A DNA stretch of 64,000 nt, from contig CM119378.1 in assembly GCA_051294905.1 (NCBI GenBank), positions 8,742,001-8,806,000 on the forward strand, written 5' to 3'. The position numbers and the translations under genes are program-made. The DNA is from Botryllus schlosseri (taxonomy: Eukaryota). Within the stretch, counting starts at the first letter, position 1. Each line of letters starts with the position of its first letter. Positions 1-64,000 of this stretch are shown here, piece after piece. Below the pieces are notes generated by a model that did no database searches, was not told the origin of the DNA, and saw nothing but the letters and a program-made list of their open reading frames with translations.

Positions 1-482
1 AATTTAAATAGGTGCGCTTGTAATCCGCAATGTCCGGATTGTTGTCGGAACAAAATCGCTTGGTGCCTTTTTTCGGTAGCCAACTCACGTCTGTTCTGTG
101 ATAAACTGTTGGAAAACATTCCCTATATTGTTGTGACGTTTCCGATTGTAAATGGCGTTTATTCCATAGTTCGACGCACGCCTCCGACACGAAGCAGCGA
201 TGTCAAGTACGGAAGGTTTGAATTCATTCGTTTGCAAACTGGCTTGACTCGCTCGTTGTCTGACCAAATCATCTGCCTTTTCATTCCCGGGAATTTAATA
301 ATGACCAGGTATCCAAACAATAGCGAACTGGTCTCCTGCCTCCGATATCTGATGTATCGTTTATAAAATTGGTGCGACTGCGATGAGGTGTGGTGATGCG
401 ATCGCCCATACATATTGTCAATCGCTTGAATTGGGCTCAAACAGTTCACGAGTATTAGTATATTGGAATTGCTGTTTTCCAC
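1..482 (-). mobile_element. Decayed non-LTR retrotransposon fragment (RNase H domain and downstream GH motif; I/Nimb/Ingi/R1-type)
   Basis: Minus-strand translation across frames gives NILILVNCLSPIQAI (like the IFSDSLSALQAI motif), FAIVWIPGHY*IPGNEKADDLVR (the WIPGHxGIPGNExAD RNase H motif, with an in-frame stop) and QAILFRQQSGHCGLQAHLFK (like the RLRTGH motif). The frameshifts and stop indicate a dead copy. Confidence 0.85.
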
Positions 483-495
483 AGCCCAGTGTATA

Positions 496-1802
496 TAGGG
501 CTATGTAGCACCGTAACTGCCGCACCCCAAACCCCCCAATTGGGGGGGGCGAGCTCGAAGGGGGCCCAAAATTATTCCGTGAATTAGCATAAATCATAGA
601 GTATTTTTTGAAAATTTATGCAATTTTTTCAAAAATTTTTCGCGCTGTGCGCGAATTCAAGTAGCCATTTATCTATGTTATTGGGTATTGGGCCATTACC
701 GCGCCACGACCCACAAGACATACAATCAAGTTTTTGGCCATATTACATGCAACTCCAAGAAGTGTGTCAGAACGATCGGCAGCGAGAAAAGCTTGGCCGA
801 AAAGGTCTATGCCCTTATGTAGACCGAAGACTTCGTTATATGGGCTATACAAAATACATATAGGCTTAATTGCCCATAGGCGCCTAAATGACTGGCGCCG
901 AATGTTCCTGTCTTTGCAATCTGAATCTCATAAGACAAATACCATCCCGCTGGGAAAAAATTTATGTCAGTGAAGAAATACCAATTTGAAATCGTGTGCG
1001 TCTCTTAGTTTAGAAGCCTACGTTTGGGCGATTCTATATTTTTTGATGTAGCAGACTGGAGGTCACGAAATAACATCATGTAACGAAGTCGTAACAACGG
1101 GTCCGCCCGTCCGAATATGTTTAATTATTATTTACGGGCCCTACAGTTTCCAAGACACCTCACTCAGCTCTACCGGCAAATCTATTTACGTGAGCAGAGA
1201 GGACAATAAATTGATAGCATAGCGATATATGCAATCGCCGATCTGATTGACCGATTTTATCATAAATTATCGAAAATTTTCGCGCTTCGCGCTGGCTCAC
1301 GATACAGTACGGATAATTTCGTGACAAACGCGAACAACGTGATGGGGAGGGTCGTTTTATCACCCCATGGGAGCCCAAGACCCACGTTTTTGGGGGCCTG
1401 ACGAGGTGCTGTTTCGTTCCTGCCAACGGGTATACGCCCGAATATGTTTAATTATTATTGAGTGGTCCTACCTTTTCAAACACACCTCACTCAGTTCTAC
1501 CGGCAAATCTGATTACGTGCGCAGAGAGAAGATAAAAATTGATAACAATATATGCAATTCCTGATCATACTGACCGATGAAATCATGAATTCTGGACATT
1601 TTTCGCGCTTCGCGCGCTTAGGCGACAAAAGCTGATTGACTAACCAAACTCCCATTGAATATGATGAATAGCGGTAAACAGTGTATCGCCGGAGGGAGGT
1701 CTGAGGGGCGAAGCCCCCCAGAAGTTCGGTCTATAACCCTATGGGGGGTCCAAGACCAAAGTTTTTTTGGGGGGGGGCTGACGAAGTGCTGTTACGGCCC
1801 TG
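496..1802. mobile_element. Probable non-autonomous DNA element with an internal ~330 bp direct duplication
   Basis: Two diverged copies of a unit (gaatatgtttaattattatt...cacctcactcag(c/t)tctaccggcaaatct...ttttcgcgcttcgcgc) lie at ~1090-1300 and ~1425-1620. G/C-run termini are present and the right end reads gttacggccctg. It begins where the LINE fragment is truncated. No TSD was identified. Confidence 0.45.
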
Positions 1803-2769
1803 GGGCTTTGCTTTTTCCCACCAATTCTGCAGTGAAGGAACTCGATTATTTTATGATGGTGGTTGCGCCGTTGATAGTTTGGGATACATAAAACGCTGTC
1901 GCAGTTATTGACGTCATTTACCGCGGTAATCTACCATTGGCAACAAATAAATAATATATGAGAACACATTTTTCTGACTGGAGATGCCCTCATATGATGG
2001 CTGAAAGTAGTAATAATGTTGCAATTGCAACGATCCTTTTAGCACCAGTGGGCTGATCAAGCAACAGTTTCGAAAATGATCGTGTAAATTATGAAATTGG
2101 TTTACTATTCAACTGAGCATTGAGACTTCAAAAAGGTGTAAATCGGGTAGCCCAGCATGCCGCTGTATCTCTGGATTGTAGATGCAGAAAATTCAAGCGG
2201 GAATACGAAACAATGCGGGGTTTCCAGCAGAGCTACGAGGTCAGAGTTCTTGATGGAGTCGGAGTTGGAGTCACAAATATTTTGTAACAGATTATAGCGT
2301 CGCAGTTGGGGAAATACTTACTGACTGGTATCGGGGTATGTTAAAATGTTCTGACTACGACTGCAAATACTTTAAAATCGAATAACATGTTCGCAAATCT
2401 TACTAAAGAGTGCCGTTGCAGGTATAGGCCTACGGAACTTGTTTTTCACAAGCTCAACTTCTTTCAGCAAGCACAATATTTTTAATTAAAAAAATAAGTT
2501 GATTCAAACAATCAATCGTCAGATTATATATTCATTTGCCAAAGACACACACACAATGTAGCCTGCAATGCGATATACAAGACACAAAATGCGAAATGCA
2601 ATGCAATGAATAGATAGGGGGATGCCTAACCACCAATCAATCAATCAGGTTTATTAATATTTTCATCGTTTCAAAACATCACAAGACTGCGATACAATGC
2701 AAAGATAGGAATGTGTCGAAACAACTTGGAGTAGCCTGTAAGATCAGACACCCACCTTAGCCTAGGCGA

Positions 2770-2935
2770 AATAAATAATTAAGAGGCACACACACTGAAT
2801 GAAAAGTAATGCAGAGAATATAAGACGCAAGCGACAAAATGAGGTGGCATGTGGCGGAAGGCGAGGTCACGACGAACCATGTTGGGGAAATAATAATACC
2901 TGCAGATGTAATGATGAATTTGAGAGTTTCTATCA
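2770..2935. repeat. Interspersed repeat fragment (possible LINE 3' remnant), related to ~20930-21120
   Basis: Shares a aaaatga...gtggc(gg/ag)(aa)ggcgaggt core with the 20.9-21.1 kb segment. Similarity was judged by eye; the LINE origin is inference. Confidence 0.35.
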
Positions 2936-2944
2936 GTGTTGAGC

Positions 2945-3502
2945 AGGGTTGTAACCAAGTTACAAGGTTCCGAGCCACTAAGTCAATCTGACTTTTATAG
3001 TTTTGACTCGAGTCAAGTCAAGTACGTAATTTTCGATTCATCAGCGAGTTAAGTCCGAGTCGAAGTCTGTGAGTAGACGGTCGAGCCGAGTCCGATTCCA
3101 AGTCATTGTGTTCACTCCGTTCAGTTTTGAGTTCAATCCAGTTCAACCAGCCTTTCCACTCTGCTCGAGTGATGTAAAACGGTTCGCATTCTTAATATCG
3201 TAATTTTCATCAATCCTAACAGTTTCTGGCCTATTTTCCAAGTATCAGGACTGGTAGACGAAATACCTATAATGTGGTGACTTTACACTATTCTTCAAAG
3301 TTACAATGAAATGTCTGTCCTTGCCGTCCTAGTCTCGAGTCATATGACTTGGTTCAAGTCATGCACAATGACTCGAGTAGCGTACAAGTCGAGTCTATAC
3401 ACTAATCGACTCGAGTCGAGTCATTTTACGAATTTGAAAAAATGACTCGAACGAGTTAAGTCGAGTCACCAAAAAATCGTGACTCGAGTCGAGTCACCCT
3501 GA
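2945..3502. mobile_element. Non-autonomous DNA transposon with subterminal GACTCGAGTC/GAGTCAAGTC repeat arrays
   Basis: Dense arrays of the palindrome gactcgagtc and of caagt repeats at both ends. Termini are cagggt...accctg-like. Confidence 0.55.
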
Positions 3503-3714
3503 GCAGCTATTGATTTCTGAGAATCTGAATCCGCTCTTCAAATCCGGAATAGGATCTCTTTCAAAAAATCCATGCGAATCCGAAAAATCCCAGAAAAATA
3601 TCGCCCGGAAATTACGGATTGAGAAACTAAGATACAATTAGGGCATAGGCCATGGGTTCTCAACCTTGGGGGCGCGAGAAATTGACAAAGTCTGTATAAA
3701 TTGTGACTAAACAT

Positions 3715-4940
3715 CAGTGCTGGGATCAAGTCACTACCTTCGAGTCACGAGTCATTTCGAGTCATTGCGCATTTTGACTCGAGTCAAGTCAAGTCAATCG
3801 ATTTTCAAAGGTGACTCGAGTCAAGTCAAGTCACTCGATTTTTGGAGGTGACTCGAGTCAAGTCAAGTCACTCGATTTTCGGAGGTGACTCGAGTCAAGT
3901 CGAGTCAAGTCAAGTCAAGTCACGAGTCAAGTCACAATTCCAGTCAAGTTGCCTTTTCCAAGTATGAAGCATGATAACGTCATTGCATTTTGCTAGCTTT
4001 CTAAAATACAGGTTGATTGGTCATTGATTTCGAACCGATGAACGAATATAGAGTTAAATATACACGCAAGAAGGCGCTCTATCGCTCACATATAGGCTAC
4101 GTAGAACTGCTAAACTACGCAAGTAATTGCATAGCCTCAGTTCATAGTTACCATCCAAAATAGAGAATTGAGAAACGATTTGATAGGATATGCAATACAT
4201 TACCCATTTACAAATTGATACGACACAATTCGAGCCTGCGCCAATTGGTGAGGACCAATGTTCCCTCTAAGCCGCGCACGTGCGCAAATGCGCAGTGCTG
4301 ACACTGTCTCTGCGCACAGAAAATCTAAGTTGCGCACAAAAAATCCGAAGTGGTGACCTTTTCTTTAGTCGTTACGCATTGTTGTCCAAGGGTCTGCGCA
4401 GTGAGTTGGTGACTGTGCGCAGATTGGTCAAAAATTAGAGGGAACATTGGTGAGGACTATATGTAAACTATATTCGAATTCAATTTCAATAAAACAAGGG
4501 GTTTGCTGGTTAAGGTAAGAACAGAGAAGAGAAATATACACTTTGCTATTATATTACTTTATAATACTAGTTTACGACAAAGTTAAGTTGTAAGCTTCGA
4601 CTTTGTTCGCGGTCAATATATTTTGTTAGAGTGAGAGAACATTGGAGGCTCAGTAAAACGCACGATCATTGAATGATTGGTCGCTCTCGCGGGTTACACC
4701 AGCGTTTCGTGAACAAACCGAACAGACGCAAGATACAGTGATTTTTATCGACACCGATTACTTGATGACATGAAATTGACTCGTTAATTTTGCTCCGAGT
4801 CACGAGTCAATCCACATTTTTGCTACGCCGAGTCAAGTCAAGTCATTTTAGCAAAGTGACTCGAGTCAAGTCAAGTCATACCAAAAAGGTGACTCGAGTG
4901 TGACTCGAGTCAAGTCATGACTCGAGTCATCCCAACACTG
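3715..4940. mobile_element. Non-autonomous DNA transposon (hAT-like), TIR CAGTG(C/T)TGGGAT, GACTCGAGTC subterminal arrays
   Basis: Left end cagtgctgggat (3715) and right end atcccaacactg (4940) are inverted repeats. The internal sequence matches a second copy at 45703-46430. It carries a nested MITE. Confidence 0.8.
4256..4449. mobile_element. hAT-type MITE, 194 bp, nested in the 3715-4940 element
   Basis: Perfect 15-bp TIRs CAATGTTCCCTCTAA / TTAGAGGGAACATTG, flanked by a perfect 8-bp TSD GTGAGGAC (4248-4255 and 4450-4457). An 8-bp TSD is typical of hAT. Confidence 0.95.
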
Positions 4941-5015
4941 GTAAGAACTGCGTCATTTTCGTCTGCTATTCATGGTTTGTCTGATTGACACAGACTTCAG
5001 CGTATATAGAGCTCA

Positions 5016-5450
5016 CTTAGACGCTGTGCGGGGTTGAAGATTCGACGTGGCTACGAACGCGTGTTGGCGCTGTCGGGTCTTCGAATGATCGCAGAATTGG
5101 GATATCGTAGGTCGGTTAATCGAATGTTCTCGGTATATCGTTGTCGTTTCGTCAGTGGAATAGCGGCGAACAGTTGTTGTCGACTGTTGCAGTGCGACGG
5201 CACAAGGTGTCAGAATCGTCTCGAAGTGTTTTGCCAGATTGTTGTTTTTGAGTTGGTCGAACTCGTTTCGGTGACTTCGCACACATGCGATGTAATGAAC
5301 GGGAGGATCCCGAGACGACCAGTATAACGGTCTCCTGACTCCGACAGTCTTTTTTTTTAGGCGCTGTGTCTTGTTTTTTTCCATTCGCTCTTTGAGTAGC
5401 CAACCTGCTTCCTCAGCTCTTTTTCTGGGCTTTTTTTGTAGCCATATGAG
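5016..5450 (-). other. Candidate first coding exon of an unidentified divergently transcribed gene
   Basis: Lies in the 179-codon minus ORF 5013-5552 (…MEKNKTQRLKKK…RDPPVHYIACVRSHRNEFDQL…). It is CpG-rich and ends at a donor-like TCTAA|GTGAGC near 5016. No homologue was recognised and no downstream exon is visible in the window. Confidence 0.25.
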
Positions 5451-5975
5451 CGAAACAAGAAGAATCAGACTAGAAAAAGCACCTTCACCGGTTCGTCTAC
5501 CGGCGAAGAAGAGGAACCGTTGAGATTCCCAGACCCGGACCGTGTCGCACAACCAGAACAGAATTTATATTATTGAATATTGAATATGTTCATTGTTCAT
5601 TTTATCTCTGCGTCCCGTGTCGCTACCTCTCTCATTCTCTTTAGTATCTCTCCCTCGCATCGGTCTCTGAGCTCTGACTGAATCTATACGTTGATATTAA
5701 AAAAAAGATTAGCACTAAAGAAATATGATCATTGCTACGCAGTAAATTGCTATGATATGACAGTCTTATCATATTATATATATTGATTAAAAATCCGGCC
5801 AGACCCGAGCATGATCGCCTGCGATTGAGGCGTAGCATCAAAGGAGGAAGAGTTTCGCATGAATGCACTTGTAAACATGTCAATCAGATCGGAGCTACTC
5901 GACGGTCGACACTCCGGGATACTCCCATCACAAGGGTTATTTTTTGCGAATTTGTCGGTTTCCGTCGTATATAGC
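5450..5975. promoter_or_regulatory. Putative promoter region upstream of RNASEH2B (possibly bidirectional)
   Basis: CpG-containing non-repeat segment directly upstream of the RNASEH2B ATG, with an acceptor-like ttccgtcgtatatAG at 5973-5974. The promoter role is inferred from position. Confidence 0.4.
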
Positions 5976-5980
5976 CAACA

Positions 5981-6820
5981 ATGTCGCACACTCCGGAAGA
6001 ATGCGAGAAAAGGATAATGATCATACCGAAGGACGCTTTTGACGAAGAAAGAAAGCAACTATCTCTAGAAGTCATAACTTTACAGCACCCATTTTCGGGC
6101 GAAGGTTGTAAGTTTTTGTTGTCCGAAAGCAGAGATAAAATTTACGATATTACCGCCCAAAAAGAGAAATACTCGTCGTGGTTTGTTCAGGATACAGTCA
6201 AAGAAGATGGTTCAATTTTCATATGCACGAAATACGATCCACTTTATCTGGTTTTGCCCTACTTGAAAAATGCTAGTGAAGGCAGCAAGTTCGTGCTCAT
6301 TGATCAAATAATGAAAGACGATAATTATCCAGACTGCTCCAAACTGATAAAGTTATGTTCAAAGGAGGATCTATTGAAAATCGCTGACACTACAGGCTCT
6401 GGTGGTTATGTGGCATTCAAGTATAACAAAGATAAAGCACTTTCGTGGCTGGATTTCAAAATAAATAAAATACAAGAATCGTTGAAGAAGTCGGGATTAT
6501 TTATTGCAGCATCTGACGAAGATGACAAAGAAAATGTTAATATTCATTTGGAATATGCTTTCGGGATTCTTTCAAGTTATCTTCCTAAAGACATTGCCAC
6601 TCTCCTACAATCTCATCTGAAAATAGAGAAAATAACGGATAAACGTCGCTGTCAAGATCCGTTGAACCATCCGCAACCAAAGAAAACAAAAACCGAAAGA
6701 GGAGCTACAGATAAATCGAAGAAACAGCCCAAAATGTCAAAAGCACAAAGAGAATTGAGTAAAGTGGATAAGAAAGGGATGAAAAGTATATCCAGCTTCT
6801 TTTCCCCCAAAGCTAAATAG
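5981..6820 (+). CDS. RNASEH2B: Ribonuclease H2 subunit B, single-exon CDS, 279 aa
   Basis: Family motifs LQHPFSG..FLL, SWFVQDTVKEDG…DPLYLVLPYL and YNKDKALSWL, plus a C-terminal PIP box KGMKSISSFF. AATAAA at 6990-6995. Confidence 0.93.
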   Translation: MSHTPEECEKRIMIIPKDAFDEERKQLSLEVITLQHPFSGEGCKFLLSESRDKIYDITAQKEKYSSWFVQDTVKEDGSIFICTKYDPLYLVLPYLKNASEGSKFVLIDQIMKDDNYPDCSKLIKLCSKEDLLKIADTTGSGGYVAFKYNKDKALSWLDFKINKIQESLKKSGLFIAASDEDDKENVNIHLEYAFGILSSYLPKDIATLLQSHLKIEKITDKRRCQDPLNHPQPKKTKTERGATDKSKKQPKMSKAQRELSKVDKKGMKSISSFFSPKAK

Positions 6821-7656
6821 CTTTGCCGCTTGTGATCTGCTTTAGTAGAAAGAGATCCATTTTAGTGAATCGGCTAAAGTATTAGGCAGTACCATGCCAA
6901 TATCTAAACCGTAAAACACTGGTATACAGCCTTCAAGGTCTCTGACACCAGCTCAAGCTTTCTTATAATTTGTGGGTTTTCGAAGGATTAATAAAATTGT
7001 TGAAAATGGTCAAGGGTCTGCAAGTTTGAAGCTGATAATTCATCACTTGTTCCCGCAACTCACTTATAAATGGAAGTGACCTAGGTAGCAAGTCATGTTG
7101 TTGAAACTTGTTGAAGAAAACTCAAAGCTCAATATTCTTGTAACTGTTTGAACATTATTGTGTGTTTTCACATAGATTCAACCATGTCCAACTCTCACAC
7201 TTTGCACAATCTTCACACCACAGCCGTGACCGTCACCAATTTGAGCTAACCACCCACTGCCCAGTGTTAAATATCATGTGAGCTGAGTTTTTCTAGAAAT
7301 GCTCAAGTCATCAAGTCCAGTATAATTTATTATTCCTAATTAAACCATAAATTTTCACTCGGTGAAAACTACGAAGGGAAAACTCCTATGCTAGTGTATT
7401 ATGCATGACTGGAAGAATTGTAAAAAGTGATTTACTTGAATTGAAATTAGATTGCCTCTTAAATAGGCCTATTCCATTTGCATCAGGTCGAATCGTACCA
7501 ACTGCCACTTTAATTTATGCCATTACATTTTAGCTGCTATTTGAGATTTGCTCATTCTGTTTGCTGTTCCGTCTGAAATTATGGTATCTGCCTTGCTGCT
7601 AATGGGTTTTGTTATGTTTTGCAGAAATTAAATTTTGTTTCCATAGTAAAATCAAA

Positions 7657-10600
7657 ATGTGGCGTTCAACTGTTGGGAATAATGTTGACATTACCAAGCC
7701 TAAAGTGGGTGGCGATGATGACGACGATTGGGAAACGGATCCAGATTTTGTGGTAGGTTTCGCAGATGTAAATCGTGCTTGGGGGATTATTTCTATAGTA
7801 AGTTGGACGGAGCGTACCCCAACAAAATCCAAATGTCTGAAATTTTATGCAAGGAATCAAATGCATTGCTCAATATAATGATCCTATCTGAGCAATGAGA
7901 GGGGGAGTTGGTGTAGTGGTAAATCCACTGGCATTGACCCTGGACGCCCCGGTTCGATTCTAAGCAGTAGCAAGCTCATATTGTTGTAGGGTTATCTGGG
8001 CTCCTGCCCCACGTCACTGGTTTTACAGCGTCTGCACAAAAAGCCTTGATAAAAGACCTAGTGACGAATAAATAGAAGGAAAACAAATAAAACAGAGCCA
8101 GAAAAATGTGTCAGCCATAGAGTTCAACGTCAAATACTGCTACATCAGGCATTCGGCCGAAGAGGATGTTAGATTTAGAGACAGTACTGGGTCGTTTCAA
8201 TATCTTTCTATCTGTGCATTACATCCCATTGTGTGTGGTGTATTACATTGTACATTCCATGTCTTGAGCGTACAAAAATAAACGGCCAATTATACCGATA
8301 ATAATGATGACGACATATGTATAAAATTTATTTCTTCCTATTCCTACTCCAATACTCCATACTCCAATTTCTTCCCACTCATACTTCCTGCTTTCTTAGA
8401 CTGGTGCTATTTTAAAAGTCTGTCTTTTGTATTGCGTAAAACTGAACTTAATCGCGTTTTGTTGCATTCAGAATGAGGTCTCGGAAAACGAGCAAAGGTG
8501 GGGCTCCAAAACCATAGAAGGATCCGGACGCGTTGCTCACATCAGGTACAAACCGAATTGCCATCATCCGAATCCTGCATTTTCATTAATTTATTTTACT
8601 AATTATCAGCGTCGACAGCCTCCGAGAAGGCGTTAAAACCGACGACAAGACCGTGAAAGAGAAAGAAGCATCGGCAGGGCCGAAAGCTGCCTACGGGTAA
8701 TATGAGATGTCTTGACAGAAGGTTGACATTTCATAATGGAACTTCGGTTCCACTCGCGTTTGGCCGAAATATGCGTAGAAACAGCCTTGTCGGTTTTAAG
8801 TTGAAAATCTATTACTTGTTTCATGATCGTGCGAAAAGGCAGACAACGTATTAGAAATACTGTGCCGTACTGTTCTGTAGTAAATGAATTGCAGCTGCAA
8901 TACACTGCAGACATTGTTGCTGATCGTTTAAACACACAGGTTAGTTGTGTTTACGGTATTTGGATACAGAACGATTCAACATATACTGCATACTGTAATA
9001 TTGTGTGACATACACATATAGCTTCAAAATAGTACAGTGATGCTTCAAATACAGTAACATACTGTTCCACATGATAGACGCAATTGTGCTGACGTAGAAG
9101 CAACTATGAAGTTGAGTTCACTGGTGGTTGTTACTGCATCGATCGTCATTATTTCACCATAACAGCTCGTCTTGTGTGAAAAAGAAACAAACTACTGTTT
9201 ATTGTGTCATAACTAGGGCAAGTTTTTGTTGCAGTTACATCTGTGGAAAGTTGCATTTATTTTTGAAAAAAGTTAAAAAGTTGCAGAAGTTGCATTTTGA
9301 CCACATTTTGCTCGGTTGACTAATAAAAAAGGGTCAATTTTCCGGCTCAGCTCCCGAAATATGTTACGAAATACGAAAAGCGTTACTTCGGTGCTGATTT
9401 ACGGTGTTTCAGTCGAATTTGGCCGTGTATTTCCCCAAAATCGAAAATACTTTGCAAAATGTTGCAAAAATTTGCATGAAAAAAATGGACAAAAGTTGCA
9501 AAAAGTTGCACTATAGGATTCCTTCAAACAGCTTGAAACAGCATTCTACATATCTTACGAGTATTTAGGAAGCTGCCGGAAGCTGTAAAAAAAAAGTTGC
9601 AAAAGCTGCAAAAACTTGCCCTAGTCATAACCTAACGATAAGAATTGCGAACCTGTGTCCGAATTACGTGGAGCATTCTCCGGGAGTTTTTTTATATGTA
9701 GTTTTTCTTATTATTCCATTCCTGAATCTTTTGGAATTGAGTGAAGCGTTGTCTGAATTTAGCAGGAGTTTTTCACGTGCAACTTTTGTTCTGTCCCTCT
9801 GCATTTTGACCGAATAAAGCGGTTATCTGGTGTCCGAATTACCCGTATTTTGAGTGTGTATCGTTGCCTGTTACGATTTGCGAAGCATTACTGACGCAGA
9901 CCTCGCATTTTACAGATACGGAGGTAAATACGGAGTACAGAAAGATAGGATGGACAAGTCCGCCGTCGACCATTCCTATCAAGCGAAATTGGCCGCCCAT
10001 TCTTCGCAAAGTGACGCGGCCAAGGGTTTCGGAGGGAAGTACGGCGTGCAGAAGGACCGACAGGATAAGGTGCGTTGGCGGACGCCTAGAATGGCACAAG
10101 TACCGACGAGCTGTATCGTAATTATCGTATTTTAACAGTCCGCCGTTGGATTTGAATATCGCGCGAAACTTTCTGCCCACGAGTCGCAAACTGACGCGGC
10201 GAAAGGCTTTGGCGGCAAGTACGGCGTGCAGAAAGACAGAATGGACAAGGTTCGTAGACAAGTCCTGCTAGTAATACACAGAAATCGTCAGTAACAATGT
10301 AGCCTACTTCTATTTCTCCACGAGCACTCAAGTAGGTTTTGCCTACTTTCAGTGCTGCTCAATCAAGGTGTTATGTTTGGCGCTCACCATTACCGGGGTA
10401 TTATGAAGGGGTGGTGCAAGACTTGGAAATTCGTATAAGGTTATATTTGTACCTCCCATGTTTGGCAGCATATGCACATCATGCACTCATGGCATGTATA
10501 TGCACAGATCGTGTTTGTGTGTAACATTAGTCAGTGTATATGCAGCAAAACATCAAGTACAAAAATATCCAATATCCTATATGGTATTCATTCACTGATC

Positions 10601-13600
10601 ATTTTGACATTTCGAAAGTGTCCGCCTGCTACTGCTGAAAGTATGTGACCAATCGACTGAATCTACCTTGTGAGAACTTTTGAGTTGTTAATTTTCCACT
10701 TCTGTTTGAACTAGTTATGACATGTCCTTTAAATCGCTATTTTTAATCGCTAATGTGAAATGAATGTTGCGCAGTTTGCATACGAGTCATTGCTAATTCT
10801 CATTTTTCCTGTCAGGCCGCGGCGGACTTTACTTATAAAGGAAAGACTGATAAACACGAGTCGCAGAAAGGTATTTTATTGAGTCGCACATTGTTTTCTT
10901 CGAGCACCATGATGCCTGCTGCGTGCTGCCTTACGTTCACAATATCATTTTTTAAGTTTCTAATTGAAACCGCTGATTTATTTTTTACCGATGCGATCCA
11001 TTTGAATGGCTCACTGACTGGAAATGGCATGGATGTGCGATCGCAGGACTTGATCATGAATTTCCGCGGCTATATATATTCTCAGCTGCGTGTCATAGTA
11101 ATCAAGCTTAATCAATCTTAACTTGTGTAACATCCAATACTCGCAATAGGTTGCAGGCAATTCTCGACTTCTCCCATCTGATATGTAGAATTGAATCATG
11201 TCCCTATCTGATCCACACACCACTTAGGCAGTGTCGCTGGTTAAAAACTGATGATTGACAAGGGTGTCAATCCGAAAATTTCTCCCTATAATGTAGCCTG
11301 ATATAGTTCGCCGAGATTTTCTTGTTTAAGCACCCCAGGCTTTATGGCATGTGATTCGCTTGTGTTCAGCGTTATCCAACATTGGTTACTCAACAGCACC
11401 ATAGATGCTATCATTTCGAACACTTCTTGGTCCGTTTAAGAATTTATATCGTGGGCTGATGTGGAACTGGATATCTTTGCTAATACTCAAAAACTTCCAG
11501 TAACAGTCTAAGTTGCAAATGATCTTGCAGTTTGGTTGAGGTTGAGGTTGATTCATGGCATGAGTGAAGATGGAATCACAGTGTAAGCTTGTTTTGTTAC
11601 ATGATGAATTATACAAATTATTATATGAATCATGAAGGCTGTTGATTGGTGTCGGTGTTGAGTTTTGAATGATCAATATAAGGCTGGGTATCATGATTGG
11701 AGTACTCGAATCTGAATCGCGTATTAATTCTATTGCTTCGAGTCGAGTAAATAGTGATAGATGATCTTTTTGAGCACTGAAATGAGACTCACTCTACCAC
11801 GAAAATTATCGACGAAAATTATGGTTGAAACCTTGAAACCTCGATTGGTCGTATCGCAGCATACGAGACATGTAGCCCAGCACAAAGCTGAACAGTAGGG
11901 CTCTTCAAATATGACTTTTTTTCTCAAATCGTACTGGCTACATGATAAAATTGTTAGGTTACCTAATTTAAGCCTACACCAAATTTGGTTCAATTCCAAC
12001 CAGTAGCCGCATTGCTACAGGAGAAGAACGTTTCTATTTATTATGTAAAAATAAATAACAAAAAATTTGAAAATTTTCTGTTTACCGCATGAAAGTGATA
12101 GGTTGTCTATAGAAACGATGTTCACCAAATTTGGTTCAATTCCAAACAGTGGAAGCGGAGTTATTGCCGTCGGAAAATTTGGATTATAAATAAAATAGTA
12201 TTTACGGTGACCAATTCTTTAATTATTTATTATAGTGGTGCCCACCGTAAATACTATTTTATTCAAATCCAAATTTTTCGACAGCAATAACTCCGCTTCC
12301 ATTGTTTGGAATTGAACCAAATTTGGTGAACATCGTTTCTATAGACAACCTAACACTTTCATGGGGTGAACAGAAAATTTTCAAATTTTTTGTTATTTAT
12401 TTTTACATGATAAATAGAAACTTTCTTCTCCTGTGGCAATGCGGCTACTGGTTGGAATTGAACCAAATTTGGTGCGTAGGCTTAAATTAGGTAACCTAAC
12501 AATTTTATCAAGTAGCCAACACGGTTTGAGAAAAAAAGTCATTTTTGAAGAGCCCTACTGCACAGTAAATACGTTAGTAAAAATGACATAACTGTGAAGT
12601 CGTGATTAACCCATAGTATTGTCTCAAATTAACGTGAATGTGATGTAGAATTGGCATTATGTTATTTGTGGTTGCATAAATGGTACATATTTGAACTCGA
12701 CGACTTGAAGCCTAATACTCTATTCAGAATCGAATCACCCGGGCTCTCGATTTTGCCAGCCCTGGGGATCCCCGACGGTTTATTTTGGTACTTTGCCTGG
12801 CGGTGGGTGTTGAATCATGTGAAAACACAAATTTATGCTTGCTAATCTCGCACTATTTTCCTGCGTTTCCGCCCGTGCCGCATGCGAAATCTCACTTGAT
12901 TTTTGTCGTTTTTCGCGTTTCTCTCCCTTCGCGGAGCAAGATTATTCTTACGGCTTCGGCGGCAAGTACGGAGTGCAGAAAGATCGTCAGGACAAATCCG
13001 CTCTGTCGTGGGAGCACCATGAGAAGTTGAATGCGCATGCGTCGCAACGAGGTTATGATTACTGCATGAACTTCTTTGTGTTTCTGCCTTGCGCTTGGTG
13101 ACTCGTTGACGTCACTCGCTTGTTGACGGTGACAATCGGTGGCTTCGTGTTTGTCTTGGGAAATTCGAATTATTTTGGAAATCCTGCCCTTTACGCTCAT
13201 CCTGGAGTAAACTTTTTTAGGAAATGAACTCACTTTACTTACGCGCACCAGTTAGAAGCTGGCCAAATTTTGCAGCCTGTTGAAGATGAATATATTTTCG
13301 GAGCCAAATCGAAACTGTATCGAATGCTAGATAACATTTGAATCAGAAGTAATTCTATTGAATGGAGTCCAAATGATGGTCACTTTTTTAAAGTTATTCA
13401 ATCTATCGACGGACTAGCAGTGTGGCTGTCACTGCGCAAATATATGGCTTCGTTGATAAGCCAACTGTGGGAGAACGTAAGCGAAATAATTTATCTGCTA
13501 CGGGAGGGATGCATTATGAGCAAATTATACTTGAAGCTGTACGAATGACGGTTTGGTTGGCGTCTTCATGCCATTTATTTGAAACACTATCACAATTGGT

Positions 13601-16600
13601 TCATTTCTGATAATTTGTTGTTTAAATTACGTCAAACACGAGTTTGAAGATTCGTATCAGTGCTGAATGCATAGTTTCAACGTCCCATTTGTAAAAATAG
13701 TTTGATATATTAATCAAAATTTGTGCTAAGGAAGTAGATAATATATGTTGTTACAGGGCTAAGGGCAGTGGTACTGTTACAATACGTGGTTTCTTAAGTA
13801 AACTTTCACGTTTTATGTTGAATTCTACCTGACTGTAACATTCTAACTTGACAGATTATTCCACTGGCTTCGGTGGCAAATACGGAGTTCAGACAGACAG
13901 GCAAGATAAAGCCGCCCATACTTGGGAAGAGCGGTCAGAACTATCGAAGCATGATTCTCAAAAAGGTCAGTGGACTTTGTGTACTGTGTAGTATTCAGAG
14001 GGGACCAAAGTGGTCAGCGATTGTATTCAGGCACAAATAGAAGTGACAACATAAATTTCTAAATTCGATCACAAGTATATGTATTGGCGTCAAGACACAC
14101 CAAAACTGCTTGATATGGAAGTAGAAAATGAATAGTCGGAAGGGTACTCTAGTATCTAATCTGAAGACTTTCTTTAGTCTATGTCCGGTAACATCTTTCA
14201 TGATCACGTGACATATTTATGTGAAAATAGCGGTATGTCATCTGCTTTCATAAATATGTGCATTTTTCGTGGCTATAGTCTGTTACTGTCAATCGGACAC
14301 TACATCGCTTGGTTTTTATGAAGAGTTGCGGTAATGTCAGTGACCGAAATCTATCCGGAAGTATCTAATATCCATCACCTTCTTTCTTGGTGTGACAAAT
14401 TAAAACTTATCTTTAAGCGGCCAAACTTAAACAGAAACTTTTGAAGTAAAAAGTTTGTAAACACGATATCAAGACTGGGTAGTACAATTTGGAAAAAGTA
14501 GGAGCCACTGTCAATATCTATTAATAGTTGGGTGCTCGGTAGGTCAGAGTAAGCGAATCTGCGCCTGGTTTTGCATAGAAAAATGTCAAGTAGAAGTAGA
14601 AATAGTCTAAATCAGCGGTTTCCAATCTTTTTCGACTCGTCGCCCCCTTACCAAGCCCGGCACAAATTTTCGCCCCCAGATATTTATGGATCCTTAAAAG
14701 AGGACACATAGTCCGGAAATTGATTCACCCGACTCTGATCACTGGTGAATTGACGGAAAATGGTCATTTTTTTGGAGACGGTGCTCGGAAAGCCAGTTTC
14801 CTCGACTACTTCCCGTTGGGTTGACCTTTTTTTAGTCAACTTTCGCGTCACATGCAGAATAAGCCGTCTTCACGTGCATTTTTTAGCCGTGTTAGTTGTG
14901 TTAATTAAATATATCTCGCCAGTCCCACAGTCGTCCCCTTTGGAGTTTTCGCCCCCTTGTTTCTCATAATCTCCCACAGGGGGCGATATCTACACCGCAA
15001 GCACTCGAGGAAGTAGTGTAGGCAGAATCTTCTTGAAGTAACTGTGGAAATACTTCATCATGTGAGCGGAGGGAGCGGGAGGCACTTTTGATCAAGCCTG
15101 AAATTTTGATTTCCGTCTGTGTGACGGATGACACAAAATTAGTATTGGATACTCAGCTGACTGAGTCCGCTTGGCGTATTAAACAGATTACACGGCCGGA
15201 TTTGGTGGAAAATACGGCGTCCAGAAAGACAGGCAAGATGCAGCCGCGCATGGTTGGGATGAAAAGGTGTCGTTGTCGCAACACGATTCGCAAAAAGGTA
15301 TTTGTTTTCGTTTCGCTGGATTCATTTATGAAGCTATGAAACAATGTTGATTTCGCATGAAAATAATCAAATTTTCGTGAACTCTGAATTGTTACTTCTG
15401 GGCGGATTGATAGGAATGCTAGTTTCGCATTTTCTTAAGTGCGATTACTAAGAATAATTCATCATCCGCCAAATTGTTCGGTAGTCATGCCTGTGATTTG
15501 AGTTTCCGATGAATTCAAACTTGATTGCCATGCAAAAAGCTTGCATCTTCACAGTCTCCTCGTGATAGGCCGTGGTTAGCCATTTTTGAATAATATCTTC
15601 AACTTGAAACGAACCTAGATATTTTCGGCAGCCACTCGTCGGGGTCAGCAACTAGTATTGAGATTTGAACTTAGTATATCAGCAGTCATCTGTCATGAGG
15701 TTTATAATATTCAATTGTATATGGAAGTTCTGGACCTCTAAGAGTCTCTTAGCGTTTGTGGAAACTGAAAGAATGATATACTAAAGGGATTTGAGATAAC
15801 GAAACACGGAGTCAAATAAACAAAACACAGATACAGCAAGAAATTAATTTGTTTCATTCAAATTGTAATCGACAGCTTCAAGAATAGTGCTCTGTGTGAT
15901 ATAATTTCAATATGTTTGCGACCGATTGAGATTTGATGCATGCGTTTTTGTGCCGATTTTTATGGTTTTGCTTGCGACGCGATCGAATAGACTATGCGGT
16001 CGGCTTCGGCGGAAAATACGGAGTACAGAAAGATCGGCAGGACGCGGGCGCCTACGGCTGGGAGGAACAGCAGAAGCTTTCTCAGCACGATTCGCAAAAA
16101 GGTTTCGGATTTAATTTTGCTCATTTGGCTAATTGATTGCCTTGCATCGGTTATTTTTTAATTTGATTGCTGCGAATTGTAATTTCGAACTGGGTGGGTA
16201 GTGTGTTTGTTTTGTATGTTGTCGTGTGATTGTCGTATGGTCGATTGGTGTTATCGTGGTTGTTATTTATCTGTAAATCGTTTAGATCATTCGGCGGGCT
16301 TTGGGGGAAAATATGGCGTGCAAAAGGACAGAGTGGACGAGGTTTGTAGTTATTTTTCACAAATAGACATAGAATACTGTAATGTCAATGCGTTTTTAAA
16401 TATCAAAATCTGTCGGGGCCCACCACTCCTTTATTTAACACACAGTAGCTTTGACTTCTGTGACCATAACATTGGAACCGCCATTGTTGAATTCTTGTAG
16501 ACTCGGTGTAGTTTCGTAATTCAAGCTTTTCTAGTATAGTGGTTTCCAGCCGCGGTCCATTACGATGCTGCTGCGGCTAAGAGTCCTGTGGACAGGACAT

Positions 16601-19600
16601 TCACAAAATGAGCGGGAATATGCAATAGATGTGTGGCTGTGAATCAGAAATTTTAGGCAAGACAATATCTACTGCACAGCAAAACCCATGATTGGTAGGG
16701 CAAAGCTTGTAGGGGCCCCTCTGAAATTATTTGCTTATTCAACATCAAACGGATCATTTTGGCGCAGATGTTTACGCCTGCAAATTTTGTTTCCATTTTG
16801 CATGATGATCCATCTTATTCAGCGCTAAGATTTCTTTTGATATGTTCACAACAATATATGGTTCCAAGATCAGCATTTTGAATAGCTGTCGACCTTTTTT
16901 GTTCCTGCCACGACTCTGTTTTAAGAACCCGTCAATTACTGTGTTTAATGTTTGCGAGTATTTAAAAATCTGATTTCAAAAGTTTGTATATTCAGCCTTA
17001 AAAATTATGGCGTCTGCATGCTTGATAATCTTTAGAAAGGGCTCGGTGACCAGAAAAAGGTTGAAGCCACAGTGGTGGTTTATCAGCTGAAACTGAACTT
17101 GAAACTTAATAATATGGCTTGAGATTGATATTTTGACGAGCAAAGGGGAAATAATCGTGGTCGGCGTTTGCTCCTACTTGAAATGATATAAAACATAAGA
17201 TTTACCGATTTTTTTCAGAGCGCCGGAACATTCGAAGACATGTCAGGCGTCACGTCGTCCTACAAGCCTACCAAACCAGCGCCATGTGAGTTTTGACGTT
17301 GGATTGATTGTGGTTTTCAGTATAGGAATAGCATGGTGGACTGGCGCAAGACTTAAAAATCCTTACAAGGCTGTTTCTGCACCTTCCTTGTCCACAGTCG
17401 TATGCAAATCATGCACAGATAGTGTGTATGCATATCTTAAGTCGGTGTATATGCCGCAAAAACACCAAGGACAAAAACATACAATTTTCTATTCCTATCA
17501 TATCATTCGTGTGTAAACTGATTTCAAATGCTGAAAATTGGAAAAGCGTTTTTTGTTCACGTCACTGTTACGAAACAATGAAAATAGAATCAAAATACGT
17601 GATAAATTAATTTTTTGTTGCTTTGCTATGTCAGTCTATATTAAGCGAAAACTTCCCCAAAGAGAAAACTGAAATGTTACCCCGTCAAGCTTTCAGTTTC
17701 ATTTCAAGCTTATTCTTGTGGGCCGCCGAAGATTTTCACCGTGCCGATTCCCATTTTGTCGCGCAGCGGGCACCAGTACTGGCAACATCCGGAATCGATT
17801 CGAGAACATGGCGCTGCAGCAGGAGCAGGAGGAAGCCAATCGAAGAGAGGAGGAAAAAGCGCGACGGGCTGCCAAAGAGCAGGCTGAACGTAAGGCTGCA
17901 CAGGAACGCCAGCAGAGAGAAGCTGAAGCAGAGGAAGAGGTTTGCGACTATTTATCTTACACCGGTGGTTAACCAACGTTGGCGATTTTGAGAAACAGGA
18001 TGGCGTAATAACAAAGGGGGCGAAAGTGTTGGAACGTTAATATATGTCGATATGCGATAAATATATATCGAGATTGATAACGGGTAATGAGTTGAAAAAG
18101 GGAAACTGCAGTCTTCCACCCTGTGTCACACTGGAGTCCGCCATGCTAGAAACTTTTTCTAGGCACGATTCAAGTACCCGTACTGGAGTGTTATTTGTAA
18201 TGGATTTTGAAATACTGGAATCATACACCCCTTTTCACTGTTGAGTTTATTACCAACGACAATTTGACTTTCAATGCTTTTCATCCCAACACCTTGAAAC
18301 CTCGACTGGCTGAGTCTGGAGGATGTCAGTAACGAGGCACTTCTACTTTTTCGGAGCACTCGAATAGTTTCGGCCTACTTGCAGCACTTAATAAGTGGTT
18401 ATGTTATTAGAGTACTTCCAATTCTACGTGAAGAGTTTTTGGGCAAAACTAATCACTTTTTACAATTGGACTTGGAAGAGAGTAGACTGTAGGTTTGAGA
18501 TGCATTTCATCACTTTTATAAATGAACTTGACATGAAAACTGTGTGAAATAGCCCCCCGTATCACGATAACTGTGAATAAATTTGAAGATTGGATCTATT
18601 TTTAGTGTTATTAGTTGCTTTGTGTTAGTCACGAAGATACATATTGTAATTTCGGAAGTAGCCAACCCGATTAACTGCTAAAGAATATGACACCTCGATC
18701 AAATCCGCTTTATGAAACTAATCGGAGTGTTTGTCAGGCCTCTTATGACATGTTGTGGAAATTGCTACCGGTAATTCTTCTTGTAATTGAGAACAAATTT
18801 GGTTTAGTGATATGTGTCCATCACGTGATCGAGTGAGATTGTCATGGCTACTGGGCGAAGTAGTTTTGTTTTAATAAAGTTAGTAATATCTCACAGTCAC
18901 ATTTTGAGTAACTTGAAGTATATCAAACATCTCTCGTAAATCATACTTGTACTGATTACCTACGACACAAACTTCGTAACAGGAGAGGCACGCAGCCGAT
19001 CAGCAGAGACGCGAGCAAGAGCAAAGCCGAGAGGAGGAGCAGAGGCGTGACGAGGAGGAGCGTCGGTATCAGGCGGAGCAGGAGGAACGGAGGAGGCAGG
19101 AAGAGGAGGCGAAGAGACAAGAGCAGATGCAGGTGAGACGCTGTCTGATTGTTATAATGCGTGTCTATGGTAATCCTAATCATATCGTCACTGTGGAATC
19201 GGAGTAGCTTATATCCATTTTACACATTTGAGAGAATCTATTAAATATATTTTCGATTCAGTCGTACGAAGCGGAACCGACCTACGAAGAGACTGCAGAT
19301 CCAAACGACGGATACTCCTACAGTGCGGAACATCCGAGCATCGTGCCGGAAGTGGAAAACGAATATGCAGAAACGGAAGCTCCTCCCCAGCAGCAAGAGC
19401 AAGCCGCTTACCAGGAGGACACGTATGAGGGTACGTCAAAAATATTCCGGGTATAAAGGGAGCAAAAAATCATATCTTAATCCCCGAGTGTCTCGTGTAA
19501 TTTGTCCATTTAAAAACGTACTTGTGTACCTCAATGCGAACAAAGCGATTTATTTTGGAAAATAGAGAGTAATATGACTCTAATGCCCGCTTTCAATCTT

Positions 19601-20279
19601 GGTCCGCTTGCAGTGAAAACAGTTTGAAGCGTACTTGAGCGTTGGCACGTAGTTGTTCCGCTCTTCCGTCCATGCCTAGTTATCGACAACGGTGGTCAGT
19701 AGCAAAGAGCTTCTACTTTTTGGAGTGCGAGGATTCATCTTGCATTAACGAATGTAGCCACCTCCGGTCAATTGCTTAAAGTATGCAAATCCTCAGCTAT
19801 TTATAAATACTTACTTGAATATGGTTGAGGCCTTTATATTCTACTTTTTCTTGAATTGGTTTTGATACATCTTGGAAATCACTACGTTATGGAAGTCGTT
19901 TAGTTTTCTACTCACAATGGTTGAAGTCTGCATTATACTTTCTTTTTGATAAGATCCAAGGTCTCGACGCGGCTCTAAAAATGAATTATATATTTTGCAG
20001 AAGTAGGCGGCCAGCCGCAGGAAGTTCAATCATCCGACCAAGGCATGTGCGCCAGAGCCTTGTACGATTACGAAGCAAGTAAGTGGCAATTTGGATTGTC
20101 TTCGGTACAATCGCATTTTCAACTGTATCTCGACTCTTGTAACAGCTGGCGAGGATGAGATAACATTCGATCCCGACGAAATCATTACCAACATCGAGCA
20201 GGTCGACGAAGGGTGGTGGACTGGAACCTGTCGAGGCATAAACGGACTCTTTCCTGCCAATTACGTGGAGCTTATCTGA
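7657..20279 (+). CDS. CTTN: Cortactin (Src substrate), 17 coding exons
   Basis: Contains the N-terminal acidic DDW motif ([13 protein letters not shown]), [10 protein letters not shown] cortactin repeats, a helical region and a C-terminal SH3 (ALYDYEA…GWW…[10 protein letters not shown]). Phase-consistent exons: 7657-7752, 8472-8545, 8610-8696, 9916-10069, 10139-10249, 10816-10870, 12941-13051, 13855-13965, 15187-15297, 15991-16101, 16286-16341, 17219-17285, 17767-17939, 18983-19132, 19262-19430, 20001-20078, 20146-20279. Confidence 0.96.
7899..8310 (+). mobile_element. tRNA-derived SINE (family 1) in cortactin intron 1
   Basis: Pol III A box TGGTGTAGTGG (7909-7919) and B box GGTTCGATTC (7951-7960) are followed by a non-tRNA body. 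Its 3' part (ggtcgtttcaatatctttct…gtcttgagcg) resembles 46690-46800. It has a simple-repeat tail. Confidence 0.7.
9214..9623. mobile_element. hAT-type MITE, ~410 bp, TIR TAGGGCAAGTTTTTG
   Basis: TIRs at both ends with a perfect 8-bp TSD GTCATAAC (9206-9213, 9624-9631). A near-identical inverted copy is at 32685-33083. Confidence 0.95.
10360..10580 (+). mobile_element. SINE family 2, 5'-truncated copy
   Basis: Shares the ggtgcaagacttggaaattc…gcacagatcgtgt…atatgc(a/c)gcaaaa core and tatcc tail with 17320-17505 and 26905-27210. Confidence 0.65.
11690..12762. mobile_element. Older DNA element (right end gccagccctg) split by a foldback insertion
   Basis: The flanks of the foldback resemble 18200-18370 and 49050-49200 (gaatctgaatcg…; ccttgaaacctcga(t/c)tgg). 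Judged by eye. Confidence 0.4.
11893..12560. mobile_element. Foldback element / long inverted repeat, ~315 bp arms
   Basis: cagtagggctcttcaaa… and …tttgaagagccctactg are inverted ends. The arms stay complementary inward to about 12210 and 12240, leaving a short AT-rich spacer. Confidence 0.9.
15640..15735. repeat. Partial copy of MITE family with core ctgacgattacccctgacgagtgtcagc
   Basis: cactcgtcggggtcagcaactagta…ttcaattgtatatggaagttct matches the copies at 24.5, 52.9 and 55.8 kb. Confidence 0.55.
16538..17072. mobile_element. Diverged hAT-Charlie-like MITE
   Basis: Ends resemble CAGTGGTTCTCAACC-type TIRs (tagtggtttccagccgcggtcc … aaaaaggttgaagccacag). The ends are degenerate. Confidence 0.4.
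17320..17505 (+). mobile_element. SINE family 2, truncated copy
   Basis: ggaatagcatgg…gcaagactt…ccttacaaggct…tatgccgcaaa…cctatc tail, matching 26905-27210. Confidence 0.65.
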
Positions 20280-21257
20280 AATTAATTCCATAAAATTGCA
20301 TAGTAAAGTGTTGGGAGATCTTTAAAATACTCCGCAAAACCGGGATGTAGAACGTCCTACGCGGGCAGTATATTTTTCCTCTTTCAGCTATGACATAAAT
20401 GTATCCAAGATTTTTATAATTTTCTTGATTCGTATTAAATCATGTTCGTATCTTCGTGTAACGATTTATAATGTTCGTTCCTCTGTAATGTCATGCTGCT
20501 TTTGTCGCCTTGCATTCCGGTTAGTCTTGAACAATATCGTTAAGTCTCTGCACAAATGTATCAATTCGCGGTGTGTTCCGGAAGTTGCCTTTAATCATAC
20601 CAAATTCCCTGTACTTAGTATTTTTGACCCTTGTACTCATATCTTACCGGGTGATATCCCGGCTTGTAAATGACTGCTACACGGGCCAATACACTTATTT
20701 ACTGTACGCGTCAATTCTTGACTGCATGGACGCAGAGAGGTTCGTCGTTTTAAGTACCATGTCTATAATCCTTGAAGATTTTGCGGATTCAGTCGGCCAT
20801 TATATTGAAATTTTCATCAGATCGAAATACCAATATTGCGATATAATAAAAAAGATAGGAGGGTGTTGAAATGTATCTAGAGTACGTGGACATCGGCATG
20901 TAGTTATACACTGGATGGAAATAATATAGGAAAACATAAAATGACAAGGGAAGAAAATGAATGTGGTGGCAGGCGAGGTTGATGTCAGGTCGTTGTCTGG
21001 TAATCTTGAGGGCTGTTTAGCTGTTGGTAGATTGGGGCTACAAGGTATCGATATAACTTGAGCTGTAATGGTTGCAACGTTGTGATAAGGAGGCCGATCT
21101 CATTGGAAATGACATCTGAAAGATTCAGCAGGTAGTTTTATCGCGTGTATGCAAGAAGGCAGTGACCATTCGTCCGGTACCGGCGTGACTAATCATAGTA
21201 GTCAATGCACCACAGTTGAAATTATATATAGCCGTGTCTAGCGGCATTGGTGTAGCC

Positions 21258-21575
21258 CAGTGCTTCTCAACCTTTTCGACCTCGCGGCATCCTCTCAAAA
21301 TGAAGATAAATAGCACCGAGCTAAGATAAAGGAGAGATTCGAGTGAAAATGGCCATAAATAGGAAATTCGTGGTTCGAACGGAAACGACGACTTTGATTT
21401 TAGTCAACGAACCACAGAGTATCGTGGAAAATTTACAATTTTTCCGGATTTGACTCCAGTTTTATAGCTCTGACAATTTTGAAAGTGTCCTCCGATTCGA
21501 AAATATGGTAACCCAATTATAGCCTACGTCTTTATTTACCACATTTTCTCTCGGCACACCGGTTGAGAACCACGG
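21258..21575. mobile_element. hAT-Charlie-type MITE, 318 bp, between the convergent CTTN and EXTL3 3' ends
   Basis: TIRs CAGTGCTTCTCAACC / GGTTGAGAACCACGG, with an 8-bp TSD GTGTAGCC / GCGTAGCC (one mismatch). Confidence 0.85.
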
Positions 21576-22250
21576 GCGTAGCCAGAAAAAAAAGTGCATC
21601 ATTCAAACCCAGAATTTGCTCATTCCGGCACTCTTTCTAACTACGCGGTGCTAAAGCTGTCCTCTTCAAATCACCGGGAAAATCGTTAGGCGCACGAGCA
21701 TCTGCCTCTCTAACCCTGGCTGCTGCACTCAAATCAATATTTTCTTCATGAGCCAGACACAAGTGTAAAAGCTCTGTACTTTACCAGTGTACACCAGTGC
21801 TGGCTACACATAGCAGAAACAATTATTGATGTAAGCAAATCATTTATTGCCGAGTAGTCGAAGACAAAAAGTATTGCATATATAGAAACTAAGGTATAGA
21901 ATATAAAATACGAGTTCCCCACCACAATGGCAGATGTATGAACACACTGATCGCTCTCTCGTGTGCCCGGCTACAGATAAAAATAGAAGGAAGAATCAAG
22001 TTACACACTGCCGATATATGAATCGGCAAGACTTGGCAAATTGAAGATCGTATATCAAACAGAGCTAAGGTCTTTATCCAAACTGTAACGTGCTGTAAAT
22101 TTTATTTGCTAACTTTAACCATATATTGTACCACATTTAGCGCTGGGAAAAATATAAAAAACGTCAATTCAAAATTGTGTAATATACCATATGCCGCCGA
22201 GTTCACGTTAAAACACAAATATAGAAAGCAAAAGTACAAAGCAAAGAGAG

Positions 22251-25200
22251 TTATATGTATTTGAAGCACTTTTGCTTGTTCGACGGGAGCCTGGTCTTGA
22301 ACAAAATGGAATCGGCACGGAACTGCGTACTCAACAACGGCATGTATCCGAATATTTTCGAAAAATGATTGATGCAACGGTTTCTCTCTTTGTAGTGGTG
22401 ATCCGAGTTGGACAGGGCTTCCGGGCAAGACGTGCACCGGAAAGTCCACCTGGACGTGACCTGAACACAAAGCCGGACTGGAAGTGACCAGAGAAGTCAA
22501 GCTGCTCCCAATTAGAAGTTAGCATCAACTTTTGCAGGGTCACAATGAAAAACGCCATGGACATCTCATGACATTGTTGCACTTCATTGAAATAACAGCA
22601 GGCTAAGCTTTTTGCAAGGTCTTACGTTATACTATATGGCAATGAACTCATTAAAATGCCTTCGAGCCTATAGCGTATCTCAAAAACCATGAATGTCCGA
22701 GGTAGCAATAAGTTCAAAGTAGTTAAAGAATGCATTCTGCCGTGTATCCCCAGTTTGGTCTATAAAAATTGATTTTTTGTTGGCAGCGATGCCTTTTTGT
22801 CGACTACATTTTATTCACGATGAAGTTGAACATTCCCTAATCATTCCAATCAAGCGATACCATAAAATTGAGCAAGCTTATCTCTGTGTAGTCACAATTC
22901 GCAGTTCTAATACCAGATTGCAAAAAAGGATGTAGGCCAGTTCTCATTGGAGCATGAGAAATGGATTAAGATTAGATTGAAAGGCTGCCTGCTGTAAAAT
23001 AACGGAAGCAACAGCACAACCCTACCTTCACAGGCGGCGCTCGCGTTATATGCGAAACAAGTAAGTTCATAGCGATATCTTCACAATTCATGTATTCGTC
23101 GATTTTGTCCTTGATCGGTTGAGGCATCCAGTTGGTGTAAAGATACATGTAGTACTGTGAAAAAATAAACATTTTACAATGATATATAGAAATCAGAGGT
23201 AGGGTCAGAACAAAACCTAGCTGATAGCGAGAAATCATGGACACTAATTACTATAATAAATATACATACAATAATCAAGTAGCATTGCAAACACATTTCA
23301 TATGCACTTTAAAGTCCTATCGATTTTACTGAAATTATTCCATACAGGAATTATCGTTAAGATTTTGCACCAAGTTACCCTTCGCAAACTTAATTTCATT
23401 TTGTGAGCACATTGTTTTTATAAATTCAAACAAACAGGTCAATTCACTTGGCAATATTGGAGTTTTGTAAAGAAATTATTGGATATGCCAGGAGTCAGAG
23501 CCCTGCTCGCAATACATCATATCTCAATGAACCCTTCCAAATGGACCACTGCTTCCACACACGATCGCGGTAAGCAACCAGTATTTTCGAGTACCTTATG
23601 AAAAAATGCCGCGCCGGTCAGCACCATCGACAGCTCGCAACAGTAATCCGAATTGTATTCCCACTTGTTCTTGGAAATATCCCAGGAATGAAACCGGCCG
23701 GGGAAACCCACGATGCGGTCCCTCTGCTCTCTCCAAACCCTGAAACCCATTGAACGAAAATTCATAAAGCTTCCGCGTCCGCATATACGACGCGTCACAA
23801 ACCTGAAACTGAACAAAATCTCGTCGTGACGCAAATGTGCGTCGTCGTCCAGCGACAGAACGGCGTCCGTCTCGATTTCGTTGTACGGCAGGAAACGGTT
23901 GTTCAGGCTGTTTTTCTTGGGACGTACGACCGTCACTTCCACCCCGATGTCGGGCCACTGGAGATCATCGTCAGGTGGCTTTGGGGAGTTCCACACGACC
24001 ACCACCTGCGCAGACCGGCAAAAAGTAGCTTTGCGATAAGTTTGCGTCTCTTAACGAGCGAAATTGTCGAAAGAACCGTGCCAAATAGCGCCTGTATCAC
24101 ATTGACCGAATATGTATTGAAATATTCTAACCTACTAGACTAGAAGTACGCAGCTCCACGACCCAACCTACTTTCTGAAACTAATGGCATTTCCACATTT
24201 TGTAACAGAAGGTGGCAACTCCATGCAGGTAACCAGTGAGTTATCAATAACTTATTTGACACACTCAAAAGCAAATATTGTATGAGTTCTCCATCAGCTG
24301 CTACAATCTTCCAATAATTGGTTAGATTGCATGAAGTGCCGATTTTGTTCTTATCAGACTTACCATCGTAACTAGTTAACTTGTGACGAGAGTGTATATA
24401 TTTGAACAGCTTCTTGGAGGTACAGAGCCTCAATATACAATTGAATAGTACATTCATATTGAAATGAACTCGAATATGTTCGATTGTTGATATACACTGT
24501 TCTTTCCAATTCCCTTCTAGTTGCTGACGATTACCCCTGGCGAGTGTCAGCAGAAAATATTCGGGTTCATTTCAATATGAATACACTATTCAATTGTATG
24601 TTGAAGTTCTGTACCTACAAGAAGCTCTATACATAATTGCATATGAGTTACTGGTTGTTACATATCCAATTTGTTTGTTGCTAATATTCCGGTTGACAAA
24701 GCAATAAAATCACCCACTTCCAATTAGGATATGAAAATACACGCCCAACAGGAACACGAACTATTACGAGAGCAAAAACTGTATGTCGAGAAGTAAAACA
24801 ATTCTCTTACCTTATTCAGAAACGGCAATCCCTTAAGTCTTTGTAAGCCTTGGATCAAGACGTCGTCTCTCTCGTAGGTCAGCATCGTGATGGTGAATTG
24901 TTCAGAAGCGACGTTACCGCCCAAAGCTTTTTGAAACTCTTCGCCCATGCCACCTCTACCCTCTCCTATCGGCCTGAATCCAGCCGACGATCCTGCGCAA
25001 GAATGTTCAGCCAAGTGAAACACTCACTCAAACAGTTGCTTTTCAAATGAATACGCCAGATCAGTTAACAAGAATATGCAGCCGACTACAAGCCACGGGA
25101 GAATGACCAATTCTGGACTGTAGCAGAATCATTCATACAATCCAGTTTTACCGCAGGACTGATCCAACATGTAGGCTCCTCCGGGACAAAAGATGTCGAT

Positions 25201-28200
25201 TAGGATCAAACGTGTTCAACATGACGGAAGTTAGATGATGAATTCGAGCTTCTCATTAGACTTGCACACACATCTCATGAGATTACAGAAAGGGTTTTCA
25301 GTTGCTTCACATAGTACGGAATGGTTTATATACTTGTGATACTTAAGTAGCTTTGTGTACTATTTATAATTCAACAGCTTTGATTCAGAAATAATAAATT
25401 GAGCATACTCTATTATTTCAAGGGTAAAGCAGTGATTCGATGCACTTCTATCACACCTTTGATCATTTCGTCCCAAGGGGTGAAATCGCCCACTTAGAGA
25501 ACAACTTCACGAAAGTGTCTTGTTACGATGTTACGGATATCGAATTACAGAAAGAGGTGATCAAGGTAAAATTGGGAATATTCTTGAACCAGAAGAACTC
25601 ATAAGGTAATAGGTGCAGGCTCGTAGCGTTACCTCAGCAGAAAACACCCGTTCTCGCGATAACAAAGCAAGTATCCGAGTATGCCGAGACTACTCTCATA
25701 TCAGAGTATAGCTCTCGCAAAGAAAATAACTTGACATACCTACGAACTTCGCATCGGACGGTAAAATCTTTTCAAACGGCGTAGACGGATACAACCGGAA
25801 AGGCCCTGGAAACCTGTTCCACAAATCCGTGACGTCGGTGGTGACCGTGGTGAAATTTCGAGCAAACTTTGCCGAATCGATCTTCCCCTCGGGCGGAGGC
25901 AAGCCGAACTCGGACTGCGCGTCGCCGGGGGCCGATTCCCTCAAAAAATCGTAGCTCCGGTGCGCCACAATGTTGCTGAACAGAGAGTCGAATAAACAAT
26001 TTTCACAAAATTTTGTTTTTTTTGACATGTAAAAAAAATCGTCCTAGTAATGAGCATTATCAACTATCAAGTAGAAGTAACACCGTACATTTCTACTCAA
26101 TTCTAGAAATGATCTCAGAAGTATTTCAAGTGGAAGTAGAAAATGAAATGATTGAGAATCAAGCAAGCAGTTTCAAAAGTGTATTTGATCAACGGGCCGC
26201 GTACTTTTAGCCATTGATCGAAGGTGGCTGATCTTTAAATTGCAAGATGTAATCTACCACCAACGCCAAATGACTAACAGGCTATTTCACGAGGTTACTA
26301 TGATAATTTTATTGGTTAATAGTAATACAAACTCTCCTAAAGCTACTTTCTACTTGCAAATACTACGTTATTGACCCCTGTTACAGTTATGCGGCTCACC
26401 TGTTTTCAACAGTCACCGGCAACGGCGGTATCTTCAGCCTCGTCCGTACCAGTGCCAGCATCGTGTCCAAGACCGACCCAGGAGTCGAAAAGTAGGCGTC
26501 GTACAAAAACCTTCCTTGCGAGCGCAGCGCAAAGATGTCCGCGTGCGGAAACGCCGACAGCACGAGCGGCAGCTCCGTGACCCTGGCCCTCGGCCAAGTC
26601 ACTACCGCTTTGGACCAGTCGACGAACTCAGCGTACGGAAGACGCACGTCAGAACCAAGCACGACAGGAACGGCTCCGGAATACAGCGATTCGGCCAGAC
26701 GCGTCATAAGTGCAGAGCTCGAAATGATCTCGCCACTCTCATCAGAAACGATGAGAGAGAATGTGCTTTTCGACAGCAGCTCGACGCGAGATCGCGAAGT
26801 GCCGCAGAGCTGCCATTCTGTCCTGCACAAATCGAAACTCAAGGTCAATTCCAATAGTTTCGAAAATAAAACTATAAATAACATTGCCCTTTATTTATAA
26901 GTGTCAGGCTTCTTGATCGGTAGGTCATGGGTTTGATCCCCGGCCAGGTCAGACCTGATTAGTAACACTGGTGTTCATGACTTTCAAGCTTGGCGCTAAG
27001 CATTACTGGAATAGCATGGAGGAGTGGTGCAAGACTTGGAAATTCTTACAAGGCTATTTCTGCATCTCCCTTGTTCAGCGGCATACTGCACATCAAGCAC
27101 TCATGATATGCAGTAGGCAAAGATCGTGTGCATGTATATCACGAGTCGGTCTGTATGCCGCAAACACATCAATGACAAAATACACAACGTCTTATCCTAT
27201 CCTATCCTTACAAGATTGGCACAATTATCTAGCTCTTTTAGTGTCATAAGGTGGCTCAAATATATGGTGTCTATCTAGTCATACACTTCACAAATGTTTC
27301 AGCACAATTTTGCGTGAGGAAAAGAAATTTTAGGTGGAATCCACACAACCAGACAGAACTACATACTTTTTACTTACTCTAAACTCGCCACCTCTAATTT
27401 TCTATTTATCATACTATACACAATCATGAACATTGCAACAGCTGCGTCCCAGAATACTTTTTATCAAGCATCAGTACGGACAAATACTTTAAACTTCGTG
27501 CCCCGAGCCAAAACGCTCAGCAGGCACGCAAAACAGTCACAGGGTCACTACTCACTTATATCCAGACACATCGGACTTTTCTCCAGGGCAGGATGTTTGA
27601 AGCATAACGTTTCCAAGACGTTTATCCGTTTTCATTTCCACAAGCTTGTCAAAGAATCGCGAATCCCCGCGATTTGTATCATCGTCATCGCCGCCTTCAA
27701 AACAGTATTACTTTCCTGTATTGCCCGGAAAATAAATCAATTTGCGACGCCTACCTGCGCCTTCACTGCTGGGTCTGTCGCCTTGAAACGAGAGGAAGTA
27801 CTCGCGCAGAACGGGCACCTGAGGAATGGAAACGCTTGCAGGATCGGAGCCTTCCTCCGAGAAAATATCCGGAGCTGAAAATTTCTCAAAATGCTGATGT
27901 GTGCGGGATGGATTTCGATACTGGCAATGAAATAAATCAAATCTCCAAGCAAACAAAATCTAAAGTATTGAATTACAAAAACGGCAATTGAAACTGCAAT
28001 CGGGCTCTGCTATCATGCTGGAATAGAGATAATTTGTCATTAAATGATGTTATTAAATGTCATTGAATGACGAAAATCATTACAAATTTTAATTGTGACC
28101 CTAGGTGCGGGAATTACTGGAATATAGCAAAGCTTGGATTTGATAAATGCGCAAATGCTACAGAAAATAAGGTCCTCCTCTAATTATTGTTGTGAAACAC

Positions 28201-31200
28201 AGATTCATTCCCCAGGCCGTCAAGTATCAAGAGCCTCCAGAGTGCTATTCCAGTCAAAATCACAATAAAACCTTTCAATATGCGACTGCTATCATATATG
28301 CACTATTCAGACCACTCTTATTATCACTAACGTTGCCAAGTCAAAGATAGCAAACATTCCACAGAACAATTTCCAAATGAAATGAAAGGTGTGTCATTAG
28401 AATAAACCACAAAACGCCTGACATTTCCAAACCAAACGTCTCGAACCTGTGAGGTAAGTCGACGACAAAGATGGCAACACAAGATCGAATCCGGCGCGAA
28501 ACTGATCCCGCAAAAACGCCGACTGCGCGACCATGGCCCGACCCGTGTTGGCCCCCAACAAAATATTCCGATCGTCAGTTTGCTTGGACAGATGAACGAT
28601 GACGTGATTGCGCCCGTCACCCCGCCAATGCGGGAGGGAAAAGAGCCAATTCTCCATAACGTCTTCTTCTACGGCCCCGTCATCTGGAAAAGCACGCACA
28701 TACCATCAGATTGGACATAGTATGTAGTCATTGTCAGTACTCCAGTAGAAGCAGAAGTAACACCGCAATTTTCTACTCGGTTACAAGTAGAAATAACCAA
28801 GACTTTGAGTACTCGAGTAGTTTCAAAAAGGAGATTTAGACGAATCGTCGCATGCTCTTAGCACCCGATTTTCGGCTGCTTCATTCGAAAATGTGAAGCA
28901 CATCCTCATGACTAACGCGGATTGAGTAATGCCACTATGAAGTGGTGCAATTCTCGAAAATACATGCACTTACATTGATACAGCGCCTATCTCACCCAAA
29001 CTGAATAGGCGGCATAATACTGTATTGTCATCAAATTTGACATGGATTTACACAAACAATGAGCTCGTCTTCCCAAATTTCAAATAGGCCTTCATGTTAC
29101 CTTAGTATTGGTCAGGCTCTATAGTCAAAACATGTAAGCGAAAGCCAGGCCTCAAAAGATAACGTCAAGTAGAGTGGTGATTTTGAAAGGTTGCATCCTT
29201 TAGATCAAGATGTAGTGAAATAATGAACCAGGAATTAGCTGACCACGAATTTGTACCGTTCTGCATAAACCACATCTAGTGATATCAATACAGTTCCAGA
29301 TAAGAAGAAAACAACGGCACAGCATATGTATAGTATATTGCATATATATTCATGAAACATCAGCTGTAGTGAAATAATGAACCAGGAATTAGCTGACCAC
29401 GAATTAGTACCGTTCTGCATAAACCACATCTAGTGATATCAATACAGTTCCAGATAAGAAGAAAACAACGACACAGCATATGTATATTGCATATATATTC
29501 ATGAAACATCAGCTGTAGTGAAATAATGAACCAGGAATTAGCTGACCACGAATTAGTACCGTTCTGCATAAACCACATCTAGTGATATCAATACAGTTCC
29601 AGATAAGAAGAAAACAACGACACAGCATATGTATATTGCATATATATTCATGAAACATCAGCTGTAGTGAAATAATGAACCAGGAATTAGCTGACCATGA
29701 ATTAGTACCGTTCTGCATAAACCACATCTAGTGATATCAATACAGTTCCAGATAAGAAGAAAACAACGACACAGCATATGTATATTGCATATATATTCAT
29801 GAAACATCAGCTGTAGACCCGTTTCACTTCAGCAAGTTTCAATATAATACCTTTTGCTAGATACCGAATTAACCTTACAGATCAACTAATACCAAATTGA
29901 CCTTAAAATAAAAAAGTCCCCACACAGTGAGCAATAGGAGAATACATTTCAATACTTAGTTATCTCAAGGTGACACTTTAGCGTCTGATAAAACACTATA
30001 GGAGAGAACTCACCCGACTCGGCCTCTCCTACGAATGCAATATACAGACACGCGATAGTTGGATCGTCGGTAACATGACCATTATCCTCAAAAACGGTTT
30101 GAACAACGTCAACAATGCTTTGATGTAAAGGAACTACAGGCTTTGGCCCTGCAGAAATGAAACGGTGATGAGAACTACAGTTTGAATCAGAGTCCCAACT
30201 ACAACAATCCAGTCCAGTAATTATGACTATTATCAAGACAATCCATTCATTGTCAACATTGACTTCCAACGAAAAAAAGATTCAGATTGAGTTGTGCACT
30301 GGTATGACAGGCTGTTATCTTACATATTGCACGGGTGGCCATGGTGTGAACAAGGTAGAAATACCAACCACTGGATTTTCAAAACATGCAACTAGAACCA
30401 CAACTACTGTACTCAAAAAACGTTATTAGTTAGTTGTCCATCAACTAACCAAATGAGTAGTTTGTTCAAGTCCGTCACATACACATTATATCTATCGAAG
30501 GATTGTTGAATTATAAGGAAAGCAGTAACAAAACAAAGCAACCACCCTGCCCTATCAAGAAACGACAAAATAACCTATTGCAGAACAGCACTGAATGAGA
30601 ACTCGATACTGACCGTTCGTGTACGATAGTGGATAAACATAAATAGGAAATCTTGAAGTAATTGAGCAACGCGAGTAATCGAAGCAGTCCGTCATTCGGC
30701 ACCTACAAAAATTGACAATTGACATCCCCATGTGAAAGACACAAAACTCTGACTCTAACATTTTCACAAATATACTCGGAAAATTATAAATTTATTGGAG
30801 GTGATAACAAAAGTTATCATAGGCCCTGGTTTATTACAATCTTTAGTCAATATATTATCAAATTATGCTCGCAGAAAGGAATTAAGTTCATGAATCCATG
30901 AGCATTTGGTTCGATTGTAAAGTAGTCGGAGTCGGAGCATTTTAACAAACTCTGACTCCAGCCACTGACCAGCCAGTAGGCCCATATGTGTTTCTCCAAC
31001 TCTGACTCCAAAGGTTTTCACAATAATTACGCCAATCCATCTCCATCAAGAGAAAATGTCAAGGTACAGCAGCCTCTAGAATAGCGAGTCGTCCTCAAAA
31101 ACAATCAAGGAAACACAAACCAAGTATAGCACGGAGAACAAGCAATCGCACTGTACCTGCTAGAAGATTTCGGCGGCGTCAAGTCTATATTATCTTCGGA

Positions 31201-33810
31201 ACTTGGTAACAGACGAAGTGGTGGAGGTAGTATGGAGTTTTGACTTTGCAATTCCAATATTTCATTTTTTCGCTGCGTGAAATAATACGTAAGAGATAGG
31301 CCTACATGTAATCAAGACTAGATTATCGGTAAATTTACATAGATGATGTCCGCCAGATATTTCAGAATTGTACATGTCAATCCGAAAATGCAAGAAATCT
31401 AATGCATATCCAATAATTAGAGAAATAAAACATCAAATTTAGAATTGAATGAGACATTTGGAAAGTATTTTCTGCATGGTTTAATGATATTGAGATCTTG
31501 GTTTACTTTGGACTTGGCGTATGTGACAATGCAACAAGTGTTGTACGTCATTGTTGAAAGCAGCCGACAATAAGCACCGTTCAAGACGATATAGTTATGT
31601 GCGAAAGCTAAGAAGACTTTTAAACAAACCACGTTCCTTTTTGACAGTGCTATTTAGCGACATTTGGCAATATAATAGCTCGGGTAGAAAAACAACAGTT
31701 GCATTTGTTTCAAAGAATCTGAACAATCAAATTAAATTCAGTGGTCTTAACATGTCTTACAGAAACTTCAATAGACCCATGCATAACGCGTCTAATATAA
31801 AAAGGTACCATAAAATGATATCTTCAATATTTCCCTGTGAGTTACATACATTTGTCCTAATTATATATTGGGTTAAGTATTTAAAGTTCCCCGGTCTGCA
31901 ACATTTGCTTTGAAGTTTTGCTGGTCCACAAGGTCAAAAAGGTTGAGAACCACTGGTCTACACTATTACCGGTATATCTTGGGTTGGCGGGGTTCTCAGA
32001 CACGGATATTTAGTATTGAAAATGGTTTGTTTGATCACGCCCACTTAGAACAAACACCATATGAGACAATCATACCTGTAAAATTTGTCTTTTCAGCGAA
32101 TTAAGGTCGGCAAGAGCTTTTTTCGCTTCTCGCTCGTAAGAGTCAGATTGACTTTGAAAGTCTGTAATTTCTCCCTGCAACGAGTATAAGATATATATCG
32201 GTACACTAATTACGCACAAAATCGATGAGATATCACGAATCGCATACCTGCAAATTATTGCGTTTACTTTCCAGCTCCCGTAACTCGGCTGTAATAGAAC
32301 GCTTTATTCTATGCAATTCATCAACGTGCTTTATGTTTCTGTAACAAATAAAAAATTATGATAAGAGACCTCTTTAACAAGCATCAACTGAATTGCATGC
32401 ATGATAAAACCGAAAATCAGAAAAAAATAATGGCTCTAATTAAACGGAAGATAGAACATTATAACATTTGTGTCAAAGAGTCAAGAATGTCAGAACTACT
32501 GAAATCTTAACGCTTCCATTAAGCCAATTTGTTTGAGGTGACAGAAAAAGAACAGATTAAGACGCAAAAATTGTAGCGACTGGTGACCAGCACAGTAGTA
32601 TTGGCAAGCATAAGTTGAAGCGAAGAAGGTTTACGCATATGGTAGCACTGAAATTCTGTAGAGTAGTCTATACAATATAATAATTAGGGCAAGTTTTTGC
32701 AACTTTTGCAACTCTTTTTTACAGCTTCCGGCAGCTTCCTAAATACTCGCAAGATATAAAGAATGCTGTTTTAAGCTGTTTGAAGGAATCTTATAGTGCA
32801 ACTTTTGTCCAGTTTTCTCATGCAACTTTTTGCAACATTTTGCAACTTTTTCAATTTCTCATGAAAGTATTTTCGATTTTGGTGAAATACACGGCAAAAT
32901 TCGACTGAAACACCGTAAATCAGCACCGAAGTAACGCTTTTATGGGTATTTCGGGAGCTAAGCCGGAAAATTGACCTTTTTTTAGTCTACCAAGCAAAAT
33001 GTGGTCAAAATGCAACTTCTGCAACTTTTTTCAAAAATAAATGCAACTTTCCACGGATTTAACTGCAACAAAAATTTGCCCTAATAATAATATAGCCAGG
33101 TTGCCATAGCAACCAAATATTTCTATGAGAGAGACCGACAGTTCTATTGAATGGAATTGCAATCAGAAATATAATACAATATGTAGCGATACGATAATTA
33201 GGGACTCTGGCGCATCATCCAGTCAGCTGCCTCTATAGAGTACAAAAACGTCTACTATATTGGGTCGAGTCTCGCGTCATCAATAAATTAAAAAAAGGCC
33301 GAACAGTGGGAAGTTGGAACATTAACAATTATAAAAAACGCAACAAAAGAATTGAATATAATCATGATTTGTTCTTAATTTCAAGAGCATTTTTTTTAAA
33401 AACTACATTGTCCTTATTTTTGACATGTGTTCTTATTTTTTGGGAACCGTCATAATAGTTAATGATCAGACGTGAATAGTAGGCCCATGTAATCAAAAAT
33501 TTGATGCCGATACCTCAATGTTATATCTTGACCATCATCGCGAATGTTGTCAGAGTGATGGTCATGGGTGTACAATAAATAATTGATAACACTGTGTCCC
33601 AGGCCGAGAATTAGTAGGATACCAATAACCAGCTTGGAGACCTTTGTGCGAAGGATGCATCTGTAAACAGAAATGCAGCTGGAATTATTCGAGAATGCAA
33701 TTACGGGTCCCCACTGTGTAAGACATGAATTCAAAAGCATACCTTGCTATGTGATAGAAATATGAAACACTGTATGGTCTATTGGCGGCACCATTCGTAA
33801 CACCAATCAT
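22251..33810 (-). CDS. EXTL3: Exostosin-like 3 (heparan sulfate GlcNAc transferase), 17 coding exons
   Basis: N-terminal TM segment, coiled coil ([24 protein letters not shown]), CFDYSRC, exostosin and GT64 domains ([10 protein letters not shown]…[20 protein letters not shown]-terminal [14 protein letters not shown]). Phase-consistent exons: 33743-33810, 33514-33660, 32248-32338, 32076-32174, 31157-31272, 30614-30702, 30014-30148, 28447-28683, 27755-27874, 27556-27694, 26400-26822, 25740-25975, 24811-24992, 23803-24005, 23595-23739, 23026-23154, 22251-22460. Confidence 0.95.
24445..24625. repeat. MITE family copy (ctgacgattacccctg core) in an EXTL3 intron
   Basis: ttccaattcccttctagttgctgacgattacccctggcgagtgtcagcagaaaatattcggg matches the right arm of 52838-53068. 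Confidence 0.7.
26065..26210. repeat. Interspersed repeat family with aagtagaagta motifs (also ~28740-28830 and ~59940-60085)
   Basis: Shared agtagaagtaacaccg..(a/t)tttctactc and a terminal gggccgcgtactttt. Judged by eye. Confidence 0.55.
26905..27210 (+). mobile_element. SINE family 2, longest copy, with Pol III B box
   Basis: B-box-like GGGTTTGATCCC at ~26927-26940, a conserved body and a (tatcc)n tail. At least three copies are in the window. Confidence 0.7.
29211..29816. repeat. Tandem array of four ~149-bp units in an EXTL3 intron
   Basis: Units start at 29211, 29365, 29514 and 29663. The first is 154 bp and the rest 149 bp; they are nearly identical and bounded by tgtag. Confidence 0.97.
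32685..33083. mobile_element. hAT-type MITE, inverted copy of 9214-9623
   Basis: TIR TAGGGCAAGTTTTTG / CAAAAATTTGCCCTA with 8-bp TSD ATAATAAT (32677-32684, 33084-33091). Confidence 0.95.
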
Positions 33811-34149
33811 TGCGCAATATGACTGTACCTGAAGGCAAAATCAGGAATTAACAAAATCATGTAAGATTCGCATCAAATTAGGCTACATTTCGTCAACCGT
33901 CATGGTTAGCTTAGAAGATGTACGAAAACTTTATTGTATAGTTGGTGCAAGGAGTCCTGCAGTCTGTATATATTGTCAACCACTACAGAGAGTAAATGGG
34001 TATCTGTCAAAACTTTGGTTGCAATATGATAATATACATGAAAACAAAGTAACGATAAGCAAGAGGTGTGAAATCCACCAACTTAGGGTTTGAATTCAGC
34101 TTCAAGCAAACAGTAGGCTATAGGTATAGGATTGCATATTACCTGGTAG

Positions 34150-34987
34150 TAGGGATGGTGTGAACCTCTGAAAGGTTCAGGTTCGTGTGAACGCGAACCT
34201 TTTTGACAGGTTCTGTGTGAACGCGAACGTGAACCTCGTGACGTCATAGTGCTAATTTCAACCCTATATTTCAATGAAGTGATAGCCTATATTAATGTAC
34301 ACGATACCTAGCGACGATTCGTGCCCCCTAATGCCACAATGCTGAAGTACATATTGACGTTTTAAAAGTCGCTAGATGTGTCAACTGAGGCAATCAAATG
34401 ATATATTAATCCCATAAAATCAATATCCTCCGTCTCTTTGCCAACAATTTCGCTGAGGACTTGCCAGGGAATATAAGCTTACGCCTTAACGGTCTAGGCC
34501 AGACCGGACAATGTCTTCGGCGTCTGAGTATTGCTATACAATACATGGATATTGAGCAGAGTGCAAAACGGGTGAAGTCAAGATTGACCCGTACGCCTGC
34601 TAGATATTTACATCAGAAACCGATATCAATCTCACTGATTGGTTGAATATGTATCATTCGCTGACTACATGTATAGTGTATTCACAAACGGAAAGCTGGA
34701 TATTTTGTGCAAACTATTGTAACAAAGCAAGTAAAATTTTTGAGATTGTCAAGGTGCATGCTCGTTTATTGTTGATTGTTTATGCTGCCAGTGCCATGCA
34801 TAGAGTGGTTCGCCGTTGAAATGTAATAAATGTGAACCAAAGATGTTATAATGAAGTGAAAATTGTCATATATGAAAAAGGTTCACAGGGCAGAACCTAT
34901 CAAGGTTCTGTTGTGAACGCGAACCTCAAAATTTCCGAGGTTCACACACTGAACGCGAACGTGAACCTCGCGTTCACACCATCCCTA
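34150..34987. mobile_element. Non-autonomous hAT element, 838 bp, in the EXTL3/NHE divergent intergenic region
   Basis: Perfect TIRs TAGGGATGGTGTGAAC / GTTCACACCATCCCTA, perfect 8-bp TSD CCTGGTAG (34142-34149, 34988-34995) and subterminal gaacgcgaac/gaacct repeats. No transposase ORF. Confidence 0.95.
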
Positions 34988-35780
34988 CCTGGTAGTCCTG
35001 GTTTATAGATCTTTGATTTCACCAAAGACCGCTCGTTTGCATCAGCACAGTCATTGTATCTTCCTAAAAAGTTGGCGTCGAAGAGACTGATAACATTTCA
35101 CAACATCTGCGGGTATAAAATTGTTGTCAAACAACGAAGGCAGGGATATAACATCATTTGATATTATATCTGATGAACATAGATCTTCAACATAATAAAT
35201 TGTTAATGATAACAAAAATTCAAGGCAATTGCTATTCTCGACTCACATATTCATTCTACAACTATACTTAGCCTATTTACAACACTTCTGCGATATATGG
35301 AGGGTTGCGGGCCTGGGCATTACCAAACTCTTAGATTAAGAAAAAACACACTGCAGGGGGTTCATTAGCATCCAAGAGAGCTTATCCTTTATCGTAACCT
35401 TGACCTGGCCGATTTCTAACTCGTCTTTAGTGAACAGACTCCCTTGTTTTCCTCCATTTGCAAACAATATACCTACTTCGTCGTGAGCGTTGTGCAAAAG
35501 TTCTGACGAGCTAAGCTACTGGAAAGTCATAAGTCATTATCATCTCATCTCCATGTTCCTTTACCGCTGCCAGCGTTGCTATCTGATGATGCCACACTGT
35601 CCATGCAGCATTGATGGCATCTGGCACGAATGATTAGCGCTCATCGCTCAGCAAAGAAGGTATTCACACTTCTCACGTAATATTATCCCCCATTTACAAC
35701 CTTCAAATACAGACTCGCTAAGTGTCGCTAGATCATCGCGGCTTCCACGGAAAACTGAATTCAGTGTTTCCTTCTATATT

Positions 35781-35794
35781 CAGTCACGTGACTG
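35781..35794. promoter_or_regulatory. Perfect palindrome CAGTCACGTGACTG containing the CLEAR/E-box consensus GTCACGTGAC
   Basis: Seen directly, about 260 bp upstream of the NHE ATG. GTCACGTGAC is the established MiT/TFE (TFEB) and USF site. Function here is inference. Confidence 0.55.
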
Positions 35795-36052
35795 TTTTTT
35801 TCCCTGAATTGCTGCATTGTTTATTATGAACTGCTGCTTACCGCTGGTCACGGGACAGTAAGTAATTGTTGGTATTACACTGTATTACGTTATTGAGCTG
35901 GCAGTAGATCGACAGTTCTTGACGTTACCGAACAGTCTACGATCCGGATCCCTACGAGTTTTTCGTTGCATACGAGGTAAGTGGACAGAACAGCAGCGTA
36001 AAAATTATTCTGCTGGTGCTGACTGCCGGATTCCGAACATCCCTCCGAATTG

Positions 36053-38155
36053 ATGGCTATTGGTGTTGGAATGAATCGAGAAAGGTGGATACTGTTCACA
36101 CTATGCCTTTTACAGGCAACTCCAGCGAGTAATGCTGCAGAAAACAGCAATGAAAGACATACAAAAGACTCTGAAGTTATGCTTGTATTTATTGCTCTGC
36201 TGGTTCTCACAATAATAACGACTTTCGCATTTCGATTTCGAAGCTTGCGATATTTTCATGAAACAGGACTCGCCATAGTTTATGGCTTGATCATTGGGGC
36301 CATACGGAGATACGGAGGTGTTACAGACTCAAACTCCAGCTTTTCTTGTAACTCGATTTCTGGTAATAACGTGAACAGAACTGATGAAGATGCTTACATT
36401 GTGAATCGTTCAGATCTAGGAGCGTTGTTCAAGTGTGAAAAGCCTAAGAATGTAGCAGACTTGATGTTGTTTGACCCGGAAGTATTTTTCAATTACTTGC
36501 TACCACCGATTATTTTCTATGCTGGCTACAGCTTGAAAAAGCGTCACTTTTTTCGTAATATCGGAACAATTCTGGCTTTCGCGTTTATTGGAACCACTAT
36601 TTCGACGCTTGTCATTTCTGGAATTACTTTCGGCTTCATTAGAATCGCGGAATCGACCGGTTTGGAGACATATCAAATAGAATATATTGATTGCTTGACG
36701 TTTGGGGCATTGGTGTCCGCAACTGATCCTGTGACTGTATTAGCTGTGTTCAAAGAGCTAAAAGTGGATGTGAATTTAGACGCGTTTCTGTTTGGTGAGA
36801 GCGTTTTGAATGATGCAGTAGCACTGGTCCTCGTTGGTACTATCCAGCATTACAACAATAAAATCGTTAATACTGAACTTCTCGTGGATGGACAACGGCA
36901 ATTCAATGCTCAAGCTTTTTTCGCCTCGTTGGGAGAATTCGTTGGTGTGTTTCTTGGTTCGTTTGCTATTGGATGTTGCGTCTCGTTTGTGAATTCACTC
37001 TTCACCAAGTTCACCAAAATCGGTCACTTTCCTGTTATGGAAACCGGGATATTTTTTCTTCTGTCGTGGTCTGCATTTCTTATAGCAGAAGCTGTTGAAT
37101 TTACCGGGATTGTGGCAGTTTTGTTCTGTGGCATCACCCAGGCACATTACACCTACAATAACTTGTCCTCGGAATCAAAGATAAGAACTAGACAGTTGTT
37201 CGAGGTCTTGAACTTCCTGGCTGAAAACTTCATTTTTGGATACATGGGGGTTGCTATGTTCGTATTCGAACACCATATTTGGATGCCACTGTTTATCGTC
37301 GGTGCATTTATTGCTTTGGTGGTGTCGCGAGCGTGTAACATATACCCTCTAACATTCCTACTCAATCTTGGGCGAAAAAGGAAAATCCCTGCAAACATCC
37401 AGCATATGATGATGTTTTCTGGATTACGTGGTGCAATAGCGTTCGCGCTAGCGATCAAGCAAACTACATCGGACCCGCAAAAAGTAATATTTACGACAAC
37501 ATTGCTTATTGTATTTGTGACGGTCTGGATTTTGGGTGGCACCACAACGCAAGTACTGATGTTTTTGGGGATCAAAGTCGGGGTCGACCCCGACGCACCG
37601 GATGACACAGCCGTGACTAATGAATCGGTCAGGCAAGACACTGACCCTGTGTCTCAAACTCCGAACACGTCGCCAGTGCAGAAATATAAAGACAGTGCGT
37701 GGATGTTCAAGCGCTGGTACAAGTTTGACAAATATTACTTGAAACCATTTTTAACTCATGCCGGCCCTCCGCTGACTACAACACTACCGGATTGCTGCAG
37801 GCCGTGCGCTAATTGTTTCACTACGCAAACTGCATATCTCTCTCAGAGAAATGTTCAAGATAGCGATTCCGAATTCATCCTTAATGAAGACTATGCAGCG
37901 AAAAATGAAAGCCATCTAATGCCTGCCTCTCCCATTGATAGCACGTCTAGTCTGAATGCTAAAACTGACACCGTGGGAGAGAATGTTGCGATATTGACCG
38001 GAAGCAAGGTTGGATCAAACAATTCCCCGAACAGCAACAATAATCATCGTGGGGAAACGTCGAATTTTCAAGGAGGGAGTCCAACGACGTCGGCCTCATT
38101 AACTGTAGTTGATGTCGCTGAAGGCGAATATCCTATGGATCAGATACCGTTGTGA
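36053..38155 (+). CDS. Endosomal Na+/H+ exchanger of the SLC9A6/7/9 (NHE6/7/9) group, single-exon CDS, ~700 aa
   Basis: Motifs HETGLAIVYGL, FDPEVFFNYLLPPIIFYAGYSLKKRHFFRNIG, FGALVSATDPVTVLA, FGESVLNDAVA and SGLRGAIAFALA. The C-tail WYKFDKYYLKPFLTHAGPPLTTTLP is characteristic of the NHE6/7/9 clade. The first ATG is at 36053; the ORF track starts one codon earlier at TTG. Confidence 0.95.
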   Translation: MAIGVGMNRERWILFTLCLLQATPASNAAENSNERHTKDSEVMLVFIALLVLTIITTFAFRFRSLRYFHETGLAIVYGLIIGAIRRYGGVTDSNSSFSCNSISGNNVNRTDEDAYIVNRSDLGALFKCEKPKNVADLMLFDPEVFFNYLLPPIIFYAGYSLKKRHFFRNIGTILAFAFIGTTISTLVISGITFGFIRIAESTGLETYQIEYIDCLTFGALVSATDPVTVLAVFKELKVDVNLDAFLFGESVLNDAVALVLVGTIQHYNNKIVNTELLVDGQRQFNAQAFFASLGEFVGVFLGSFAIGCCVSFVNSLFTKFTKIGHFPVMETGIFFLLSWSAFLIAEAVEFTGIVAVLFCGITQAHYTYNNLSSESKIRTRQLFEVLNFLAENFIFGYMGVAMFVFEHHIWMPLFIVGAFIALVVSRACNIYPLTFLLNLGRKRKIPANIQHMMMFSGLRGAIAFALAIKQTTSDPQKVIFTTTLLIVFVTVWILGGTTTQVLMFLGIKVGVDPDAPDDTAVTNESVRQDTDPVSQTPNTSPVQKYKDSAWMFKRWYKFDKYYLKPFLTHAGPPLTTTLPDCCRPCANCFTTQTAYLSQRNVQDSDSEFILNEDYAAKNESHLMPASPIDSTSSLNAKTDTVGENVAILTGSKVGSNNSPNSNNNHRGETSNFQGGSPTTSASLTVVDVAEGEYPMDQIPL

Positions 38156-41100
38156 ATTTCCAAAGTTACAATAACTGACTCGTTATGATGCGACAATCTG
38201 CGGTGGTTCAATAGTATACACCTGAGGAGTTTACCTGTAATTTTTCTATTTATGTGAATTGCAACTTTGTAAGGCAGCTTGGTCCTACATTACGAAAGCA
38301 CGTACTAAAGTAGTAGTATGTAGTAGTAGTTGTATGTAGCAGTACTTGCATGCAGCAGTTGCACGTGTTAAACAATTTGTCACAACTACACTTAGATCTT
38401 GCAAATCGTTCGCAATATGATTTCAGACTAATCTTAACTTAGCATTTCCGTTAATGTTTAATCAGTTATTGTATTTATATAGCATATATTGTAATATTGT
38501 ATAGGAGAGCATATGCACCATAAATCGCAAGGTGTAGCAATATCTGATCAAATATCTCAAACGCACACACACAGTAGCGTATGGAGCAAATTATAGTGCG
38601 TTGTTTACATTGGTAGGCTGTCATTATCTGTGCTCCATATTTTCAATATATGGATGACCGTTTTGTTTCCATGCTGTTCCAGTTCCTTTGTATTTGATTC
38701 CATACCACACATTCAACATCCATGCTAGAGATTTGTATTGTATTTGTACTGTAAACCACTAACCCTAAGTTTCCTTGACCCTTTCTCATGTAGCAAGTGG
38801 TGAATATACGTTTCTAATTAGATTTGTTGATAGCCTATTGTATATTACTTTCTGATATAGTATACTTGAATTTTCTTTCTAATGGATTTATACCTGATGT
38901 ATATGAGCATATCAATTATTCGCTAATATGCTTTATCACCATTGAAATAGCCACATATTGCTATAATATGTATCGACTACACGACAAATGCAAAAAAACG
39001 TTAAATCCGTCTAGAACCTCTTGATGGATGTGGTACTTGAATTAATCAGCTGCTGCCCACTGAATGGTTTGCAGTGGTTTATTGGAACGATCTCCCGTCA
39101 ATGCTTTATTTTTTGTATTGGCAGTTGCATATTGAATAGGCCTAACCGAAACAACACTAGTGCGTGTTATATGTCTGCTTCTGTTAACTTGTCTGCAGTT
39201 GGGCTAAATTCGACCGGTTAGGTTATAATGTATCTGACTATCTCGGTGATTCACCAGGTATCAAGCATCTCGAAAATTTTTGGTTGAGAATGTATAGGTT
39301 TTGACCGAAATCACAACTAATTCGGTAGCAGTAGAAGAGTTTCATCTTGGGGTAATTTCCCCTCTGTTGTCTATATGTGAGAAAGTCTACTATTGGAAGT
39401 TTAATCAAAAATGATAGAATGTAAAAATGCCACTATGTCCATTCATTTTATCGTATTTTATCTTCTCTGGTGTAGATTTGTATCATTTATGTAACCTGTA
39501 ATTCCATTCTCCACAATAACAGCTAGTATTGGTGTCGATATTAGTGGTTTATCTCGGCATATAGCACTATACCAAAAGTCACTATTGTGTCTATAAGAGT
39601 TTAGCATTTACTTGCATTATTTCTTTAAATGAACTCATAGTCAATTATTGTGCTCGAGTATGATTTACATTGAGCAAATTTTTCATGATAGTGCGCTATG
39701 ATCATTCACACAAGTTTTATTTCTACTTATTCCTGTTTCTACCTTTCGAATATCGGTGTTGCATTTGTGTATTTCATGTTTTGTTTGTAAGCGCGTGTCG
39801 CATGTAACATATTGCAACAAACAATCATCGTTGCCTTCTGATTTAGTCCTTATTATATGATGAATATATTCTTTCCAGCAGACTTAGGTATAGCAATAGA
39901 CTATTATGCACACCGGATACTACAGATGAGAATTCTTGACATCATGAACGATGTGAATGTTACAACGTATCACTTTATGTAAAAATGAAGTATGTTGCTG
40001 CACAGGTATCAATTAGGCCTATATTATGCATGGATGCTAGTTCAAGTGGTGCAATTCATGTAATATTGATTAAATGCCACTGAATTTTTTGCTCGCATAA
40101 GGTCATCAAACATGGTGCACTATCAATTAAATTTCCGATAATTGTCTTGATGAAGTATCTACAACCCTAGTTAATAGGAATGGAATGAGCCATGTAAAGT
40201 TAGGTGTTGTGTGTTCATGTTCAATCAAGTAGGCGCAAGAAAGAGGAAATCGATTATTAGTTGTATTATACTATATACACATCAACTGACCTCTGATTTG
40301 TTTTGTTATGTATATATGATGTCAATTGGATAACTCCTTGTGGTAGGAACAGAAATTATAGTAATATGAGGAAATGAGTCAAGTCACATCATTAGTTCAA
40401 TTCTATGAATTTCTTGTTCAAATCTTGATTGTTTTGTTAGGGTTGTGATTGTGATGTATGGGATGGGGACAATTGGAGTAAAAAGGGGTTGGAACCACTG
40501 ATATAGGCAGTTGATCGCGACAAGTTATTTCCGGCTTAATTTGGTTCTTTATTAATCTTTCTGCTAACAACTCTAAGTTGATTGCTAGACCAGGGAAGTT
40601 AATTGCCTTACAGACACTATTTGAGTCATTGCGTAGAACCTCTCATGTCATGCCCTGACTGCATCTAAAGGAGCTTCTTAAGTTACTAAACTAATGACTA
40701 GATTCAAATATTTTCTTGAGTTATCAAATTGGTGACTCGATTCAGATATTCGGCCTACTGATTATTACATCAGTTGAATTGATAGTCGCCCATGTTTCGA
40801 AACTAAAGGCATATCGCCTACGTCAAGTTCACTTTGATGAATTGTGGTTCAGCACTGTTTAGTAAGCTATGCAGCAGGGCTGGCCAGTCTAGTTAGAGAG
40901 TCATGTGCTGCTCTTTAAGGCCCTTGGCATTGAAATTTTGATTTGTTTTTCGACTCTTTTGACATCGTTTATCCACTTGAGTTTGAAACCAAATGTTTCT
41001 CAAACGCTTCGTTCCTGCGTATATGTATGTGATTGCTAAACTGACGGATAGTATACTGTCCCAAAAGTGCTCTACCCAAGCCTTTTGTGGCAGTGCCATG

Positions 41101-42062
41101 CAGGGCATAGTGCGATAATAAACTGAAAATTCAGAGCGGGGTCGTTGCCTCATTGGTTGATAGGTAATCAGAATCACTAATCATAATCAAGACTTATTGC
41201 ACCTAATTGATGGAGTCTACTGTGCGCAATAAAATCGTATTTTTAGTTGGAAAACACTGATTTCATAACAAGATATGCACATTTGCGTAATGGCAGGCTC
41301 TTTGCAGAGTCGATTATTGTAGCCTCGACATCATAATCCTGTTGGAATTATTTTTGCCCCTAAGAATATCCAGCTGTCAGTGGCCTGGGTTTGCAAAGAG
41401 ATGATGCGCTGTTTTGTTGTGGCCATTGGCCATTGGAACTCTTGTGGTAACACAGTAGAAATGTAGTTCTTGAGCCATTAGTAGTTTGGTACCCCTGTCA
41501 TGCAGATTATTGTTATTTGTTAGCGCCAACCGCAAATAGGAAATTTATTATCTCTGTTCATTGAAGTGTAGCCTGCTATTGGATTTTGTGATGAACTGAC
41601 AAATTTATCATTTCAACATCCGATCTTCAAAATGCTTATCTCATTTGTATAGTATACACAGTGGTATGCCTGCAAGATCTGTTATTCATGCTGAGGGTGT
41701 CGGGTGACGCCATTTCCATATCAAATACAGAAAAAATGATATTTCTTGGTTCAATGCCTAACACGATTTTAGTCTGTATCCCGAGAGGCTGAGGCAACTG
41801 ATTTAATTATGGTGCGGTGTTCAATCAAATTTCGAGACTCTTCTCGGTTTCTACTCGTTTCTGTATAATGAAGTCATCTCAATGTGTGGGTTGGAAAATC
41901 TCTACTGGAAGGGCAGACCAATGATGTAGTTCGCTTGATCAATAAACATAAATGGTAATATTAAATGTCTTTACACTGATCGTCCTGAAATGGCCCGGTA
42001 AGAACTAAATTACACACATAGATTCCCCTTAACCTTCTCTGACTGATCTTGTTGCAGACATA

Positions 42063-43565
42063 ATGACGCAGTATACCATAGTAGAAAAGGTGCCCGATCA
42101 CATGTACTACCATTGCGGGTACTGCGAGTCGTCACTGGCTTGTGCCAAAGGACTCTGGGCGCACACAATGAACGCTGTGGACTACCAAGCCTTGATCGAC
42201 AGGGGCTGGAGACGGAGCGGCAAGTATTGCTACAAGCCGATAATGAATAAAACATGCTGTCCGCAATACACGATTCGCTGTGGCATTCTCGATTTTAAGC
42301 CAACAAAATCCAAGAGAAAGGTGATCAAGAAAATGAGGGACTTTTTGATGACGGAAGGCGACGAGGCCTTGAACAAGTGGAAAGCGAAGCATCAAGATGG
42401 TGGTCGGTCTCAGTCTGCGTCAAACGAAGTGCTCCATAAAACTCCTGAAACAGATGCGAGTCCTATGGAAACTATTGACAGTAAGTGTGTAGCGTCTCGC
42501 GCAATGAAAGAAATATCGAAGGGTGCTGGTCCCGACCCAAGCAAGCCGAGGCGCGTGAAAGCAAAAGTTATGCGTCAGGAAAGAAGTAAAAGCAAAAAAA
42601 CTGAGATGGCTTCTGGTGACTCGTCTACCTCAAGCTCATCTTCCTTTAGTTCATCATCATCCGAACTCATGTTACCCCACAATGTTGCCGATGCAGATTT
42701 TAAAAGGAAATTGGAAGTTAGGACGGTGCGTGCTTGCGTAGAGGATAGCGAATTCCAAAAGTATAGACCCGAGTCATTTTCTGTGTACAGAAAATATCAA
42801 ACCGTGATCCACGGAGACGAGCCAGACGAATGCACGGAAAAGCAGTGGATTCGGTTTTTGGTCGACTGCCCGCTCAACCGCGACTCGGACGGCCCGGGAC
42901 CGGGCTATGGGAATTACCACCAACACTACGTTCTCGACGGAAAGATCGTCGCCGTCGGCGTGATTGATATTTTGCCGAATTGCGTCTCGTCGGTGTATCT
43001 TTACTACGACCCGGATTACGGTTTTTTATCGATGGGCGTGTATACCGCGTTGAGCGAGATTGCTTTCTCGCGATCTCTGCACTCGCAGTCTGCGCAGCTG
43101 AAATATTATTATATGGGATTCTACATTCACAACTGTCAAAAAATGAGATATAAGAGAGAATATCCGCCGTCGTATCTTCTCTGCCCGGAAACGTACGATT
43201 GGGTTCCCGTACAATTATGTTTGGACACACTCGACAAGACAAAATATGCCAGATTGAACGTTTTAAATGGGGGCTCTACTACAACCGGCGACCCTGAAAG
43301 AGGAAGCCGTTCTGACGTTGATAACATAGCCGTGCTTTATCAGCGTGGCATAACCACGTACTTCCAGTATGCCAGATATAAGTATCCGCTTGTGAGTTCT
43401 TGTGAAGGGGAAGACAATTCAAATAGAGATAACGTTGAAAGCCAAAGAAAAAGGTGGCAATTACATAGTATGAAGGCTGAATTATCTGATTTGGAGGACT
43501 ATGTAGCTTCGGTCGGTACCAGTTGTGCATCCAGGATGCTGTTGCACAGAGCAACGCGAGACTGA
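42063..43565 (+). CDS. ATE1: Arginyl-tRNA--protein transferase 1, conserved CDS in a single exon, 500 aa
   Basis: N-domain CGYC…YQALIDRGWRRSGKYCYKP…CCPQYTIRC and C-domain HQHYVLDGKIVAVGVIDILPNCVSSVYLYYDPDY…YYYMGFYIHNCQKMRYK. An upstream in-frame exon (41952-41997) is possible; see findings. Confidence 0.95.
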   Translation: MTQYTIVEKVPDHMYYHCGYCESSLACAKGLWAHTMNAVDYQALIDRGWRRSGKYCYKPIMNKTCCPQYTIRCGILDFKPTKSKRKVIKKMRDFLMTEGDEALNKWKAKHQDGGRSQSASNEVLHKTPETDASPMETIDSKCVASRAMKEISKGAGPDPSKPRRVKAKVMRQERSKSKKTEMASGDSSTSSSSSFSSSSSELMLPHNVADADFKRKLEVRTVRACVEDSEFQKYRPESFSVYRKYQTVIHGDEPDECTEKQWIRFLVDCPLNRDSDGPGPGYGNYHQHYVLDGKIVAVGVIDILPNCVSSVYLYYDPDYGFLSMGVYTALSEIAFSRSLHSQSAQLKYYYMGFYIHNCQKMRYKREYPPSYLLCPETYDWVPVQLCLDTLDKTKYARLNVLNGGSTTTGDPERGSRSDVDNIAVLYQRGITTYFQYARYKYPLVSSCEGEDNSNRDNVESQRKRWQLHSMKAELSDLEDYVASVGTSCASRMLLHRATRD

Positions 43566-44556
43566 CCTTCACTCTCGTGTGACCTTGTTTTGTTTTTGTA
43601 ATGAGTCGCATTCTGTCGATAAATATTCGGTTACTGTTTTATAGCATTGTCTTCTTCAAAAGGTATTTTGTTTTCTAAAACAAAATACCTCGACAAGTGT
43701 ACTGTTTATTCGTCCAAGACAAATAGATATCTCATTGCAATGGGTATGAGCATGTTGATGATGTCCTAGACTGTCATCCACAAGTAACTATTGTATCTCT
43801 CATCACCCGTTTAATACTGCATTTTAAAGGGTGGCAAGCTTTGTTATTTTCAACATTAGGAGTATCCAGTAGACAGGCACAATTTCCCATGCTTAACAGG
43901 CACATACACACATATATATTATATATATATAATATCGGATCTGCAGAGGTATATCTACGTATAAATATGCTGTGTTAGTGTTAATGACACTCTCGCACGC
44001 ACATTTTCTCAATTTTATTTATTGACTTAACACTGTAATTTCTTGCGTAAATCTAATACGTTTTGGTTCTGTGTGAAAGTATCAACTCTTTTTTACATGT
44101 CTGTCTCATCCATTCAAGTAATTTATCCAATTTGCAAATAACTTGCTCCCATGCTGTAACTGATTTAGGTTTTGAGTTGTGGAGCATTAGTGTCACGTGC
44201 TTGGTTTACAGTGCAACGGTCATCAATATATTCATAATTGGGTAATCGGACGTGCATGTTATGCGAAACGCAGTGCCAAGAATTTTTTCCAACAACTTCA
44301 TGGTAATTATTCAATGTAACCGAATCTGAATGACTCTAATCAAGTGCTGGTCAAGTGTTGCGAGTTTTGCTGTACATTAGGCGTGTAGAAATATGCAATT
44401 TCTGTGAATCAATTTGATTGTAACCCTTCTCCATGCCTCATTTGTTGCAGTCTTTAAAGTCATCATGCTCATATTATAAAGCGGGATATGGCCTGTCCCT
44501 GATACTGCAGAACCTGAATATCCCACGTTAGTGGACGCATATTTATTTTGTCGAGG

Positions 44557-45435
44557 ATGTGTGACGCAAAGCCTACCAGCCGCTGGCGGAAGGTGCTGTA
44601 TGAAGATCAGAATGTTCCGGACAACTATGTGGACAAATCTTTTTTGACCGAAATGCGTAAAAACATCTACATCAGGTCGTATAAATACTGGGATCTTGTC
44701 CAACAGACTTCTGTGATCGCGCAGCAGCTTTGTATGGTGAGCTTCCTCGTAGTAGCCTGGTGGGCACTGGATGGTGGATTGCTCACTCCAAGTAATTTTC
44801 TCTGTCTTATATTGCCTTTATCGTTTACTGGCTTCGGAGCTCATATACTTTTAAAGAGAGAAGAGCAGTTTTCGAGATTATGCAGCAGCGTAAAGTCCGC
44901 GATTGTTGTGCTTTGCCTCACAGATTTTTCGTCACCTATTTTGAAGACCCTAACCCACACCATCAGCACCGATACAATCTATGCAATGAGTGTTGTGATG
45001 GTTATTGGGCATTTGTTGCTTCATGATTACAGGCTTGGCGGAGCCATAATTTCAAGGGCTTTGTCACTGAATATGTCGATATTTGCATCTGTGTGTCTTG
45101 CCTCCCGACTGGAGTCGTCTGAACATGTATTTTCGTTCGTAATATTCGCACTTCTGCTGTTCGGGTTCTGGCCCATGCTACAAAGAGATCTTAGGAGGCA
45201 TATACCATGGATAATGGGACCGTTGACTTGTTTGCTCTGTCTCGTTTCATTCATTTTGCTTGTATTTGTGCATATATCTGTTGGTATAGTCTTCCTGGGC
45301 CTTGTCGGTTTTGTCAGTTTTGTATGTCCAAAGCATTTAATGTCCCTCGAGCCTCATAAAAATAATATATACGGTCCATGGGATGAGGCGGTTATAACCA
45401 CTGATGAGTCCGAAGGCAAAAATAAAAACGATTGA
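44557..45435 (+). CDS. PIGC: Phosphatidylinositol N-acetylglucosaminyltransferase subunit C (GPI2), single exon
   Basis: WRKVLYEDQNVPDNYVDKSFL, SPILKTLTHTISTDTIYAMS, LSLNMSIFASVCLASRL and KNNIYGPWDEA. First ATG at 44557. Confidence 0.95.
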   Translation: MCDAKPTSRWRKVLYEDQNVPDNYVDKSFLTEMRKNIYIRSYKYWDLVQQTSVIAQQLCMVSFLVVAWWALDGGLLTPSNFLCLILPLSFTGFGAHILLKREEQFSRLCSSVKSAIVVLCLTDFSSPILKTLTHTISTDTIYAMSVVMVIGHLLLHDYRLGGAIISRALSLNMSIFASVCLASRLESSEHVFSFVIFALLLFGFWPMLQRDLRRHIPWIMGPLTCLLCLVSFILLVFVHISVGIVFLGLVGFVSFVCPKHLMSLEPHKNNIYGPWDEAVITTDESEGKNKND

Positions 45436-45702
45436 ATCTGATGTTCTGCTGTGTCAGAGGTTTAGTATGAGATCTACTGGGATGAGTATTCAACTCCTCT
45501 TTTATAAGAGTCATTGTAGCAAAGTGGACACTTCCTAGTTTAAATGCGCTGTGAAATGAAGATGGAATCTGTATTTATGGGTCGTCAAAAGTTTATTCAT
45601 GTATAAATCAGCATCAGAAATGGTAGATGGCTGGATTTATGTAGGCGAAATCGTCAACACCCCTACAATTATTGTACTGTACAACAGTGTACATATTTGG
45701 GG

Positions 45703-46430
45703 CAGTGTTGGGATCGAGTCACTACCTTTGAGTCACGAGTCATTGAACATTTTGACTCGAGTCGAGTCAAGTCAATCGATTTTTAAAGGTGACCCGAGTC
45801 AAGTCATAATTCAAGTCGAAGTACGAGAAATAATTGTGTCATTGCATTTTGATAGCTGTTTGAAAGTGGCCATTTATTTGGAATCGAGATACGAATATAA
45901 GAGTTAAATACACAAGCAAAAAGATGCTGTAAGCCTATAGCTCACGAATGCGTAGTACCAAAATAGAGAATAGGAAACCTCAGAAAGTTGAAACGAATTG
46001 ATATGACACAATGCACTAGTCTCCTACACATCGGTGAGATACAATTTTAAGCCTGCGCCGATGGTTGACAAGTATATAAACTTATTAACTTGAAATTCGA
46101 TTCAAATCATACACAAGGTTTGGTTGAGGTGGGTACTGGGTACCAACCACAATGAGCATTCTATATAGAAAAGAGATATATACTTTGCCGTTAGACTACT
46201 TTACTACTAGTTTACGAGCTCCGATCACTTTGTTTACGGTCAATTCATTTGTGATCTAGCAATGGAGGCTCAGTAAAACGCGAAGTCATTGAGTGATTGC
46301 TCACTCCCACAGGTCACACCAGCGTATCGAGAACAATCAAAATCTATGCAAGATCAGCCATTTTTATCGACACCGTTACTGATGACTTGAAATTGACTCG
46401 TAAATTCCGCTCTGAGCCACGAGTCCGCAG
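45703..46430. mobile_element. Second copy of the CAGTGTTGGGAT/GACTCGAGTC element, right end missing, without the nested MITE
   Basis: Collinear similarity to 3715-4800, including gcctgcgcc, caatggaggctcagtaaaacgc and tttttatcgacaccg. Confidence 0.8.
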
Positions 46431-46599
46431 TCGGAGGTTATTCTTGGCTCATTATCCCCGCTGTAAAGACAGCGACAAAAATGCCCGATAAGGAATGAAA
46501 GAAAGATAAGAGCGACACCTTCCTATTCTTTCATTGTATCGCAGTTTTGTGGTGTTTTGAAATGATGAAAATATTATTAAACTGATACTGACACTGATA

Positions 46600-46830
46600 G
46601 GACCGACGAACAAAGATTAACATCGAAAAGACTGTGACACCAGGTACTGGCCGATGTGGATGCCATACAGATCAAGAGACCGCGACTGCTGGTCGTTTCG
46701 ACATCTTTCTGTCACTTCATTACATCACACTATTGCGTCCTGCATATCGCTTGGTACATTCTGTGAGTGTCTTGGGCGAATGAAAATATAATGTGCGGAT
46801 TCTTGATATTATTATAATCGGTAACTCTGA
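46600..46830 (+). repeat. Repeat related to the 3' part of SINE family 1 (possible partner LINE tail)
   Basis: ggtcgtttcgacatctttct…cattacatc…ggtacattc…gtcttgggcg resembles 8190-8280. Confidence 0.45.
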
Positions 46831-47675
46831 TCTATCTCTTCAAGAATCGAGAGACGGCGCTTGTACTAAGTTGTCAGTTATCTTATTGCATTTGTGCCAT
46901 CCATATTGCATCACCTAGGCACAGTGTGCGTGTTCGATTTCAAACACTATACTCATCCAAGTCGTTTCGACACCTTTCTTATCTACAAGAAAGCATGCAA
47001 ATGGAATAAGTAAGCCGTTCAATCGTAGGCCTAATCGCCGTTGCAAAACAAAGGAAGAAAGACTTCCAGATCAATAAATTTGCCCTTCTGGATGTTGATT
47101 TACGAAATCATTTCGGGTGCACGGAACTGAACCCCCACTATATTTTCAATTTCAGTAAACTGGATTCTTCTAAAAGTAGAGGTAAACTCAGAATTTACCT
47201 GAAATACTGCTTGAATGGCATAAGATGTACGGTACCATTTACCCCAAACAAAGATTTTGCAAATCTAATACGAAAATCACACTGTTTTAGGCATCAGCCA
47301 TTCTCGTTTGCAAATGAATTTTTCATTTGGGACATTTGTGCCTTGGTGGCGTCAATGATACGCCCAGAGTTGTCGCTTCGGCGCCTTCGGTCCGGGTTCG
47401 GGCGGATAATGGTGAATGGATTTGGAAGTTGCGGTATAGGCCAAATGGATGTTATGCTAGTTTTCTTGTCGTTTTGTTAATATGTTGATTCAATATCAGG
47501 CAATTCGGTTAGGTATATCAACATTATTTTGAGTTTGGTTGCATACAACAGCGCAATCTGTCAAGACCTTCTCAGATTGGGCGCTGGATTTTACCAGTGC
47601 GACGGGCAGGGGAGATCGCAAAATTCCGTAACGAAGGAGGAATTTCCGAAGTTACCTTCATTGTAAACGCCGGCG

Positions 47676-62973
<15,298 letters not shown>

Positions 62974-63310
62974 GTGAGTGAAATTTTTTCAAAATTTGTC
63001 GGGTGGGCAAATGTGGCTGCGATAACAGAAATTGTCGGCCGCTAAAATTGTATAGTCCTGATCTGCCGAGTTACTCTTTGGGTAGTGCAGACACAAAAAT
63101 CCTTATTCTGCCCCACTCTGCAGACCCGTTTCCAGTTAAAGTTTAAACAAAAATCACATATTTTCAACTTTGAAAAGATATATTACATGCAATCGGGCAG
63201 TGTTTCTCCAACTTTTTTCGATCATGCGCCACCAAGTCGATTTTTCTTTACTGCGCACCATGTGACTCCTGTGTTACTTGATTTACTCAGATGATCCAAT
63301 CATTATTAGT

Positions 63311-63400
63311 AGGGCAAGCTTTTGTTGCACTAAAATCGCGAGAAAGGTGCATTGAATTTTACCAAAAGTTGCATTTATAATTTTTGTTGAATTATTAGGG
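63311..63400. repeat. Diverged relative of the TAGGGCAAG MITE end
   Basis: tagggcaagcttttgttgca…aaaagttgcattta resembles the 9214 left end. Confidence 0.4.
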
Positions 63401-64000
63401 TATGAGGTACTCGAAAGGTTCCGTTGTATAACCTAGTTCCTGCAGAGCTGTCGAATTTGTTACTTAGCCATTTAACGGTCTGACGAAACCGGCAAAAATG
63501 ACAATTTTCCCCGCAATGCAGGAATAATTTTTCCCAAAAAAGCCAAACAGCATTGCGATAACCCCTTCCCCCTAAAACCAGTCGAACAACAAACCACAAA
63601 CCCCCTAGGTCTGCAAACTTGACCCAAGGCATTACAGAAAAACTCACTGTTGGCGACTTTAACAAATTCAATAGCCTGAAAAGGGTGACCCAGTGAATAT
63701 GTAATTTTCGGCGGTCTGGTTGTTCGTGAAATGGGAAACTATTTCAAATTTTAACAGCAGAATTTATAAAGCAATCTATTCACATATTGTTCGGGCACGG
63801 TCGTGCTTGGCAGGGGTAGTTGAACTTCTTGCTTACAAGCCATTGTGTCATAGATAACAGTGAGACGAAGATAACCCATCATATAGCTCTTTGTTATGCA
63901 AATCAAAGAGAATAGAACCATACTGGAAATGGTTTACAGCCGGTTTTTAAATCACTCCTTTACATTTTTACGCAATATTTGATCAAAGTTTCAGTAAAAA

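What the first reader, a model, noticed from the sequence alone, without database searches (positions are those of the whole stretch)
36053..45435. Candidate spliced-leader operon of three single-exon genes: NHE - ATE1 - PIGC
Seen: three same-strand genes with uninterrupted conserved CDSs. An AATAAA at 41941 lies ~110 nt before a strong acceptor (cttgttgcAG, 42057) that is 5 nt before the ATE1 ATG. I found no AATAAA or ATTAAA and no CpG-rich promoter in the 991 bp between ATE1 and PIGC, but there are acceptor-like sites (tttgttgcAG ~44450, cacgttAG ~44531). Acceptors also sit 6-18 nt upstream of the RNASEH2B, cortactin and EXTL3 ATGs. Established: tunicates and nematodes resolve polycistronic pre-mRNAs by SL trans-splicing, and Ciona operons are rich in single-exon genes. 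Inference: one promoter near 35.8 kb drives endosomal pH, N-degron arginylation and GPI-anchor genes together. Caveat: the NHE-ATE1 gap is 3.9 kb with earlier poly(A) signals (~40070, 41117, 41228), so ATE1-PIGC is the stronger pair. ASAP appears to have its own GC-rich 5' region near 47350.
Basis: partly seen in the sequence, partly recalled or inferred. Interest (0 to 1): 0.7.

Follow-up and report, generated by a model that had tools for sequence, protein, structure and literature searches.

The report
Sea-squirt ATE1-PIGC pair, likely ordinary operon
Three real intronless genes sit head to tail in a sea-squirt genome; the last two (ATE1 and PIGC) look like an ordinary tunicate spliced-leader operon, while the first (an endosomal Na+/H+ exchanger) is probably a separate gene.

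Summary
The sequence observations hold. Three complete single-ORF genes lie on the + strand: an NHE6/9-type exchanger (36053-38155), ATE1 (42063-43565) and PIGC (44557-45435).

The genome is a stolidobranch ascidian. It carries at least 334 copies of the published ascidian spliced leader followed by GT, so SL trans-splicing is expected.

**ATE1 acceptor.** One transcript contig begins at the AG 42056-57. No run covers 41600-41999. Styela clava ATE1 has the same acceptor-before-ATG layout.

**ATE1-PIGC.** 3'-biased single-cell reads show a + strand 3' end near 44.45-44.55 kb. That is next to the PIGC acceptor candidates and follows a 0.9-kb tail with no AATAAA or ATTAAA. This is the Ciona operon pattern, but no SL read on PIGC and no bridging RNA was seen. 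I put this pair at about 0.5.

**NHE-ATE1.** The only 3' signal in the laid part of that gap (from 40000) lies 0.6-0.9 kb before the ATE1 acceptor. A three-gene operon is unlikely (about 0.07).

The gene order is not conserved in Styela, Clavelina or another relative. Tunicate SL operons are well known, and other agents in this scan already reported probable operons elsewhere in this genome, so interest is low.

The parts
35783..35792 (.). GTCACGTGAC palindrome (E-box of the CLEAR/TFE type) 270 nt upstream of the NHE ATG; a candidate element of the NHE gene's own promoter
   Evidence: It is the only copy in the 64-kb window. Its role as a promoter element is inferred from general knowledge of lysosomal/endosomal gene promoters and was not tested.
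36053..38155 (+). Intronless NHE6/NHE9-type endosomal Na+/H+ exchanger CDS (700 aa)
   Evidence: Pfam Na_H_Exchanger 1e-66; best solved relatives are NHE6 (3e-189) and NHE9. There is no acceptor-like site within 120 nt of its ATG.
40800..41472 (+). Single-copy transcribed non-coding segment; probably the end of the NHE 3' UTR or a separate non-coding RNA
   Evidence: Single-cell 3' reads on the + strand lie at 40800-41199 and X3 contigs at 41136-41472. AATAAA lies at 41117 and 41228. The segment is single copy and has no ORF with a family.
42044..42057 (+). ATE1 splice acceptor (actgatcttgttgcAG), 5 nt before the ATG; the likely SL trans-splice site
   Evidence: X1 contig record 1 aligns from 42056 with only 3 unaligned letters before it. 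Depth is zero at 41600-41999 in all four runs. Styela clava ATE1 has tttttttccAG 6 nt before its ATG.
42063..43565 (+). Intronless ATE1 (arginyl-tRNA--protein transferase) CDS, 500 aa
   Evidence: Pfam ATE_N plus ATE_C; full-length match to tunicate ATE1 proteins; transcript contigs cover 42056-43749.
43566..44510 (+). ATE1 3' UTR of about 0.9 kb with no AATAAA or ATTAAA; its end is estimated at 44450-44520
   Evidence: An X1 contig continues to 43749. Bulk reads give low, patchy depth across the gap, with the 44200-44399 bin empty. The single-cell + strand 3' peak is at 44200-44399 and falls at 44400-44599. No canonical signal is present. The region is single copy. The exact end was not observed.
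44475..44480 (+). TATAAA, the only poly(A)-signal variant close to the estimated ATE1 3' end
   Evidence: Its use is inferred, not shown.
44437..44531 (+). Three candidate PIGC acceptors (AG ending at 44450, 44510 and 44531), 106, 46 and 25 nt before the ATG
   Evidence: Bulk depth is 0.27 at 44400-44599 against about 8 at 44600-44799, which favours 44510 or 44531 over 44450. No SL-bearing read was seen.
44557..45435 (+). Intronless PIGC (GPI-GlcNAc transferase subunit C) CDS, 292 aa
   Evidence: Pfam GPI2 2e-78 over the full model; 65-73% identity to stolidobranch PIGC; contigs and reads cover it.
45421..45426 (+). AATAAA inside the last PIGC codons; PIGC's own poly(A) signal, giving a very short 3' UTR
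   Evidence: The single-cell 3' peak (depth 55.8) is at 45200-45399 and drops to 1.75 in the next bin.

Best explanation
This is an ordinary ascidian gene neighbourhood with two transcription units.

Unit 1 is the endosomal NHE6/9-type exchanger. It has its own promoter near 35.8 kb and is not trans-spliced near its ATG.

Unit 2 is ATE1 followed by PIGC. ATE1 pre-mRNA receives the spliced leader at the AG at 42056-57. The ATE1 message has a roughly 0.9-kb 3' UTR with no AATAAA, and it ends within about 100 nt of the PIGC acceptors (44510 or 44531). PIGC is therefore most likely made from the same primary transcript by SL trans-splicing, as in Ciona-type operons, where the upstream 3' end abuts the downstream acceptor.

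Shown here: the genes are intact; the SL genes exist in this genome; the ATE1 5' junction lies at the acceptor; a + strand 3' end lies near 44.45-44.55 kb; PIGC has its own 3' end near 45.45 kb.

Inferred: SL addition to PIGC; co-transcription of ATE1 and PIGC; separateness of NHE.
For: - **Intact genes.**
- **Taxon and SL.** The nearest proteins are stolidobranch ascidian. GGAGTATTTGGTTGTATTAAG followed by GT occurs 334 times in the genome against 0 for the control. It equals the published 'Chordata 1' SL (PMC3795323).
- **ATE1 5' end.** A contig starts at 42056 with 3 extra letters. The match to AG is what an SL ending in ...AAG would give. Depth is zero at 41600-41999 in four runs. Styela ATE1 has the same layout.
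- **ATE1 3' end.** The single-cell + strand peak is at 44200-44399 (depth 2.8), then 1.1, then 0 at 44600-44799, and it is separate from the PIGC peak. The region is single copy. The gap has no AATAAA or ATTAAA.
- **Match to Ciona.** In Ciona, 16 of 18 operon upstream cistrons lack AATAAA, the cistrons abut, and operons are defined as same-strand pairs less than 100 bp apart. 60% of 5'-most operon genes are single-exon (PMC1488885; PMC2760879).
- **NHE separate.** The only + strand 3' signal in the laid part of the gap (40000-42062) is at 40.8-41.2 kb with contigs to 41472, followed by zero depth up to the ATE1 acceptor. The AATAAA at 41941 shows no use.
Against: - No read or contig carrying SL letters on PIGC was seen, and none was seen on ATE1 beyond 5 nt.
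- No listed record bridges ATE1 and PIGC.
- The ATE1 3' peak rests on only about 9 single-cell reads.
- PIGC is 2- to 14-fold more abundant than ATE1, and the ratio varies by run. That is easier to explain with some independent initiation.
- Ciona outrons are short (mode about 100 bp, mean 438 bp). A PIGC promoter inside the ATE1 3' UTR is therefore plausible, for example near the CACGTG at 44194.
- The ATE1-PIGC adjacency is absent in Styela clava and in Clavelina, where the two genes lie on different chromosomes. It is also absent within 3.4 kb in another relative.
Confidence: 0.5

Rival explanations
1. All three are independent single-gene units. ATE1 and PIGC each have their own promoter a few hundred bases upstream and a short outron that is replaced by the SL. 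The ATE1 3' end lying close to the PIGC acceptor reflects a compact locus, with the PIGC promoter inside the ATE1 3' UTR.
For: About half of Ciona genes are SL trans-spliced as single genes, and their outrons are short. The PIGC to ATE1 abundance ratio varies from about 2 to about 14 between runs. The adjacency is not conserved in three other tunicates. An E-box lies at 44194. No bridging record was found.
Against: The ATE1 tail has no canonical poly(A) signal, and its 3' reads reach the acceptor zone. That is the specific Ciona operon signature. The gap has no CpG-rich or otherwise recognisable promoter.
Confidence: 0.38
2. One promoter near 35.8 kb drives NHE, ATE1 and PIGC as a three-gene SL operon.
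For: All three genes are on one strand and intronless. The AATAAA at 41941 would place an NHE 3' end about 90 nt from the ATE1 acceptor. X3 contigs reach 41472, beyond the signals at 41117 and 41228, which hints at some read-through.
Against: Depth is zero at 40000-40799 and at 41600-41999 in all four runs, including the 3'-biased one. The 3' signal sits near 41.0-41.2 kb, 0.6-0.9 kb before the acceptor. That is far above the <100 bp criterion. In Styela, a sulfotransferase gene, not NHE, lies upstream of ATE1.
Confidence: 0.07
3. The acceptors belong to ordinary cis-spliced 5' UTR introns. Each gene has an upstream non-coding first exon and is not SL trans-spliced.
For: The X1 contig shows a junction at 42057/58 whose upstream partner ends in AG, as many ordinary exons do. 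The SL letters themselves were not read.
Against: The contig stops 5 nt beyond the junction. No joint to any upstream exon within 40000-42055 was reported, and nothing is covered at 41600-41999. The genome has hundreds of SL copies.
Confidence: 0.05

Closest known systems
Ciona intestinalis SL-resolved operons (Satou et al. 2006, PMC1488885; Satou et al. 2008, PMC2760879)
   Same: Both are same-strand neighbours in an ascidian. The upstream gene is single-exon and lacks AATAAA. Its 3' end reaches the acceptor zone of the downstream gene. One SL serves both single genes and operons. The genes are functionally unrelated.
   Different: Exact abutment of the 3' end and the acceptor AG, SL on the downstream gene, and a dicistronic precursor were all shown in Ciona but not here. 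This genome is about three times larger. The upstream gene has an unusually long 3' UTR of about 0.9 kb.
Oikopleura dioica operons (as summarised in PMC1488885)
   Same: Tunicate SL operons whose upstream cistrons lack AATAAA.
   Different: Oikopleura has 23-30 nt intercistronic spacers, a different 40-nt SL and much denser operons.
Monocistronic SL trans-spliced ascidian genes with short outrons (Yokomori et al. 2016, PMC4691747)
   Same: An acceptor a few nucleotides before the ATG, with no stable RNA upstream. This fits ATE1 and possibly PIGC.
   Different: Such genes have their own TSS 50-2000 bp upstream. Whether one exists here could not be tested.

Membership tests
Ciona-type SL-resolved operon (ATE1-PIGC pair) | The organism performs SL trans-splicing (SL RNA genes are present) | tested here: met
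   334 genomic copies of the published ascidian SL followed by GT, against 0 for the control.
Ciona-type SL-resolved operon (ATE1-PIGC pair) | Adjacent genes on the same strand | tested here: met
   No other gene lies in the 991-bp gap.
Ciona-type SL-resolved operon (ATE1-PIGC pair) | Less than 100 bp (typically 0) between the upstream poly(A) site and the downstream trans-splice acceptor | tested here: inconclusive
   About 9 single-cell reads place the 3' end near 44450-44550. The acceptors end at 44450, 44510 and 44531. Neither end was mapped to the base.
Ciona-type SL-resolved operon (ATE1-PIGC pair) | The downstream cistron carries the SL | tested here: inconclusive
   No loose end or contig with SL letters was reported at 44450-44532.
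Ciona-type SL-resolved operon (ATE1-PIGC pair) | A polycistronic precursor RNA spans the boundary | tested here: inconclusive
   No listed record bridges the boundary. Depth across 43.6-44.6 kb is low and patchy (the bulk 44200-44399 bin is empty), and contigs break at the TA repeat at 43900-43937.
Ciona-type SL-resolved operon (ATE1-PIGC pair) | No independent promoter or TSS for the downstream gene | not testable with these tools
   This needs CAGE/TSS-seq or a promoter deletion.
Ciona-type SL-resolved operon (ATE1-PIGC pair) | The upstream cistron lacks a canonical AATAAA (typical of the family, not strictly defining) | tested here: met
   No AATAAA or ATTAAA in 43566-44556. Ciona: 16 of 18 cases.
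Ciona-type SL-resolved operon (NHE-ATE1 pair) | Less than 100 bp between the upstream poly(A) site and the downstream acceptor | tested here: not met
   The + strand 3' signal is at 40.8-41.2 kb and contigs reach 41472. Depth is zero at 41600-41999 in four runs. The acceptor is at 42057.
SL trans-spliced gene (ATE1) | The mature 5' end lies at a 3' splice site and is joined to the SL | tested here: inconclusive
   The junction at 42057/58 is seen in one contig with a 5-nt leader remnant compatible with ...AAG. The full SL was not read. The acceptor layout is conserved in Styela.

The most novel reading that the evidence does not exclude
ATE1-PIGC may be a young, lineage-specific operon. In this reading, an intronless gene came to lie just behind another gene's AATAAA-less 3' end and is expressed only because SL trans-splicing can cap it. 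That would be a snapshot of operon birth in a chordate, with NHE read-through perhaps feeding ATE1 as a loose third member.
Probability: 0.12. Interest if true: 0.45.

Novelty: new member of a known kind. Interest (0 to 1): 0.22.

Why it matters
If confirmed, this adds one more two-gene SL operon to a non-Ciona ascidian. It would also show that the Ciona-style junction, with no AATAAA and the upstream 3' end against the downstream acceptor, exists in stolidobranchs. That is useful for annotating this genome, because such pairs are often mis-fused or have their 5' ends mis-called by gene predictors. It does not change what is known: tunicate operons rich in single-exon genes have been described since 2006-2008. 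The three genes have no functional link that needs co-regulation.

Tried and rejected
- **Ciona SL.** ATTCTATTTGAATAAG followed by GT is not enriched in this genome (55 against 37 control matches). The species uses the longer stolidobranch SL.
- **Rfam.** It finds no RNA family in the window, and no SL copy lies in the window.
- **Own-species transcripts.** Exact-protein look-ups for ATE1 and PIGC returned nothing. The RNA-seq individuals differ from the assembly by about 3%.
- **Relatives' transcripts.** L017, L019 and L020 start with Nextera adapter or arbitrary fragments, not true 5' ends, so they say nothing about SL use. L018 carries 701 nt of unspliced upstream DNA and does not overlap the ATE1 contig L017.
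- **Element at 45703-45790.** Its huge depth, with variable letters on one side and constant letters on the other, briefly looked SL-like. It is a high-copy interspersed repeat found in many transcripts.
- **Gene in the gap.** I looked for a hidden coding gene in the 3.9-kb NHE-ATE1 gap and found no ORF of 100 aa or more.
- **Upstream ATE1 exon.** A cis-spliced exon ending at 41472 is unlikely, because no GT donor is there.
- **Read laying.** The NHE 5' end and 38156-39999 were therefore never examined with reads.
Full report
**What is there.** The + strand of 36-45.5 kb carries three uninterrupted ORFs with full-length family matches.
- 36050-38155 is a Na_H_Exchanger (ATG at 36053).
- 42063-43565 has ATE_N plus ATE_C.
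- 44548-45435 is GPI2/PIGC (ATG at 44557).

The exchanger is of the endosomal NHE6/NHE9 class (E 3e-189 to NHE6). ATE1 and PIGC align end to end with tunicate orthologues. The closest named species is the stolidobranch Styela clava, at 52% for ATE1 and 65% for PIGC. The window is a piece of chromosome-scale contig C8 of a 495-Mb ascidian genome. No coding ORF or repeat family fills the 3.9-kb NHE-ATE1 gap or the 991-bp ATE1-PIGC gap, and both are single copy.

They are correct.
- AATAAA lies at 41117, 41228 and 41941, and ATTAAA at 40069.
- Neither hexamer occurs in 43566-44556.
- CpG observed/expected there is 0.6-0.7.

The ATE1 acceptor AG is at 42056-57, 5 nt before the ATG. Such sites are common, at about 5.8 per kb. 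About 5% of random ATGs have one within 10 nt and about 15% within 30 nt. Sequence alone therefore singles out only the ATE1 site.

**Does this animal trans-splice?** The Ciona SL is not enriched in the genome. I fetched that place and searched the genome with what I saw there. GGAGTATTTGGTTGTATTAAG followed by GT occurs 334 times, against 0 for the reversed control. This is exactly the published 25-nt 'Chordata 1' spliced leader, GATTGGAGTATTTGGTTGTATTAAG (PMC3795323, Table 1). SL trans-splicing is therefore expected here. No SL copy lies in the window.

**Read evidence.** I laid window 40000-45999 with one bulk RNA run, one 3'-tag single-cell run and two sets of RNA contigs.

1. *ATE1 5' end.* One contig (X1, record 1) aligns from 42056 to 42375 with only three unaligned letters in front.
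   - An SL ending in ...AAG joined to 42058 would match the genomic AG and then diverge, exactly as seen.
   - All four runs have zero depth at 41600-41999.
   - The mature ATE1 mRNA therefore starts at the predicted acceptor with a very short leader. This fits the SL better than a normal upstream exon.
   - The SL letters themselves were not displayed.
   - Styela clava ATE1 is also a single exon with tttttttccAG 6 nt before its ATG.
2. *ATE1 3' end.* A contig runs to 43749. Bulk depth across the gap is low and patchy, with the 44200-44399 bin empty.
   - In the single-cell run the laid reads are second mates. In a standard 3'-tag library those read in the sense direction, which I take as known.
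   - On that basis the + strand signal is 0.37 at 44000-44199, 2.8 at 44200-44399, 1.1 at 44400-44599 and 0 at 44600-44799.
   - It is well separated from the PIGC 3' peak, which is 55.8 at 45200-45399 and 1.75 in the next bin.
   - By analogy with PIGC, whose AATAAA at 45421 puts cleavage near 45.45 kb, this places a + strand poly(A) site at about 44450-44550.
   - That site follows a 0.9-kb tail with no canonical signal. The only variant nearby is TATAAA at 44475.
3. *PIGC 5' end.* Bulk depth jumps from 0.27 at 44400-44599 to about 8 at 44600-44799. This favours the acceptors at 44510 or 44531 over 44450. The 44450 site would also leave two upstream ATGs in the leader.
4. *What was not seen.* No SL letters on PIGC, no listed record bridging the two genes, and no poly(A) loose end at the ATE1 terminus. 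The ATE1 3' peak is only about nine reads.

**Comparison with known tunicate operons.** The Ciona literature gives these criteria.
- Operons are operationally same-strand pairs less than 100 bp apart.
- The upstream mRNA ends directly at the downstream acceptor.
- 16 of 18 characterised upstream cistrons lack AATAAA.
- Member genes are not tightly co-expressed (PMC1488885).
- 38% of operon genes and 60% of 5'-most operon genes are single-exon (PMC2760879).

ATE1-PIGC matches every criterion I could examine. On the other hand, about half of Ciona genes are trans-spliced as single genes. Their outrons average 438 bp, with a mode near 100 bp (PMC4691747). A PIGC promoter inside the ATE1 3' UTR, for example near the CACGTG at 44194, cannot be excluded. 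PIGC is 2-fold (contig runs) to 6-14-fold (bulk and single-cell runs) more abundant than ATE1, which leans slightly towards some independent initiation. I put the two-gene operon at about 0.5 and independent units at about 0.38.

**NHE.** Its ATG has no acceptor within 120 nt. A perfect GTCACGTGAC palindrome, unique in the window, lies 270 nt upstream.

Downstream, the only + strand 3' signal in the laid part of the gap (40000-42062) is at 40.8-41.2 kb, next to the AATAAAs at 41117 and 41228. Contigs reach 41472, and then nothing is covered until the ATE1 acceptor. The AATAAA at 41941 is unused in these data. The spacing is 0.6-0.9 kb or more, so the NHE-ATE1 pair fails the operon distance criterion. 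I could not lay 38156-39999, so whether the 40.8-41.5 kb RNA is the end of a 3-kb NHE 3' UTR or a separate non-coding RNA is open. I put a three-gene operon at about 0.07.

**Conservation.** The arrangement is lineage-specific.
- In Styela clava, ATE1 is flanked by a sulfotransferase gene and a tyrosine phosphatase gene. No NHE or PIGC lies within 10 kb.
- In Clavelina, ATE1 and PIGC lie on different chromosomes (contig lengths 20.45 and 25.07 Mb).
- In another relative, no ATE1 lies within 3.4 kb upstream of PIGC.

**Verdict.** SL operons rich in single-exon genes are a textbook feature of tunicates. Other agents in this scan have already reported several probable operons elsewhere in this same genome (unchecked by me). 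This would be a new member of a known kind, of low general interest but useful for annotation.

Noticed in passing
window 45703-45790: An interspersed repeat rich in GAGTCA motifs. Contig depth over it is in the thousands to tens of thousands. Reads carry variable letters on one side and a constant continuation (TCGAGTCATTGCACATTTTGAC) on the other. It looks like a high-copy element embedded in many transcripts and is not part of PIGC.
   Followed up: partly
window 35783-35792: A perfect GTCACGTGAC palindrome (CLEAR/TFE-type E-box), unique in the 64-kb window, 270 nt upstream of an endosomal NHE6/9-type gene. It may be a conserved lysosomal/endosomal promoter element in a tunicate.
   Followed up: partly
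window 45421-45435: PIGC's AATAAA lies inside its last codons, 7 nt before the TGA. The 3' UTR is only about 10-25 nt by the single-cell 3' peak. Another first-stage note in this genome mentions similar poly(A) signals embedded at stop codons.
   Followed up: partly
window 40800-41472: A single-copy, non-coding stretch between NHE and ATE1 that is transcribed on the + strand. It is either the far end of a 3-kb NHE 3' UTR or a separate non-coding RNA. No run covers 40000-40799.
   Followed up: partly
window 43403 and the ATE1/PIGC CDS generally: RNA-seq individuals differ from the assembly by about 3% (44 differences in 1297 nt). One difference is an in-frame 6-nt insertion (GAAGGG) after 43403 in ATE1. 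This high polymorphism cuts many read alignments short.
   Followed up: no
window 5981-6820: RNASEH2B is also a single-exon gene (279 aa; Pfam Ydr279_N plus RNase_H2-Ydr279). An acceptor-like site ends at 5974, 6 nt before its ATG.
   Followed up: partly
G000:C8:28363184-28420651 (L010, L014-L016): A variant SL-like sequence (GGAGTATTTGGTTGTTATAAG followed by GT) recurs, mostly every 5808 bp, in a tandem array near the end of the same contig.
   Followed up: partly
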